A DNA stretch of 62,175 bases, filler included, from an uncultured Methanosarcinales archaeon (GTDB lineage: Archaea; Nanobdellota; Nanobdellia; Woesearchaeales; CAIVOO01), in the NCBI GenBank assembly GCA_964485195.1. It is 7 parts of 7 records of this genome, joined end to end, with 100 filler letters (N's around TTAATTAATTAA, not from the genome) between each part and the next. Parts side by side here need not be neighbours in the genome. Positions count along the whole stretch, not along the records: positions 57,284 to 62,175 come from CAZAIK010000020.1; 6 more parts are not named here. One strand, written 5' to 3'. This document shows, in pieces, positions 1-62,175 of the stretch (the first letter of the stretch is position 1; each line of letters begins with the position of its first letter). The translations under genes were made by a program, and so were the position numbers. The notes under the pieces are model-generated. The model was not told where the DNA came from. It worked only from the letters and a program-made list of their open reading frames with translations, and ran no database searches.

Positions 1-85
1 TCTATGTTTATAATCATTTTACCATATTCTTTTTATTTTCCTGTTTTTATATTTTGCTAAGTTTAATGGCTTTTAACACGAATAG

Positions 86-1774
86 CTATCTTTTAGAATG
101 CTCCTGCTTTAATGACTTCCTGTTCTTCAGGTCCTCTATGTGCTTGACCTTTGTTTTTATTATCCCTTTTTCCCTGAGGTTTTCCACGATGTAGGAGGCG
201 TGCTCCCCCCCAAGGAAATGAGGCATTATCACATAGTCCGCTCCCTTGTTGTAAAGCTCCAGCGCCTCGTTGATTGACGTTGCAGTCACGAATATTATTG
301 CTTTCTTGCTGGCTTCCCTCACCTTCGTTATCAGCCTTATGTTTGCCCTGTGGTCGGGGATTGTGGATATGAAAAGCTTGGGCCTTTTGAGGTTTATGTT
401 CTTTATTATTTCAGGGTCGTCAAAGTCGCCGTAGAGGCAGTTTATCCTCTGGCTGGCAAGGTCGTGTATCACTTCAGGGTTGAAGTCAACAACAAGGAAT
501 TTGTACTTTAATTTCTTGAATGTTTTCAGGATGCTGTAGCCCACCCTGTCGCACCCGAAAAGGACCGCGTCAAAGTGGTCTTCGGGCTTGTGTGACAATT
601 CGTATATCTTTTTCTTCCTTATTTCGAATATCGACAGGGGCTTATCCAAGCGAGCATATATCTCTTTGGAATATTTTATGAAATACGTGGTTGTTACTAG
701 GGTTATTGCAGTTATTATGGTAACAATTGACAGGGAGTTCTGGTCAAGCATTCCCACAATAAACGCTTGCGTGGCAAAAATAAGGGAGAACTCGCTCGCC
801 TGACCAATTGATATTCCTGTAAGGAAAGAAACCTTTTTCCCAAAGCCAATAAGCCCCATTATGATAACTACAACAAGAGGATTCCCAAAAATCACAAAAA
901 GTGTGAGTAGGACTATTGGCGCAAAAGCTGCCGAGGGCAAGGAAGGGACGATAATCATTCCCAGGGAGACAAAGAAGATTATTGTGAAAAAGTCTCTTAT
1001 AGGCTTAACCCTTGAAATAATCTCAAGCCTGTAATCGAGCTGGGCAAGGGTAACTCCCGCTACAAATGCCCCTATAGCTATTCCGAACCCTAATAGGTTG
1101 GCGAAAATGGAAACCAAAAAAAGCCAGGCAACGGTAGACGCGAACAAGAGCTCCTGCGACCGTGCTGCCAATTTGAAAATATAAGGGATTATGAAGAAGG
1201 ATGCGAAAAGGGTAGTTGAAAGAAGCAGTATGCCCTTTGTTAAAGAAGATACTATCAGGAGAGACGTTACACCATTTGTCTGAAGAAAAGAAAGGGCAAG
1301 TATGGCTGCTATGTCTTGCACTAGCAGTATTCCAACTGCAATCCTGCCATGCAAAGTTTCAAGTTCGCCCTTGTCTGAAAGCAGCTTTACAACAACCATT
1401 GTGCTGCTTGAAGTTATTGCAAAGGCTATTATCAGCGATACCAGGGGGCTGAAGAAGAAGAGGCAGATAAAATAGCTGATGATCAGGGTGAACACCACCT
1501 GTCCGACGCCTGCAAACATTATGGGCTTTCCCAGTTTTTTAAGGTTTCCCAGGTTCATTTCAAGCCCAACAATAAAAAGAAAGAATGCAATTCCTATCTC
1601 AGCAAGGGTGGTTATCACATCAGCGTTGCTGATTAGCTTGAATCCTACAGGCCCTATGGCTATCCCTCCAAGGAGGTAAGCGAGTATCAGAGGCTGCTTC
1701 AGGAACCTCGCAAAGTAAGCAATAAATGTGGCTACTATTATGACAAGCCCGATATCGTAGAAAATGTTGTCCAT
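86..1774 (-). CDS. CPA2-family cation:proton antiporter (Kef-type) with C-terminal TrkA-N/KTN domain
   Basis: Many TM segments, GIAFFLFIVGLE and LLVQD motifs, C-terminal Rossmann-like GCDRVG...LYGD. Confidence 0.9.
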   Translation of the reverse strand: MDNIFYDIGLVIIVATFIAYFARFLKQPLILAYLLGGIAIGPVGFKLISNADVITTLAEIGIAFFLFIVGLEMNLGNLKKLGKPIMFAGVGQVVFTLIISYFICLFFFSPLVSLIIAFAITSSSTMVVVKLLSDKGELETLHGRIAVGILLVQDIAAILALSFLQTNGVTSLLIVSSLTKGILLLSTTLFASFFIIPYIFKLAARSQELLFASTVAWLFLVSIFANLLGFGIAIGAFVAGVTLAQLDYRLEIISRVKPIRDFFTIIFFVSLGMIIVPSLPSAAFAPIVLLTLFVIFGNPLVVVIIMGLIGFGKKVSFLTGISIGQASEFSLIFATQAFIVGMLDQNSLSIVTIITAITLVTTTYFIKYSKEIYARLDKPLSIFEIRKKKIYELSHKPEDHFDAVLFGCDRVGYSILKTFKKLKYKFLVVDFNPEVIHDLASQRINCLYGDFDDPEIIKNINLKRPKLFISTIPDHRANIRLITKVREASKKAIIFVTATSINEALELYNKGADYVIMPHFLGGEHASYIVENLREKGIIKTKVKHIEDLKNRKSLKQEHSKR

Positions 1775-1840
1775 AATTTGTTATTTTTGATTTTACATTT
1801 TTAAAGGTTTTGATGAATCACTATAGACATTACAATGTAA

Positions 1841-1984
1841 ATTCACCCTATCTTTGAGGTAGAAGATGAAAAATTCAGGGGATCAATCAACAGATTAAAA
1901 ACAGACTTCAGTGAAATAGATGATTTTGAGATTTTAAGGGTTTATTCTGTGGATAAATTGGTTTATTTGCCTGTTATTCCCTGA
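1841..1984 (+). pseudogene. Possible C-terminal remnant of an Lrp/AsnC-like regulator
   Basis: Start-less frame IHPIFEVEDEKFRGSINRLKTDFSEIDDFEILRVYSVDKLVYLPVIP* preceded by an in-frame TAA; resemblance judged by eye only. Confidence 0.3.
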
Positions 1985-2122
1985 TCAAAAACCTCGCTGC
2001 TTTGTTTCCAGACTAGGTTAAAATAATCTCTTTGGAAGCTTTTTCAATACATTAAAGATATTGTTAACTTATTGAATAAAAATAGCAAAGTTTAAATATA
2101 TTAAAATTAGTTTCAATAGAAA

Positions 2123-2674
2123 ATGCTGGAGAAATATGCTTTAATACGAGCTGTAGATGCATTGATTTCTGAAAATAGAGAGCTAACTATGCTTGAATTA
2201 TCAAGAACAGCAAAAACAAGCATAGGAATGACAAAATTAATCCTGGATTACCTTCTGGAAAAGGGGTTGGTTGAAAAAAGACAGATAAACAAAAAGTCAG
2301 CGCTGTTTATAATTTCAGATAATTTCCTGTCAAAACAAATAAAGATACTGAAAATCCTTATAGAAATTCACCAATCAGAATTAATAGATGAACTAAAAAC
2401 AATACATAAAAATAACCTGCTTTCTGTTATTCTATTTGGTTCTTGTGCAGATGGAAGTTATGACAAAAGCAGTGATATCGATTTGCTTATAATAACAAGG
2501 AAAAAAGCAAAACATAAAATTCTTAAATCACAATCAAAATTGAGCAGGGAATTGAATATTTTATTATATACTTTAAGTGAATGGAAAGATAAGGCAAAAA
2601 AAGACCCGGTTTTTTATGAAAAAATCATATTAAATAGCATCACCTTATACGGGGAAAAACCAGTTGTAAATTAA
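2123..2674 (+). CDS. wHTH + minimal nucleotidyltransferase (MNT), putative antitoxin
   Basis: LFGSCADG...SDIDLLII Pol-beta NTase motif; N-terminal HTH; adjacent to HEPN gene. Confidence 0.85.
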   Translation: MLEKYALIRAVDALISENRELTMLELSRTAKTSIGMTKLILDYLLEKGLVEKRQINKKSALFIISDNFLSKQIKILKILIEIHQSELIDELKTIHKNNLLSVILFGSCADGSYDKSSDIDLLIITRKKAKHKILKSQSKLSRELNILLYTLSEWKDKAKKDPVFYEKIILNSITLYGEKPVVN

Positions 2675-2676
2675 AA

Positions 2677-3105
2677 ATGAATGAAATAGAAAAACTAATC
2701 AGGGAAGAACAGTTAAAAAAGGACAAATCCGACATTAGAAAAGCAAAAAGGTCTGTAGAAACTGCTGAATTTTTCATAGAAAAAGCCAAAAAACTTTTCG
2801 ATTTGAAAATATTTGACCTTTCTTTAGTAGAATCCTATTCTGCAATGTTTCATTCAGCAAGAGCTCTTTTATTTAGAGACGGCTTTAAAGAAAGAACTCA
2901 TTACGCAGTTTATGCTTATATCAAAAACAAATACAAAGACAATATACCTTTCAAGTTCATAAATGAATTGAATTCCTTAAGGCTGGAAAGGCACGAGTTT
3001 TTCTACAACATTGAAAAAAGAAATGAGATTGAGGAGGTTGAAGCTGAATCTGCATTGCAAGTAGCAGGAGAATTTATAAAAGTTGCAAAAAATTTATTAG
3101 GATAA
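2677..3105 (+). CDS. HEPN domain protein (UPF0332-like), putative toxin
   Basis: YSAMFHSARALL...ERTH...LRLERHEFFY pattern; starts 2 nt after the MNT stop. Confidence 0.85.
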   Translation: MNEIEKLIREEQLKKDKSDIRKAKRSVETAEFFIEKAKKLFDLKIFDLSLVESYSAMFHSARALLFRDGFKERTHYAVYAYIKNKYKDNIPFKFINELNSLRLERHEFFYNIEKRNEIEEVEAESALQVAGEFIKVAKNLLG

Positions 3106-3933
3106 TCAATGCTTCCTAATCAAATAAAACAGCTCATTCTCATACTCAACAACTTCATAGAAATATCCAAGCCTTCTGCACATCTGCTCAACCCATCCCC
3201 TGTAAGGGTGCCTCATTCTCTTGCCTGACAGTGTTCTTGTGGAAAAGCTTGCAACCACCCATCTGCAGGGCAGCTGCCTGATTAATTTTTCAGCCAGCTT
3301 GTGGCCTTTTTCCAGCTCAATGGAGTCAAGAACCTTGAAAAGGAAGCAAATGTCTGCTTTTGGCAGTTTCAGCTTTTTTGTTTTCGCCTCTCTTAAGTTC
3401 AGAAGGTTTGCTTTTCCGTTGATTTTTCTTTTTTTGAAGAAATCATTCACTATTTCAACAACAATGGAGTTAATGTCATAAGCGTAATACTTCGGCTTTG
3501 TTTTCAGGTATTTGTAAGAGAGGGGATTGAGGCCGCACCCCAGATCAAGTATTTTATAGGGATATCCTGTTATGTGGAATATCCTCTGGTATAACTCAGA
3601 ATAAGTCTCCAGCCTTCCCCTTGTTGACTCGTGCTTTTTCAGCAGTTCCTCTGCGCTTGTTATTTTTGTCGGCTTCAGGAAAACACCAGCGCTTTTCCTC
3701 AGGGTTTCCCTTGTTTTCTTGATTATTTCCTTATAGTGTTTTGACTTTCTGGCCCTTTCATAATCCTTGGCAGAGGAAAAAAAATTAATTGTCTTTCTGT
3801 TTTTTTCAATATAACCTATTAATTCGGCTTTTACAAAAGAGTCCATTATTCCGGAAAGCTCTTTCTTGTCCTTGACGTCAGAAACCAGCTGCTTGATAAG
3901 ATTGTCAGGAATGTTATTGCTGTTTATCCTCAT
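3106..3933 (-). CDS. FmrO/ArmA/Rmt-family 16S rRNA (guanine-N7) methyltransferase homologue
   Basis: Ordered motifs HESTRGR, ILDLGCGLNPL, YYAYDI, FLFKVL, VASFSTRTLSG and NELFY match the ArmA/RmtB/Sgm motif series. Confidence 0.85.
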   Translation of the reverse strand: MRINSNNIPDNLIKQLVSDVKDKKELSGIMDSFVKAELIGYIEKNRKTINFFSSAKDYERARKSKHYKEIIKKTRETLRKSAGVFLKPTKITSAEELLKKHESTRGRLETYSELYQRIFHITGYPYKILDLGCGLNPLSYKYLKTKPKYYAYDINSIVVEIVNDFFKKRKINGKANLLNLREAKTKKLKLPKADICFLFKVLDSIELEKGHKLAEKLIRQLPCRWVVASFSTRTLSGKRMRHPYRGWVEQMCRRLGYFYEVVEYENELFYLIRKH

Positions 3934-3964
3934 TCAATCAGGAATGGTTATTGTTTTTATAAAG

Positions 3965-4357
3965 CTAACCCAGTCTGGAAAGGGGCTTTCTCTCTGAGAA
4001 ATCCTCATCCATTCCCTTCCAGTATTTTATGCGCTTGTCCCCTATCTGCCAGCAGAGGATTACCGGCCTGTTCTTGTGGACTGCGTAAAAGTTTATTGCG
4101 CCCCTGTCAATGTCCTCAAGGGCCGCGCCTTTTTTTGTAAGTGTCTGCAGTTCCGAGAAAAGCTTGAAGCACAACTGGTGAAATTTCTTGTTGAAGGAAA
4201 CCTCATTGGAGATGTCCTCAAAGTCATCATAATAGGAAATTTCTATCTCACTCAAGACCTCTATGGCCTTGTTGAGTTTCATGATTTTTAGAAGTCTTCT
4301 TCGCACTTCAGGTATGAGCTTTTGTGCCTCCTCAAGCGAGATATACTTTCGTTTCAT
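3965..4357 (-). CDS. DUF2203 family protein
   Basis: SLEEAQKLIP N-terminus; DIDRGAINF...LCWQIGDKRIKYW...FSERKPL C-terminus. Confidence 0.8.
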   Translation of the reverse strand: MKRKYISLEEAQKLIPEVRRRLLKIMKLNKAIEVLSEIEISYYDDFEDISNEVSFNKKFHQLCFKLFSELQTLTKKGAALEDIDRGAINFYAVHKNRPVILCWQIGDKRIKYWKGMDEDFSERKPLSRLG

Positions 4358-4447
4358 CTATCCTCCTGGACAAGACCAACAATTATTTAAATGTTTTGAA
4401 AGGTTAAACTTTTAAATAGTTTTCCAGAAAGGGATTTCCGTCGGGGA

Positions 4448-5233
4448 TTAACTTTTTATCTTGTCCAGTGCCTTTTTAGTTTTTAAAGAATCCCCGAAGG
4501 GGTCGGGGCTTTCATTGATAATCCTTATTGAGATGTTGTGTTTTACCAATGCCTTAATTATCTCCTTTATTTCAGGTTCTTTTGTGAGAACGTGCCTTCT
4601 TTCTCCTTTTTCCCCGTATTCTATGCCTGAAAAATGGGCTGTTTTGTGCTTTACCTGCTTGATCTTTTTGCACACCAAATTTAAGTTGATTTTCCCTTTG
4701 TTTCTTGCCTTTAAATGGGCAAAATCAATGCATGTTCCGCAGCCGGTTTCTTTTGAAAGCTTTATCAGCTCTTCCAGGGTTCCGAACTGGCTTTTCTTTC
4801 CCGTGGTTTCAGGGCAAAGAATTACATTCCACTTGTTTTTCCTTATTGTTTCTTGCATATCAAGAACAGCTTCCTTCACTTTTTCATACACTCCCTCAGC
4901 AGAATCCTTGTGATAATAAGCAGGGTGGAATATGACATATTGTGCCTTCAGATGGTGCGCCCTTTCGCAGGAATCCAGTATTCTTTTCTTGCTTGACTTT
5001 ATCTTTTCCTTTTCAGCAGAGTTAAGGTTTATCCAGTAAGGGGCGTGCACGCTCAGGGAAATCCCCATCTTTTTTGCCTTTTCCCCTATCTTTTCAGCTT
5101 CCTCATTGTTCATACTGACGCCGTAGACAAACTCTATTTCCATTGCCTTCAATCCAAGCTCCTTGCATTTTTCCAGCGCATTTATGCTCCCCATTCCCGA
5201 GGCGCCGGCCGGTCCCAGAAGTATTTCTGCCAT
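4448..5233 (-). CDS. nfo: Endonuclease IV (AP endonuclease 2, TIM barrel); start reassigned to ATG 5233
   Basis: SVHAPYWINL, FHPAYY, ETTGKKSQFG, CIDFAHL, HFSGIEY...H, ESP motifs. Confidence 0.9.
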   Translation of the reverse strand: MAEILLGPAGASGMGSINALEKCKELGLKAMEIEFVYGVSMNNEEAEKIGEKAKKMGISLSVHAPYWINLNSAEKEKIKSSKKRILDSCERAHHLKAQYVIFHPAYYHKDSAEGVYEKVKEAVLDMQETIRKNKWNVILCPETTGKKSQFGTLEELIKLSKETGCGTCIDFAHLKARNKGKINLNLVCKKIKQVKHKTAHFSGIEYGEKGERRHVLTKEPEIKEIIKALVKHNISIRIINESPDPFGDSLKTKKALDKIKS

Positions 5234-5314
5234 GATGTGGATTTGGAGTACGAGTTTAAAAGATTTCTGAAAGAATAAACAAAGATTTTTAAATAACAAG
5301 ACAAATAATCAGCC

Positions 5315-5545
5315 ATGGTAAGAAGGTACAGGCATCCCTATTATGAGGGGGCTGAAGGAGGCATTGCAAAGATTCTTGGCATACTTTTTGTCCTTATTGG
5401 AATATACGCTTTGCTGGACTGGTACGGAATATTTTCCATAAGCGCAATCACAGAGGTTTATGTTCTTGTGGGGTGCGCCATAGGCTCAATTCTCGGCGGA
5501 TTGTACATGCTTGGCAGAAGCTCAAGAAACCCTTACAGGTATTAA
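5315..5545 (+). CDS. Small two-TM membrane protein
   Basis: Two hydrophobic helices; TATA-like TTTTTAAATA upstream. Confidence 0.65.
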   Translation: MVRRYRHPYYEGAEGGIAKILGILFVLIGIYALLDWYGIFSISAITEVYVLVGCAIGSILGGLYMLGRSSRNPYRY

Positions 5546-5946
5546 TCGTAGTCTGTTCTTCCGAACTCGCCGTCCCCATTTGCATCCGGGCCGTAAATAA
5601 CCTCGCCTGCCCTCGGACCCCTGTGTTCCAGTTTTGGGTTGAGCTCCCTCACGATTGTTTCGCACGCGCGCAGGTTTTCCTCCAGGCCTTCTGCAGCGCA
5701 CATTCCGTGAACTGTTTCGCTGGTCCCGTGTTTCCTGAAATCCTTCATTACGTGTTTTGCAACCGGGATTTGCCTCATTTTCCTTAATTCAGCATCGTTC
5801 TGGCTGTAATAAGTAAGGGCAACAAGGCCGCCTATCATAGCGAGACCTGTTGCAACTGCAGCTATTTCAGAAGTTACCTCTCTAAAAAGGGATTTCCTTG
5901 CTGGTTCCTGATTCCTTAGATATCGTTTTTTGCTGAAATCTTTCAT
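5542..5946 (-). CDS. Single-TM hypothetical protein, possible LysM-like domain
   Basis: TM helix then ETVHGMC...IVRELNPKL...RAGEVIYGPD. Confidence 0.5.
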   Translation of the reverse strand: MKDFSKKRYLRNQEPARKSLFREVTSEIAAVATGLAMIGGLVALTYYSQNDAELRKMRQIPVAKHVMKDFRKHGTSETVHGMCAAEGLEENLRACETIVRELNPKLEHRGPRAGEVIYGPDANGDGEFGRTDYD

Positions 5947-5948
5947 TT

Positions 5949-6227
5949 TTACTTCTTGTATTCTGCGTTAGCTCCCCGCTTTTTGAAATATTCATTGCAT
6001 AATTCTGCAATTTTATCATCTGGACTTAGGGACTTTGATTCGCATCTTAAACCTACAAATCTCGTGTCTTGTTCTGTCCATTCTGCAGGAGCCTTTTCCA
6101 ATAGTTGGCTTATGCGGTACTTATCATGCTCTTTTGAGATCCCGATAGCGCTGCCTGTAACCAGTGCCAGAACCCCAAGGGAGCATATACCATTTGCTAT
6201 TTCTCTTTTTATTGACATTTCTTTCAC
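5949..6227 (-). CDS. Single-TM hypothetical protein
   Basis: ORF with N-terminal hydrophobic helix, closely spaced with the next gene. Confidence 0.55.
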   Translation of the reverse strand: MKEMSIKREIANGICSLGVLALVTGSAIGISKEHDKYRISQLLEKAPAEWTEQDTRFVGLRCESKSLSPDDKIAELCNEYFKKRGANAEYKK

Positions 6228-6309
6228 CTCGTTACCACTCCATAGTTACAACGTATATATAAAGCTTTCGAAATATAAATAAAATACAGCATTATTTACA
6301 ATATAGAAA

Positions 6310-6441
6310 TTATTGTTTCTTTTTCAGCTCTTTTTCCAGGGATTCCTCTACTATTTCCTTAATGGTCTTGTCCTGCACAGCACACACTACCTTGAGCTTC
6401 TTGTGAAGCTCTTCAGGCAGCTGTATGTTTACCCTGGTCAC
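6310..6441 (-). CDS. 43-aa ribbon-helix-helix protein (ParG/CopG-like), not in ORF track
   Basis: GTG start; MTRVNIQLPEELHKKLKVVCAVQDKTIKEIVEESLEKELKKKQ; begins 4 nt after the MinD/ParA stop. Confidence 0.8.
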   Translation of the reverse strand: MTRVNIQLPEELHKKLKVVCAVQDKTIKEIVEESLEKELKKKQ

Positions 6442-6445
6442 TTTT

Positions 6446-7252
6446 TTATCCCTTCCTGTTCTCCTTCAAAACAGTCCTGTTAATGTCCACCTTGGAAAAA
6501 TTGTCTTTCGCGACTAACTTCCTTATCCTGCTCCACACCCTTGCGTCTCTGTACTGCTCCCCTGCAAGCGTGGCAGCTAATTGGTTGTACTCAACTGCAA
6601 CATCCCTTTTTGGGGCGAACGCGACAACAGGCATTGTTTCAGCAACTGAGTTAAGCACTTTCTCGTCCTCCCGCATTACCCCTATCACAGGTGTTTCAGA
6701 GGCCTCCTCAATTTCCCCTACTGTCAGTTCATACTCCCTGTTTCTCACCCTGTTAAGCACGATTCCTGTTATTGGGACATTCTTTTCCCTGGCAACCTTC
6801 ACTGCCCTCAAAGTGCAGCTCAAGGTGGGATAGTCAGGAGAGCTCACCACTATCAGCTCGTCAGAAGCGGCCATAGTGGCAGCCATCTCCTCATTAAGGT
6901 TAGGGGAAGAATCAATGACTATGAAATCATACACGTTCCTTAAAACACTTATCTTCCTTTTAAGCCTTAAAGGATCTATCTTCTTTCCCACAAGCTTGGC
7001 GGGGATTATGTCAAAGCCGTGCTCAAGATTATGGATGGCGGACTGCGCATTAATCTTCCCGCTCATAACCTCGTGAAGGGTGTTTTCCCTGTTCACCACG
7101 CCAAGGTGCAGGCCAAGGTTTGGTGCGCTGAAGTTCGCGTCAATTGCCAGCACTTTTTTGCCCTGCCCTGCGAGCGCAGATGCAAGGTTTGCAACAAGGG
7201 TTGTCTTGCCAACCCCGCCCTTTATGGATATGACTCCCACTATTTTTCCCAT
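6446..7252 (-). CDS. minD: MinD/ParA family ATPase
   Basis: Deviant Walker A KGGVGKTT, IDAN, VIDSSP, VLNRV. Confidence 0.88.
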   Translation of the reverse strand: MGKIVGVISIKGGVGKTTLVANLASALAGQGKKVLAIDANFSAPNLGLHLGVVNRENTLHEVMSGKINAQSAIHNLEHGFDIIPAKLVGKKIDPLRLKRKISVLRNVYDFIVIDSSPNLNEEMAATMAASDELIVVSSPDYPTLSCTLRAVKVAREKNVPITGIVLNRVRNREYELTVGEIEEASETPVIGVMREDEKVLNSVAETMPVVAFAPKRDVAVEYNQLAATLAGEQYRDARVWSRIRKLVAKDNFSKVDINRTVLKENRKG

Positions 7253-10200
7253 TATTTATACACCTCTTTCAGTTCGTTAAGCATTTCCTCTCTTTTTGAG
7301 ACTTTTTTTGTCCTGGCAGGCCCTGCATTTCCTTTTTTGGGCTGTTTTGTTTTCTCTTCCCCCTGGAAAATGACATTTTCCTCGGCAGGCCTTGCCGCCC
7401 TTCTTGTGCCGTCCTCATTGACAGGTATTATCTCGTCCCTGCGCTTTCTTTTGAATGCAATGTGCCTTGCAGAATAATACAGTCCTGCTATTGCTGCAGC
7501 CGCGACAAGCAGGGCGAAGCCCGGAAGAATCAGCCGGCTGTAATCATAACTTCCCAGGAATGCTGCTGCCTTTCCAACATAAGGAAAAGAGAGTTTCCTG
7601 GCCATTGCCAAAACTGCTATTGCGGATACAACAGCAACAGTATATCTTAATATGATCTTGTTCTTGCCTATGAACCTTACGACCTTTACTTTCACTTCTG
7701 GTTTTTTCTTACTTTTTTTCCTCTTCTTTTTCAGGAAGCTTTCCCTGAACAGCTGTTTTTTCCTGGAAACCCTGAAGCCTTTGCCCACATTCCTCAATAA
7801 GGCGTAAAGGAATGAGAATGGGGCTGTTAATTTTTTGTATAATCTCCTTTTTCTTTTTCCCGCGCCTGACTGTGCTTTCCTGTGCCTCTCCATTCTGGAA
7901 AGAAGCTCTGAGAAATAAACCTTCTGCACAGGCCCTGCTGCTGATGTCCTCCTTCCCTTGTGTTTTTTCGGCTTTGGAATCAAAAGCACCAGCATTATTG
8001 CCAGGGCAACCAGCCCGAGTATTATTATTCCTGAATGTCCCTCCTCCCCGAACCGGACAAGCTCCAGCCCTATGAAAGAGACAGGCTTTTCCTCAGCAGG
8101 CACTTCCTCCTCTTCAGCAGGCACTTCCTCAACTTCCGGCTCCTCTTCAGGCTCTTCCTCTTCCACATACCGGGCAGGGGCCACGCTGCTGCCTTTCTTT
8201 TTAGAAGGCACCGCTTCTTCAGCTTCCTCCTCTGCCTCAGTTGTTGCAGTGTCATTAACCCACGTCGTGTTGACATTCCCGTTATGGTCTGCGGTCCTTG
8301 TCTGTATCTCATAAGCTGTTTCCGGGCTTAATCCTGTGGCAAGGTAATAATTTACAGTTACATTTGCATAAAATGCATTGTCAATCCAGACTTCTGTGTG
8401 ATTGAAGTCATAGTCAGAGGGGTTTGTCCATTCCCACCTGATAGTTGAAGTGGTTACCTGCGTTTCATTCAGGTTTGTAGCAATTCCCGGAGCCACAGTG
8501 TCGTTAGTTATCAGGACAGTGTCATTCGTTGTTAATGTCTGCCTTCCAGCTGCAGAGCAGGTAACATTCCATTTGTAGGTTCCGTTAACTGCGAATGTCC
8601 TGTTGTATTCATAAATCTGGTAGGTACTGTTGTAGCTCATAACATTGTCTGAGTCTGTGAAGTTTATTGAGCAGGTTGCGACTGTAATGGGAGTGCCGCT
8701 AACCCTGTTGGTGTAATTCGCGAAAAACCTTGTTTCCTGCCCGTCATACCTCACCTGGTTTCCGAACAATACCCCTGAGTCGGTCTCGTCCCATATTCCC
8801 AGCCTGGCATTTCCCTGCGTGACATACGAGGTGAAATGGGAAACATTGAAGACAAGAGTTCCTGTTGATGAGTTGTAATTTATGATTGTGCATTCGTCTG
8901 ACGTGCAAGCTTCCCCGTCCTTGTAAATTACAGGAGTTGCGTCCCAGCTGAGATTCCTCATTGTTATGGTGGCGCTGGAATTGAAAGTATTGTTAAGACC
9001 AAAAGTAACAGTAACGTTATTGTAGCTTAAAGTCACAAAACTGTCAAAGTCTGCACCCACTGCGTTGACGCAGTCGTTCCACACTATCTTGTTGGTGCCT
9101 GGGTTGTCAAGCACTGCCTCCCCGTCGCAGACATTGCTCAGGTCGGGAAGGTCAGACCAGTTTGTGGTGTTTCCTGAGTAAAATGTTTCATTGTAAACCG
9201 GCACTGCGGACGTGTTGACTATCAACGTCCGGTTGGGGCTGGTTGTAATGTTTTCCGAGTCAGAAGCCTTGCACGACCAGTAATAAATGTCATCAGCCAT
9301 TCCTGTGACTGTAAAGTTGCTGTGGTTTGTAGTCCCGCCCACCTGAGATGTCTGGTTCAGTATTCCGTTGACATAAAGCGAGATGTTCTGCAGTGAGATG
9401 TCATCAGCGGCAGAGCAGTTGAAATAGACCTTTCCGTCCCCGTCAACAGAATTGTTCCCAGGAATCAGTTGCTCCACTGAAAGGTCCAGGGGCCGTGTGG
9501 TGAAATTGTAAACTCCGGAAGTGTTGCAGTTGCCGTAAACATCGCAGCTGGAAACATTATAGTAATACAAGGTGCTGTTTTGGAGGCTTGTTAGCAGGAT
9601 GTAATGATTTTTTGAAAAAGTGGTATTGTATGATTCATTGCCAAATGAAGTTGTAGTTCCATAGCTCACCGTGCTGTTTGAATCCTCGTCAGTATCCCAC
9701 ACTATTTCAGCCTCAAATATGCCTATGGTGCCATTGGTGACGTTCTCTATCACAGGAGGCAGGGTGTCGTTAATGTTAAACGCGCGGGTTTCACTGGAGG
9801 AGGAAAGCTCTCCGTCAGTGCAGTCAACTCTCCACAGATAGCTGCCTGGGGACACGTTAATGTAGAAGTTTGTTATTGTACTGTTCTGCACAGAGGCGTT
9901 TGTCTGGTTCAGATTGCTATTAATGTATAAACTGCAGTTTAATGAAGTGCTCAAACTGTCCACAGCAGTGAAGTTGAGAGTGGCATTGTTTGTGTTGTTG
10001 AACTGCGAATTGTTCGCAGGGCTGTTCAGGATTATGGCAGGCGGCGTGTTGGTCTGGTTTGTGGTGAAATTGTAAACTCCTGAAGTGTTGCAGTTGCCGT
10101 AAATGTCACAGCTTGTGACATTGTAATAATAAAATGTGTTGTTTGTTAATCCTGTTATGTTCACGAAATGGCTGAGCGCTATTGTTGAATTGCTCATTGT

Positions 10201-13200
10201 GCTTTCCAAAGCTGCTGTTGTCCCATAATTAATTGTCCCGTTCGATATTTCCGAGGTGTCCCATCTTATTTCCGCAGACTCGTTTGTTGTTGCGCTTGTC
10301 ACATTCTCTATTCCAGGAGGTGTTGAGTCCAGGATAAAGAAAACCTGCGAGGAGTTTATGTTGTTTGCAGTGTCATTAACAGCAACTGTTATGTTGTTGC
10401 TGCCCTGCAATGCAGTAAATGATGTGTTCTGGCATCCCGGCAGTGTTAGCGTGTGGCCTGTGACATTGACATACCAGCAGGCGTCAACATCCCCGTTGCC
10501 CACTGTGTAATTCAGGTCAAGGATTTCATAGGTATGATTGGAGTTGTTGACAGGCGACTGCACAGTTAACGCAGGATAGTTGCTGTCTGCTGTGAAGTTT
10601 TCTGTCTCAGAAACATTAAAATTCAAAGCATCATCCCAGCAGGTCACATTCCATTCGTGAAGCCCGTCAGAGAATCCTGAAACAGTGTAATTCGCAGGGG
10701 TGTTGTTCAAACTAGAAACATTCGTGGCATTAACAACACCATCAACACTCAAATTACACGTAAGATTATCATCAAAACTATCAACAGCAGTCCAATTAAA
10801 ATTAAAACTAGTATTAGAAGTGACAACTCCACCAGGAGGATAATTCAAAGTCACACCCGGCTCAACAGCATCAACACTAAAATTCCTTGTTTCCGAAGTA
10901 TTAACATTCAAAGCATCATCCCAGCAGGTCACATTCCATTCGTGAAGCCCGTCAGAGAATCCTGAAACAGTGTAATTCGCAGGGGTGTTGTTCAAACTAG
11001 AAACATTCGTGGCATTAACAACACCATCAACACTCAAATTACACGTAAGATTATCATCAAAACTATCAACAGCAGTCCAATTAAAATTAAAACTAGTATT
11101 AGAAGTGACAACTCCACCAGGAGGATAATTCAAAGTCACACCCGGCTCAACAGCATCAACACTAAAATTCCTTGTTTCCGAAGTATTAACATTCAAAGCA
11201 TCATCCCAGCAGGTCACATTCCATTCGTGAAGCCCGTCAGAGAATCCTGAAACAGTGTAATTCGCAGGGGTGTTGTTCAAACTAGAAACATTCGTGGCAT
11301 TAACAACACCATCAACACTCAAATTACACGTAAGATTATCATCAAAACTATCAACAGCAGTCCAATTAAAATTAAAACTAGTATTAGAAGTGACAACTCC
11401 ACCAGGAGGATAATTCAGCGTGACAGATGGTGAGGAATTGTCTTCTGCAACAACGAGATAATTCATTTCGCTAAGAGTTACCTCGGGAAAGGTGATGGTA
11501 TCTGAGGTCGTGTTTATAATAACAGCTCCTGTTATGTCAAAAGTGCCGCTGCTGTTGGTAACATTAACTTCAAAGCTGAAATCGTCAGGAACATCATAAG
11601 CAGAATAGTTTGTGAAAATAGTCACGTTATGAACATCTATTTGCCGGGTGAAGATGGAAAAAGCAGTAATGTTCCATACCTTCCTGTGGGCTGTGTCCGT
11701 TAACAAATTTTCAGAGTTTCTTAACGCGTTCAGAAGGTATGTGGTTGCGGTTTCATTCTTTGCAGTAAATGCAGGGAATGTTTCCGTAACCCACTCAACC
11801 TCATTGTTTGAGTGCAGGGTTGCTGTGTTGGGCGCGCCTGCAGATGCATTGTCAGAGGCCCACAGCTGGCCTGTGGAGTTGTAGATGTAAACAGTCCCTG
11901 GCTTTATGCTGTTTGGATAGTCTGAAATTATTGGGGGAAGATAATAAATATGGGTGTAGCGGGGTGCGCTGAAGGTGTTGTTGAACGTTATCCAGACCTT
12001 TGCAGAGCCGTTAACACTCGCGTTTGGGCCCAGGGTGTAGTTTGATTCAAGCTGGGTGTAATCAGCAAGGTAGCTTGCTATCTGGCTTGGTTCTGGATGT
12101 GTTGATTCAAAATTAGCAGGAGCTCCTGAATAATTGTAATATACTTCCACTTCTGCATTTATTTCAGAAGTGCAGTTCAGGTAAAGCTCCATAACCCCGT
12201 AATTGCCTTGTGAGAGCGTGTAATTATCAGAGAAATTAGATTCCAGGAGAGTGGGGGTGCTGGCAGGGATCACCTGTTCCTCAGCGCACGTTCTTTTTAT
12301 GGAGTCAAAGTTAAAGTCTTTCACAGCACTGCACAGGTAGGGCTTGCAGGAGGTGTCATTAACAGAAAGATTCATCCTCATAGTGTGAGATCCTACAAAA
12401 TTGTAGTCCTTGAGGAATGAGCAGTTCTTTCCCGAACCGCAGAAGGGAAACTGCTCCACGAGATTGCTTCCAGCTGATGCATTTATGCTTTTTGTGAGCG
12501 TGAACAGGCTTCCGTTTGCCGGCTCCTTTCTCAGCCAGTGAGTCGTGGTCCTGTTGCCGTCATAAGTTGTGTTTTCCCACTCCCAAAGGTAAGTGAACCA
12601 CCACACGTTTGCGGTGGTAAAGTTTGTTGCAGTGTCATAATTCGTCTTTGAGCAGGAAATGTTGAAAGTGAGGTTGTCATACATCAGGTAATTATCAACT
12701 TTGCCTGTGTAGTTTCCCGTCGTGGCGTTGTAGGATAATGTTATGTTATCATCTGTCTGGTTGTTGGTGACGTGACAGTTTGCCCCTCCTATTGGCTGGT
12801 TATTCAGAAAATCAGCATATCGTGCCTCAAAAGGGATGTATATTGTGTAGTTTACACTTCTCCCCTGCGGGTAGACCGACTGGTTTACAGAAAGCACAAC
12901 ATTTGTTGGCCTGCTCTGCACTGTGAAGTTCTGCACGCCTGTCTGGTTGCTATTGCCTGAGGTGTCATTTGCCCAGAAGTACCAGCCAACAACGCTTCCG
13001 GCATTGGCAGTTATTAGTGAAACATTTTCTGAAACATTTGACGTTCCTCCGAAAGGAATGTAAGAGGTGTTGGCCCAGCTTCCGCTCAGGTTTGTTGAGA
13101 ACACATAGCCTGCCAACTCCACATTGTCTGCCCAGGTGGTGTTGAACAGCACAGTGTCATTCCAGTATATTTCGGTTTGGTTCATAGAAGCATTGCTCCA

Positions 13201-14160
13201 GGAAGGAGCTGAAGCATCAACACTAAAATTCCTTGTTTCCGAAGTATTAACATTCAAAGCATCATCCCAGCAGGTCACATTCCATTCGTGAAGCCCGTCA
13301 GAGAATCCTGAAACAGTGTAATTCGCAGGGGTGTTGTTCAAACTAGAAACATTCGTGGCATTAACAACACCATCAACACTCAAATTACACGTAAGATTAT
13401 CATCAAAACTATCAACAGCAGTCCAATTAAAATTAAAACTAGTATTAGAAGTGACAACTCCACCAGGAGGATAATTCAGCGTGATGGAAGGCGCGAGGTT
13501 ATCGTAAGAAACAGTCATAGGGGCATAATCAACAACCAGCCAGCTGTCCTGTGGAAAAACCGGGCTGCCTTCATTTGTATAATTAGCTTCGTATCTTATT
13601 CTTATCCAGTGAGTTGAATTAATGTAGTCAGAAAACCCGGATAAAATGCTGTAATTGCTGGTCACCTCATTTTCGCCATCATCTGTTCTTAAATTGCCAA
13701 TGTCAACCCAGCTGTTTCCTGTCCAATTGTAGATTTCAACATCCTGGTCCCCTGAAACTGTGCCTTCCGCAGGATCGTCACCATCACAATCAGGAGTGGA
13801 ACCCTCTCCTGAATGGCAATATGTGACATTAAACTCCAAACCTGTAATGCCTGATGAAGTTGTGCCCAGGGAGGATATGTTGTATTCCAGGACTATGAAG
13901 GACTCCAGCTCGTCGTCGTTGGATGTTTCGCCAACAGCATAATAGGATGTATCATCTGCGCGTGTATTGTTATAAGAACCAAACTCTTCATCATCACCGG
14001 GAATGTCCATTATGTAGCCATTGTCGGGCAGTATTTCATTACTTGTGGCGCTTTCTGAGGAGGAGACAAAAAAGAGCAAGAACACCGCCGCTAACAAGAC
14101 CAGCGGTTTGACTGGCATTTGCTTTGTCTTTCTTTTGTTCTTATCGCTTCTTCCTTTCAT
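7252..14160 (-). CDS. Giant surface (glyco)protein with repeated Ig-like and FN3-like domains, acidic linker and C-terminal TM helices; real start may be ATG 14118
   Basis: Signal peptide, very many N-x-S/T sequons, four near-identical 95-aa modules, two FN3-like modules (WDT...YGTT...H...L.NxTxYYYNV), Glu/Pro-rich linker, TM segments. Confidence 0.85.
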   Translation of the reverse strand: MKGRSDKNKRKTKQMPVKPLVLLAAVFLLFFVSSSESATSNEILPDNGYIMDIPGDDEEFGSYNNTRADDTSYYAVGETSNDDELESFIVLEYNISSLGTTSSGITGLEFNVTYCHSGEGSTPDCDGDDPAEGTVSGDQDVEIYNWTGNSWVDIGNLRTDDGENEVTSNYSILSGFSDYINSTHWIRIRYEANYTNEGSPVFPQDSWLVVDYAPMTVSYDNLAPSITLNYPPGGVVTSNTSFNFNWTAVDSFDDNLTCNLSVDGVVNATNVSSLNNTPANYTVSGFSDGLHEWNVTCWDDALNVNTSETRNFSVDASAPSWSNASMNQTEIYWNDTVLFNTTWADNVELAGYVFSTNLSGSWANTSYIPFGGTSNVSENVSLITANAGSVVGWYFWANDTSGNSNQTGVQNFTVQSRPTNVVLSVNQSVYPQGRSVNYTIYIPFEARYADFLNNQPIGGANCHVTNNQTDDNITLSYNATTGNYTGKVDNYLMYDNLTFNISCSKTNYDTATNFTTANVWWFTYLWEWENTTYDGNRTTTHWLRKEPANGSLFTLTKSINASAGSNLVEQFPFCGSGKNCSFLKDYNFVGSHTMRMNLSVNDTSCKPYLCSAVKDFNFDSIKRTCAEEQVIPASTPTLLESNFSDNYTLSQGNYGVMELYLNCTSEINAEVEVYYNYSGAPANFESTHPEPSQIASYLADYTQLESNYTLGPNASVNGSAKVWITFNNTFSAPRYTHIYYLPPIISDYPNSIKPGTVYIYNSTGQLWASDNASAGAPNTATLHSNNEVEWVTETFPAFTAKNETATTYLLNALRNSENLLTDTAHRKVWNITAFSIFTRQIDVHNVTIFTNYSAYDVPDDFSFEVNVTNSSGTFDITGAVIINTTSDTITFPEVTLSEMNYLVVAEDNSSPSVTLNYPPGGVVTSNTSFNFNWTAVDSFDDNLTCNLSVDGVVNATNVSSLNNTPANYTVSGFSDGLHEWNVTCWDDALNVNTSETRNFSVDAVEPGVTLNYPPGGVVTSNTSFNFNWTAVDSFDDNLTCNLSVDGVVNATNVSSLNNTPANYTVSGFSDGLHEWNVTCWDDALNVNTSETRNFSVDAVEPGVTLNYPPGGVVTSNTSFNFNWTAVDSFDDNLTCNLSVDGVVNATNVSSLNNTPANYTVSGFSDGLHEWNVTCWDDALNFNVSETENFTADSNYPALTVQSPVNNSNHTYEILDLNYTVGNGDVDACWYVNVTGHTLTLPGCQNTSFTALQGSNNITVAVNDTANNINSSQVFFILDSTPPGIENVTSATTNESAEIRWDTSEISNGTINYGTTAALESTMSNSTIALSHFVNITGLTNNTFYYYNVTSCDIYGNCNTSGVYNFTTNQTNTPPAIILNSPANNSQFNNTNNATLNFTAVDSLSTSLNCSLYINSNLNQTNASVQNSTITNFYINVSPGSYLWRVDCTDGELSSSSETRAFNINDTLPPVIENVTNGTIGIFEAEIVWDTDEDSNSTVSYGTTTSFGNESYNTTFSKNHYILLTSLQNSTLYYYNVSSCDVYGNCNTSGVYNFTTRPLDLSVEQLIPGNNSVDGDGKVYFNCSAADDISLQNISLYVNGILNQTSQVGGTTNHSNFTVTGMADDIYYWSCKASDSENITTSPNRTLIVNTSAVPVYNETFYSGNTTNWSDLPDLSNVCDGEAVLDNPGTNKIVWNDCVNAVGADFDSFVTLSYNNVTVTFGLNNTFNSSATITMRNLSWDATPVIYKDGEACTSDECTIINYNSSTGTLVFNVSHFTSYVTQGNARLGIWDETDSGVLFGNQVRYDGQETRFFANYTNRVSGTPITVATCSINFTDSDNVMSYNSTYQIYEYNRTFAVNGTYKWNVTCSAAGRQTLTTNDTVLITNDTVAPGIATNLNETQVTTSTIRWEWTNPSDYDFNHTEVWIDNAFYANVTVNYYLATGLSPETAYEIQTRTADHNGNVNTTWVNDTATTEAEEEAEEAVPSKKKGSSVAPARYVEEEEPEEEPEVEEVPAEEEEVPAEEKPVSFIGLELVRFGEEGHSGIIILGLVALAIMLVLLIPKPKKHKGRRTSAAGPVQKVYFSELLSRMERHRKAQSGAGKRKRRLYKKLTAPFSFLYALLRNVGKGFRVSRKKQLFRESFLKKKRKKSKKKPEVKVKVVRFIGKNKIILRYTVAVVSAIAVLAMARKLSFPYVGKAAAFLGSYDYSRLILPGFALLVAAAAIAGLYYSARHIAFKRKRRDEIIPVNEDGTRRAARPAEENVIFQGEEKTKQPKKGNAGPARTKKVSKREEMLNELKEVYK
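10621..11423 (-). repeat. Three tandem 285-bp intragenic repeats
   Basis: ATTCAAAGCATCATCCCAGC recurs at 10621, 10906 and 11191; copies appear nucleotide-identical over the shared core. Confidence 0.95.
13213..13484 (-). repeat. Dispersed fourth copy of the 285-bp module
   Basis: Matches 11152-11423 with no difference seen by eye. Confidence 0.93.
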
Positions 14161-14278
14161 TCGCCTCTTTCTCCAGCAGTCTTATGACAAAATCTTTCAG
14201 GCTCAAAGAATTCATTGCGCAGTATATCTTGGCCTTCTTGTGCAGCTCGTCCTTGATGTCTATGTTTATGTTTCCCAT
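14141..14278 (-). CDS. 45-aa ribbon-helix-helix protein, paralogue of 6310-6441, not in ORF track
   Basis: MGNINIDIKDELHKKAKIYCAMNSLSLKDFVIRLLEKEANERKKR; shares NI...ELHKK.K..CA.....K......LEKE with the other RHH. Confidence 0.8.
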   Translation of the reverse strand: MGNINIDIKDELHKKAKIYCAMNSLSLKDFVIRLLEKEANERKKR

Positions 14279-14280
14279 CT

Positions 14281-14338
14281 GAATAAGTTAGCTTACTTAA
14301 CTTAGTGTATATATTTAACTTTATAAACTAACTTATTC
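14281..14338. promoter_or_regulatory. Candidate RHH operator/promoter: 11-bp perfect inverted repeat around a TATA-like box
   Basis: GAATAAGTTAG (14281-91) / CTAACTTATTC (14328-38), internal CTTA tetramers, TTTATAAA at 14320-27. Confidence 0.55.
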
Positions 14339-14397
14339 CATCATATTTAAAACTTTTGGTTTTTGCCAAAGAAATTGCCATTAAATAAGTAATCAGC

Positions 14398-15822
14398 CTA
14401 CTTTCTCTTCTTAACCACAACAGCCCTTGTGATTATTCCCACTATAAAGAAAACAACTGCCCCTATGGTGAGATAATTGGTCAGGACCGGCTCCAGCGCG
14501 AAGTATGCTATTATTGAGCTTCCCAGGCTGGCAAACGCGAGAACAATCAGTATGATTGAGATTATTGAGAGGGCTAACATTGGAGACCTCGCCTTTTTTG
14601 GCTTTTCAGGAGGCCTTCTCAGGCCGGTTTCATTCCTGGCCTCTGCTTTGCTTTCCTCCTTCCTCAGCTTTGCCTCTTCCTTCTTCAGCTTCTTTTTTTC
14701 CTTTCTCTCCAGTTTTGGCTCTTCAGCTTCCCTTTCGTGCCTTCTTTCAAACCTTTTCAGGGCCAGCACCTCCTTCTCAAGGTCAAGAACCTTCCTGCTC
14801 ATACTGGATTCAATCCTGTTTATTTGCTTTTCAACATCCTCATATTTTGCAAGGCCCTTTGCTGAGTTCCTAATCTCCTTTATTTCCTTCTTTGCGCTGT
14901 TAATATCGCTATTTAATTCAGAAACTTCCTTTTCAAACTCCTTCTTTGTGAGATTAGTCTCCCTCAACCCCCTGATTTCCTTCCTTGCGTCGTCAATTTC
15001 GGAATTGAAGCTTGAGACCTGCTTGTGAAAGTCATTTTTCTGCAAAGAGTTTGACTCAACCATTGAAACATATCTTTTCAGCCTGTTTATCTCGGCAGCT
15101 GCAAGCTTTAGCTCGCTGAATTCCTTGTTGATTCTCGCTGCCATGTCCTTTGCCTCATCTGAGGTGAAGGCCTTGGCAACATTCTGGTTTGTCTTCACAA
15201 CTTCCTTTGCCAATAAATCAACCCTGGCGTTGATCATGTTGGTCCTTTTCTCCAGCTCCGAGGCTGTTATTGTTTCCTTTATCTTCCTTAATTCTGCAAC
15301 TTCCTTTTTTATGTCTGCAAATTCCTTGTTCAGGTCGTTTGTCAGGGTCTTTAGCTGGTTCTTGGTGACAACTGTCTTCATCTGCTCGTTTATTCTTGAG
15401 AATACCTTTGCGGAATTGTTGTTGACATCCTCTATGTGCTTGTTGACCTGATTGGTGTATTCTGTTATCTTCTTGTTGGTATTCGCATTCAGGTCAGAAA
15501 GCTGCCTGGAAATTTCCTGCTTCAGGCTGTCAAACCTTTGCTCAAACTCCTTCTGGTCTGTCTTGTTTTCCTCCAATGTTTTTATGGAGCTATCAAGGTC
15601 CCATATCTTCTTGAGCGTGTTGTTTAATTCACCAACTTTTATCTTGAGAAGGTTGAACTTGTCTTTTGGGGTGTAACTGTCGCTTATGGCGTCAACGTCC
15701 TGCCTTAACTTGTGCGCAGAGGAAAGCGCCTGGTCCTGCTTTTCCTTCAGGTCAGAGATGTCTTTCTTTATCCCTGCGAAAGAATTCTTCAGTATTGTCT
15801 TAAGCTGTGAAACTTCGTCCAT
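14398..15822 (-). CDS. Long coiled-coil protein with two C-terminal TM helices
   Basis: Heptad-rich K/E/L sequence and hydrophobic C-terminus. Confidence 0.75.
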   Translation of the reverse strand: MDEVSQLKTILKNSFAGIKKDISDLKEKQDQALSSAHKLRQDVDAISDSYTPKDKFNLLKIKVGELNNTLKKIWDLDSSIKTLEENKTDQKEFEQRFDSLKQEISRQLSDLNANTNKKITEYTNQVNKHIEDVNNNSAKVFSRINEQMKTVVTKNQLKTLTNDLNKEFADIKKEVAELRKIKETITASELEKRTNMINARVDLLAKEVVKTNQNVAKAFTSDEAKDMAARINKEFSELKLAAAEINRLKRYVSMVESNSLQKNDFHKQVSSFNSEIDDARKEIRGLRETNLTKKEFEKEVSELNSDINSAKKEIKEIRNSAKGLAKYEDVEKQINRIESSMSRKVLDLEKEVLALKRFERRHEREAEEPKLERKEKKKLKKEEAKLRKEESKAEARNETGLRRPPEKPKKARSPMLALSIISIILIVLAFASLGSSIIAYFALEPVLTNYLTIGAVVFFIVGIITRAVVVKKRK

Positions 15823-16006
15823 TTTATTTTAACCCCAACGGAGTGATGTATATAGAGTGAGTATTTAAACCTTTTGATTTTAAGTACTCCAAGATAGTAA
15901 TAATAATAGCATAAAAGATGTAATTATTATAAGCGTATGATATAACTATACACTATGTTTAATTTCAATTATAATAAGACTATTACTATTATAATGGACA
16001 TATCAT

Positions 16007-16303
16007 CTATTTATAAACAAAGCGCCTGAAATGCTTGCAGTTAAGGCAGTAATACACAATTTTGCCCTTAGAAACCCTGATCCTGCAGTTTTCACCAGGA
16101 ACAAAATAGGTATGGCAGTTCCTGCAGAATCTTCTCTTCAATTCCCTGGGTATGGGTGTCTTGGTCTTGCTGGCTGTTTTCAACGCCAGTTCCACATACC
16201 TGTTGGCCCTTTCCCGTGTCTCAGCTTCCTCTGCCTGCCTGAAAAGCTCCCTTACCTGCCTTTCAGCCCTCTTCCTGACCTGCTCCCTTTTTTCCCTTCT
16301 CAT
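16007..16303 (-). CDS. rnp4: Ribonuclease P protein component 4 (Rpp21/RPR2)
   Basis: A.RYV.LA...KRRFCRNC...PG.NCRIR...CLNC zinc ribbon. Confidence 0.92.
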   Translation of the reverse strand: MRREKREQVRKRAERQVRELFRQAEEAETRERANRYVELALKTASKTKTPIPRELKRRFCRNCHTYFVPGENCRIRVSKGKIVYYCLNCKHFRRFVYK

Positions 16304-16342
16304 TCGTTAAATATTAATATATCCTCTGATGTTTTAAAAATT

Positions 16343-17602
16343 ATGGGATTTATAAAAATGCTTTTTTTCAAGAAAGAGAAGGCCCGGCCCAAGAAAGTCA
16401 AGGTAAAGCCTGAAGAGCTGCACGAAAAATACCACGACATTCTTGGTGATGCCCTGAATGACTTTGAGGCAGAGGTTTCAGAAATGTTCAGGAGCATAAA
16501 AGAGAGCAGGCAGGAGATAGAAAACCTGCTGAAAGAGCTGGAAGATGCAGAGCTCAAGAATCCTAACGTTCCCCCAAAGGAAAGGCATTTTATGGAGGGG
16601 AACAGGCTGGCATTTTCCAAGGCGGTGAGGGATTTCATCTCAAAACTCAACGAGCCCGAAGACATAATCTCTGATGAGACCATAAAAAAATTCCTTGAAA
16701 AATACAGGGAGGACGCTGAGAATTTCAAGAAAACCTCCTTGAGGCCGGGGCAGATAAGCTCGCAGTTTTTCGGGGGCATCATAAAAAAGATTAACAGCCA
16801 GCTTGTAAGTATTGATAATAAAACAAAGGAATTGAGCGAGATTATGAAGCGCGAAGATGTTAATGCGCTTTCTGAGATAAAGGAGAAGATAAAATTGATG
16901 AGCAAAGAAATGCAAAAGAATGACTATATTCTGAAGCAGATAGAGCAGGCAGAGAAGGAATATGAAGATGCCAAAAGCGAAAGGGCGGTTTTTGAGAAGA
17001 GAATAAGGAACCTGGAAACCGCATCATCCTACACCAAGCTGAAAGAGGCAAAAGAAAAGCTGAAAAAAAAGGAAGAGGAGCTGAAAATGCTTGACGCCGG
17101 CTTCATAGACAACTTTCTCCAGATAGAAAAGGCACTCAAGAAGTTCGCCAAGAGCGACGATGAAAAATTCATAAACAAGTACGTGGAAGACCCTGTTTCT
17201 GCGGTGCTGGAGGATTCTGAATTACGGATAATTGAGATTCTCAACAGGACAAAGGAAGCGCTTCAGAGCGGGGCCCTGGAGATAGACGAGAAAAAGCAGG
17301 AAAAGCTGGCTGAAAAACTAAACGCCCTGGACAAGGAGACATTCACAAAATTCCTGATTGACCATAATGGTTTAACGCTTAAAATCAGCGAGCTGAACAG
17401 GCTGGTAAACCAGAACAATTCGCAGAGGGAGATTGACGACAACAAGTACAAGCTGGAGCACGTTCAGCAAAAACAGCAGGCCATAGGTGAAAACATCAAG
17501 AAACTGAACAAGCAAATGGAAGACTTAAAAATAGAAAAGCATAAACAGGACATAGAGCAGGGATTTGAAAAGCTAAATGCTCCTGTGGATATAGAGTTAT
17601 GA
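16343..17602 (+). CDS. Coiled-coil hypothetical protein (start reassigned to ATG 16343)
   Basis: Heptad-rich sequence; the upstream extension in the ORF track is antisense to rnp4. Confidence 0.75.
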   Translation: MGFIKMLFFKKEKARPKKVKVKPEELHEKYHDILGDALNDFEAEVSEMFRSIKESRQEIENLLKELEDAELKNPNVPPKERHFMEGNRLAFSKAVRDFISKLNEPEDIISDETIKKFLEKYREDAENFKKTSLRPGQISSQFFGGIIKKINSQLVSIDNKTKELSEIMKREDVNALSEIKEKIKLMSKEMQKNDYILKQIEQAEKEYEDAKSERAVFEKRIRNLETASSYTKLKEAKEKLKKKEEELKMLDAGFIDNFLQIEKALKKFAKSDDEKFINKYVEDPVSAVLEDSELRIIEILNRTKEALQSGALEIDEKKQEKLAEKLNALDKETFTKFLIDHNGLTLKISELNRLVNQNNSQREIDDNKYKLEHVQQKQQAIGENIKKLNKQMEDLKIEKHKQDIEQGFEKLNAPVDIEL

Positions 17603-17733
17603 GCAAGGAGCTGAAAAAGAAAGGGATAACGTATCACCTTATCGGAATCGCTTCAGTAGCTGCAACCTCCTGGTTCACCAAGGACTTCTTGGGAGGCATA
17701 GCCAGGGTTTTCACAGGCAAATGGAAAAAATAG
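17599..17733 (+). CDS. 44-aa cationic hydrophobic small protein, not in ORF track
   Basis: MSKELKKKGITYHLIGIASVAATSWFTKDFLGGIARVFTGKWKK; ATGA overlap upstream and short overlap downstream fill the gap exactly. Confidence 0.6.
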   Translation: MSKELKKKGITYHLIGIASVAATSWFTKDFLGGIARVFTGKWKK

Positions 17734-18194
17734 ATGAGTTTGTCAGCTATTTCACAGGCCAGAAGATAGACAACATTCTAAGGGTAAAGGATGGTTATTT
17801 CCTTGCAGGCAGGGAACTGAAGGAAACAAGTGAAAAGACAGGGCAAACGCCCTTTGCAATAGGGCTTTTCCTGGGAAAACTGAAAAACAGGAATTTCGTT
17901 CCAGGAGCCAGCATTCTCAACATAATCTCAAAAAAAACTGACAGGAAGGTGTTTGTGAACAGGAAAACAGAATGGCTTTTCCTGTGCGGAAGGGACATAT
18001 TCGGAAAGGGCATTGTCAAGGCAAATGTGAAAAAAGGGAAAGTGCTTGTGCAGAATGAGAGGGATGAGAATCTCGGATACGGCGAGGTCATTGAGGACAT
18101 TTCAGAAAAGGACAAAATAGTGGTAAAAAATCTTTTTGACAAGGGAGCTTTCTTGAGAAGGGAAAAAAGAGGTGGTTTATGGCAAGGAAAATAA
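17721..18194 (+). CDS. NIP7-like PUA-domain RNA-binding protein
   Basis: GLFLG...EWLFLCGRDIF...VLVQNERDENLGYG...DKGAFLRRE. Confidence 0.8.
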   Translation: MEKIDEFVSYFTGQKIDNILRVKDGYFLAGRELKETSEKTGQTPFAIGLFLGKLKNRNFVPGASILNIISKKTDRKVFVNRKTEWLFLCGRDIFGKGIVKANVKKGKVLVQNERDENLGYGEVIEDISEKDKIVVKNLFDKGAFLRREKRGGLWQGK

Positions 18195-18388
18195 GGCTGA
18201 ACTGGGTTGTGACCCTCGTGCTGTCAATAATATTAGGCGGCCTGGGTGTGGACAGGTTCATGATGCGCCAGGTAGGCTGGGGAATCCTGAAGCTGATAAC
18301 CCTGGGAGGATTCGGAATCTGGTGGCTGATTGACTGGATACTGATAGCAACCAAGTATGATTTCAAAGATGTTGAATGGGTTGACTAG
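18179..18388 (+). CDS. TM2 domain protein
   Basis: LGGLGVDRF...GILKLITLGGFGIWWLIDWILI. Confidence 0.9.
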   Translation: MARKIRLNWVVTLVLSIILGGLGVDRFMMRQVGWGILKLITLGGFGIWWLIDWILIATKYDFKDVEWVD

Positions 18389-18437
18389 ATTTTTTATTTT
18401 ATTCCTTTTTTTAAGACAAGCGTTTCTGTTTATGCAT

Positions 18438-19598
18438 CTAATGCTCAAACTTCTTCTCGCTCTCCTCAAGCGCCTTCAGTCCCGGAAGCTCAGAGCCTTC
18501 CATAAACTGCAAGGCAGCCCCCCCTGCAGTTGATACAAAAGTGAATTTGCCTGACAGGCCGAGCTTGTCCACCAGCTCCCCTGTGTCTCCTCCGCCCACT
18601 ATGGTCGCGGCATCCAGTGAAGCAATGTGGCTTGCAATATCCTCAGTGCCCTTTGCAAACTCCTTTATCTCAGCCACTCCCACAGGGCCGTTCCAAATAA
18701 CAGTCTTTGCCTGGTTAAGAATCTGCCTGTAATACCTCACCGTTGCCTCGCCGATGTCAACTCCGATGTCATCCTTCCCTATCTTCTCAACACTCACATT
18801 CCTTGTTTCCTCTCCTTTCTCTATCCTTCCTGCAACTACAGCGTCTATTGGTATCACTATCTTCTTCTTGTTCTCCTCAAGCAGTCTCTTGGCGATTTCC
18901 ACATTGTCCTCCTCATACTTGCTCTTGCCTATTCCAAATCCAAGGGCTTTAAGGAAGGTGAACATCATAGCCCCTCCGATAAGGACAACATCAACCTTTT
19001 TCAGCAGGTTCTTGATTAGTTTTATCTTGGTGGAAACCTTTGCGCCTCCCATAACAGCAACAGCAGGATGTCTAATCTTGTCAAGGTTAAGGTTTATTGT
19101 CTCCCTCACCAGCTGGAAGCCGGCGCAGGAAGGCAACAGCTTGGGTATCTGCGCAACAGAGGCGTGCTCCCTGTGGCAGACTGAGAAGGCGTCATTCACG
19201 AAAATGTCCTTGTTGGCGGCCAGCTTCCTGGCAAACATTTCATCATTTTCCTTTTCCTCAGGATGAAATCTCAGGTTCTCAAGCAGGGCAACCCTTTTTT
19301 CAGGAACCTCAATGTCAATGCAGTCGTCCAGCTTTTCAACATTGATTCCAATTAGTTCGGAAAGCCTTTTTGCAACAGGATTTAACCTTAAGTCATCAAC
19401 AACCTTTCCCTCCGGCCTTCCCAGATGCGATATGATAACAACCTGCTTTGCCTTGTTGTTAAGGATATACCTTATGGTCTCAACACTTGCTTTTATCCTG
19501 GTGTCATCCTTTACATTCCCGTCTTCAAGGGGAACATTATAATCCGCCCTTAAGAGAACCCTCTTTTCACCAAAGTCCATGTCAGTGATTTTTAGCAT
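18438..19598 (-). CDS. pgk: Phosphoglycerate kinase
   Basis: RADYNVP, SHLGRP, LENLRF, GGAKVSTK, WNGP, GGGDT, STAGGA. Confidence 0.97.
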   Translation of the reverse strand: MLKITDMDFGEKRVLLRADYNVPLEDGNVKDDTRIKASVETIRYILNNKAKQVVIISHLGRPEGKVVDDLRLNPVAKRLSELIGINVEKLDDCIDIEVPEKRVALLENLRFHPEEKENDEMFARKLAANKDIFVNDAFSVCHREHASVAQIPKLLPSCAGFQLVRETINLNLDKIRHPAVAVMGGAKVSTKIKLIKNLLKKVDVVLIGGAMMFTFLKALGFGIGKSKYEEDNVEIAKRLLEENKKKIVIPIDAVVAGRIEKGEETRNVSVEKIGKDDIGVDIGEATVRYYRQILNQAKTVIWNGPVGVAEIKEFAKGTEDIASHIASLDAATIVGGGDTGELVDKLGLSGKFTFVSTAGGAALQFMEGSELPGLKALEESEKKFEH

Positions 19599-19640
19599 TC
19601 GCCTCTTGCAGAATTAGTCAGGAGTGTTTTTTAAATGTTG

Positions 19641-19791
19641 TGTTAACGCGGTTAAGCCAGGTTAATTGTGCAAAAGCTGGTGCTGCGCTCCGTTCGATTA
19701 TTTAATCGCTTCTGAACCCGGCTTATTTGTAATCTTAGGCTTTAGCTGGCAACTGCGCCAGCACAGGATACCTGACTTAACTTGTTAACGC
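19641..19791. mobile_element. Candidate 133-bp MITE with imperfect 13-bp TIRs and 9-bp target-site duplication
   Basis: TGTTAACGC at 19641-49 and 19783-91; ends GGTTAAGCCAGGT / ACCTGACTTAACT (11/13 complementary). Confidence 0.55.
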
Positions 19792-20603
19792 AAATCCTTT
19801 ATCCGTTTCGCTGCTACTAAAGAGTCCCTGAAAGTTGGGTGAAAAAGGCTGTCAAGAAACTTCGTGAAAGACCTGCTCACAATCCATATCCCGAAATCCC
19901 TCCCGTGAACAAAGTCCTCATCGTCTGGGGAGGGCTCTATGATTATGCTGTGAGAGCCGTTTGAGAAGAAGTGATTGCTTATTTTTTTGTCGCAATGCTT
20001 TATGTCGCAGATTTCGCTCAGGGAGGTTGCATCCTCTGCGTTATTCTTTGTAATGTTGCAGGCAATGTTTATTCCTTTGCCATTTTCCTTTGCCCTTTTA
20101 AGCAGCTCCTTTTGAAACACGAGCTTTTTCAGCCCGTTTTCAGTGGTGATAATGTTAATCCTTTGCCTGGCGTTGCTGACCAGTTCCTCCAGTTTCTTGT
20201 TTATGCTGGTGCGCCCCTTGATAATCAGGAAAGAGTCGTTAGGCTCAAAGGCCTTTTTATTCTTGGCAAAGATAGGCTCAAGGGTGTCCTTCACGCTCTT
20301 CTCTATTTTCTTAAGCTTCTTGTCAGTGTGGTTCTTGACATTGTTTATGACTTCCTGGGGGGAGACTGCCTGGCATTTCAAGGGCTTTGTGGGGAGTGTT
20401 ATGACAAAGCCCTTGTTTGAGAGGGAGTTTATGATCTCATATATTTTCCCGTAAGGGATTCCTGTTATGTCGCTGATGGTTTTAGCAGTGGAAATGCCCT
20501 CCTCCACAAGCGTAAGGTAAATCCGCGATTCGTACTTGTTCAAGCCCAGCTCCAGTAACAGGGTAAAGACAGAGTCCACTTCACACCTCCTTTGTTCGTG
20601 CAT
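19785..20603 (-). CDS. TrmB family transcriptional regulator
   Basis: LGLNKYESRIY...TISDITGIPYGKIYEIINSL wHTH; IKGR..I..KL.E effector domain. Confidence 0.9.
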   Translation of the reverse strand: MHEQRRCEVDSVFTLLLELGLNKYESRIYLTLVEEGISTAKTISDITGIPYGKIYEIINSLSNKGFVITLPTKPLKCQAVSPQEVINNVKNHTDKKLKKIEKSVKDTLEPIFAKNKKAFEPNDSFLIIKGRTSINKKLEELVSNARQRINIITTENGLKKLVFQKELLKRAKENGKGINIACNITKNNAEDATSLSEICDIKHCDKKISNHFFSNGSHSIIIEPSPDDEDFVHGRDFGIWIVSRSFTKFLDSLFHPTFRDSLVAAKRIKDLR

Positions 20604-20829
20604 TGCCGCTTTGGATATTTATGAATTTTTTATACCCTACTAGGGGATGTCTTTTTTTATCCTTCAAAAGGTAAAAACCGGTAATGCCTTTCAGGAGTAA
20701 AAACAAGCCATTTTATTAAATTTCACTTTAATATTTGTGTAAAAATTCCCTTTATTGGATAAAGAAACTCTTTATTTGGCTAAAAAAATGCCGTAATATT
20801 GAAATAGCATTCCCTCCCAACAGGAGGTA

Positions 20830-20894
20830 ATGGTTGAGATAAGAGAGGCGAAATTAGAGGATTCTGAGCAAATTGCAAGGTTATATGGTGATGT
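20830..20894 (+). CDS. N-terminus of a probable GNAT acetyltransferase, truncated by contig end
   Basis: GGAGGT RBS; MVEIREAKLEDSEQIARLYGD. Confidence 0.55.
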
Positions 20895-20994
20895 NNNNNN
20901 NNNNNNNNNNNNNNNNNNNNNNNNNNNNNNNNNNNNNNTTAATTAATTAANNNNNNNNNNNNNNNNNNNNNNNNNNNNNNNNNNNNNNNNNNNN
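20895..20994. other. Artificial contig linker
   Basis: N run with central TTAATTAATTAA (stops in all frames). Confidence 0.98.
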
Positions 20995-21528
20995 GCTGAA
21001 AATAAGTTAATAATGAGAACATCGCCATTTTTTTATGAATAGGTCAGGATAAATAAAAGTAAGAAAAATTAGGGAAAAAATGAGCAAAATCCATAAAAAT
21101 GAATTGAATCCAAAAAAATGGATGTTTGTTGATTTTTCAAGATTAAAAAAAAATACATATCTCTGATAACATTGAACTTAAGTCAAAGCTTAATTTGGCC
21201 CAAAAATTGCATAATAAATAAGTATCTGTATTAATAGAATATTAAATATTAATAGGAAGACAGTAAAGAAGGGGAGAAAATTGGATTTGCAATTACATTT
21301 GGAGAAATACAATAAAATAAATTTAGAACTATTTATTAACCATAAAATAAATAATCGGGGAGGTGATGCAAAACTAAAATATTATCAGCCAAGAAAAATG
21401 AGGTTATTTATGTCAGCTTGTGAAAGAATTTCAGAAAGATGGAATTCATCACAAGCTAGGGTATGAAAAATGGAAAAACTTGAGTCCTTAGCTTCAAAAA
21501 AAGAAGAGAGGGACAAAAGGAGGAAAAA

Positions 21529-24500
21529 TTGAGTAAATTTCGCAATTGCTTTTTTGCTGTACTTGGAGTTCTTCTTCTTGTTGGAACCATCACAGCACAA
21601 GCTCCGACTGGAAAGATAGTTGGAACAGTTACAGATGATCAGGACACACCTCTTCCAGGAGTGACTGTTGAAGCAGACAGTCCCAACATGGTCGGAACTG
21701 CCACTGCCGTCACCAATAGAGATGGAGTCTACCGTCTGTTTGGGCTGTCTTCAGGCACCTACACCATTAAATATGTCTTGGATGGTTTTAATACTGTCAT
21801 CCGACAAGACATTGTGGTGCTTGTGGAGCAGACCATTACAGTGAATATTGATATGACTCCAGGAGCCATAGAAGAAGAGATCACGGTTGTGGGACAGTCC
21901 CCGTTGGTGGATGTCAAGAGCACCACCAAAGGCATGACCATCACTAGGGAAATGTTTGAGATGCTTCCAAAAGGAAGGAATTTCGATACTTTAGTAACCG
22001 CTGTTCCTGGTGTGAATTCAGAGCCTTATGCCGGTGGACTTTCTGTTGACGGCGCCAGTGGTGCCGAAAACATGTACTATATGGACGGCATGGATATCAC
22101 CAACATGGACCAGGGAGACAGAGATCAATCTGCTGCTTTCGAGTTTGTGGATGAAGTGAAGATCGTGGCCAGTGGATATCAGTCTGAGTTCGGAGGATCC
22201 ATGGGTGGAGTGGTCAATGTTATCACCCGTTCCGGTGGAAATGTATTCCATGGTGAACTGATCGGTTATTATTCCGGAAGCGCTCTGGATGGACAGGAGA
22301 GAGACTCACTAAGGTTGGATCCTACAGATACCTCTGTTGCCGAGTACGTCAATTATCAAACCGGAGAAGGACTGGATAGAGCCCTGGGCAAAGATAAAGA
22401 AAACCGTTATGAAGTCGGCTTCAGTCTGGGCGGCTATATCGTTAAAGACCGGCTGTGGTTTTTTGGTTCATTTTTACCTGTGTTCCGCGACACAACCAGA
22501 GATGTGCAGTGGGTTCCTGCAGGAGCCGCTCCTGACAGCTCCCACACACGGCATCAGACCTGGTGGAACGGGCAGTTCAAATTAACCGCTCAACCTATGA
22601 AAAACTTAAGACTGTCTGCTGCCGGTGTCTCTAATTTTTACAAGTACAGAGGAACCCTTCCGGCAAGAGACGGAACAGGTAATCCGGAAGGTGTGTACAG
22701 TGATATTGGTTATGATTATCCCAATTACAGCGGCACAGTCACTGCCGAGTATTCAATGGGGTCTAACCTGTTCTTCAGTCTGCGCGGTGGATATTTCTTT
22801 AAAAACACCACCAACCAGCAGGTAAAACCCCCTGATGATCCCAGATGGCGCTTTCTTAAAGAAGCTCCGGGTTATGCTTACACCAACAACCTGATGTTTG
22901 ATGAGATCCCGGAAAGCCTCCAGCATGGAAGTGGCTGGTACAACATCAGTTACGGTGAATTGTTCGAGACCAAAAAGGACATCCGGAACCGATTGGCGGT
23001 TAACTTTGACACCACTTTGTATGTTGACCTGATCGGTGAACATGCCTTGAAAGCCGGTGTTCAGATGGTACGGATTGAGGAAGACATTGACAACACCATC
23101 AATGAGATTTATGTGATGCTGGGTTGGGATCGAAGCTTCACTTATCTGGATACAGGAGAAACTGTACGCGGTACCTACGGATACTATGCCGTCAGAGGAG
23201 GAGATGCCGGACCTTACGGCACCTTTGCCAATCCCAACTCCTTTCGCTGGGCTCTGTATCTGCAGGATTCCTGGACACCCAGCTTTGCCAACAACAAGCT
23301 GACTCTGAACTTTGGAGTGAGAGCTGAAAAAGAAGACATCCCCAGCTTCTCAGACCTTCCAGAATACGATTATCCACCAGTTCAATTTGGTTTTGGGGAT
23401 AAGATCGCACCCAGATTGGGCTTCATCTATGACCTGTTTGGTGATGCTTCTACCAAGATTTTCGGAAGTTATGGATTGTATTACGATGTCATGAAGCTGG
23501 ATATGGCCGTGGGTTCTTACGGTGGATTCAAATGGTGGAGTGATTACTACACTTTGGATGACTATGACTTCACCAAGATCACCAAAGAGAATCCCGGTGC
23601 CGGCGGAACCTATCTTGAAACTTACAACTGGCGTGAACCTTCCTTTGACTCCACTGACCCGGATCTTTTACCCACACTTCAGACAGAGCTCACTTTTGGT
23701 TTAGAGAGAAAGATCATTGAAAACCTTTCTGCCACAGTCAGAGTGGTGAACAAGCACATAGTGCGCACCATCGAAGACGTGGGTGTTTTGACCCCGACCG
23801 GTGAATCCTACTACACAGCCAATCCGGGATTCGGTTACACTCTGCCCGAATCTGAAGGTGGAATGTTTTCTGATAAATACCCAACCACCCCCAAGGCCAA
23901 GCGCGAATACTGGGGCGTGAACATTGCTTTGGATAAGCGCTTCAGCAACAACTGGCTGGGTGGATTCTCTTACACTTGGAGCCGCCTGTGGGGTAACTAC
24001 TCTGGTCTGGCAAGTTCAGATGAATGGGGAAGAAATGACCCCAATGTGGAAAGGTATTGGGACCTGTGGTGGCACATGTGGGATAAGAATTTGGAAGAGA
24101 TTACGGGCCTGCTCAACACAGACCGACCGCACCAGTTCAAAATTTATGGTTCTTATGCTTTCCCGTTTGGTTTGACTGTAGGAACGGTCATGAACGGTAT
24201 GAGTGGAATTCCAGTCACCAGAGAGCTTCACACCGGCCTGGAAGGATATTACCCAGATGGTCGTCTCACTGATGGCCGGGCTCCGTTCCTGTTTTTTGCT
24301 GACTTGTACGCAGAGTATAATCTGAGAGTGACAGACCGTTACAGAGTGCAGTTCACAGTGAATGTGGATAATGTGTTTGATGTGTCCACAGCCCGAAGAC
24401 TTTACACCCTAATGAACCAGACATCTGCGGTGTTGACTGATGAAGAGAGACTGGCAGGATGGGATTATAATGAGAACGCCAACACAGTGACCACCATCGA

Positions 24501-24597
24501 CAGAACAATCAGCTATGTGCCTGATCCCCGTTTCCTCAAGGAAATGGCTTTCTTTCCCCCAATCTCAGCTCGATTCGGAATCAAGTTCATATTCTAA
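21529..24597 (+). CDS. TonB-dependent receptor (Oar-like) with N-terminal carboxypeptidase-regulatory-like domain
   Basis: AGGAGG RBS and TTG start, signal peptide, LPGVTV, plug region, YLQDSW, C-terminal GIKFIF. Confidence 0.92.
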   Translation: MSKFRNCFFAVLGVLLLVGTITAQAPTGKIVGTVTDDQDTPLPGVTVEADSPNMVGTATAVTNRDGVYRLFGLSSGTYTIKYVLDGFNTVIRQDIVVLVEQTITVNIDMTPGAIEEEITVVGQSPLVDVKSTTKGMTITREMFEMLPKGRNFDTLVTAVPGVNSEPYAGGLSVDGASGAENMYYMDGMDITNMDQGDRDQSAAFEFVDEVKIVASGYQSEFGGSMGGVVNVITRSGGNVFHGELIGYYSGSALDGQERDSLRLDPTDTSVAEYVNYQTGEGLDRALGKDKENRYEVGFSLGGYIVKDRLWFFGSFLPVFRDTTRDVQWVPAGAAPDSSHTRHQTWWNGQFKLTAQPMKNLRLSAAGVSNFYKYRGTLPARDGTGNPEGVYSDIGYDYPNYSGTVTAEYSMGSNLFFSLRGGYFFKNTTNQQVKPPDDPRWRFLKEAPGYAYTNNLMFDEIPESLQHGSGWYNISYGELFETKKDIRNRLAVNFDTTLYVDLIGEHALKAGVQMVRIEEDIDNTINEIYVMLGWDRSFTYLDTGETVRGTYGYYAVRGGDAGPYGTFANPNSFRWALYLQDSWTPSFANNKLTLNFGVRAEKEDIPSFSDLPEYDYPPVQFGFGDKIAPRLGFIYDLFGDASTKIFGSYGLYYDVMKLDMAVGSYGGFKWWSDYYTLDDYDFTKITKENPGAGGTYLETYNWREPSFDSTDPDLLPTLQTELTFGLERKIIENLSATVRVVNKHIVRTIEDVGVLTPTGESYYTANPGFGYTLPESEGGMFSDKYPTTPKAKREYWGVNIALDKRFSNNWLGGFSYTWSRLWGNYSGLASSDEWGRNDPNVERYWDLWWHMWDKNLEEITGLLNTDRPHQFKIYGSYAFPFGLTVGTVMNGMSGIPVTRELHTGLEGYYPDGRLTDGRAPFLFFADLYAEYNLRVTDRYRVQFTVNVDNVFDVSTARRLYTLMNQTSAVLTDEERLAGWDYNENANTVTTIDRTISYVPDPRFLKEMAFFPPISARFGIKFIF

Positions 24598-24628
24598 TTA
24601 GATAGAGTCAAATTTAACTGAAATGCAA

Positions 24629-24666
24629 GCCCCCTTTCCGGGGAGACCCGGGAAGGGGGTTTTTTT
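24629..24666 (+). terminator. Rho-independent terminator
   Basis: GCCCCCTTTCCGGG-GAGA-CCCGGGAAGGGGGT followed by a T run. Confidence 0.9.
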
Positions 24667-24678
24667 ATGAATGGATTA

Positions 24679-25674
24679 TTATTTCTTATCGACGATAAAT
24701 TCCAGCACTCTTTTCACGGTAGGAGCTTCCGGAGAATCCGGATCCAGTTCTAAGAATTTCTTAAAACTCTCTTCTGCGTTTTCAAAGTCACCTTTGTTGA
24801 GATAGACATAACCTAACTTTAGATAGGGAGGAGGCCAGTCAGATTTGATCTTAGTGGAGATAGTGAAGTACTTGATGGCTTGATCGATTTTTTGGTTGGC
24901 AAAGTAGATCTCGCCCACATTGTAAGCTAAAATTTCATTCTCCGGATAAACCTCAAGAGACTGTTCGAAGTAACTCTGAGCTTTTTCCAGGTCCTGCATT
25001 TTCAGATAGCATTCCCCGATTCCAGCCAGAGCTTTGGATGCCATCTCCTTTCCTAAATCTTTATCTTTTTCTGCTTCTTCCAATACTTTTTGGTAGTTTT
25101 CTATAGCCAGTTCAAACTCTCCCATTTCTCTGTAGCAGTCTCCGGTACTGGCATGGGTCTGGTAAGCATTTGGATTTTCTTCCAAAAACTGCTGAAGTAA
25201 AGACAGCGCGTGGTCATATTTTTGTTCATTATACAGAGCATTGGCTTGATCAATAAGGTCCAAAGAAGAAGTCCCCTTGATATCCAATCCTTCGGCTTTT
25301 ATCTTTTTTAAAGTCAATTCAATTTTTGGATTTCTCTCCAGCTGCCGGACATATAATTCGGTAGAAGCTGCGATATAACCTTCTTTGGAAGCAGTCACTT
25401 TCCACATTCCTGTTCCCAGACCTAATATGGCCCATTCTCCTTTCTTGTCAGTGGAGGTGACTTCTCTGACTTCAGGATTTTCAATGAACTCACAGACAAC
25501 TTGTGCTGAGGGGATTCCCTCATTGTTTTCATCAACCACAATTCCGGATATCCGCGCTCTACCGTGACCGGCTTGAGCCCAAAGAGAAGCTGTGGAAAAA
25601 ATAATAATGGTGATTAAAATGAAAAATTTTTTATAGGGTTTGGTATCCATCATGCCTTTATAACCTCCGGTCAT
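24679..25674 (-). CDS. Secreted protein: carboxypeptidase-regulatory-like domain + TPR repeats
   Basis: ISGIVVDE...TDKKGEW..LGL..G.WKV; several TPR motifs. Confidence 0.88.
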   Translation of the reverse strand: MTGGYKGMMDTKPYKKFFILITIIIFSTASLWAQAGHGRARISGIVVDENNEGIPSAQVVCEFIENPEVREVTSTDKKGEWAILGLGTGMWKVTASKEGYIAASTELYVRQLERNPKIELTLKKIKAEGLDIKGTSSLDLIDQANALYNEQKYDHALSLLQQFLEENPNAYQTHASTGDCYREMGEFELAIENYQKVLEEAEKDKDLGKEMASKALAGIGECYLKMQDLEKAQSYFEQSLEVYPENEILAYNVGEIYFANQKIDQAIKYFTISTKIKSDWPPPYLKLGYVYLNKGDFENAEESFKKFLELDPDSPEAPTVKRVLEFIVDKK

Positions 25675-25696
25675 TCCTATATAGAATTGATTTTTT

Positions 25697-26605
25697 CTAT
25701 TTCACCCTAAATTTTAGAGTTCGGCTTATCCGATTTTTATCTTCCTTATTTTCGATTTCTATTTTGACGGTGTGTTGACCCGGATCCAGCTCGGCGGGTA
25801 TTTGGATCAAATAATCTTCTCTGAATTTATCATCCAGATTTTCCTCAGAAAAAGAAAGAGGATAATCCGCATCCTTTCCCCATATTTTTTCTTTTGAATT
25901 ATCAAAGACTTCTAGGGATACGGAAAGGGTGGTCTGCCAAATGCCATCCTGTTCTTCAAACCATATGTTTTTGTATGGGATTTTAATCTGGAAAACCACT
26001 TCTCCCTGTTCTGTTTTTAGAATTTTCGTTTTAAAGTCAAACACCACATCTTTTCTTTCCACAGAAGGTTTTTCATCCATCTGTGCCTTGTTCATCTGTG
26101 CGATGTGCTGGGCACCAAGAGGAGTGAGTTCATAATCACCGTTCCAGTCTGTATCCACAAAAATGATGGGATAAAATCCGTAATACCACACCTCTTCAGG
26201 TTTTCCATAGAAAGAGCGCCCCCTAGGATAGGTATGACGCTCAAAAGGTGGGCCGAGCAGTATATAGACTCTTCCTCTGTCTTGGAGCCATCCTGGAGTG
26301 CCTCCTTCCTTAAAGAGCAGATTAGCCATTTCAATCCGTTCATAATATTCTTCTTTGAATTCATTTTCTTCTGTGGAAGGATCTGGGTCTCTTTTTTTCC
26401 AGAATTCCTTGATGAACTCATCTCTTTCCGATTTGGGGAGGTTGAGAAATATCTTTTTTTCCTGGGCGGTAATGATGTAACGGACCTTAGAAAAAAATTC
26501 TTTGTTTTCAGGACTGAGATTTTTTATTTGTTGACGCATGGCGCAGCCTTCAAAAAAGCCCAGACAATAAAAAAAAACTAGGGGATATATAAATTCTTTT
26601 TTCAT
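25697..26605 (-). CDS. GWxTD domain protein (probable lipoprotein)
   Basis: FWKKRDPDP...GWLQDRGRVYILLGPP. Confidence 0.88.
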   Translation of the reverse strand: MKKEFIYPLVFFYCLGFFEGCAMRQQIKNLSPENKEFFSKVRYIITAQEKKIFLNLPKSERDEFIKEFWKKRDPDPSTEENEFKEEYYERIEMANLLFKEGGTPGWLQDRGRVYILLGPPFERHTYPRGRSFYGKPEEVWYYGFYPIIFVDTDWNGDYELTPLGAQHIAQMNKAQMDEKPSVERKDVVFDFKTKILKTEQGEVVFQIKIPYKNIWFEEQDGIWQTTLSVSLEVFDNSKEKIWGKDADYPLSFSEENLDDKFREDYLIQIPAELDPGQHTVKIEIENKEDKNRISRTLKFRVK

Positions 26606-28689
26606 TTTTTTTGGTTCCTTTTTATGGATTCAACAGTTTTTCTCAAATCCTCCTGGTTTGGATTGATCTCAAGTGACCTTTCCCAGGCAGTCAGGGCTTC
26701 TTCTAAATTGCCCAAGCGGTAATAGCATTCTCCTATGGAGTTGAGAATGGGAAGGTGGGTCCCAAAGTGAGAGAGATATTCTTTATAATATTGGATGGCT
26801 TGGTCGTATTCTTTAAGGGATTGAAGAGAGCGTGCCAGCAATGAGAGAAACTCATTTCTTTCCCGCTCAACAAAGGGAAGAGCGATTTGTTTGGCTTTCT
26901 GAAATTCTTTATTCTCAAACAGAAATTGAGTTAAGTCCAGTCCATATTTAGGTGAGGCGGGATTTTCATTATAAGCCTTTTCCAACAGGGAGCAAGCTCG
27001 GCTTAAATTTCCTGCGTTTTTTGCTTGAAGACCCAGAATGTTGGCATACATGGGATCATCTGAAGCAGGCATGGGAAAAGATACCACCCAAGGTCTGGGG
27101 AGATCCTCAAAAAAAGATATATAAAAATAATTCTGGGAGGAAAGGACTTCATTTTTCTTTGAATCCAATAAAGAGACTTTGATCCTGTAGTTGGCTGGTG
27201 AGTAATCAGAAAGAGGAAATTCTTCAATAAAGTAGGTTTTGTCTGCATAAGCAGTGATGTTTTTATTAAAAGAACGGATTTCTTTAAAAGAATGGATTTC
27301 TTTATCTTCTTTAAACAAAGTGTATCTTAAGATTCCTTCTTGTTCCAGCTTTTTATTCAGCCCAAAAACCTGAAAAAAGAGATAGAGAGTCTCGTCTTGA
27401 CAAAAGTCATTTCTGGGAGAGGGAACAAGTTGGGTGTCGCTGAAAAGAAAGGGCTTGATATTTCCTTGGTATTTAGAATTCTCCACAGCCCTATTGGCTA
27501 AAGTCAGATCGCTCATGATAAGCGAAGAAGAGCTGGGAATATTTAATGAGACTTCAAAAGAAGTGAATTCTTTGGATACCGTATTTTTCATCAATAAGTC
27601 AAGTCTATAACTGCCTTCTATTAAGGGAAACAAATCCTGAAAGCTGAATAACTTTTGTCGGATATTTTTAAGTTGGCTAGGTGTGAGTTCAATCAGGGCT
27701 TTCCGTTCATATTGATAAATGATTTTTCCCTCTGAATTGGTGATACTTCCATTGACTTCAAAATTGCTGAAATAGTTGTTTTCGACATTTTCAACAGAAA
27801 ATTGACTGGGTTCGATCAAGTAATGAACAAAGAACATTCCAGATTCATCCTGAATGACTCTGACCATGGCATCGCTTTCAATATAATTAGCTGAATAATC
27901 GACTTTGATAAAGTCCTTGTACTTTAGAAGCTTCTTGGCATAGGTGTCTTTGACTTTTTCATGAGGGGCTTCTGGAATCATCTGGGAAATCAGGATTTCG
28001 GAGGCTATGGATGGGGAGTTTATGTATTGGATTTCTGTAGGAATAAGGGTGAGGGAGATTCGGGCAACCGAAGGCTCGATATTCATAAGTTTGTTGTAGG
28101 CAGACAAATAATCTGTAGGGTCTCCGGTATATAGAGTAAGAAGATGCTGAGGACCGAATTTTATAGGAGAATAAAGTTCGTACTCTCCCATTCCCCCTCT
28201 TTTAAAAAACACCACATTAAAGGAATTAGGGAGTCCGTACTCAGCCATGCCTTCATAAAACCAAATGATGGTGGGATAGATCTCAGAATCATTTTCATAT
28301 CTTTCTATATAATCAGGATCTCCCAGGATAATGAATATTCTTCCCCTGGCAGTCCGCCATCCTGGTCCTGGAGCCTCACGACCGAAAACCTGGTTGGCGT
28401 GTTTTATGCGGCGGTAATGTTCTTCCTTGTATTTGTTTCCAGGAAGTTTAGGATTGGGATCTCTCTGTTTCCAGAAGGCTTCTATGAACATATCCCTTTC
28501 CCGGTCAGATTCAAGCTGAAGAAAGACATCTTTTTCATTTTCAGTGATGATATAGACCACTTCTTCTTCAAGCCAGATGCGGTATCTCTCCGGAAGGTCT
28601 TTGGGAGATTTTTTCTCTGCACGAATCATGACAGAGCACAGCATTGTCATGATAATCACGGTTATGAATAGTAAGGTATATTTTCTCAT
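26602..28689 (-). CDS. GWxTD domain protein with C-terminal TPRs
   Basis: WLEEEVVYII...FWKQRDP...GWRTARGRIFIILG. Confidence 0.9.
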   Translation of the reverse strand: MRKYTLLFITVIIMTMLCSVMIRAEKKSPKDLPERYRIWLEEEVVYIITENEKDVFLQLESDRERDMFIEAFWKQRDPNPKLPGNKYKEEHYRRIKHANQVFGREAPGPGWRTARGRIFIILGDPDYIERYENDSEIYPTIIWFYEGMAEYGLPNSFNVVFFKRGGMGEYELYSPIKFGPQHLLTLYTGDPTDYLSAYNKLMNIEPSVARISLTLIPTEIQYINSPSIASEILISQMIPEAPHEKVKDTYAKKLLKYKDFIKVDYSANYIESDAMVRVIQDESGMFFVHYLIEPSQFSVENVENNYFSNFEVNGSITNSEGKIIYQYERKALIELTPSQLKNIRQKLFSFQDLFPLIEGSYRLDLLMKNTVSKEFTSFEVSLNIPSSSSLIMSDLTLANRAVENSKYQGNIKPFLFSDTQLVPSPRNDFCQDETLYLFFQVFGLNKKLEQEGILRYTLFKEDKEIHSFKEIRSFNKNITAYADKTYFIEEFPLSDYSPANYRIKVSLLDSKKNEVLSSQNYFYISFFEDLPRPWVVSFPMPASDDPMYANILGLQAKNAGNLSRACSLLEKAYNENPASPKYGLDLTQFLFENKEFQKAKQIALPFVERERNEFLSLLARSLQSLKEYDQAIQYYKEYLSHFGTHLPILNSIGECYYRLGNLEEALTAWERSLEINPNQEDLRKTVESIKRNQKK

Positions 28690-28803
28690 TGTCTTTACTC
28701 AATATAATATAACTTTAAACTAAATTATGCAAGATATCAGGATTGATTTAGGAGTTTATTGGTACTATAATGTGGACTAAATAAATAGGGGAAAGGAGCT
28801 CTA

Positions 28804-29628
28804 ATGAGAAAAGGTCAAATTCATATAAAAAAATCAGCTCCTTTTTTTATGGCTGTTTTTTTAGCACTAACTTCAAGTCTAAGCTTTGCTCAAAAGGACT
28901 TTTACATGAATGAAAAAAAGCTTTATGAAAACTATGAGATGTCGGTTCATTACTTTGAAGAAGGAAAGAAGCTCTATAGAGAAGAAAAATTCAATAAAGC
29001 AGAGAAAAAATTCAAACAGTGTCTGGAGGTTTTTCCTCAGCATGCACAGGCTAATTTTTATATGGCTCATCTCATGTATAAAAAGTCTGATTTAGAGAAT
29101 GCGCTCCATTATATTGAAGAAGCTAAGAAAAATTATGAATTTATGAATCATATGTTTACTTTGGCCTATGAAGATTACATCAGTCAACTTCGTGAACAGA
29201 AAGATGACATCCAAGATAGTATAAATCAATATGAACAATTGAAACAACAGGCCACTCAGGAACAGCAAAAAATGGCGTATGATAGCAAGATCGCTTCTTT
29301 GCAGTCAGAACTAGGGACTGTTAAAAGCAGACTCGCCGAGCCTTTACCTCAAGAAAAACAAATTCCTGACAACTATTTTTACCTTATGGGGAATATATTT
29401 TTTAAACTCGAAAAATACCAGGAAGCTCACGACCAGTATGTTCAAGCTATTGAACAAAATCCTAAGCATCAGGAAGCCTATAACAATCTCATCAATATCT
29501 ATTTCATGACCAAACAGTATGAAAGAGCCATGTCTGTGGTGAAAGAAGCTGAGTCCAAGGGAGTTGTCATAAACCCGAAGCTCAAAGAAGCGGTACAAAA
29601 GGAACTGGATAAAAAAGGCCCCTTCTAA
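28804..29628 (+). CDS. Secreted TPR protein
   Basis: Signal peptide; TPR motifs flanking a coiled coil. Confidence 0.85.
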   Translation: MRKGQIHIKKSAPFFMAVFLALTSSLSFAQKDFYMNEKKLYENYEMSVHYFEEGKKLYREEKFNKAEKKFKQCLEVFPQHAQANFYMAHLMYKKSDLENALHYIEEAKKNYEFMNHMFTLAYEDYISQLREQKDDIQDSINQYEQLKQQATQEQQKMAYDSKIASLQSELGTVKSRLAEPLPQEKQIPDNYFYLMGNIFFKLEKYQEAHDQYVQAIEQNPKHQEAYNNLINIYFMTKQYERAMSVVKEAESKGVVINPKLKEAVQKELDKKGPF

Positions 29629-30839
29629 TAGAGATATCTGGGGATAAGCGGATTCAATCCGATCAGGACTTTGTAATTTGAAATTCCGGACCATTCAGCC
29701 ACATCATCAGCTGTGATTTTTTCATTTCCTTGGGAGCCAATAAGGCATACTTCCTCCCCAGGTGAGATATTAGAATTGGTGTCCAAGAGCGCCTCCATGT
29801 GGTTGGCTGTGATGGAGTTGAGAACAGGGTATTTTTTGCCTTTGATAAGAACTTTGCCGTTTTGAAAAGCTGAGTGAGGATATCCGTCTGAATAACCCAC
29901 AGGGATGACCGCAATTTTTTCTTTTTTTTTGGCTGTATAGGCTCTGTGATAAGAAACTGATTCTCCTGGTTTAAGTGTTTTAACATCCACCACTATTGAT
30001 TTAAACTCAAGCACTGGGCGGAGAGATAGAGAATCTTCCTGTCGGGTCTTTGAGTTGGGATAATAACCATAAAGAGCAATACCCGGCCTGATCATATCCA
30101 GGTGAAGAGACGGGGATTCAAAAATCCCGGCACTGCTTGCTGCATGCCGGGTGCCCAATTTTATGCCTGATTTTCTGGCCTGGTCATAAACGGACTGAAG
30201 TCTTTTGACTTGAACTTTATCAAATTGAGGATCTTCACAAAGAGTGGTTGAAATTCCAGAGAGAGAAATCCCTTTTAATTGAGAAGCCTTTTGGATAACA
30301 GGAAAAGATAGTTGATAAGGGATGCCCATCCGGTTCATGCCTGTATCTATATGAATATGCATGTTTATTTGAGCGCCTCTTTTTTCAGCTTGTTGACTCA
30401 TTTTTTCATAATCGCCGGAGTGCAAAAATTGGCTTATATTGTGTCTGACTAAGATATCTGTATTTTTAGGAAAAAGAGGACCGAAATTGTATATGGGACT
30501 GGTCACTCCAGCTTCTCTTAGTCTGACCGCTTCCTGCATCCTGCATACCATAAGGCTGTGAATCCCCAGATTTTCAAGCTGCTTCCCGAATTTAATTAGA
30601 CCATGTCCGTAAGCATTGGCTTTGATGACTCCCATCACAGGCGTTTTAACTCTATTCTTAACTTTATTCAGGTTCCATTTTATGTTTTTCGTATTCAATT
30701 CAATCCAGGATTCAGGGACCAAAATACTGTTTTTTCTTGGATTTATGTACTTTTCTTGGCCTTTGGCTTTATGGGTTTCTTTAACTGTGGTTAATGATAA
30801 ACTGGAAAATAATAGAAAATCTCTTCGGCTTATTTTCAT
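29625..30839 (-). CDS. alr: Alanine racemase family enzyme with twin-arginine-like leader (start reassigned to ATG 30839)
   Basis: IKANAYGHG (PLP Lys), HIDTGMNRMG, IRPGIALYG, VSY, GYSDGY; leader MKISRRDFLL after a GGAGG RBS. Confidence 0.9.
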   Translation of the reverse strand: MKISRRDFLLFSSLSLTTVKETHKAKGQEKYINPRKNSILVPESWIELNTKNIKWNLNKVKNRVKTPVMGVIKANAYGHGLIKFGKQLENLGIHSLMVCRMQEAVRLREAGVTSPIYNFGPLFPKNTDILVRHNISQFLHSGDYEKMSQQAEKRGAQINMHIHIDTGMNRMGIPYQLSFPVIQKASQLKGISLSGISTTLCEDPQFDKVQVKRLQSVYDQARKSGIKLGTRHAASSAGIFESPSLHLDMIRPGIALYGYYPNSKTRQEDSLSLRPVLEFKSIVVDVKTLKPGESVSYHRAYTAKKKEKIAVIPVGYSDGYPHSAFQNGKVLIKGKKYPVLNSITANHMEALLDTNSNISPGEEVCLIGSQGNEKITADDVAEWSGISNYKVLIGLNPLIPRYLY

Positions 30840-31097
30840 TTCATCCCTCCTAGGAGCCGTACAAAAATATATCATCATAAATTTTAATCCGCAAGAGTGC
30901 TTTTGAAGAAGTATTATAAAATATAAGTATTTATATGATTCGGTGATAGAGTTAGTTTATCTAATAGAGGGGAAAGGATATGAGATGAGGAATCCAATAT
31001 TCTACCTCTCATAACGGTTCTTAGAGATTTTTTCTTAAAACATTATTCTATTGTAATCATATTTTGAGTTTTTTAATAATAAGAGAAAACAACACGA

Positions 31098-31700
31098 ATG
31101 AGTAAAAATATTACCAAAATAGGAAAAAATAAGCAGGAAATCACGGTCCATGGTTATGAAATGGAAGTCATCGAGACAGATCGAGGATGGCAGAGGGCCC
31201 GAAAGACAGACAAGAAAAAAACTTACACCATGCCTTTTTATGCGGATTATGATGCCCGAAGCAGCGTCAGACTTCCATATGGATATCTGATGCCTATTGC
31301 TGTGCCAGAAGTAGAGCAAAAACTTCTCCAGCTCGGAATCACAGTTGAAAAACTCAAAAAGTCCGTTCAACTTGAAGTGGAAAAATTTGTGATTGAGGAA
31401 CTGAAATCCATGGAAAGACCCTATCAGGGACATCATCTGAATTCAGTTAAAGGAAATTATGTCACAGAAGAGATGGAATTTCCCGAAGACACTCCATTTA
31501 TTCCCTTGGCTCAGCCACTGGCTAATGTGGCATCCTCTCTATTAGAGCCTGAGAGCGATGACGGTCTTCTGGTTTGGGACTTCTTTGACCGCTATATTGT
31601 CCCTCAATGGGGAAGAGGAACTCAAGTTTATCCTGTATACAAACTTATGGAACCTGTGAATCTAGTGAAAGAAACAGTGAGACCAGAAATTGGTGAATAG
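31098..31700 (+). pseudogene. C-terminal fragment of an M14-type peptidase-like protein
   Basis: LPYGY...LLQLGITVE...LAQPLANVASSLLEPESDDGL tail, with no catalytic domain or signal peptide. Confidence 0.5.
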
Positions 31701-31753
31701 GTATTGTGTTACTGTTTTTAGTTACTGTTTTTAGTAAAAATAGGTAAAAGGAT

Positions 31754-31957
31754 ATGACGAGACCGGTTTTATCCCCAAAGGAAATAAGCAAAGGAAAAAG
31801 ATTTTTTAAATCTATAGAACAAATTCATCTTCGGGGAATTCGGGCACCTGAGATACGAAGAATATCCAAGGAATTATTTTCTCTGGTCAAACCTTATTGG
31901 ACACAGGAACCAAACCATTATCCTGAAGAGCTTGGATGAATCCTTCCACCGCTGTGT
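31754..31957 (+). pseudogene. Possible degraded DNA alkylation repair (AlkD-like) gene
   Basis: RFFK...LRGIRAPEIRRISKE resembles the family N-terminus; early stop. Confidence 0.35.
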
Positions 31958-32057
31958 NNNNNNNNNNNNNNNNNNNNNNNNNNNNNNNNNNNNNNNNNNN
32001 NTTAATTAATTAANNNNNNNNNNNNNNNNNNNNNNNNNNNNNNNNNNNNNNNNNNNN
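31958..32057. other. Artificial contig linker
   Basis: N-TTAATTAATTAA-N. Confidence 0.98.
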
Positions 32058-32100
32058 TCACTACGCAAAAGTTTATAAATACTGAAAAGCAATTTTTTAT

Positions 32101-32655
32101 ATGAAACTAAGAATAACTGAAGAAGAAAGGAAAAAACTCGAATGGCTGTCTGAACTCTCCTTTTACACTTTGAATGTGGCAGTTGGGCTTAAAGAGTTTG
32201 ACAAGTTCAAGAAAATGCCCCCTTGGGCAGAGGAATCAGTCAGGTATGCTTATCAGCAGGGGTTAGGCGGAGCGATCAAACAAATCACAGCAAAAGCAGG
32301 AGCAAGGCAGCCCCGTTATTTTTCAAAACCAGGCAGAAGAGGAAGAGAGCTTGAGCCTTTTCTGCTCCAGTATTTCCTGATGTCTGACGAAAAGACAACA
32401 ATTCTTACTGACCAACTGGATATTGCTTCTGACCCCGAAGATGGCATGGGAGGATTGAAATCAATTATAGATGCAGAAGACCCAAAAGAGAGCGATCAAG
32501 GAGAGGTTTACAAAAGGATTATTGTTGCAGGCAAGGAATTAAGGTCGCAAAACAAATGGAATGAAGTCTTGAATGCCATGAGATACATTCGCAGAAGAAA
32601 TGAGTTTGTTAATCAGTTAAAATACATAAAAGAATTAAATTCAGGCCAGCCCTAA
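32101..32655 (+). CDS. Hypothetical protein
   Basis: 184-aa ORF preceded by BRE/TATA-like AAAAGTTTATAAA. Confidence 0.65.
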   Translation: MKLRITEEERKKLEWLSELSFYTLNVAVGLKEFDKFKKMPPWAEESVRYAYQQGLGGAIKQITAKAGARQPRYFSKPGRRGRELEPFLLQYFLMSDEKTTILTDQLDIASDPEDGMGGLKSIIDAEDPKESDQGEVYKRIIVAGKELRSQNKWNEVLNAMRYIRRRNEFVNQLKYIKELNSGQP

Positions 32656-33936
32656 ATTGCCCAGAATCTTTTCCTTGCTGAATTCTTCCAGGTCATCATA
32701 AGCCTGGCCTGTTCCCAGGAAATAAACCGGCTTTTCAGTAACATATGAAGCAGATATTGTTGCCCCTCCCTTTTCATCAACATCTGCCTTTGCGAGTATT
32801 ATGCCGTCAATCCCCACGGCATCAGCGTATTTTTCAGCCTGCTCAACCATATCATTTCCAGTAAGGGAGTCCCCCACGAACAATTTCAAATCAGGATTCG
32901 CAACCCTTATGATTTTTTTCAGCTCGTCCATCAGGTTTATGTTGGAATGGCTCCTGCCTGCGGTGTCAATCAGGACAGCGTCAATGCTCCTTGCCTTGGC
33001 ATATTGTATGGCATCATAAGCAACTGCCGCAGCGTCTGAGCCGTATTCGTGTTTTATAACCTTGACTCCTATCTTGTCTCCGTGGTTCTGCAGCTGGTCT
33101 ATGGCTGCCGCCCTGAATGTGTCCCCTGCTGCGAGCACGCAGGAAATCCCTCTTTTCTTGAGGGTGTAAGCAAGCTTTGCTATTGTTGTTGTCTTCCCGC
33201 TGCCGTTTATGCCGAAGAAGCATATCACTAAAGGCTCCTTTTTCTCCTTTATCCTCTGGAAAAGGTTGACCTTTTCCTGGCTGAGAACCTCTTCCAGGCT
33301 GTTTTTCAGGGACTCCACCACAGTTTCCGTCAGGGCAGAGCGATTGAATCTCTTGTTGACCAAGTCATCCTTCATGTCGTTTTTTATTTTCTCAATAACA
33401 GCCATTGCGACGTTGTTTTCCAGCAGTGCAACTTCCAGTTCCCAGAAAATCTCGTCAAATCTTGATTCTGACAATGTTTTTGTCGTGAAAGCCTCGCCGA
33501 CCTTTTTGAAAAAGCCCCTTTTCTTCTTTTCCTCTTCTGCTTCTTCAGGCTCTTCCTCAACCTCCTCTTCTTTTTCCTTTTCCTCTTTCTCCTCGGGCTT
33601 TTCCTTCTTCTTCCAGAACAGGAACTTCTTTCCCTTTTTCCCGGGCTTTTCTTCCCCTAAATCCTCAACCTCCTCTTTTATTTCTCTTTTTTCTTCCTCT
33701 TTTTCTTTTCTTTCCTTGAGCTTTTCTGCCTTCCTTTCCTTTTTTGGTTTCTCAGGCTTTTTCTTTTTTGCTTCTTTTTTCCTGGCCGGCTTTTCTTCTT
33801 TTGGCTTCTTTTTTTCCCCTGGCTTTTTTTCCCCAGCTTTCTTTTTGACTTCCTTTTCCTCAACTACCTCTTCCTCTACCTGCTTGGAGAACTTTGAAAC
33901 CGCCCCTTTCAGTTTTTCCTTTAGAAACTTGAACAT
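32641..33936 (-). CDS. ftsY: SRP receptor FtsY with long K/E-rich N-terminal region
   Basis: GINGSGKTTTIAK, DTFRAAA, DTAGR, KADVDEKGG, GTGQ. Confidence 0.96.
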   Translation of the reverse strand: MFKFLKEKLKGAVSKFSKQVEEEVVEEKEVKKKAGEKKPGEKKKPKEEKPARKKEAKKKKPEKPKKERKAEKLKERKEKEEEKREIKEEVEDLGEEKPGKKGKKFLFWKKKEKPEEKEEKEKEEEVEEEPEEAEEEKKKRGFFKKVGEAFTTKTLSESRFDEIFWELEVALLENNVAMAVIEKIKNDMKDDLVNKRFNRSALTETVVESLKNSLEEVLSQEKVNLFQRIKEKKEPLVICFFGINGSGKTTTIAKLAYTLKKRGISCVLAAGDTFRAAAIDQLQNHGDKIGVKVIKHEYGSDAAAVAYDAIQYAKARSIDAVLIDTAGRSHSNINLMDELKKIIRVANPDLKLFVGDSLTGNDMVEQAEKYADAVGIDGIILAKADVDEKGGATISASYVTEKPVYFLGTGQAYDDLEEFSKEKILGNLGLA

Positions 33937-33939
33937 TTT

Positions 33940-34335
33940 TCAGCCCTGCGAAACACTTCTTTCTATTTCCTCTGCCCTCGCCCCCAACAGCTGGAGGCCC
34001 TTGAGCATCTGCTCCCTGTACTGCCGCATTTCATCAATCTGTTTCCTGATTACCCTCTGCGTCTCTTCCCTGTTCTTCCTGACAGCAACGCCTGCGCCCA
34101 CATTCACCACAAAGTTTTCCGTGTCTTCAAGTTTGGCCTTTGCATAAATTCCCGCGCTGACAGGCACGAAAGTCTCCTCCCCGGTCTTTTCCTTGAGCTC
34201 GTCCAGGCTTTTCACGGAATTGTCAAACTCAGCTATGTTATTCTCGATGTTGTTAATCTGCTGCTGAAGCTGCTTCATCTGCTCCTCAATGACCTTCAGC
34301 TCAAAATACGCTTCCCTTACTTCTTCCTCATTCAT
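33940..34335 (-). CDS. pfdA: Prefoldin subunit alpha
   Basis: Coiled coils flanking FVPVSAGIY...VVNVGAGV hairpins; adjacent to ftsY. Confidence 0.92.
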   Translation of the reverse strand: MNEEEVREAYFELKVIEEQMKQLQQQINNIENNIAEFDNSVKSLDELKEKTGEETFVPVSAGIYAKAKLEDTENFVVNVGAGVAVRKNREETQRVIRKQIDEMRQYREQMLKGLQLLGARAEEIERSVSQG

Positions 34336-35059
34336 TTTTGACCCTTATGTCTATGTCCTCAAAATGCCTGTTCTGGTTTATGTCAATCTTGCCCTGGGTT
34401 GTGAGGTGCAACAGGGGCACTAAAGTTGAAACCTGGTCCTCCTTTCTTTCAGAGCCTGCAAGCTCAAAAAAGGTAAGGACATTTTTCTCTGACAATATCT
34501 GCTTTATCTTCTTGTGCAGGTCCATTATTATCTTGGTAATGTCAACCTTTTTGTCTATGACAGGCATTTCAGGAACATCTGTTTCCCTCAGTATCCTTCT
34601 TTTCTTGACATCCAGGGCCTTTTGCAGTGCTTCCACCAGGTCAAAGACAGAAATCTTCCTTTTTCTTGGCTGGGGGGTTCTTGGGATGAGAGTTATCTTG
34701 TCAGAGGGCAGGTCCTTCAGCGAAAATCTCTGATATCCCAGCTCCTCATCTTCATCCAGCACATCAGCCGGAGGATTGATAAGCTCGTCAAGCTTTGACT
34801 CCTCATCAAGTAATTTTGTGCTTTTTATGTTAAGGAGAATGGCCGCTGCAAGAACGACCTTTCCGGAAATCCTGACATCAAATGACTGCAGTTTCTTCAG
34901 GGTCTCAATGTACTGCTTGGACAGCAGGGAAAGGTTGATGTCCCACGGGTCCATCTCCTCGCTTTTCACAAGCTCGTAAATAATGGACTGCCAGGTGATC
35001 TCATCCTCATTGAACAATATTTCAAATATCCTGTCAGTATTGGTCCTTTCCATAGCCAT
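34328..35059 (-). CDS. scpA: Segregation and condensation protein ScpA (kleisin); start reassigned
   Basis: MDPWDINL, SGKVVLAAAILL.IKS, LVEALQKAL, PLLHL...I.INQ..HFEDI. Confidence 0.88.
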   Translation of the reverse strand: MAMERTNTDRIFEILFNEDEITWQSIIYELVKSEEMDPWDINLSLLSKQYIETLKKLQSFDVRISGKVVLAAAILLNIKSTKLLDEESKLDELINPPADVLDEDEELGYQRFSLKDLPSDKITLIPRTPQPRKRKISVFDLVEALQKALDVKKRRILRETDVPEMPVIDKKVDITKIIMDLHKKIKQILSEKNVLTFFELAGSERKEDQVSTLVPLLHLTTQGKIDINQNRHFEDIDIRVKNE

Positions 35060-35102
35060 TCTCTTGAATAATCCATTTATAAATTTATGCCTTCTCAGGT
35101 CA

Positions 35103-35200
35103 GTCAACTGTGTGTTGCCGGCACAAGAAAATGCCATTTGGCATTTTTTGTGCAGAAAATCCTTAAAAGGATTTTCTTGCACTGTCAAGCGCAGTTGTCA
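35103..35200. other. Structured non-coding element (outer stem enclosing two hairpins)
   Basis: CAACTGTG/CGCAGTTG outer stem; AAAATGCC-ATTT-GGCATTTT and GAAAATCCTT-AA-AAGGATTTTC hairpins. Confidence 0.5.
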
Positions 35201-35319
35201 ACAGTCTCCTCAACATCTTTTGATGTTTTATCAGCAGTTACAAAAACGATAGATTTAAATATGACTAAAAGAAATAAACCTTCATTCCTTTAAAAAAATA
35301 AAAAAGAGGGGTTTTTACC

Positions 35320-35928
35320 ATGGCAAAGAAAAAATCAAAAGGAAAGAAAAAATCTCAGTCCAAAAAGACTGAAACCAAGAGCCACAAAAAGGAAAAAAGC
35401 AACACTGGCTGGATTGTTGGTGTGATAATAGTGGTTATTATAATAATCGCGATAGTGCTTCTTATGAGAGGTGTGGAAGAAGAGCCTGAACAGCCAACAG
35501 TAACTCCGCCTGAGGAAGGGTCAGGGCCTTCAGAAGAAGAGGTGATGGAAGGACCATCAGAAGTTGCTGAAGTGCCTGAAGAGGTCAAGGACTGCAGCAT
35601 AGCCTATGCTATAGGCTACCCAAAGAACAAGCTGCTGACTCCGTGCGAGATTGAAGGCAACCAGCCAACAATCCAACTGGCATATTCTGGAAACGCAGAC
35701 TCCCTGGGAGGAATGTGGTTCAAGGTCACGACAGCTGATGGGGATGTCAAGTATCTCAAGGACACAAGGACTGTTGAGAAGGGAGAGACTATTAAATACT
35801 CCTTTGACATCGGGGAGACCATAGAAAGAGTGGTGGCAATGCCTTTGATCACGCAGAATGGGGAGGACAAGGCCTGTCTTAACCAGAGACTGATTGTCAT
35901 AAAGTCAACCAACTGTGTGGGTGGCTGA
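35320..35928 (+). CDS. Membrane-anchored hypothetical protein
   Basis: Basic N-terminus, TM helix, E/P linker, Cys-containing ectodomain. Confidence 0.75.
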   Translation: MAKKKSKGKKKSQSKKTETKSHKKEKSNTGWIVGVIIVVIIIIAIVLLMRGVEEEPEQPTVTPPEEGSGPSEEEVMEGPSEVAEVPEEVKDCSIAYAIGYPKNKLLTPCEIEGNQPTIQLAYSGNADSLGGMWFKVTTADGDVKYLKDTRTVEKGETIKYSFDIGETIERVVAMPLITQNGEDKACLNQRLIVIKSTNCVGG

Positions 35929-36001
35929 ACCTTTTTTCCTATATTTTTTTATTACTTCTTTCAAAACATTTTTAAAACAGGCATTAAACTTATCCAGTCA
36001 C

Positions 36002-36092
36002 GGGCCCATGGTCTAGTGGCTACGCATAATGCGCCGCAAATGACATCTCCCTTACAAGGAGAGGATCCCCGGTTCGAGTCCGGGTGGGCCCA
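36002..36092 (+). tRNA. tRNA-Val(UAC) with an 18-nt D-loop intron (36022-36039)
   Basis: GGGCCCA/TGGGCCC acceptor, TCTCC-CTTACAA-GGAGA anticodon arm, TTCGAGT T-loop; BHB helix GTGG/CCGC with CTA and AAA bulges. Confidence 0.93.
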
Positions 36093-36107
36093 CTCATTTT
36101 AGAAAAA

Positions 36108-36194
36108 GCGCCAGTAGTCTAGTGGTTAGGACACGAGCTTGCCAAGCCATAACGCAGAAAGCTTGTAACCCGGGTTCGAATCCCGGCTGGCGCA
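36108..36194 (+). tRNA. tRNA-Gly(GCC) with a 15-nt canonical 37/38 intron (36145-36159)
   Basis: GCGCCAG/CTGGCGC acceptor; BHB helix TTGC/GCAG with CAA and AAA bulges. Confidence 0.93.
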
Positions 36195-36225
36195 TTTGTT
36201 CAAAGCATTTTTCTTTTCAGCTCCC

Positions 36226-36570
36226 TTACTGTGTTTTTCCCGGCTCTTTTGTCTCATAGTTGAGGGAGACAGAAACATCAAATGAATCTTCTCTCTTATA
36301 CCCCACTATTTCTGACGTGTAAAGCCCATCCTTGCTCTCCTGCGAAAGCCTTAATGCCCATATGTCATCATTTTCCAATTCAGGCCTTATGGTATTTATC
36401 TCAATTCCATCTTCAGAATACTTGAAATTGTCATTTGCAACTTCAGCGAGGTCGCCCTTCTTTATGTTGTTATGCGGGGATCCGCTTATCCATTCTGCAG
36501 AGATGCCTGCCAAATCATTCATCTTGGCATTCTCGCATACAGGAACCACTGTGCATAACACTCTTGTCAT
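36226..36570 (-). CDS. Hypothetical protein (start reassigned to ATG 36570)
   Basis: MTRVLCTVV... downstream of a TTTATAAA box. Confidence 0.55.
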   Translation of the reverse strand: MTRVLCTVVPVCENAKMNDLAGISAEWISGSPHNNIKKGDLAEVANDNFKYSEDGIEINTIRPELENDDIWALRLSQESKDGLYTSEIVGYKREDSFDVSVSLNYETKEPGKTQ

Positions 36571-36667
36571 ATCCTGAAAGGTTCCTGTTTGATTTATAAA
36601 ATTTTCTATTTTAATTACTTTTTTGTGGTTACAACCTTTTTTAATTATGACTACGCACCTGAACCTT

Positions 36668-37372
36668 ATGGCAACAGACTTTACTGAAAAAGAAACTGTT
36701 GAAAAATACTCTGAGGGTGTGCTGGCAGAAGAGCTTGCGCTGAAACCAGTTATTCTTGAAGCAGCAGGGGAAGTCAAAGGCCTGAACATTGCGGATCTTG
36801 GCTGCGGGGACGGCCGTTACAGCAAGGTATTTGCAGAAAGAGGGGCTAAAATCATTGCTGTTGACCTCTCATCATACCAGATTGAGATTGCGAAGAAAAA
36901 GAACAGTCACGAGAACATAACATACATCAATGAGGATGTGGCGTCTGTACCTGGAATAAGGGAGAACTTTGCAGACTTGGTGCTGATGAACCTTGTAATC
37001 CCAGACATTGAAAACAGGGAAAAGCTGGGGAAAGTCGTGAAAGAAGCTGCCAGGGTATTAAGGCAGAAAGGCAGGGCAATAATCTCAACACTCCATCCCC
37101 TTTACCTTTCCCCCGACCAGGATTCCTCTGATAAAGCTGTTGATTTCAAAAAAGAGAATTATTTCAGGGAGGGCTGTGTTTACAAGTCGGAAGCCGTGAC
37201 AAGAGAAGGAAGGAAGATTGTTTTTAGTGAAACGCACTTCTCGCTGAATTTCATCTCAAAAAAATTAGAAGAGAACAAACTCATTACAACCCGCTTAATT
37301 GAAAGCAGGCCAGTGCCTGAAAAAGGGATTTTCCTCCCAAAATACCTTGTCTTTGAATGCATTAAGAAATAG
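36668..37372 (+). CDS. Class I SAM-dependent methyltransferase
   Basis: IADLGCGDG, AVDLS, EAARVL..KG. Confidence 0.9.
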   Translation: MATDFTEKETVEKYSEGVLAEELALKPVILEAAGEVKGLNIADLGCGDGRYSKVFAERGAKIIAVDLSSYQIEIAKKKNSHENITYINEDVASVPGIRENFADLVLMNLVIPDIENREKLGKVVKEAARVLRQKGRAIISTLHPLYLSPDQDSSDKAVDFKKENYFREGCVYKSEAVTREGRKIVFSETHFSLNFISKKLEENKLITTRLIESRPVPEKGIFLPKYLVFECIKK

Positions 37373-37373
37373 G

Positions 37374-37985
37374 TCATTTCTTGACCGCGAAAACATTAAG
37401 CCACTGCATTTCTATGTGGACGTCGCCGGGAGAGGGGTATATCTCTATTATCCTGAACCCCAGGGATTCCAGTATTTCCTTTATTTCCTCTTTGGCATAA
37501 TAAGCAAAGAATCTCCCATTGCCAAACTCAATGTTTGTGTATCTCTCTCCAACCCCTTCCAGCAGGGACAAGTACAATATGCCTCCTTTTTTCATCACAG
37601 AACTAACCTGTTTCAGTGTTTCCCCCGCCTGCTTTTTTGGGATGTGCAGGGCAGAGGCAGCTGCCCAAACCCCGTCAAAATGCTCCCTGGGAAATTCAGG
37701 CCTTGTCAGGTCCATTTTTCTGAATTCTGCCCTTGGCGCGTTTTGCCTGGCAAGTTTGAGAAAGCTTTCAGACAGGTCAATTCCAACAACCTCAAAGTTG
37801 TTTTCAGAAAAATATCTTGCGTCCCTGCCCGGCCCGCAGCCAAGGTCAAGAATCCTTTTTCCCTCAAGATTGTCAATGAAAAGGTCGGCGAAGTCCCTCA
37901 TGAAATCAAGGTTTCCGTACCTGGCCGTCCATTCCTCTGCAATCTCATCATACACCTTTATTGTTTCCTCAACAGGATCTTTCAT
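37374..37985 (-). CDS. Class I SAM-dependent methyltransferase
   Basis: ILDLGCGPGRD, GIDLS, FDGVWAAASALH. Confidence 0.9.
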   Translation of the reverse strand: MKDPVEETIKVYDEIAEEWTARYGNLDFMRDFADLFIDNLEGKRILDLGCGPGRDARYFSENNFEVVGIDLSESFLKLARQNAPRAEFRKMDLTRPEFPREHFDGVWAAASALHIPKKQAGETLKQVSSVMKKGGILYLSLLEGVGERYTNIEFGNGRFFAYYAKEEIKEILESLGFRIIEIYPSPGDVHIEMQWLNVFAVKK

Positions 37986-38038
37986 TTAACTGCTTAATAC
38001 CGCAATTTTTATAAATGAACCGCTTAATGTCAGCATAT

Positions 38039-38168
38039 GGGCCCGTAGCTTAGCCTGGAGCCTTTGGCGGGCAATTAGAGCGCCGGTCTTATATGTCCTG
38101 CGTTCGCGCAACTAAGACAGCCGGAGGTCCCGAGTTCAAAATGAGAAATGGAAATCTCGGCGGGCCCA
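38039..38168 (+). tRNA. tRNA-Ile(UAU) with three introns (38059-38074, 38094-38118, 38141-38154)
   Basis: Removing three BHB-bounded segments gives a 75-nt cloverleaf with anticodon TAT at 38090-92. Confidence 0.9.
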
Positions 38169-38199
38169 TACCAAATATTAAAAAGGACTGCGCAAGTGG

Positions 38200-38718
38200 C
38201 TACGCTTCCCACTCATTATAGTTAAAATATGCCTTAACATTAAGCTTTCCGTCATAAGCAATAATCTTTACTTTTGATTCCTTCAACATGTTTACAGCGT
38301 CTTCAATCTCCTCTCTCCACCTGTCATCAGTCTTTTCAATCATCTGCTTGTGCGTGACTAAAAATTTAATCCCAGAAGTTATAATGGCATTTACGCAATT
38401 GATGCAGGGGAGACAAGGCATTGCCATTGTTAGCCCTTTGATAGACAGCCCCTTTTTTGCTGCTTTGTAAATCAAATCTCTTTCTGCATGATTAAGGTAG
38501 TGATGTACACTTTCTCCTGTCGTACGTTTCTTTGTATGTTTCACACCAGGAGCAAAAGTGTTCATTCCTTTCAGAATAATTTTGTTATCTTTAACAAGCA
38601 ACGCCCCAACATGCGTAGTTGGGTGGCTGCTTTTTCTTGCATATCTATAGCAAGCCCTAATCCAAGAGGCATATTTCTTGTCCTGAGTGGTCTCTATGCC
38701 TAATTTCTTAACATCCAT
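38200..38718 (-). CDS. dCMP deaminase-like zinc deaminase
   Basis: VGALLV, HAERD, PCINC. Confidence 0.85.
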   Translation of the reverse strand: MDVKKLGIETTQDKKYASWIRACYRYARKSSHPTTHVGALLVKDNKIILKGMNTFAPGVKHTKKRTTGESVHHYLNHAERDLIYKAAKKGLSIKGLTMAMPCLPCINCVNAIITSGIKFLVTHKQMIEKTDDRWREEIEDAVNMLKESKVKIIAYDGKLNVKAYFNYNEWEA

Positions 38719-38815
38719 AACGTGAAAAAAATACCTGGATAGTTTATAAAACTAATGTCATTTAATTATTTGCATTCCGAAAGGTTTTTATATCCTCATA
38801 TCAGCACTAACTGAT

Positions 38816-39079
38816 ATGACTATTGAAAACAATCTTAGACTACTAAAAGCACTTAGCGAAGAATCAAGATACAAGATAGTAGAAGTCCTTCTTAATGGTG
38901 AGAAATGCGCTTGTGAGATACCTGCGTTGATTGGGAGAACTCAGAGCAATACATCAATGCACTTGACAAAGCTAACTGACTTAGGAATCCTTCAATCACG
39001 AAAAAAAGGTAAAAATGTTATTTATGGGCTTAAAGATGGGATTATGCGCAATAGATTAAAAAAGATTTTTGGGGTTTAA
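38816..39079 (+). CDS. ArsR/SmtB family regulator
   Basis: KALSEESR, EKCACEI, QSNTSMHL, K.GK.V.Y. Confidence 0.9.
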   Translation: MTIENNLRLLKALSEESRYKIVEVLLNGEKCACEIPALIGRTQSNTSMHLTKLTDLGILQSRKKGKNVIYGLKDGIMRNRLKKIFGV

Positions 39080-39087
39080 TCATTAAG

Positions 39088-39597
39088 ATGGCAATAGAAA
39101 GAATGAGAAAAACGCACGAAAACAAAGATTTATACAATATACTGCTTGCAGCAGCATTGATCATGGGGTTCATCTTTATTGTTTCGCTGGCAATATACTT
39201 TATCAAAGACAATTACGGATCTTCATGCAGCTGTAATGTTTCTGTTCCGACCATTATAGCCATCCTTGCATCCTTGGGAGTTTTCATTGGCATTATGACT
39301 TATTATTTTCTTTCAAAGTCATTTTCTAAAGAAAAAGAGAAAATCTTTGGAAATGTTGAAAAAACATTGAATTTTTTAGATCAGGAAGAAAAATCCATTT
39401 TTTTGTCCATAATTGAAAACAATGGCAGAATTGCCCAGAATACTCTAAGCAAAAAGACCGGGATTGATAGTGTTAAGCTTCATAGAAGACTATCAAGTCT
39501 TGAATCTAAAGGCATCATCCATAAATCAAGGAATGGCATGACAAATAAAATAATCCTTGATGACGATTTTAAGGAACTCTTCGTAAAAAATAACTAA
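39088..39597 (+). CDS. Two-TM protein with C-terminal winged HTH
   Basis: TM-CSC-TM, then L..EEK.I...G.I.Q..L...KLHRRLSSLESKGII...GMTN.I.L. Confidence 0.8.
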   Translation: MAIERMRKTHENKDLYNILLAAALIMGFIFIVSLAIYFIKDNYGSSCSCNVSVPTIIAILASLGVFIGIMTYYFLSKSFSKEKEKIFGNVEKTLNFLDQEEKSIFLSIIENNGRIAQNTLSKKTGIDSVKLHRRLSSLESKGIIHKSRNGMTNKIILDDDFKELFVKNN

Positions 39598-39598
39598 A

Positions 39599-39901
39599 AT
39601 GGAGGAAAACAATATGGTTGAAAACAAAGAAAGCATCTTTAGCGATGCTGTCAAAGAGCTTGTTGCCATCGGAGCAGCGATTGGGTCAAATTGTGAATTG
39701 TGCCTGAAATATCATTTTAATGAGGCAAGGCAGCTTGGAATATCCAAAGAGGAGATATGGAACGCGATAGATATGGCATGCAAAGTAAAGCAAACGCCTG
39801 CAAACTCAATGCTAAATCTTGCTGAAAAGCTATGCGACAAGAAAGCAACAATTCCAGACTGCGGATGCAACAGTACAGAAAAGAAAAACAAATGCTGCTG
39901 A
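39599..39901 (+). CDS. CMD/AhpD-family protein with Cys-rich tail
   Basis: KELVAIGAA..NCELCLKYH; C-terminal CGC...CC. Confidence 0.85.
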   Translation: MEENNMVENKESIFSDAVKELVAIGAAIGSNCELCLKYHFNEARQLGISKEEIWNAIDMACKVKQTPANSMLNLAEKLCDKKATIPDCGCNSTEKKNKCC

Positions 39902-39920
39902 TTTTTGATTACTTTTAATA

Positions 39921-40095
39921 AACCGAAAGCTCCGCATTTCAGTGCGGAGATGAAGGCTTTTAAAAGTTCCAAAAATCCGCTTGGCAAAAGCGAACGGCGT
40001 AAAGCCACAGGAATCAAAAAATCTTCAATTTTTGGTGTTCCAAAAAGCTTAGCTTTTTGAAACCTTTAACCCGTGAATAGCCGTGAGCTACGGAT
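39921..40095. mobile_element. Multi-hairpin non-coding element starting with an IS200/IS605-like end palindrome
   Basis: AAGCTCCGCA-TTTCAG-TGCGGAG followed by at least four further hairpins; no transposase nearby. Confidence 0.45.
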
Positions 40096-40238
40096 TGTTG
40101 TTACATACCTCACTGATTAAATGGAGCTTTGATTGATAAAGATTTAAACTCGCATAAGCACAATAATAAATCATAAAAATCCGAGCAACGAGAAAGTTGA
40201 TAAAGAGGACTTTATCAGCAATCGCCTAACTTTTATTA

Positions 40239-40508
40239 TTATAATTCAAATTCATCAATGAAATTTATAATTGTTTCATATTTCTCTAAAAATCTTAAAC
40301 CTTTGTCTGTTACTGAAATAAATTTGTTATTTGAATGGGTTGTTTCTTTAATAAAATTTTTTTTCAATAATTCTGAGTGATACTCATAAAAACCTGATGA
40401 AGAGAGATTTGATTTTCTTATTAGAGGGGTTATTTTCATAGAATTTTGGTTTGATTGAATAATAGATAGAATATCTCTAATTATCCTTAATCTACCTCTT
40501 TTTGCCAT
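40239..40508 (-). CDS. Small archaeal winged-helix protein
   Basis: KRGRL.II.DIL...IT.LI.KSNLS...TDKG..FL. Confidence 0.8.
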   Translation of the reverse strand: MAKRGRLRIIRDILSIIQSNQNSMKITPLIRKSNLSSSGFYEYHSELLKKNFIKETTHSNNKFISVTDKGLRFLEKYETIINFIDEFEL

Positions 40509-40509
40509 T

Positions 40510-41195
40510 TTAACTTGAACCTGCCTTTTTCAAAACTTTATACAGCATCAAAAGAAATATTCCAGAAGAGGCCAGATATATAATCAACTGAAAGTTCTGA
40601 AAAAAAGTGGGGATGAGAATATTGATTATATTTAATATCCAGAAAAATAATAACAATACATAAATTACATAGAGATTATGCCCTTTTGTTTTCTTTTTGG
40701 AATTTTTATAAGAAACATAAACTACAACAAGAACAAAAACCAGTAATAAGATATTCAATCCCAAGTATGAAAAAGGGTTTCTTGATACAACACTAAATAC
40801 AGCTAAAACAACAGCGATTATATGGAACAAGTAAATTTTATTTTCATGTTTCCACTTTTTATACATGACACTGTATAACAAATAAAAAATTGCCATTGCA
40901 CTAAAATACATGAATATTATCAAAGTTACTTGACTAACTAATGGATTGAATAATTTTGGTGAAATTGAGAAAATTCCATGAACATTAAAATAAGATAAGA
41001 TTAATTTGATAAATGACCTAAAAAAATATGCAAAAGCAAAGAACAGGAATGCCTGTCTGAAAAACTTCAGGCCTTTATATGAACTTAAGTCATATATCTC
41101 CTTTGTTCCATAATAAATCATTAAACTGCAAACTATAATTATAAAAGAATACAGAATCTCTGTTGAGATATTTGCTTGCACAACCTGCTGTGCTA
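40510..41195 (-). CDS. Multi-pass membrane protein, 5' end probably truncated by contig end
   Basis: About seven hydrophobic helices; AT-rich. Confidence 0.7.
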
Positions 41196-41295
41196 NNNNN
41201 NNNNNNNNNNNNNNNNNNNNNNNNNNNNNNNNNNNNNNNTTAATTAATTAANNNNNNNNNNNNNNNNNNNNNNNNNNNNNNNNNNNNNNNNNNNN
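41196..41295. other. Artificial contig linker
   Basis: N-TTAATTAATTAA-N. Confidence 0.98.
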
Positions 41296-41785
41296 GAATC
41301 CAGTGGATATTACTATAAATTATAGGATTCCCAGCTGGGTAAAGTCCAAGGCCAAGCTATCTCTTAACGGAAAAGAGCAGGCTGTTTCTGCAAAAGGAGG
41401 GAGTTACATGTCAATCAGCCGTACTTGGAAAAACGGAGATCAAATTGATCTTGTTTTACCAATGTCTTTATATGTTGAGCGAACACCGGATGATCCAAGT
41501 ATAGCTGCGATTATGTATGGACCCTTGGTTTTAGCAGGTGAACTTAAAAAGATAGAGCTTGCTTATGATGATATTTACAATAAATATGCTCCGAAACAAG
41601 ATCCCATTCCTGTTCCTGATTTTAAAGCAGACCCTAAATATCCGGATCAATGGATTAAACCTGTAGAAGGACGTTCACTTGTTTTTCAAACAATAGGTGT
41701 CGGATCACCAAGAGATGTTACATTGATTCCTTTCTATCGCCTTTTTGACCATCGGTATGCAATTTATTGGAAATTTCATAAATAA
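41296..41785 (+). CDS. C-terminal part of a GH127/GH146-type beta-L-arabinofuranosidase
   Basis: RIPSW, R.WK.GD, LPM, YGPLVLAG, L.PFY...RYAIYW. Confidence 0.8.
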
Positions 41786-41958
41786 GACAGACTTGTGACT
41801 TGATTTTTTAGGTTTGAATGCTCTGGAGAAAATTATCATAATTAGAAAAAGGTTTTGGCTGCTAAATGGAAAGCATGGACGGGAAAAGCCAATTTTTTCC
41901 CTGACCATGGAAACAGAACTTAAGGAGTAATTTTTTTATAAAATCCAAATAACCTCGG

Positions 41959-43452
41959 TCATTCATTGTCCAGAGGTGAACAGTTTACTTCAGGTATCCA
42001 AGTGGCAAGTTTTTTCATTATGGCCCTATATTCAGGCTTTGAAGCGAGGTTAGTAAATTCATTTGGATCTTTCCGGTGGTCATAGAGTTCTTCCGTTCCA
42101 TCATGATATCGAATGTACCGCCAGTGTTTAGAACGGATTGCATGATTATTGTAGCCCCAGGTACTCACAATGGGTTTTTCAGTTTCCAGATAAGGATTTC
42201 TTAACAGGGGTACCAAGCTTTTACCTTCCAAGGTGGAAGCCGGTCTATTACCTGTCAGTTCTACCAGAGTTGGATAGACATCCAAAAGACTAACTGGTTG
42301 CTGGCATATGCTCTGTGGTTGTGTCATACCCGGTACTATAAACATCAACGGAATCCGGGTGGATTCTTCCCAAAGTGTAAATTTTTCCCAGTGCTCCTTT
42401 TCTCCTATATGCATACCGTGATCAGACCAGAGAACAATTATAGTATTTTCAGCATAGAGAGATTTATCTAATGCGTCCAATAAATGTCCAAGCTGAGCAT
42501 CAGAATAACTAATTGAGGCTACATAAGCCTGAACCGCCTCTTTCCATTTGTCTTGCTTTAAAATCCATTCCTGCCACTCCCGTCGGCAAAAATTTTTTCC
42601 TACTGGAGAACAATCTTCCAGATCATTTTCCTGAGTCAGAGGAAGTTTAATTTCATTAAGGGGGTAAAGGTCGTAATATTTTTTGGGTACAAACCAGGGA
42701 ATATGGGGCCGAAAGATCCCCACTCCCAGAAAAAATGGTTTTTCATGATTCTGGTTCAGTTTTTTGGTGGCCCAATCCACTACTTTATAATCGCTGGTTT
42801 CCCGGTCCGGTACATCCAGCGGACTCCAATCAAAAAAATAAGGGGGACGATTGTGTGTTTGATCTCCTACTACAGGATTCCATATGACAGTTCCATTATT
42901 TTTTTTAACTGCACTTTCTGGCCAGACAAATTCAGGTAACGGATCTTTTTTGGAGGGAAAGTACTCATCCCATATTTCAGGATCATTCTCATTGGTTCCA
43001 TAGCTGGTTTTAATCCAGGAAAGACAGTGAAACAGCTTTCCTCCTCCTGCTGTATGATAGTTTAATGATTGGAAGTATTCAGGAATGGTAGTTGCATTTT
43101 TAAGAACAGGAGATTGCCGCCAGTGGTGGCGGTTGTAATAGATGCCTGAAGTAGATGGTCTGATTCCGGTAAACAGACTGGCCCGGGAAGGATTACAGGC
43201 TGGTGCTGAGCAGTGAGCATTGGTGAACAGGACTCCTCGCTTAGCCAGTCTGTCTAAATTGGGTGTATGAACTCCAGGTCGACCTCCCAGACAGTTAGCC
43301 CAGTCGTTCAAGTCGTCTACAGCAATAAACAGAACATTGGGGAGAGTCTTCTTTCTAGCACATGATCCCAGCCAGGTTGGAATCATAGCGGCTGCTGCTC
43401 CGCATCCCAGCGTTTTTAAAAATTCCCGCCGAGTTTTATTTTCCGTCTTCAT
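41959..43452 (-). CDS. Tat-exported formylglycine-dependent sulfatase
   Basis: TRREFLK leader, IAVDDL, CNPSR, GKLFH, SDHG, EELYD. Confidence 0.93.
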   Translation of the reverse strand: MKTENKTRREFLKTLGCGAAAAMIPTWLGSCARKKTLPNVLFIAVDDLNDWANCLGGRPGVHTPNLDRLAKRGVLFTNAHCSAPACNPSRASLFTGIRPSTSGIYYNRHHWRQSPVLKNATTIPEYFQSLNYHTAGGGKLFHCLSWIKTSYGTNENDPEIWDEYFPSKKDPLPEFVWPESAVKKNNGTVIWNPVVGDQTHNRPPYFFDWSPLDVPDRETSDYKVVDWATKKLNQNHEKPFFLGVGIFRPHIPWFVPKKYYDLYPLNEIKLPLTQENDLEDCSPVGKNFCRREWQEWILKQDKWKEAVQAYVASISYSDAQLGHLLDALDKSLYAENTIIVLWSDHGMHIGEKEHWEKFTLWEESTRIPLMFIVPGMTQPQSICQQPVSLLDVYPTLVELTGNRPASTLEGKSLVPLLRNPYLETEKPIVSTWGYNNHAIRSKHWRYIRYHDGTEELYDHRKDPNEFTNLASKPEYRAIMKKLATWIPEVNCSPLDNE

Positions 43453-43504
43453 TTTCACACTCCTCATTGTTGATGAATAGTTAAAATTAAATTTAGTTAT
43501 TTTT

Positions 43505-45874
43505 TTATTCTATCCTCCATTCTATAACACCGCACTCACGCCATACTACATCTCTATCAATAAATAAAGCATCAGGTGGACCTATATGACCTGCTCTGTA
43601 CAAAATACTCTGGGGTATTATTTCCAGGCGGATGGCAGTAGATCTCAGGGAATCAAAGGTTACGGAGTTAAAGGTGTCTTTTTTTATTTTATAAGGCTGG
43701 TGATTATGTACAGGAATCCACTCCTTTCCCCTTTTATACAGAAGGCGCCATGACTCCGGCAGTTTACAAAATCTCTTGTCATCCACCCAGTACACTTTAG
43801 AGGATGAGACTTGAGTCGGATGTTTAAAATCGTACTGAATCCAGACCGGCTTTCCTTCCGGAGACCTCATACGAAAATACAGATTTGATTCATCCAAGGA
43901 ATGTAGGGGTTGTTTTCCGTCATAAACAGACTCGATTGCATCATTTTGATCGTTGTAACCTGTCCAATTTTTTTCAATTTTCCCTCTAGAACTGACTGTA
44001 TTTATTGGTTCAGGAGGAACTGGTTTTAATCTGATACGATTACTACGACCTGCCAACCAAACAGTCATCTTTTTTTTGCCGCGATTAGCCCAGGAAAAAT
44101 AAGGAATAGCTACCAGCTTATGAGGTTTCTGCAGAACAGAATCTTGATTCTTTCCCCGAGAAATAGCTAGGACCTTACCTTTAACAATGCTAATACCACC
44201 TAATAGATCTTTACAGTATTCACTTTTAAAAACGGCATCATTCTGTACCAAGAGATTCAACACATTCCCCTTATTATCCGGTGCTTCTGCGCAGTAAACT
44301 AAAGGTCCTCTTTCTATGGCCACACGCCCCCTATTATCTTTTATTTTTTTATGAGCATGAACCTTTCTTACCGGCATGGGAATATCCAATTCGATCACAT
44401 CTCCTTGGTTCCATTCTCGTACCAGCCGGGCAAAGCCCTTTTCCATTTCATATTCAACTGGTTTTTCGTTTACGGTGATGATTACGGAGTCATCATAAAC
44501 GTATTGGTAATGATAGAGATCGCCGGGCATAGGTTGATTTCTGGTCCAGAGAGGAATGCGGATAAAAAAGTTAAATTTTTTACTTTGTTCCAGTTCTACA
44601 ATCATTTTTACTTTACCCTCCCAGGGATACCGGGTCTTTTGGGTGATATGGATAGAAGAGTTGTTTAATTTTATATTCGCTGTGCTGGCAATGAAAAGAT
44701 TTACATAAATATCATTTTTGGATTTTGCATATATATATTTTTCTAAGGAGGCCATGAGACGTACAATATTAGGAGGACAGCATGGGACATTTATCCAGCG
44801 AAACCTTTCATAATTTCCAAAGGATTTAAGAGGATTTTGGTAGAAAAATCGATTTCCTTTGAGGGATACTCCCACCAGCCAGGCATTATAGAGAATCCGT
44901 TCCATCAAATCAATATATTTTGCCTGGCGGTGCAAAAGAAAGAGGCGGTGATTCCACACAGCGTTTCCGTAGGCAGCACAGGTTTCATTCCAGGAGTTCA
45001 GATTGGGGAGATGGTAAGGATCACCGTACTTTTCGTGAAAACGGACTGATCCTATACCACCGGTCAGATAAGTCTTTTTATAGACAGCATCTTTCCAAAT
45101 CCGGTCCACGGCTTTGACTAACGCTTCATCTCCGGTCAAGGCAGCAACATCAGTCATAGCAATATATAGGAAAGTTGCCCGGACACAGTGACCCACGGCC
45201 TTGCTCTGTTCAATTACCGGTTTATGATCCTGGTTGTAAGTACGGTATTTAGCATATTCACCAGTACGTTTATAATCCTCTTTCCCCCGTTCATGGAGAA
45301 AGAACCTGGCCAGGTTTAGGTAACGCTGGTTTCCGGTATAACGATACAGTTTTATAAGTCCGATTTTCAACCACTCATGATGGGATATATAGGTTTTTTT
45401 GTTGGGCCCATAAAGGGAATCAATAACATTAGCTACTTTAAGGGCGGCATCTAACATTTTTCTGTTTCCGGTTGCCTTATGATACTCAACCGCAGCCTCA
45501 AAGAAATGGCCGGAAATTTTTACTGTGGATTCCGGATTTTTCTTAATTCTGGACTCAACTTCCTTGATGGTCTGGTCAATTACAGAGTTTACATATTCTT
45601 CCAGCTCAATATCAGGTTTTTTGGCCAGCATGTAAGCCGCACCTTCTATCATTTTGGGGCTGGCTAATTCACCGGTCTCTTCGTACATCTGGAAACAGTG
45701 CGGGAGTGATACCTCCCGGTTGATTTCCCTTCGGGGAGTCCAAAAATCGTCTATGATTTCCACATCTGTATATGGTACTGTCTGGAGAGGATAATCAGCC
45801 TGAATCTGACTGTGGGAGAAGGAAGAGGTAGTTGATATAATCAGGATGGAAAATAGTATTATTCCTATTCTCAT
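43505..45874 (-). CDS. GH127 beta-L-arabinofuranosidase-like glycoside hydrolase with C-terminal F5/8-like domain
   Basis: GHCVRA, ETCA, ERILYN, FFYQNPL, CCPPN, YPWEG, RGPLVYC. Confidence 0.9.
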   Translation of the reverse strand: MRIGIILFSILIISTTSSFSHSQIQADYPLQTVPYTDVEIIDDFWTPRREINREVSLPHCFQMYEETGELASPKMIEGAAYMLAKKPDIELEEYVNSVIDQTIKEVESRIKKNPESTVKISGHFFEAAVEYHKATGNRKMLDAALKVANVIDSLYGPNKKTYISHHEWLKIGLIKLYRYTGNQRYLNLARFFLHERGKEDYKRTGEYAKYRTYNQDHKPVIEQSKAVGHCVRATFLYIAMTDVAALTGDEALVKAVDRIWKDAVYKKTYLTGGIGSVRFHEKYGDPYHLPNLNSWNETCAAYGNAVWNHRLFLLHRQAKYIDLMERILYNAWLVGVSLKGNRFFYQNPLKSFGNYERFRWINVPCCPPNIVRLMASLEKYIYAKSKNDIYVNLFIASTANIKLNNSSIHITQKTRYPWEGKVKMIVELEQSKKFNFFIRIPLWTRNQPMPGDLYHYQYVYDDSVIITVNEKPVEYEMEKGFARLVREWNQGDVIELDIPMPVRKVHAHKKIKDNRGRVAIERGPLVYCAEAPDNKGNVLNLLVQNDAVFKSEYCKDLLGGISIVKGKVLAISRGKNQDSVLQKPHKLVAIPYFSWANRGKKKMTVWLAGRSNRIRLKPVPPEPINTVSSRGKIEKNWTGYNDQNDAIESVYDGKQPLHSLDESNLYFRMRSPEGKPVWIQYDFKHPTQVSSSKVYWVDDKRFCKLPESWRLLYKRGKEWIPVHNHQPYKIKKDTFNSVTFDSLRSTAIRLEIIPQSILYRAGHIGPPDALFIDRDVVWRECGVIEWRIE

Positions 45875-46522
45875 ATTTTTACTCCTTTAGATGCATAGTA
45901 AATAAGTTAAAATTTAAAAAACATGTTTATTGTTTTTTTGGGGAATGATGTTATATTTGGATAAGTAACTTTGTTTTAGAATAGATTATATTCTATTATG
46001 AATATAATTTTTTAAAAGGAAATTTATTTTCTCACTATTTTTTCCCAAAAAAAGTTTCCACATTGCTTTTGAAAGAAGGAAAAGATTATCGGAATTTTTC
46101 TTTCTTATAACCATTCTACAACAAAATTACAATAAACCCATATGCTTTTTTTCTTAGACACATATCTGAGCCTGGTTGAATCCAAATATACTAATATTTT
46201 CATTACGTTAATCCTACTTATTTTTAATACTTAAATATATAAAAAATAAGATAATTATGCAATAATCAAATGATCAACTTTTAATTATTTTTTTAGCCAC
46301 GGATACACACGGATTAACACAGAATAAAAATTAATTTCCGATCGCCCTGGATTTCCTAATCCAGGGTGTATAAACCGGGGGCTTCACAGCCCACGAAACA
46401 AAAAAGCATCATAATGAAAAGATACAGTATAGTATCAAACGGAACTACATTTTATTATTCAACCTGTTCCATAATTAATTGGATAGTGTATATAGGCTGT
46501 CCAATAAGTTCTAAAATTATGG

Positions 46523-46617
46523 AACCACAGAGCACACAGAGGAATTTAGAATTTACAAGGTAAATAGAAATAATATTTATTTTTTTTCATATTTATTTCT
46601 CTGAGTTCTCTGTGGTT
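46523..46617. repeat. Inverted-repeat (REP-like) element
   Basis: AACCACAGAGCACACAGAG ... CTCTGAGTTCTCTGTGGTT; related CCACGGATACACACGGATTAACACAGA near 46297. Confidence 0.6.
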
Positions 46618-46768
46618 ATTTTTTAATTTTTATTCAGCTCCCGGAATGTTCAGAATTTCGGTAAAATAAAAGATATGCCTATATTCACTCCGGAAGGAAT
46701 TGTAACATATCCAATATGTACAGTTAGTGTATTACCAATAGTAAAAATCAATCCTCCAAACACATCAA

Positions 46769-46868
46769 NNNNNNNNNNNNNNNNNNNNNNNNNNNNNNNN
46801 NNNNNNNNNNNNTTAATTAATTAANNNNNNNNNNNNNNNNNNNNNNNNNNNNNNNNNNNNNNNNNNNN
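46769..46868. other. Artificial contig linker
   Basis: N-TTAATTAATTAA-N. Confidence 0.98.
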
Positions 46869-46983
46869 AGTATAATGAACAGCCGAATATTTTTTATCGC
46901 AGCAGTATTGAACCCTGAGATAGCCACTAATTAGAAAAATTTCTGATATCTTTTACCTACGGCTATAAACAACCCCCCATCAA

Positions 46984-47187
46984 CGGTTAACCACAGTCCT
47001 TGACTGCGGGCCTTCACTCCTTTGAACGTAACCGGCAGTCAGGGACTGCCTCTAACCGAGGAAGGATTGAAAACGATCATATAACCAAATAATTACTGCT
47101 ATTTACTGTAAGGCTTTTTCATTATTCATTATAAATTATAAATTATTCATTATTAAACCGGATAACCGCAGTCCCTCACTGCGGGCC
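46984..47187. repeat. Three REP-like palindromes (two as an inverted pair)
   Basis: GCAGTC-CCT-GACTGC core variants at about 46984-47010, 47032-47058 (reverse) and 47157-47187. Confidence 0.65.
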
Positions 47188-47328
47188 ATCGCTCCAATAA
47201 ACTTAACTAAAAAAATCAGAAAAAAGACTTGACCTTTTATTTATTTTTTTTAACATTTAAATAATTCACTTATTTATAAAAATTTCATTCGTATTTTAAC
47301 CACAATCAATCCAAAACAAGGAGGTGCT

Positions 47329-48342
47329 ATGAAAAAATTAATGATTGCATCATTTCTTTCGATCCTTACCCTGCTTTTGATGAACTGCGCCACCACAAAA
47401 ATTACTCCGGGAGAGAATGTTGACCCTGCCAGCATAGAACTGGTATACAAAACAATGATACAGTGGAGCGGGCAGGGAGTTATTGCTCCTCCGGCTCTTT
47501 CCCCGGACCGTACCAGAAAATTAAGTGCTTCCATGGGCGGCGGAAAACTCTATGTGGAGGACATTAAAGGATCGGAAAAACAGAATGTGTATACAGCGGC
47601 CAGTGACGGAGTATTCTCTCCTCACATTGCTGATATTTCCTGGAGTCCTGACGGACAGAGGGCAGCCATTTTCGTTATCTGGGGCATGTCCAACGCCGCA
47701 CAGTATACTCTTCTGGAAATGGAAAACTTCAACAGCAGCTCGCTTTTGGGGTTTACTCCTCCCTTTGCACCCGGACGTAAGGATCAGGGCAAAAACGACG
47801 TGGTGTATAACTGCGGTGCATCCTGGAAAAACGAAAGAATCCTGGTTATGTCTGCCTTTCTGAAAAATTCCGAACAGTACCATCTCCTTGAATACGACAT
47901 CGGTTCAGGCGAAAAAACCATCATCAGCGAAAGTGACGTGATAAAGGCCTTTTTCTCGCCCGACGGGGGAAAAGCCGCATTTTTCAGGCCCGGCGGCCAG
48001 TATGAAGGAAACTGGTATTCCAGCTTGTCCTCCCTTGAATCCTATTTTAAAACCCTCGACCTGTACATAGGAGATGCTGATTTCTCAAATGCTGAAAAGA
48101 TTGCTGACGGTATCATTATTAACAGACGAGTCACCTGGTCTGAAGACGGCCGTTATCTGGCCTATGTACAGGACGGTAAGAGAACCCTGACCGGAGCAAA
48201 AAATACTCTGAAAATCCTGGATACCCACAAAAATGATTCCTATGAGATCTGTACAGGTACCTTTCTCAACTCACCACGGTTTTATCCTGGTAATGAAATT
48301 TATTTTTTTGTGGGAGATAATATTTACAAAACCAAAATATAA
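47329..48342 (+). CDS. Lipoprotein with TolB/WD40-like beta-propeller
   Basis: GGAGG RBS, LLMNC lipobox-like, repeated WSPDG/FSPDG/WSEDG. Confidence 0.8.
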   Translation: MKKLMIASFLSILTLLLMNCATTKITPGENVDPASIELVYKTMIQWSGQGVIAPPALSPDRTRKLSASMGGGKLYVEDIKGSEKQNVYTAASDGVFSPHIADISWSPDGQRAAIFVIWGMSNAAQYTLLEMENFNSSSLLGFTPPFAPGRKDQGKNDVVYNCGASWKNERILVMSAFLKNSEQYHLLEYDIGSGEKTIISESDVIKAFFSPDGGKAAFFRPGGQYEGNWYSSLSSLESYFKTLDLYIGDADFSNAEKIADGIIINRRVTWSEDGRYLAYVQDGKRTLTGAKNTLKILDTHKNDSYEICTGTFLNSPRFYPGNEIYFFVGDNIYKTKI

Positions 48343-48369
48343 AATTTATTACAGAAAGAAATTAAGTAG

Positions 48370-48400
48370 AAAAGGGAATGCCTCAGGCATTCCCTTTTTT
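48370..48400. terminator. Bidirectional intrinsic terminator
   Basis: AAAAGGGAATGCC-TCA-GGCATTCCCTTTT between convergent genes. Confidence 0.88.
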
Positions 48401-48442
48401 GTTCAACTTGAATGTTTTAAAATACTACAAAAAAATAAAGAC

Positions 48443-49483
48443 TTACTCTTTTTCTTCCTGAACTTCTCTGCGTACAAAAGCCAGCAGATCATCCTCTAAA
48501 ACTCTCTCGGAAGGCAGTATCATCCAGCGACGCTTGCCATAATTCAGATTAATACCCATAAAAAGAAATTTTGGTGTGATCCGGGTAGCGGATCCTTCTC
48601 GTTCCGGGACGATACTGATAACTGCCTTGTAGGTACCATACCAGATACCCATAAGTGAACCTGAAGAAAAAGTTGGAACATCAGCATATCTGTCTATTGT
48701 TTTGGGGCCTTCCCATCCCACTTCTGTAAAATTTCTGGAGGTGACTATTCTCTCATCACCTTCCTCTTCAACAGTCATCTCCTGTATTTCCAACCATTTT
48801 TTCACAGCTGCTTTTACCTCCTCTCTACCAGCCGGCAGCACACTGCTCTGTACATCAAACATAGCCTGACAGAGTTCACCTAATTCTTCTTCTATCCTGC
48901 CTTCGGAACGGTAGGCCTTTCCCTTGAACTCAGTATCGTAAAATATTGTCTTTATTTCCAAGATAGAGCGTAATCGACCCACAGGACGCACCTTGATCTC
49001 ACCCTCAAAGTAGGCGTTATTGATCTGATGATATTCTCCTTTTGCTGACTTGACAAATCCCGTCAATCCTTCCGATCCTGTTCTCATATAATTTCCTATA
49101 TTCTCTCTTCTGCCGCTTTCCAGGGAAGCCGGATCAAAATCCCAGTATTTGGCATGTTCCGGTTTTCGTTCATATTCAAAATATTCTCCAAATGCTTTAT
49201 CAGGTCCAGCTATCCAGGCCTTTTTTATTCTCAGGGTGCTTTCTCTGACGCCTGCTTGTACTTCATAAGGTATTGAAAGCAATATCAGAACATCCTCTGC
49301 TGCTTTCAGAACCTGTTCAGCCGGATCATTCATACTGACCAGCACTGGTTCTACTTTGTCTTTAGCCCGTTCAAAGGTAGGATTGAACACACTGATAGTA
49401 GCCGGAGGTCTCGATGCGCAGCTCAGGATTAGTATCAACATACCCGGCAATAAAAAAATCATTTTAAATCTTCTTCCTCTCAT
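48443..49483 (-). CDS. Hypothetical lipoprotein
   Basis: AAGGAG RBS, LILSC lipobox-like; two loosely similar halves. Confidence 0.7.
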   Translation of the reverse strand: MRGRRFKMIFLLPGMLILILSCASRPPATISVFNPTFERAKDKVEPVLVSMNDPAEQVLKAAEDVLILLSIPYEVQAGVRESTLRIKKAWIAGPDKAFGEYFEYERKPEHAKYWDFDPASLESGRRENIGNYMRTGSEGLTGFVKSAKGEYHQINNAYFEGEIKVRPVGRLRSILEIKTIFYDTEFKGKAYRSEGRIEEELGELCQAMFDVQSSVLPAGREEVKAAVKKWLEIQEMTVEEEGDERIVTSRNFTEVGWEGPKTIDRYADVPTFSSGSLMGIWYGTYKAVISIVPEREGSATRITPKFLFMGINLNYGKRRWMILPSERVLEDDLLAFVRREVQEEKE

Positions 49484-49602
49484 ACATATCTCCTTTCAGG
49501 GAATATGGAAAAAGGGGAATGAAACATTTCATCTTAAATTTGTTCTCTTGTATCTTGTTTCTTACTTTTTCCTTTTTCCTTTTTCCTTTATTTTTCTTTT
49601 TT

Positions 49603-51858
49603 TTACATACTTGTCTCACCCAGTACAATTGCATACATAATACCACCAATTACCTTGAAAAACACCCGGTCTCCATAGTACTGATCCGGAGAAGTGTACA
49701 TGGTACCTTTGTTAAAAGGCTTATCCTGGTTTTTAAGATTTAGCGTTTTCAATAATTTATTTTCTATCCCCTCTCTTTTATAAAACTCTTTACCGGCTTC
49801 CAGCAGAGGCATAATTATTCCCACACCGGGCACTGTCAGACTCATAATACCTTTGCCGGTTTCTTCCAGAACTTCAGCCTCTGATTCGGCCTCGACTATT
49901 CCTTTCGTTGAAAAGGCAAAAGAGAGCACATCTCCCAGTGCCTGAGATTGAGCACTGAGCACATCTGCTGCCAGTTGTTTTTCCCCTTCCTTTTCCACTC
50001 TGTCGGTCAGATCCATCTCCTCAAGAGCTGTGTTACGTTCATGCCAGTCTTCTATGTCCCGCAGCCAGCCCCGACCTGTAGGTTGTACTCTGACTATGGT
50101 ACCGCGAAACTGACCGATCCTGCCGCCAGGAAGAATGAATACAGCCGGCTGATTTGTTTCTCTTGATAATTCTGTAACCCGTATATTGAGAAGATCACTA
50201 AGATCACGGGAAGCATCCTCTGTTGCAGCAATCTCAAAACTTACCGTTTTACTGGCCTCATCCCAATATTCTTCCTGATCTGCAAGGTGAAAATCACTGC
50301 TGAAGTGTACGGGGAGAATAACCTGTAAATCTTCCTCTTCCTTTAGCTGCGGAGCAGTAAACCGGACATAAAACTGCACACCGGGACTGTAGAGTTCACC
50401 TGAAAACCGGGGATTGTTATCCCGGTTAAAAGAATCCATATTATCAGCCAGATCAAGAGGAGGACGGGAATCCAGTATATCCAGCCAGCTAGAATATTGT
50501 ATATCCTTGGGACGGGGATCCCACTTCGGTTCACTGTATGCTGCCAGACAGCTTCCGCTCTGTTCCGGGACAATACTGAAACGTATAAAATAATTTTTTC
50601 CAGCCACAACTTTTTCCTGTTCAAGAGGCTGACCCTGTCCATTCACAAGCTCTGCATTCAACTGAGGCGGTTTTAGAGCAGCCTGTTCTGCTTCTGACAA
50701 ACTGGCATCCTGTCGGGGATTCAGAGCATTAGTCCAGGTTTCTTCTTTTGTTTCCTTGTTTTTATAAGCCTTGCTCCAGACGATGTTGTATTCAGCAGTC
50801 ACCACCAGATCTGTACTGCTCATACTATCAACCAGTTTATATAGTTTCTTATGGGGAATATGCAGAGAAGCAGATCCTTCAGCTCCTGCTCTGATAAAAT
50901 CCACCTTACTCTTTTCCAACCGTTTTCTGCCTTTTCTGGTCTGAGCATACAGGGAAACAGTAACATTTCTGATCTCGTGAGTAGAGCCATTGAGAATACC
51001 AATACCAACATAATGATCTCTCTCCTGAAATATGGGGATCCTGCGTTCAGGAAAAGAAAAATGAACACTGCCCGCCACACTGTTCCCTTCCAATTCTGCG
51101 ATCTTCTTTCCCTCGGCTCGAATCTCACTAACTGCAGCAACCGCCTTGTCCCTCGCTTTCGAGGTCCGAGCTTCTATTTCGGCCCACTCCTCTTTAGCTT
51201 TGCGGATAGCTTCCTGTCTTTTCCTCTCCAGTCTGGCTAAATTCTCCCGTTTTTTTCTTTCTCTGTAGGAGAGCTGTTCTTCTGGTTCTTGTGAACTGGT
51301 TCTTTGGTCATATCTCCGGCTTTCGGGTACATCTTCCCTCTCTCCGGAACTATCTCCTCCCGGATCCGGGATTTTAGAGAGAATCGATTGAAATACCTTA
51401 TCTGCTAATTGCCTGAGTCTATCCGGTGAATAATAATCACTTTCAGAAGAAACATCAATCTGGTAATGACCTTTCTCTGTTTTGTAATGATTTTCAAATA
51501 ATTGCCCAATAGGCCATCCATTAACTGTATGATGTTTTCCCCAATTCTCTTCACTTTCACTCCTGGTTGTGTTAAATTCCCTTTCATAATGAACCTTTAC
51601 AGTAAAATTTTTCTGATGATCATCACGATTCTGCTCCGGCCTGTATATCCAGGAAACCTGCCAATCACCCGGAGATATCTCATCATGATCAATATTAACT
51701 ACAATCAGATTATCAATACGTTCTATATGAAACTTTCTTTGTATTTCATCAGCGCTTGGATGTTGAGCAGAAATTTTGGTAATGAACCCTGTAGTTATCA
51801 AAATCAGTAGAGTACTTATTAAATAGGACAATTTTTTAAAAATATGAATGGGAAACAT
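49603..51858 (-). CDS. Large secreted hypothetical protein
   Basis: GGAGG RBS before ATG 51858, signal peptide, central coiled coil. Confidence 0.7.
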   Translation of the reverse strand: MFPIHIFKKLSYLISTLLILITTGFITKISAQHPSADEIQRKFHIERIDNLIVVNIDHDEISPGDWQVSWIYRPEQNRDDHQKNFTVKVHYEREFNTTRSESEENWGKHHTVNGWPIGQLFENHYKTEKGHYQIDVSSESDYYSPDRLRQLADKVFQSILSKIPDPGGDSSGEREDVPESRRYDQRTSSQEPEEQLSYRERKKRENLARLERKRQEAIRKAKEEWAEIEARTSKARDKAVAAVSEIRAEGKKIAELEGNSVAGSVHFSFPERRIPIFQERDHYVGIGILNGSTHEIRNVTVSLYAQTRKGRKRLEKSKVDFIRAGAEGSASLHIPHKKLYKLVDSMSSTDLVVTAEYNIVWSKAYKNKETKEETWTNALNPRQDASLSEAEQAALKPPQLNAELVNGQGQPLEQEKVVAGKNYFIRFSIVPEQSGSCLAAYSEPKWDPRPKDIQYSSWLDILDSRPPLDLADNMDSFNRDNNPRFSGELYSPGVQFYVRFTAPQLKEEEDLQVILPVHFSSDFHLADQEEYWDEASKTVSFEIAATEDASRDLSDLLNIRVTELSRETNQPAVFILPGGRIGQFRGTIVRVQPTGRGWLRDIEDWHERNTALEEMDLTDRVEKEGEKQLAADVLSAQSQALGDVLSFAFSTKGIVEAESEAEVLEETGKGIMSLTVPGVGIIMPLLEAGKEFYKREGIENKLLKTLNLKNQDKPFNKGTMYTSPDQYYGDRVFFKVIGGIMYAIVLGETSM

Positions 51859-52105
51859 AACACATTTCCTCCTTTCCGACCTGCCGGATAGAAAAAAATT
51901 ATATACCAAGTATAGTAAGGATGTGAATGGCAGATCAAAATTTTTAGTTTGTAAAAAAAATTGTAATATTAAGAACTAAGAAAAAATTGAAACAAGTGCA
52001 AGAATTTTTTGGATTTATTTTGTAAAACGGTTAACAGCTGTCATTGATCACAGTTATTTCTTTCCGAAGAATCAAATAATCTTTGACATGACAAATCCGT
52101 ATAAT

Positions 52106-52134
52106 CCTGACAGGTCTTAGGAGACCTGTCGAGG
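52106..52134. repeat. REP-like hairpin
   Basis: GACAGGTCT-TAGG-AGACCTGTC. Confidence 0.5.
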
Positions 52135-52176
52135 CTGTCGAAAAACTCGCTATTGTTGCTATAAATTTGTATATTA

Positions 52177-52276
52177 NNNNNNNNNNNNNNNNNNNNNNNN
52201 NNNNNNNNNNNNNNNNNNNNTTAATTAATTAANNNNNNNNNNNNNNNNNNNNNNNNNNNNNNNNNNNNNNNNNNNN
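52177..52276. other. Artificial contig linker
   Basis: N-TTAATTAATTAA-N. Confidence 0.98.
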
Positions 52277-52488
52277 ATTTCAGGATTTCGGAACGAATCA
52301 ATGATATAGATGAATTGATGGTCAATAAAATAGTCCAAGAGATCAAGGGAGAGATGAGTGACAAATTTAAAAGGGAATCCGAGCTTCTGGCCTATATCTT
52401 TGGCCAGAAAAGGCCCCACTCCGTCATCTTTAAGCAAATTATTTCCAATCCCGACTAAAACCACATCCTCCTTATTGACGTTATTCAT
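52277..52488 (-). CDS. Hydrogenase maturation protease, N-terminal part (truncated)
   Basis: LVGIGNNLLKDDGVG...IIDS. Confidence 0.8.
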
Positions 52489-52493
52489 ATTGC

Positions 52494-52772
52494 CTATTTT
52501 TTTAATATTTCAAGAATTTTGGCTACCCTCTTATCAATTACCTTATAACACACCTGGACTCCCATCTTATTCCCATCAATAATCCCATGACTTTTCAATG
52601 TCTGAAGATGCTGTGATATAGTGGGTTGGGGAATATCCAATTCCTTTTGCAGGGAACTAACACTGCAGGATTCTTCAGGGATACCCAACAACAGGAGTTC
52701 TATAATCTGAAGCCTTACAGGATGAGCCAGAGCTTTAAGAATATCGCTTTCCTCCCTATATTTATCTTTCAT
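52494..52772 (-). CDS. ArsR/SmtB family regulator
   Basis: LKALAHPVRLQII, QPTISQHL, G.QV.Y. Confidence 0.9.
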   Translation of the reverse strand: MKDKYREESDILKALAHPVRLQIIELLLLGIPEESCSVSSLQKELDIPQPTISQHLQTLKSHGIIDGNKMGVQVCYKVIDKRVAKILEILKK

Positions 52773-53087
52773 TTACAGCATCCCCTCTCTATATAGATTT
52801 CAGTTGAATGACCCCTCAATTAATTAAGCTCCTGTTTAGACTCTTTTTTGGAAAGAGTCACATCATTGCTCTTTATATACATATCCGTCCTATTGCTTTA
52901 TTTATATATATAAATAATACAATGTCAAGTAAAATTTATTTTTTTGGGTTGATTTTATACACCTGCCTTACTCATAAAAAAAAGCAGATGTTTTCAATGA
53001 AGACCACCCATTTTAAATCGCTGTTTGACAAATCAGAAAATCCAAATAGACTAAAGGAGAGAATCCTGGAAAATGGAGGTCAGTCGG

Positions 53088-54734
53088 ATGGAAAAGAAAA
53101 ATTATCGGATGATTTTATTTTTAGGAATCGGTCTAATGGCATTTTTTTGCTGCTCATCCAACACTAGCGAAACATCGGCATCGGGAAATGGTTCCTATGA
53201 TGACCTGGTTCAGCTTTTTGAAGAATGGCGGGAATTCCAAAAGCCGGCAGTGAAGGACGGTGTGCCTGACTACACGGCTGAAGCTATGGCTAAACAGCAT
53301 CTTGAATTAAAGGAATATCAGAACCGTCTCAAAGCTATAGATCCCAGCTCCTGGCCTGTATCCCAACAGGTGGATTATCACATTGTCTGTGCTGAAATGA
53401 ACGGACTTGACTTTGACCATCGGGTTCTTCGGCCCTGGTCCCGGAATCCCTGCTTTTATGCAGCTTACTATATTTCGCCTTCTGATGTGCCGGCTCTTGA
53501 GGGACCCTGGCGTTATGGAACACTCTGTCTATGGAAGTATTCTTTTCCTCTTGAAGGAGAACAGTATGATGATTTCCAGATGCGGCTCCGAGCAGTCCCC
53601 AAAGTCCTGGAGCAGGCTAAAGAGAATTTGACTGAAGAGGCCAAAGACCTTTGGTTTCTGGGAATAAGAAGAAAAAAACAAGAAAGTCGGTATCTAGAAA
53701 ATCTTGCTGAGCGGCTGGGTAAAGACCATCCTGACCTTGTTCCTGATATCCAAAAGGCTCAACAAGCTGTGGATGAATTCCGTCAATGGCTGGATGAAAA
53801 GCACAAGGACATGACCGCCCCATCTGGAATAGGAGTTGAAAATTACAATTGGTACATGAAATATGTGCATCTCTGCCCTTATACCTGGGAAGAGCAGGTC
53901 AATCTGTTGAAGCGGGAGCTCAAACGTTCCATCACCTCCCTGAAGCTGGAAGAAAACCGGAACTGTGATCTTCCCCCGCTCAATCTCCCGGAAAATAGAG
54001 AAGAATACCAGAATCGTCATGATGAGGCGGTGACTCATTTTATGGAGTTTATGCGTGAGAATATGATGACTCTTCCTGAATACATGAACGGCACACTCAG
54101 ACGCACAGTCAGCTTTATTCCTCCAGATGGGCTCAGGGATTTTTTCACTCAGGTGGATTACCATGACCCTCTTCCTCTAAGATGTCACGGAACCCACTGG
54201 TTTGATCTGGCTCGGATGGAACATGAGCCCCATCCCAGCCCCATACGCCGAGTTCCCCTTCTTTACAATATCTGGGATTCTCGTGCTGAAGGCTTAGCCA
54301 CTGGCATGGAGGAGATCGCCATGCATGCAGGATTGATGGATCAAAAGCCCAGAGTCCGTGAATTAACCTGGATCATGCTGGCATGCCGCTGCGCCAGGGG
54401 TCTTGGCGGACTGAAGATGCACAGCCATGAATTCACTCTAGAGGAAGCGGTTGATTACGGGGTTAAATGGACACCCCGAGGCTGGATGCCCAAGGAGGGA
54501 AACACTATCTGGACTGATGAAGCTCTCTATCTTCAGCAGCCCGGATACGGCACAAGTTATGTGGTGGGCAAAGCCCATCTGGACCGATTGATCGCTGACC
54601 GAGCCGAACAGCTGGGGGATAAATTCAATCTCAAGCAGTTTTTCGATGAATTCCACACTTACGGCATGATCCCTCTTTCTCTAATCCGTTGGGAGATGAC
54701 CGGCCGCGAGGATGAGATCAAAGATCTGTGGTAG
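53088..54734 (+). CDS. DUF885 family (lipo)protein
   Basis: GGAGGT RBS; AEGLATGMEE, QPGYGTSYVVGK, F.LKQFFD. Confidence 0.8.
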   Translation: MEKKNYRMILFLGIGLMAFFCCSSNTSETSASGNGSYDDLVQLFEEWREFQKPAVKDGVPDYTAEAMAKQHLELKEYQNRLKAIDPSSWPVSQQVDYHIVCAEMNGLDFDHRVLRPWSRNPCFYAAYYISPSDVPALEGPWRYGTLCLWKYSFPLEGEQYDDFQMRLRAVPKVLEQAKENLTEEAKDLWFLGIRRKKQESRYLENLAERLGKDHPDLVPDIQKAQQAVDEFRQWLDEKHKDMTAPSGIGVENYNWYMKYVHLCPYTWEEQVNLLKRELKRSITSLKLEENRNCDLPPLNLPENREEYQNRHDEAVTHFMEFMRENMMTLPEYMNGTLRRTVSFIPPDGLRDFFTQVDYHDPLPLRCHGTHWFDLARMEHEPHPSPIRRVPLLYNIWDSRAEGLATGMEEIAMHAGLMDQKPRVRELTWIMLACRCARGLGGLKMHSHEFTLEEAVDYGVKWTPRGWMPKEGNTIWTDEALYLQQPGYGTSYVVGKAHLDRLIADRAEQLGDKFNLKQFFDEFHTYGMIPLSLIRWEMTGREDEIKDLW

Positions 54735-54737
54735 CGG

Positions 54738-55523
54738 CTGTTACAGGAGAAAAAAATCCCATACTCACACTACTTTGAATTCCAGGCTTCCTGGGGTTTG
54801 ACCAAACACATGGGGGGTCTGGAAGCCACTCGAGAGCTGATTAAAGCCTGCGGTATTGACAGCCATTCCTATGTTCTGGATGTTGGCAGCGGAGTCGGAA
54901 TCACAGCCTGCATTCTGGCTGAGGAATACGGCTGTAAAGTGATGGGAGTCGATCTCTCCGAGAAGATGGTGGAGAGGGCGCGTGAAAGAGCTCAAAGAAA
55001 AAATGTTGAAGATAAGGTTGAATTTAAGATCGGGGATGCCCAGAATCTTCCTTTTGAGAACAGTCTTTTTGATGCTGTTATTTGCGAATCTGTGGTGGCT
55101 TTTCCAAAAAATAAATTAAAAGTGGTTCAGGAGTATGTCCGGGTGACCAAACCAGGAGGGCGAGTTGGAATGAATGAAGTGACCTGGGTAGAGACTCCTC
55201 CTCCGGAACTTGAGGAATACCTGTACCGAGCTCTGGGTCAAGCGAAATTCTTAGATGATGACGGTTGGAAGCATTTGTTGAAAGAGGCCGGACTTAAGGA
55301 TATAGATGCCAAGATTCATAAAACCAATGCTCTGCGCCAATGGGCCAGTGAAGTCAGACAGATGAATCCCAGAGACTATCTGGGGGCTTGGGGCAAATTA
55401 TTTTCACTTTTTTTTAAAAGTCCTGAAGTGAGGAAATGGATAAAAGAAATAATGATCCCCCCAAAAAGTGCTTTTCATCTATTCAAATATTTTGGTTATG
55501 GATTATACACAGGAAAGAAATAA
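54738..55523 (+). CDS. Class I SAM-dependent methyltransferase (start uncertain: CTG 54738 or TTG 54798)
   Basis: KHMGGLEAT, VLDVGSGVG, GVDLS, DAQNLPF...FDAVICES, RVTKPGG. Confidence 0.88.
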   Translation: MLQEKKIPYSHYFEFQASWGLTKHMGGLEATRELIKACGIDSHSYVLDVGSGVGITACILAEEYGCKVMGVDLSEKMVERARERAQRKNVEDKVEFKIGDAQNLPFENSLFDAVICESVVAFPKNKLKVVQEYVRVTKPGGRVGMNEVTWVETPPPELEEYLYRALGQAKFLDDDGWKHLLKEAGLKDIDAKIHKTNALRQWASEVRQMNPRDYLGAWGKLFSLFFKSPEVRKWIKEIMIPPKSAFHLFKYFGYGLYTGKK

Positions 55524-55536
55524 ACCCTTATCCAAT

Positions 55537-56124
55537 TTAGAAATAAAAAACAAGACCAATTCCTGAGTTGACAATTCCCCATCTGTTGGTTTTGGTATCG
55601 GTTTCAATGCTATTGTCTTCACTGAACAATCCATGAGTGTAACCTAATCCCACCTCGCCGTACAAACCAAGATTGTCCATGATTTGGTACTGTAACCCCA
55701 ACATAGCGCTGGTTTGATAAGTCTCTCCATTCTCATCTACAGAGCCATCCTGCCAGGAAAAGGAGATATCTCTGTTCACTCTAGAGTAGTCAAAATTAAT
55801 CCCAGAATAAACTGAAAACTCACGATCCGAATAAAAATAAAAAAGGATTCCAAGACCAAACGCAACACTGGTTGTGTCTGTCTCACGCTCACCTGATATA
55901 TAAGGCATATCAACAAGGGGTCTGTATTCTGTCTCTGATTCTTCATTGGCGATGGAGAAACCAATGGAAGGTCTGAGTGCGAATTTTTCAGAAAGATGGT
56001 AAGTCATTCCAACCCTGGGGGAGCGAGAAACCCTCATGTTCAGTCCTACACTTCCTTTTTCCCAAGAAAAGGAAAGAGAAGCCAAAAAAATCAACATCAA
56101 TATTACTATTAAACCTTTTTTCAT
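55537..56124 (-). CDS. Outer-membrane beta-barrel protein
   Basis: Signal peptide, amphipathic beta-strands, C-terminal GLVFYF. Confidence 0.8.
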   Translation of the reverse strand: MKKGLIVILMLIFLASLSFSWEKGSVGLNMRVSRSPRVGMTYHLSEKFALRPSIGFSIANEESETEYRPLVDMPYISGERETDTTSVAFGLGILFYFYSDREFSVYSGINFDYSRVNRDISFSWQDGSVDENGETYQTSAMLGLQYQIMDNLGLYGEVGLGYTHGLFSEDNSIETDTKTNRWGIVNSGIGLVFYF

Positions 56125-56276
56125 CTATACCTCCTATTATAAAACTTAAAATTTTCTTTTCTCTTCATCTTAGATTACTTCTCGTTTCTTCTGAATATAT
56201 GCAATATGAGCTGCGGTAATGACTGCATACAAAATCCTATAGAAGTGTACATTATTCTGTCATTATATTGGACAAT

Positions 56277-56519
56277 TCAAACGGACAATTTAATCCATAG
56301 ATTTTTTTCATTGAGAAATGCGATCTCTTCATGTTCGTCGGGATCGATCTCCAGCTTCTTTTCCAATTCAAGAAGCACTGTGCCCTTTAAGGGCATCTCT
56401 GGATTCATAACATGAGGCACCCCGTCAATGGTTTCAAATCGGATAGATTCCTCTTTCTCTTTACATCCAGAAAAAATCAACAAAATCATGAGAAACACAT
56501 AAATAAGTTTTTTATTCAT
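56277..56519 (-). pseudogene. Truncated lipoprotein, N-terminus of a 6-bladed beta-propeller-type family
   Basis: FSGC lipobox and ETIDGVPHVMNP...LELEKKLEI, then early stop. Confidence 0.5.
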
Positions 56520-56625
56520 TCTTTCCCCTCTATATTCTTATGACATGACTTTGGTTCCCAAGGAAATAATATTACAAAAACAATCATGCTTTGACAAGAA
56601 AAGAGCTGCTTTTTAGAGCATGGGG

Positions 56626-57183
56626 TTATCGACAGCGCCTCCAGTCAGAATCACTGTAGGATTCTTCTAGCTCCTCCCACAATTCCTTGAGATTGACGGT
56701 CATGACAATTAAATCCTGCTTTTTTCCTTCCTGATCCTTAACAAAATCAGGGATAAGAAGTTCCTCGCGAAATCCGAGCTTTCTGAAGATCCGCTGAGCC
56801 CCTTTCTGAGGCCTCATCATCCTGACAACCACCAGCTCCACTTTCTTCTTGACTGCCAGAAAATAGAGCTCTCTCACCATGATGGTCCCAAGGCCTTTTT
56901 TTTGATAAGGTCTGGCTACAATGACTCTTAATTCCCCCTGATGCTTCTGCCAATCTTCTCCGGATAATTCAAGGGCTCCGTCAGCAATGATTTCTCCTTT
57001 ATAAAGGGCAACCAGACGAAAAATCCGGCCCGTTTTTATGAGTTTGATCCTCTTTTTGACAATCTCTTTGTTGGTCACATCTATCCTTAAATATTTTCTG
57101 TCCGCAGGCGGAAGACCTGCGTAAAACTTCATCAATGCATCCAGATCATTTTCATGAAGCTCCCTGATCACAACCTTTTTCCC
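56626..57183 (-). CDS. GNAT family acetyltransferase, 5' end at contig edge
   Basis: IREL...D, V.RPYQKKGLG, F.KLGF..E. Confidence 0.88.
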   Translation of the reverse strand, partial: GKKVVIRELHENDLDALMKFYAGLPPADRKYLRIDVTNKEIVKKRIKLIKTGRIFRLVALYKGEIIADGALELSGEDWQKHQGELRVIVARPYQKKGLGTIMVRELYFLAVKKKVELVVVRMMRPQKGAQRIFRKLGFREELLIPDFVKDQEGKKQDLIVMTVNLKELWEELEESYSDSDWRRCR

Positions 57184-57283
57184 NNNNNNNNNNNNNNNNN
57201 NNNNNNNNNNNNNNNNNNNNNNNNNNNTTAATTAATTAANNNNNNNNNNNNNNNNNNNNNNNNNNNNNNNNNNNNNNNNNNNN
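57184..57283. other. Artificial contig linker
   Basis: N-TTAATTAATTAA-N. Confidence 0.98.
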
Positions 57284-57500
57284 TACCTTTAGCATTCCCA
57301 AGAACTAAAATATTTGAAGGAAAAACATAATCACCACCGCCAGCATCAGCGCCGAAAGTCCCAGCCCCTACGCTCTCAGCAGAATGACCAGGATTAGGGA
57401 CTGAGGACTGGGCAAAAGAAAAAGTAATAATAAAGAGAACACAAACAAGTGCTATGACAAAATAAAGATGCCTCTTCTCAACACGGATATGAATGTCCAT
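57284..57500 (-). CDS. N-terminus of a secreted/surface protein, truncated
   Basis: MDIHIRVEKRHLYF-TM-PNPGHSAESV. Confidence 0.6.
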
Positions 57501-57606
57501 ATAAAAGGATAAATTTTTTAAGGAGTTATAAACTTTTTGTCTGTATGATGGGAATAACAGAACCATTTAAGAGTAAATAAAAGAAGGACAAAAAACTTCA
57601 ATATAA

Positions 57607-58352
57607 CTCCGGCCAAAATTTTTAAGAATCCCCCAAAAAAAAGATTTTAAGACGAGCATAGTTAAAGTAAAAGAAATTAAATTAACCTATGAAACAGCAT
57701 ATCTTGCCGGAGTAATAATAGGAGATGGGTATATCTCAAACTCCACTAAATCCAAAACAGACCACTCTGAAGATTATAGGATCGCAATAGAATTATCAGA
57801 CAAGAACCACCTTTTATTTATTTATATCCTGATTCAACAGGTTATTAAAACTAAAAGCAAGCCAAAGGATGTTATTAAAGAAAAGATTAAAAAGAAAGGA
57901 TGCGTTTAGAATTCAAGAACAAAAGTTTTCATTATTCTTTAACAGAGTTCCTTAAAATAAAAAAAGGAGCTAAAAGTGAGATTGTATCTATCCCTTCAAA
58001 AATCAAGGAATCTCCAAATCAGGTTAAAAGGTATTTTTTAGCAGGACTATTTGATAGCGATGGAGGGTTCAGAGGGGAAACACTTGGTTTCACTACAGCA
58101 AGCAAGAGTCTGAATAAAGATACTAGCAGTTTACTCAAAGAATTTTCGATTAAACACAATTTAGACACATGGCTAAATAAGAAACATAACAAAAGGTTTT
58201 ATGGTATTAAACTCAAAAAGTCGGAAATAGGTAAATTTTTAAATACCTTCCCTTTACAAAACAAGGAAAAATTGGTTAGAATATGTCAAAGGTTTAATGC
58301 GGGGATGCCGGAGTGGCCAAACGGGCCAGATTATTCTAATCAATTAGAATGA
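57607..58352 (+). pseudogene. Double-motif LAGLIDADG homing endonuclease, split by a -1 frame change at about 57891-57909 and lacking a canonical start
   Basis: Motif 1 AYLAGVIIGDG (57697-57729, missed by ORF track); motif 2 YFLAGLFDSDG in ORF 57900-58352. Confidence 0.85.
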
Positions 58353-58461
58353 GGCTAGGCTTAGGTGGACCATAGCAAGGTGTACTGAGCTCTTTTTGGG
58401 CTATGATCTTAAGACACCTGGTGGCTTAGTGCCTACGCAGGTTCAAATCCTGCTCCCCGCA
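58299..58461 (+). tRNA. tRNA-Leu(UAG) with two introns (58330-58358 at 30/31; 58366-58415 at 37/38)
   Basis: GCGGGGA/TCCCCGC acceptor, spliced CCAGG-CTTAGGA-CCTGG arm, long variable arm; BHB helices GGCC/GGCT and CTTA/TAAG with 3-nt bulges. Confidence 0.9.
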
Positions 58462-58767
58462 TATATCAAATTCTGAAACCTTCNNNNNNNNNNNNNNNNN
58501 NNNNNNNNNNNNNNNNNNNNNNNNNNNNNNNNNNNNNNNNNNNNNNNNNNNNNNNNNNNNNNNNNNNNNNNNNNNNNNNNNNNGGCAGCAATGCCTTATG
58601 CGCGGTGCCTACGCAGGTTCAAATCCTGCTCCCCGCATATATCAAATTCTGAAACCTTCAAATAACAGCCAGTTTCAGCAAGCAGACCTTGCGTCTGCTA
58701 GTGGGTTGATAAGGCAGCAATGCCTTATGCGCGGTGCCTACGCAGGTTCAAATCCTGCTCCCCGCAT
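58429..58767 (+). repeat. 129-bp tandem repeat containing the tRNA-Leu 3' end; copy number unresolved (scaffold gap 58484-58583)
   Basis: GTGCCTACGCAGGTTCAAATCCTGCTCCCCGCA ends at 58461, 58637 and 58766. Confidence 0.9.
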
Positions 58768-58986
58768 CACCTTTTCTCTTATATTCTTGTTTTAATCAAA
58801 TAAAACTATTTTACTTACGGCGGCCCTTAAAATTCAGGATTTTTGGTTTTGTGCTGGATTGTCAGGACCGCAAAAAAAGCGTTTGAAAGGAAAATTTAAA
58901 TTAATTTCAATATTAAAAATAATTAAAAAACCACCTTTTCAGCGAAATATTTATAAAGAAACAGCCATATAGTTTATCACAATATA

Positions 58987-61900
58987 GTGGTAAAAATGCA
59001 GGAAGGAAATCCTAATTTCAGCGTGTCAGTATTCAGGGCAGGGCCCTACAAGATAGAGCTAGCCCACAAAGGGGAAATTCCGCCAGAATACGGAGTGAAT
59101 GAGGCATACTTTCCAGGAGGGCCTCAGATAACATTAAGGGAAGACAAGCTGGACATGGAATCAACAGGCATCAAAAGCCCCAGTGTCCTGCACTTAAACC
59201 AGCTTACTCTTGCAGAAAAACAATTCAAAGACATACGAAAAGAGCACAATTTCTCACTAATACCCCACGCAGCAAGCTCAATAGACAGGATTGTGGGGAC
59301 AATACTCCAGACAGTCTCGGAAATCTCCCCCAGGTTCGGCTATTACCCCATAAGCTACCTCTCAAGGACACTGGATGTTGACCCCCTGGACTATCTTGAG
59401 CAGGAAAGCCTGAACAGTGACTGGACAGCAAACACCCTGGCATTGCTGAAAACAATGGGCTACTACGAGGTTGAAAAGGACATAGACCCCATAAAGGAAG
59501 ACCTGGATCCAGCACCACAGCAGGAGATAAAAAAAGACACCTCGCGAATAGCAGACCTCGCCAGGCGGACGGGATGTGAAGACAGGATGAGTGAGATAAC
59601 AAGCTTGTTTGAGCAGACAGCGATGATTAACAAGCTGATTTACGATGAAAAAAGCCCTGGAGGCGTGCTGGAAAGGCTAAAAAAGCCAAAGGACGAAAGG
59701 TTCGGCATAGCAAGAGCGGACTTCCAGTTTCCCCTAGAACTTATAGGATGCGCACTGTATGAGAAATTCGGGAAAAATGTTTCAGACAGGTTCTTCAGGG
59801 AATACTTCGTGTTTGACATCTGGGACGAGAAAGACCGCGCCCAGGCAGCCACAAAGGACCTGACAAGCGACCGCGCCAGGAGCGAGACACAAAAGGCCGT
59901 GGAAGAGGCAAAAAAAAGCACAAATGAGTACATTCAGGCAAAGGAAAAGATAACAAGAGAAGTGTCCCAGAGGATAATTGACAAGAACATAAATGACCTG
60001 AGGCTGTTCATAGGAGGGCTTCACTTTTACGAAGACGTATGGCTAATAGACAACAATGAAGCCATTCCTGAACTCGCAAGGTTCTCAGTAGCTGAAGAAA
60101 AAGGAGAAGGCGGAAGAAGGAAACGCAGGTATTTCCTGGAAGACAAGGAAACAGCTCTTGAAGAGCTCACCCAGGAAGAAAGGCTGATAATAGACGCTCT
60201 TGAGAACCTGAGAAAAAAAGGGGACAACAGGGAGATAGGATTTTTTGAAGTGGGAAAGAACCAGTACGGGCTGAAGATAGACTTCAACAGGATAAAGCTT
60301 TTCGCCTCAGGAATAATGCCCACAGAAGAGCTGACAGGGGAAGAGGCAGAAATGCTTCACAAAATGGAAAGGATGATAGAGCAGGAGTTTGAATTCTGCT
60401 ATGAAAAAGAGGAAGGATCTCATTACTCAGTCCACGTGGGCCAGAGGGAAATAGGAGAGGTAACTCTGCCCCGGGGAGTTACACCCGCATACCTCAAGGA
60501 ACTAACACTTTTTGACTTGCTGAAGGACGAAGAAACCGAGCAGGCAGAGGAGGAGATAAAGCGCAACATAGAAGTGCAGGACGCCTGGTACAAGGTTTAC
60601 CAGATGCTCCCGCCCGAGCTAAGGCTTTCTGACGAGGATGCCAGCAAGGTAATGACAGGGGAAGCAACCGAAACTGCCCACAGGGCCTCAATAAGCAAGG
60701 TAAGGTTCCAGAAAGACCCCCGCAACAGGTACGGCGTGAAAAGAAAATTGCGAAGCACGGGGAAAAGCGAGGAGCTGGGAATGATAAGCCTTTCAGGAAA
60801 TTTGGAAGAGCTTGAGGAAAAGCCCCTGGCAGGCATTCACTCCCTTGATGAAATGCAAAAAAGGGAAAGGCTCGAGCTTTCAAGGATGAAATTCTCAGGT
60901 GTTGATTATTTCGCAGAGAACGGCCACGTCTGGGTGACCAGAAAAGCAGGGCTTGACGAACTAATGGAAGGTTTGCATCACGAACTCGGCACTGCAGGCT
61001 CCAAGGTTGACATGAAGCTTGTGAGGATTACCCACCAGGGCAACAGGGAATTCTACGAAAGACTGCTGGAAGCATACCTCAATGACAGGAAGATAAGCCC
61101 GGAAGAGAGAATGCACCTCCTGAAAGAAAGGAAAGAAAAAAATGTTGCCCTGACAAACGATGACATAAGAAGGATGATGCTGCAGGCAAAAGCAACAGCC
61201 CACAGGGGAATATTTGACAGGGTCCAGCACCAGATTGCGGAATACGCAAGGGACGGAGTGCTGGAAGTGCACGAGGACTACGTGATAGAAGACCTCTTCG
61301 TGCCTGTCCTTCGGGGGGAGCAGGTCCCGCAGGACCTTATAAACTTCATCAACAAGAGAAAAAGGCACGCTGTCAGGAAGATAGAGAGAAAGATTCCCGA
61401 GCAGACAGAGCTGCTTGAGCTGATAACAAAAACAGTGATAGGGGGGAAGGGAAGCTTTGAAAACAACAAGGACTATTCCCGGCTGCTCCAGGTAGTCGGG
61501 GACATGACAATGCCCCCTGAGAATAAGGAAGCATACTTCACGGAGATGAGGAACAAGTACAGCACAAGGTTCTTGATGCACCTCACCCAGCTGATAGATG
61601 AAATGCCTGATGTCGGGGAAGATGTTTTTGCAGACAGCTTCTACGCCCATTTTGAGACAAGCAAGGGCAGCCTTGTGAAGAGGATTAAGAAACTGCTTGA
61701 GGACGAGGGAGTCATAGAGCAGGTCAAGGCAGGCTTTGACTCAATAATGGGCCCCTTCGGAGGGATGGAAGAGGAAAAGTTCAAGAAATACGCAAGGGCC
61801 CTGGCCCGACTTCCCAAGGAGGTGAGGGAAAAGGTAAAAGAGAACATGCAGACGCACACAGGCAAGGACCATGTCGGGGGTGAAATTCTCAACTACCTCA

Positions 61901-62154
61901 ACAACGAGCTTCTGACAGAAGAGGCGCTCAACCAGGTTATGAGCTCTGAATCAGTTGAGAAGGCAATGGAAGGAGGGGATGAGGAAGCTGTTGACGACGC
62001 ATTCGCAAGCGCATTCGGAATGGGCCGGTCAGAAAAGCCGGTGGAGCAGGAACTCTACCAAAAGTACAAGGAAAGAGAAGAGAAGATAAAGAAGGAAGGG
62101 GGCATTACAGACCAGGACCTGGAAGACCTCTTCGGAGAGGAGGAAGGGTTTTGA
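58987..62154 (+). CDS. Large acidic, helical hypothetical protein (about 1050 aa)
   Basis: Uninterrupted ORF with purine-rich codon usage like the other archaeal genes, TTTATAAA upstream; no motif recognised. Confidence 0.75.
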   Translation: MVKMQEGNPNFSVSVFRAGPYKIELAHKGEIPPEYGVNEAYFPGGPQITLREDKLDMESTGIKSPSVLHLNQLTLAEKQFKDIRKEHNFSLIPHAASSIDRIVGTILQTVSEISPRFGYYPISYLSRTLDVDPLDYLEQESLNSDWTANTLALLKTMGYYEVEKDIDPIKEDLDPAPQQEIKKDTSRIADLARRTGCEDRMSEITSLFEQTAMINKLIYDEKSPGGVLERLKKPKDERFGIARADFQFPLELIGCALYEKFGKNVSDRFFREYFVFDIWDEKDRAQAATKDLTSDRARSETQKAVEEAKKSTNEYIQAKEKITREVSQRIIDKNINDLRLFIGGLHFYEDVWLIDNNEAIPELARFSVAEEKGEGGRRKRRYFLEDKETALEELTQEERLIIDALENLRKKGDNREIGFFEVGKNQYGLKIDFNRIKLFASGIMPTEELTGEEAEMLHKMERMIEQEFEFCYEKEEGSHYSVHVGQREIGEVTLPRGVTPAYLKELTLFDLLKDEETEQAEEEIKRNIEVQDAWYKVYQMLPPELRLSDEDASKVMTGEATETAHRASISKVRFQKDPRNRYGVKRKLRSTGKSEELGMISLSGNLEELEEKPLAGIHSLDEMQKRERLELSRMKFSGVDYFAENGHVWVTRKAGLDELMEGLHHELGTAGSKVDMKLVRITHQGNREFYERLLEAYLNDRKISPEERMHLLKERKEKNVALTNDDIRRMMLQAKATAHRGIFDRVQHQIAEYARDGVLEVHEDYVIEDLFVPVLRGEQVPQDLINFINKRKRHAVRKIERKIPEQTELLELITKTVIGGKGSFENNKDYSRLLQVVGDMTMPPENKEAYFTEMRNKYSTRFLMHLTQLIDEMPDVGEDVFADSFYAHFETSKGSLVKRIKKLLEDEGVIEQVKAGFDSIMGPFGGMEEEKFKKYARALARLPKEVREKVKENMQTHTGKDHVGGEILNYLNNELLTEEALNQVMSSESVEKAMEGGDEEAVDDAFASAFGMGRSEKPVEQELYQKYKEREEKIKKEGGITDQDLEDLFGEEEGF

Positions 62155-62175
62155 TTACCATCGTCAGCGTATGCC

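Follow-up and report, generated by a model that had tools for sequence, protein, structure and literature searches.

A decayed LAGLIDADG endonuclease gene joined to an intron-bearing tRNA-Leu(UAG) gene in a DPANN archaeon: a probable homing cassette

At one locus of the archaeal DNA analysed here, a LAGLIDADG endonuclease frame (57652-58352) crosses the first 31 nt of a tRNA-Leu(UAG) gene. We think it probable that this locus is the decayed copy of a mobile homing-endonuclease cassette for tRNA-Leu(UAG) of Woesearchaeota-type DPANN archaea, in which an intron would protect the carrier and repair would spread the cassette. The observations behind this explanation are the anatomy of the locus, its specificity for one tRNA, presence and absence at a single locus, association of the gene with the intron, the conserved structure of that intron and a conserved TATA-like box. 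All features described below lie on the plus strand, and positions count along the whole 62,175-nucleotide stretch that we analysed (the window).

Results

A LAGLIDADG pseudogene runs into a tRNA gene

A scaffold of 4892 bp, beginning at 57284 and interrupted by a 100-N gap at 58484-58583, carries the feature. As the window is a chain of contigs in which this scaffold begins at 57284, genes before that position are not neighbours of the pseudogene or the tRNA. Contigs from two public DNA runs (of one study, and possibly from the source sample) match 57447-58458 with zero differences; neither an endonuclease-free joint nor an endonuclease-free variant at read level was seen in them, and the scaffold gap stays unclosed. 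Short contigs from the same runs branch away at 57447-57481.

An earlier note on this DNA had described a two-motif LAGLIDADG gene, and such a gene is present in two frame pieces: frame A (57607-57906), with LAGVIIGDG at 57703-57729, and frame B (57900-58352; 150 aa), with LAGLFDSDGG at 58038-58067. The extent then given for it, from 57607 into an intron of the tRNA gene, is right at its downstream end, but 57607 is merely the first codon past an upstream stop. Pfam family PF14528 matches piece B with an E value of 4.5e-10 and piece A with one of 0.047. When the frames are joined, one chain carries both motifs, each with an acidic end residue, and the catalytic-type GDG and DxDGG columns do not vary across the 16 aligned proteins. 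The family profile matches I-DmoI, the nearest solved relative, with weak similarity (E 7.8e-8, first domain only). In the endonuclease tree the window copy groups with L012, a relative from another family.

The N-terminal part of the gene (57652-57890, frame A) includes motif 1 and begins with ACG where relatives start with ATG, the ACG-AGC at 57652 occupying the position of Met-Asn; ahead of motif 1, no ATG, GTG or TTG was found in frame A. The frameshift between frames A and B is placed by the family alignment in an A-rich run (57886-57899), which is unchanged in the contigs of the two runs; piece A departs from the alignment past ..KPKDVI and piece B enters it at ..RLEFKNKS. The C-terminal part (57891-58352, frame B) includes motif 2 and a tail derived from exon 1 and intron 1 of the tRNA gene. 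With ACG for a start codon and one frameshift, the window copy lacks an intact frame and is thus a dead gene. The overlap with the tRNA exon is as had been reported, frame B reading 58299-58328 as AGMPEWPNGP, and its TGA (58350-58352) does fall inside the 30/31 intron.

The tRNA carries a non-canonical intron with conserved structure

The Rfam tRNA model matches 58299-58461 and places an 84-nt insertion there; the match scores 36.8 bits where 29 is the gathering threshold. We read the stems by hand: an acceptor stem of 7 bp, a D stem of 3 bp, an anticodon stem CCAGG/CCTGG, a T stem GCAGG/CCTGC and a variable stem GGC/GCC. By hand reading, exon 1 (58299-58329) is followed by intron 1 (58330-58358), a 29-nt intron of bulge-helix type at tRNA positions 30/31; exon 2 (58359-58365) contains the anticodon UAG, intron 2 (58366-58415) is a 50-nt intron at the canonical 37/38 position, and exon 3 spans 58416-58461. 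Freed of both introns, the molecule has a cloverleaf, a long variable arm and the anticodon UAG, and it is on Rfam and the hand-read stems that its identity as tRNA-Leu(UAG) rests; when the exons are joined and folded to minimum energy, the acceptor stem appears but the full cloverleaf does not. For this interval ARAGORN gave no call by default and, with its intron option, a Val(tac) with an 81-nt intron, which we overruled on the strength of Rfam and the hand reading. The tRNA looks intact, although the enzyme gene is dead.

In intron 1, a 4-bp helix pairs tRNA positions 25-28 with the 3' end of the intron, followed by a 3-nt bulge (A29, G30 and the first intron nucleotide) and a 9-bp inner hairpin. 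Across 40 alleles, 160/160 cells of this helix are paired and compensatory changes are present, compared with 16-91/160 in register-shift controls and 0/1000 shuffles reaching 160. The exact 3-nt bulge geometry, with one unpaired intron nucleotide before the inner helix and none before the 3' strand, is found in 33/40 alleles. The 30/31 intron therefore has the 4-bp helix, the 3-nt bulge at the splice site and the inner helix of a bulge-helix intron; no outer helix closing a second 3-nt bulge was found, 2 nt and G31 standing after the helix, and the predicted structure reads as a relaxed helix-bulge-helix form. Judged by its conserved and covarying bulge-helix structure, this intron is real.

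Intron 1 of the window resembles the introns of related cassettes (..ATTCTAATCA..) and is unlike that of G184, a genome of the same genus. Intron 2 is homologous to its counterpart in G184, and the aligned stretch of intron 2 and the 3' exon is 81% identical. The acceptor stem and D arm of exon 1 are identical to those of tRNA-Leu(CAA) from the window genome, so exon 1 bears no sign of a foreign origin.

Relatives of the endonuclease sit at the same tRNA gene

We fetched 43 loci that contain a relative with at least 34% identity. The endonuclease gene lies flush against tRNA-Leu(UAG) in 42/43 of these species, the offset of the tRNA-Leu 5' end from the end of the match being -53 to +17 nt, and 17/17 protein homologues have a C-terminus read from the start of tRNA-Leu, in one of two reading frames, which places the juxtaposition far above chance. 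The frame is intact in 39/42 relatives (207-268 aa). Of the 401 genomes sampled from the order, 13, each from a different family, have a close orthologue (E<=1e-60); a further 33 weak protein matches fell outside the matches listed. Of 38 loci, 23 have the stop codon inside intron 1 and 11 have it further downstream; in 2 it falls within exon 1, and in 2 the frame stops short of the tRNA. A functional role for a stop codon within the intron was rejected, as its site and frame vary among relatives, and the tail read from the tRNA in different frames is not a conserved peptide. We also picked 20 LAGLIDADG genes from the order that are more distantly related, and each (20/20) lies at some tRNA gene; of the tRNAs at their 3' ends Rfam finds 6, and the rest, with multiple introns, were recognized with ARAGORN, with a script for acceptor and T arms, or by eye.

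Upstream of the endonuclease gene, a displaced 5' piece of the tRNA (positions 1 to ~22) was detected in 8/41 loci by local alignment to the tRNA of the same locus, with a score above all 100 shuffles, and went undetected in 33/41. Where clear, the fragment ends in ..CAAA or ..CAAG (in L014, L016 and L022 and, after a D-loop insertion, in L019 and L020). Such a fragment suggests that a cassette entered the tRNA gene near position 22/23, bringing a substitute 5' part with it. The gene had been described as free-standing; it does lie outside the intron, but the fragments in these 8 relatives indicate that it forms part of a cassette inside the tRNA gene. For the window itself, local alignment gave no significant old fragment (score 9, shuffle maximum 11). 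Two candidates picked out by eye, GATGGGAAT (from 57548, where the G184 tRNA begins) and CCGGCCAAAA (57610-57619), were not counted as evidence.

The endonuclease gene is confined to the UAG isoacceptor, despite the exact match of acceptor stem and D arm in Leu(CAA) of the window genome. Recognition should accordingly reach beyond position 30, where the intron breaks the sequence.

The insert brings a probable substitute promoter

Comparison with the endonuclease-free locus of G184 (L111) defines the insert. Flanking genes are syntenic on both sides, and 57432-57538 of the window aligns to a stretch ending 9 nt before the G184 tRNA-Leu(UAG). Both sequences continue in common to ...TGTAT, after which the tRNA follows at once in G184 and about 750 bp intervene in the window. 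The insert, equivalent to the cassette without its tRNA part, occupies 57548-58298. The cassette is thus present or absent at one site in related genomes, and its distribution across the order (13/401 genomes) is patchy.

From the G184 alignment, TTATAAA at 57526-57532 would be the TATA-like box of the original tRNA promoter, now some 770 nt from the tRNA. A possible promoter of the endonuclease itself is AATTTTTAAGAAT (57617-57629), 23-35 nt before the former start codon. The probable substitute TATA box for the tRNA is TTTTTAAATA (58236-58245), 63 nt before the tRNA 5' end, where it also encodes F-L-N. A tRNA promoter inside the endonuclease gene had been proposed at this very site, and nucleotide-level conservation exceeding what the protein needs argues for it: the TTTTTAAA box within the coding region is kept, as TTTTTAA[AG], in 32/35 loci. 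Its Leu codon is TTA in 32/34 loci; across these genes TTA makes up 39% of Leu codons, and its share at three further conserved Leu sites is 6/21, 11/23 and 5/22.

Downstream of the tRNA lie tandem ORF-less units (58462-58767), each ending in a copy of the last 33 nt of the tRNA (58605-58637 and 58734-58766), with the assembly gap inside the array. These units are an element separate from the endonuclease cassette. The copies were considered as the 3' half of a split tRNA, a candidate we rejected given that a complementary 5' partner is absent from the genome.

The endonuclease gene co-occurs with the 30/31 intron

Of the carrier loci that could be evaluated, 38/41 have this intron. Enrichment of the gene beside intron-bearing alleles, as the earlier note had anticipated, was found in the 401 genomes of the order sample: among the matches listed, the gene or a remnant of it adjoins 12/35 intron-bearing and 0/128 intron-less alleles (Fisher p ~2e-9, with kin that are not independent). 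These alleles come from a pattern search that required an exact D-arm motif and gave 192 matches, 42 of them outside the matches listed. Omitting G163, whose two parts lie on different contigs, leaves 11 intron-bearing alleles with the gene or a remnant. In families with both a carrier and an intron-less non-carrier, 7/7 contrasts agree (p 0.016), and no upstream endonuclease remnant was found at the intron-less loci that were fetched (0/25). The locus thus shows the arrangement expected of collaborative homing, an endonuclease gene beside an ORF-less intron in the target gene, with the two co-occurring.

Three intact relatives, from three different subclades, stand beside alleles that lack the 30/31 intron: L046 has only an intron of the 37/38 type, and L047 and L052 have none. 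They speak against a strict rule that the intron protects. In L047 and L052 the D-stem pairs are altered (10:25 to T:A and 12:23 to A:T), and these changes might substitute for the intron as protection. Moreover, 23/35 intron-bearing alleles in the order sample, among the matches listed, have no endonuclease gene, from which it follows that the intron persists, and could arise, without the enzyme. The proposal that the intron confers immunity and spreads together with the gene is accordingly upheld as regards co-occurrence and weakened by the three intron-less carriers and by the roughly two-thirds of intron-bearing alleles that are gene-free; we regard it as supported but unproven.

These same exceptions lend some weight to an explanation that we consider unlikely but the most serious competitor, namely that the endonuclease homes to the 5' flank of tRNA-Leu(UAG) and the 30/31 intron is unrelated, protection coming from the insertion or from base changes and the association from common descent or a recombination hot spot. 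The dependence among kin would favour it as well. Against it stand the lack of the gene at all 128 intron-less alleles among the matches listed, the agreement of all seven within-family contrasts and the spread of carriers over 13 families. In addition, the substitute 5' end would rebuild the full target in a working tRNA unless the target were otherwise broken, and within one genus intron 1 differs where intron 2 is common.

Discussion

We infer from sequence comparison that the enzyme cuts and where it does so, that the carrier is immune and which way spread proceeds, and the homing cassette that we favour would work as follows. A family cassette comprises a single-chain LAGLIDADG gene, a probable TATA box within the last 60-70 nt of that gene, tRNA positions 1-30 as a substitute 5' part and the 30/31 intron. 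It would sit inside the tRNA gene, with the original 5' piece (positions 1 to ~22) displaced upstream and left to decay. The enzyme would cut intron-less tRNA-Leu(UAG) past the D stem and short of the anticodon loop, at approximately positions 23-30, and repair templated by the carrier would copy either the whole cassette or the intron alone. The 30/31 intron would split the recognition site and so protect the carrier. The enzyme gene would eventually be lost, through decay or by recombination of one 5' copy with the other, leaving behind an immune, intron-bearing tRNA. The pattern suggests that such enzymes may spread tRNA introns.

A different role, for which we see little probability, is that the LAGLIDADG protein has been domesticated, for example as a helper in the processing or expression of a multi-intron tRNA, and is kept beside its client. 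LAGLIDADG maturases do exist for group I introns, most copies (39/42) are intact, and the linkage is tight and conserved down to a promoter inside the gene. Such a helper would be hard to reconcile with close orthologues in just 13/401 genomes, with invariant catalytic-type acidic residues, or with loci that keep the tRNA and introns although the enzyme gene has decayed or disappeared (the window, G103, L023 and L040, remnants in G229 and G361, and none in G184).

For the tRNA-Thr of Caldiarchaeum subterraneum, a model in which a mobile element disrupted the tRNA gene has been put forward (Sugahara et al. 2012, PMC3293823), and that paper cites the idea that introns shield tRNA genes against integrating elements. 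The locus studied here could by analogy be the scar of an integrase-type element with an intron-carrying attP in a tRNA gene, a derivation that we find still harder to credit than domestication. The outcome outlined in PMC3293823 is the same, with a tRNA 5' fragment, an insert and a rebuilt intron-bearing tRNA whose intron would come from the element and block further invasion, and duplicates of the tRNA end also lie downstream in the window. Whereas that model, as set out there, invokes a pNOB8-type integrase and att sites, the insert of about 750 bp encodes a LAGLIDADG protein only, and spread would be by break repair. No integrase was found in the insert, in which only Pfam matches of the LAGLIDADG family stand out and other frames of at least 60 aa are absent, and the same single gene recurs at 42 loci. 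Finally, chance, an ordinary open frame running into a tRNA gene, could account for a tail whose frame differs among relatives and whose peptide is not conserved, but it is contradicted by 42/43 loci and by the tRNA-linked position of all 20 picked distant genes, and its probability is negligible.

The homing cassette has its closest parallels in phages. The enzyme F-CphI reportedly cuts the intron-less allele, from which the intron gives protection, and both are said to travel together. It lies beside the psbA intron of cyanophage S-PM2 and, with T4 mobE and the defunct I-TevIII intron, exemplifies collaborative or trans homing (PMC6083498, PMC2790892). As in these phage cases, the endonuclease gene here is outside the intron and beside a gene with an ORF-less intron, and the proposed logic is the same. 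Unlike in those cases, a LAGLIDADG enzyme in a cellular archaeon would target a tRNA gene, cleavage being an expectation from sequence; the intron of the window family would be spliced by protein and is of bulge-helix type and ~20-35 nt, unlike the ribozyme introns of phages; and the cassette also replaces the 5' end and promoter of the gene.

The mORFs of fungal mitochondria, mobile endonuclease ORFs that bring along a replacement end for the gene they enter, are a second parallel (Allomyces atp6; Glomus atp6, atp9, cox2 and nad3; PMC3630166). Like mORFs as that source presents them, the cassette would be a LAGLIDADG ORF inserted with a duplicate gene end, such that the gene stays whole and its native end is left as a fragment; unlike mORFs, which bring C-terminal coding ends to protein genes, it would bring a tRNA 5' end, a promoter and an intron. 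Gene-end duplicates flanking the ORF, as in an mORF, are seen in the 8/41 relatives with an old fragment and fall short of significance in the window (9 against a shuffle maximum of 11). Closer to home, I-DmoI is a single-chain LAGLIDADG endonuclease encoded within the archaeal 23S rRNA intron that it mobilises. The window family shares its two motifs in one chain but, unlike I-DmoI, is located outside the intron and against a tRNA gene. Our search of CC-licensed PMC articles and bioRxiv found, judged by titles and opening abstract text, no paper describing LAGLIDADG genes against archaeal tRNA genes.

The origin of archaeal tRNA introns at odd positions, and of the fragmented tRNAs of DPANN and Thermoproteales, is a standing question. 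Explanations in the literature turn on viruses and plasmids that integrate, or on an unexplained transposition of introns. The case described here offers a concrete pair of enzyme and target, with intact relatives. Taken further, and with a confidence that leans towards doubt, endonuclease cassettes could be a main source of the non-canonical bulge-helix introns found in tRNA genes of DPANN archaea; each lineage would be tied to one tRNA, bringing a substitute gene end, a promoter and a target-splitting intron, and would act in trans, spreading the intron more than itself, so that many orphan introns would be scars of immunity. The intact relatives, together with natural alleles that are intron-less, intron-bearing or variant in the D stem, make the idea of an immunity device testable in vitro. 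The design is compact, in that an essential tRNA would be kept working by a replacement 5' end and by a promoter concealed within coding sequence, and the enzymes of the family could constitute a natural set of nucleases with specificities for tRNA genes.

The tRNA-Leu(UAG) locus and its decayed endonuclease gene

The window derives from a draft genome (G000; 1.126 Mb, 32 contigs, 99.5% complete), and the spacers between its contigs read N44-TTAATTAATTAA-N44. The locus is on the 4892-bp scaffold C20 (window 57284-62175), interrupted at 58484-58583 by a gap of 100 N; an acetyltransferase-like frame at 56626-57171 was rejected as a neighbour because it belongs to another contig. Rfam's tRNA model matches 58299-58461 with 36.8 bits, against a gathering score of 29, and shows an insertion of 84 nt. 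Reading the boundaries by hand, we assigned a native-looking exon 1 to 58299-58329, a 29-nt intron 1 between tRNA positions 30 and 31 (the 30/31 intron) to 58330-58358, exon 2 (GCTTAGG, anticodon UAG) to 58359-58365, a 50-nt intron 2 at 37/38 to 58366-58415, and exon 3 to 58416-58461.

Running into the 5' end of this tRNA is a LAGLIDADG gene in two pieces, frame A (57607-57906, motif LAGVIIGDG) and the 150-aa frame B (57900-58352, motif LAGLFDSDGG), with Pfam PF14528 matching piece B at E 4.5e-10 and piece A at 0.047. Translated in frame B, 58299-58328 gives AGMPEWPNGP, and the stop is the TGA at 58350-58352, within intron 1. An earlier note had described a two-motif LAGLIDADG frame that passes through the tRNA-Leu 5' exon to a TGA supplied by the intron; the frames, Pfam, Rfam and the hand reading confirm this observation. 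The window's copy is broken. One frameshift lies within the A-run 57886-57899, and the window holds no ATG, GTG or TTG start codon ahead of motif 1, reading ACG-AGC-ATA-GTT-AAA where relatives start M-N-I-V-K. Contigs of two public DNA runs of one study, possibly of the source sample itself, match 57447-58458 with zero differences. Other contigs of both runs share only the 35 nt at 57447-57481 (one difference) and then diverge, which may mean that the upstream gene has a paralogue or differs in another strain. The other LAGLIDADG domains of G000, on contigs C1 and C10, lie in open frames of 590-1224 aa that are probably inteins, leaving the C20 copy as the sole short LAGLIDADG frame of this genome.

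The endonuclease family is tied to tRNA-Leu(UAG) and shows the pattern expected for a mobile insert

A protein search returned 17 full-length or nearly full-length homologues (197-238 aa, 46-63% identity), all 17 of which end within a tRNA-Leu 5' end, as ..AG[MV]PEW.NG.. or, one base shifted, as ..CGDAGVAKRD... Since these tails come from the tRNA-Leu 5' end in either of two frames, the tail is tRNA sequence and not a conserved peptide. Relatives of at least 34% identity were found at 43 loci (one genome per species) whose hosts are labelled Woesearchaeota or Nanoarchaeota, many with a doubtful 'Methanosarcinales' label. At 42 of the 43, the exception being a Micrarchaeota locus, a tRNA-Leu 5' end begins -53 to +17 nt from where the match stops; 41 of these 42 show the UAG anticodon (L021 is cut by a contig end), and the endonuclease frame spans 207-268 aa in 39 (L023 and L040 are broken, L024 is contig-cut). 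Searching a library of 1.84 billion proteins with the family profile gave 56 representatives at E<=1e-30, rising to 591 when the limit was E<=1e-10, and the nearest solved structure is I-DmoI (E 7.8e-8, first domain).

Across an even sample of 401 genomes of the window's order (the order sample), 13 genomes, each from a different family, hold a close orthologue (E<=1e-60). G184, a genome of the window's own genus, lacks the endonuclease gene: there, ..GGTTATAAACTTTTTCCTTGTAT is followed directly by tRNA-Leu(UAG), whereas in the window the homologous ..GAGTTATAAACTTTTTGTCTGTAT (ending near 57547) is separated from the tRNA by ~750 bp. The two genomes share an upstream minus-strand surface-type protein and a downstream 1055-aa frame. 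In a quick tree the window copy groups with L012, a locus from another family (SH-aLRT 88). Both the presence/absence pattern and the tree placement match what would be expected of a mobile insert.

The element appears to replace the 5' part of the tRNA

The earlier note had called the endonuclease gene free-standing. The gene does lie outside the intron, but it is not merely upstream of the tRNA. In 8 of 41 loci (L012, L014, L016, L019, L020, L022, L034, L036), scattered across several subclades of the main clade, the 350 nt upstream contain a fragment of the locus's own tRNA that starts at tRNA position 1 and scores above all 100 shuffles. This old fragment directly follows a TATA-like box in L019, L020, L022 and L034, and its 3' end, where clear, is ..CAAA or ..CAAG at about position 22 (L014, L016, L022; also L019 and L020, after a D-loop insertion). 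These fragments place the element inside the tRNA gene at about 22/23, and indicate that it brings a new tRNA 5' part and leaves the old one to decay. No old fragment was detected in 33 of the 41 loci, including the window, where the score was 9 against a shuffle maximum of 11. Four old fragments carry D-loop interruptions of 15-37 nt (L012, 128-195; L036, 2703-2770; L019, 2925-2960; L020, 226-255), and two of them, L012 and L036, repeat part of GCCGGAG on either side; such an interruption may be an older intron, or else a scar that a previous cassette left behind.

The coding sequence also seems to hold a promoter. The tRNA promoter that the earlier note had proposed within the gene, TTTTTAAATA (58236-58245), proved conserved at the nucleotide level: TTTTTAA[AG] stands at an F-L-[K/N] site 48-72 nt ahead of the tRNA in 32 of 35 loci. 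The Leu codon there is TTA in 32 of 34, compared with a background of 39% across the Leu codons of these genes (binomial p ~3e-11) and with 6/21, 11/23 and 5/22 at three other conserved Leu positions. This excess means that the DNA is conserved beyond the protein's needs, as an embedded TATA box would lead one to expect. The window also retains the original TATA-like box (57526-57532), and either of the two may be the one in use.

The 30/31 intron usually accompanies the endonuclease gene

Across 40 alleles that carry a 30/31 intron, positions 25-28 of the tRNA pair with four bases of the intron, those just ahead of its last two, in 160 of 160 cells, with compensatory types (AC or AT with GT, CC or CT with GG, CA with TG, GT with GC). 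Register shifts gave 16-91 of 160, and none of 1000 partner shuffles reached 160 (maximum 149). In 33 of the 40, exactly one intron base precedes an inner hairpin whose far end abuts the 4-base helix, so that N29, G30 and that one base form a 3-nt bulge. The predicted geometry is the helix-bulge-helix of archaeal splicing substrates in relaxed form; no outer helix was found at the second splice site. Between the window and the same-genus genome, intron 2 and the exons align at 81-90% identity, but the two copies of intron 1 do not align. In the window, intron 1 (..ATTCTAATCA..) is instead similar to its counterparts in L011-L017 and G103.

The 30/31 intron is present in 38 of 41 carrier loci (tRNA-Leu(UAG) with an adjoining endonuclease gene). 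In the order sample we looked for the exact D-arm motif with CTTAGG either 5-35 nt (192 matches, 150 of them listed) or 36-66 nt (15 matches, 13 of them true 30/31 introns) behind it. Among the matches listed, 128 alleles lack an intron at 30/31 and 35 have one. An endonuclease gene or remnant adjoins 12 of the 35 (G000, G224, G362, G215, G103, G034, G296, G168, G016, remnants in G229 and G361, and G163, counted although its parts lie on two contig ends), leaving 23 intron-bearing alleles without the gene, and, cross-checked against the endonuclease matches listed, none of the 128 (Fisher p ~2e-9, with kin not independent). Seven families (f1, f14, f33, f53, f61, f68, f91) contain both a carrier that has the intron and an endonuclease-free genome that lacks it (7/7, p 0.016). 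Beyond the trivial tRNA-coded tail, no remnant was found upstream of intron-less alleles (0/25; 30 loci fetched). These tallies include three unpublished genomes, G245 (intron-bearing, without the gene), G274 (L108) and G210 (both intron-less), without which they become 12/34, 0/126 and 0/24; none of our conclusions depends on these three.

Three intact relatives, in three different subclades beside intron-bearing sisters, adjoin alleles without a 30/31 intron: L046, with a 37/38-type intron only, and L047 and L052, with no intron. These carriers count against the homing model set out below, as do the 33 of 41 loci in which no old fragment was detected and the native look of the window's exon 1. 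In L047 and L052 the D-stem pairs 10:25 (T:A) and 12:23 (A:T), near the junction, are altered, and these changes might protect in place of the intron.

More distant endonuclease genes and hairpin modules at other tRNAs

We also took 20 weaker matches from the order sample (L120-L139; E 1.7e-23 to 5.2e-14), which, having been picked for short open frames (215-288 aa), are not a random sample. Every one of the 20 genes terminates against or within a tRNA gene: 13 meet the 5' end in the same orientation, and 7 converge on the 3' end from the opposite strand. Fifteen of these tRNAs have program support (Rfam 6, ARAGORN 13, acceptor/T-arm script 9), and the remaining 5 were called by eye; ARAGORN's calls include Thr, Lys, Leu(UAA) and Asn, with Thr(GGU) at both L138 and L139. 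Many of the tRNAs have T-loop or D-loop introns. L107 (G146) holds, ~400 nt downstream of an intron-less tRNA-Leu(UAG) and on the opposite strand, a distinct LAGLIDADG-like frame (32% identity over 129 aa, E 1e-7) that may be a 3'-side cassette for this same tRNA.

Behind the window's tRNA-Leu(UAG), 58462-58767 (enclosing the gap at 58484-58583) holds a tandem ORF-less 129-nt unit. Its parts are the conserved sequence CTGAAACCTTCAAATAACAGCCAGTTTCAG, a hairpin formed within GTTGATAAGG-loop-CCTTATGCG and, after these, a duplicate of the final 33 nt of the tRNA (copies at 58429, 58605 and 58734). The same module lies behind tRNA-Leu(CAA) (G000:C1 ~103923-104250, minus strand), its copy including that tRNA's T-loop intron, and each of the two regions is broken by an assembly gap. 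The hairpin module, GTTGATAAGG..CTTATGCG, occurs with covarying arms at 13 places in 9 of the 401 order genomes (loci L140-L152; genomes include G279, G016, G337, G398, G264, G312, G207 and G263, where it is arrayed with period 119). In 10 of 11 contexts read it stands between a tRNA gene and a partial copy of its end, or ahead of a complete tRNA. This module could be either a miniature cassette bearing a substitute tRNA end or a small structured RNA, and is absent from the 20 more distant endonuclease loci. Short second tRNA 3'-end copies (12 nt or more, some with flank) also occur 60-130 nt behind the tRNA at L015, L017, L025, L026, L033 and L034.

A model for collaborative homing

Carrier and naive alleles would differ at two points, the end of the old fragment at about position 22 and the interruption of the working copy at 30/31. 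As both would be homology-arm ends for break repair, we infer a cut between them, at roughly positions 23-30. The old fragment would hold only the left part of such a site, and the working copy would rebuild the whole site if not for the intron. The tie to the UAG isoacceptor, although G000's tRNA-Leu(CAA) has the same acceptor stem and D arm, suggests that recognition extends past the intron site to the anticodon stem-loop. When a naive allele is cut, left-hand pairing with the old fragment would copy the cassette, and pairing with the substitute 5' part would transfer just the intron. Since the two copies of the 5' part are direct repeats, recombination between them could also delete the gene. 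Intron-only copying and gene deletion would both yield intron-bearing alleles without the gene, as in 23 of the 35.

From these patterns we infer cleavage and immunity by the endonuclease-intron pair. The earlier reading, in which the enzyme cuts intron-less alleles, the introns give immunity and repair spreads both, is supported in its main lines and sharpened. Among CC-licensed PMC papers and bioRxiv preprints, full-text searches brought up none that, judged by title or opening of the abstract, reports LAGLIDADG genes against archaeal tRNA genes. The nearest known ideas are the mORFs of fungal mitochondria, which bring a substitute gene end (PMC3630166); an integrase-based model in which a tRNA gene receives its intron from a mobile element, with a 5' fragment left behind (PMC3293823); and, for the pairing of endonuclease and intron, collaborative or trans homing in phages (PMC6083498, PMC2790892). 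The arrangement is a variation on known kinds, the homing cassette with a substitute gene end and collaborative homing, in a new setting, and it bears on the origin of archaeal tRNA introns.
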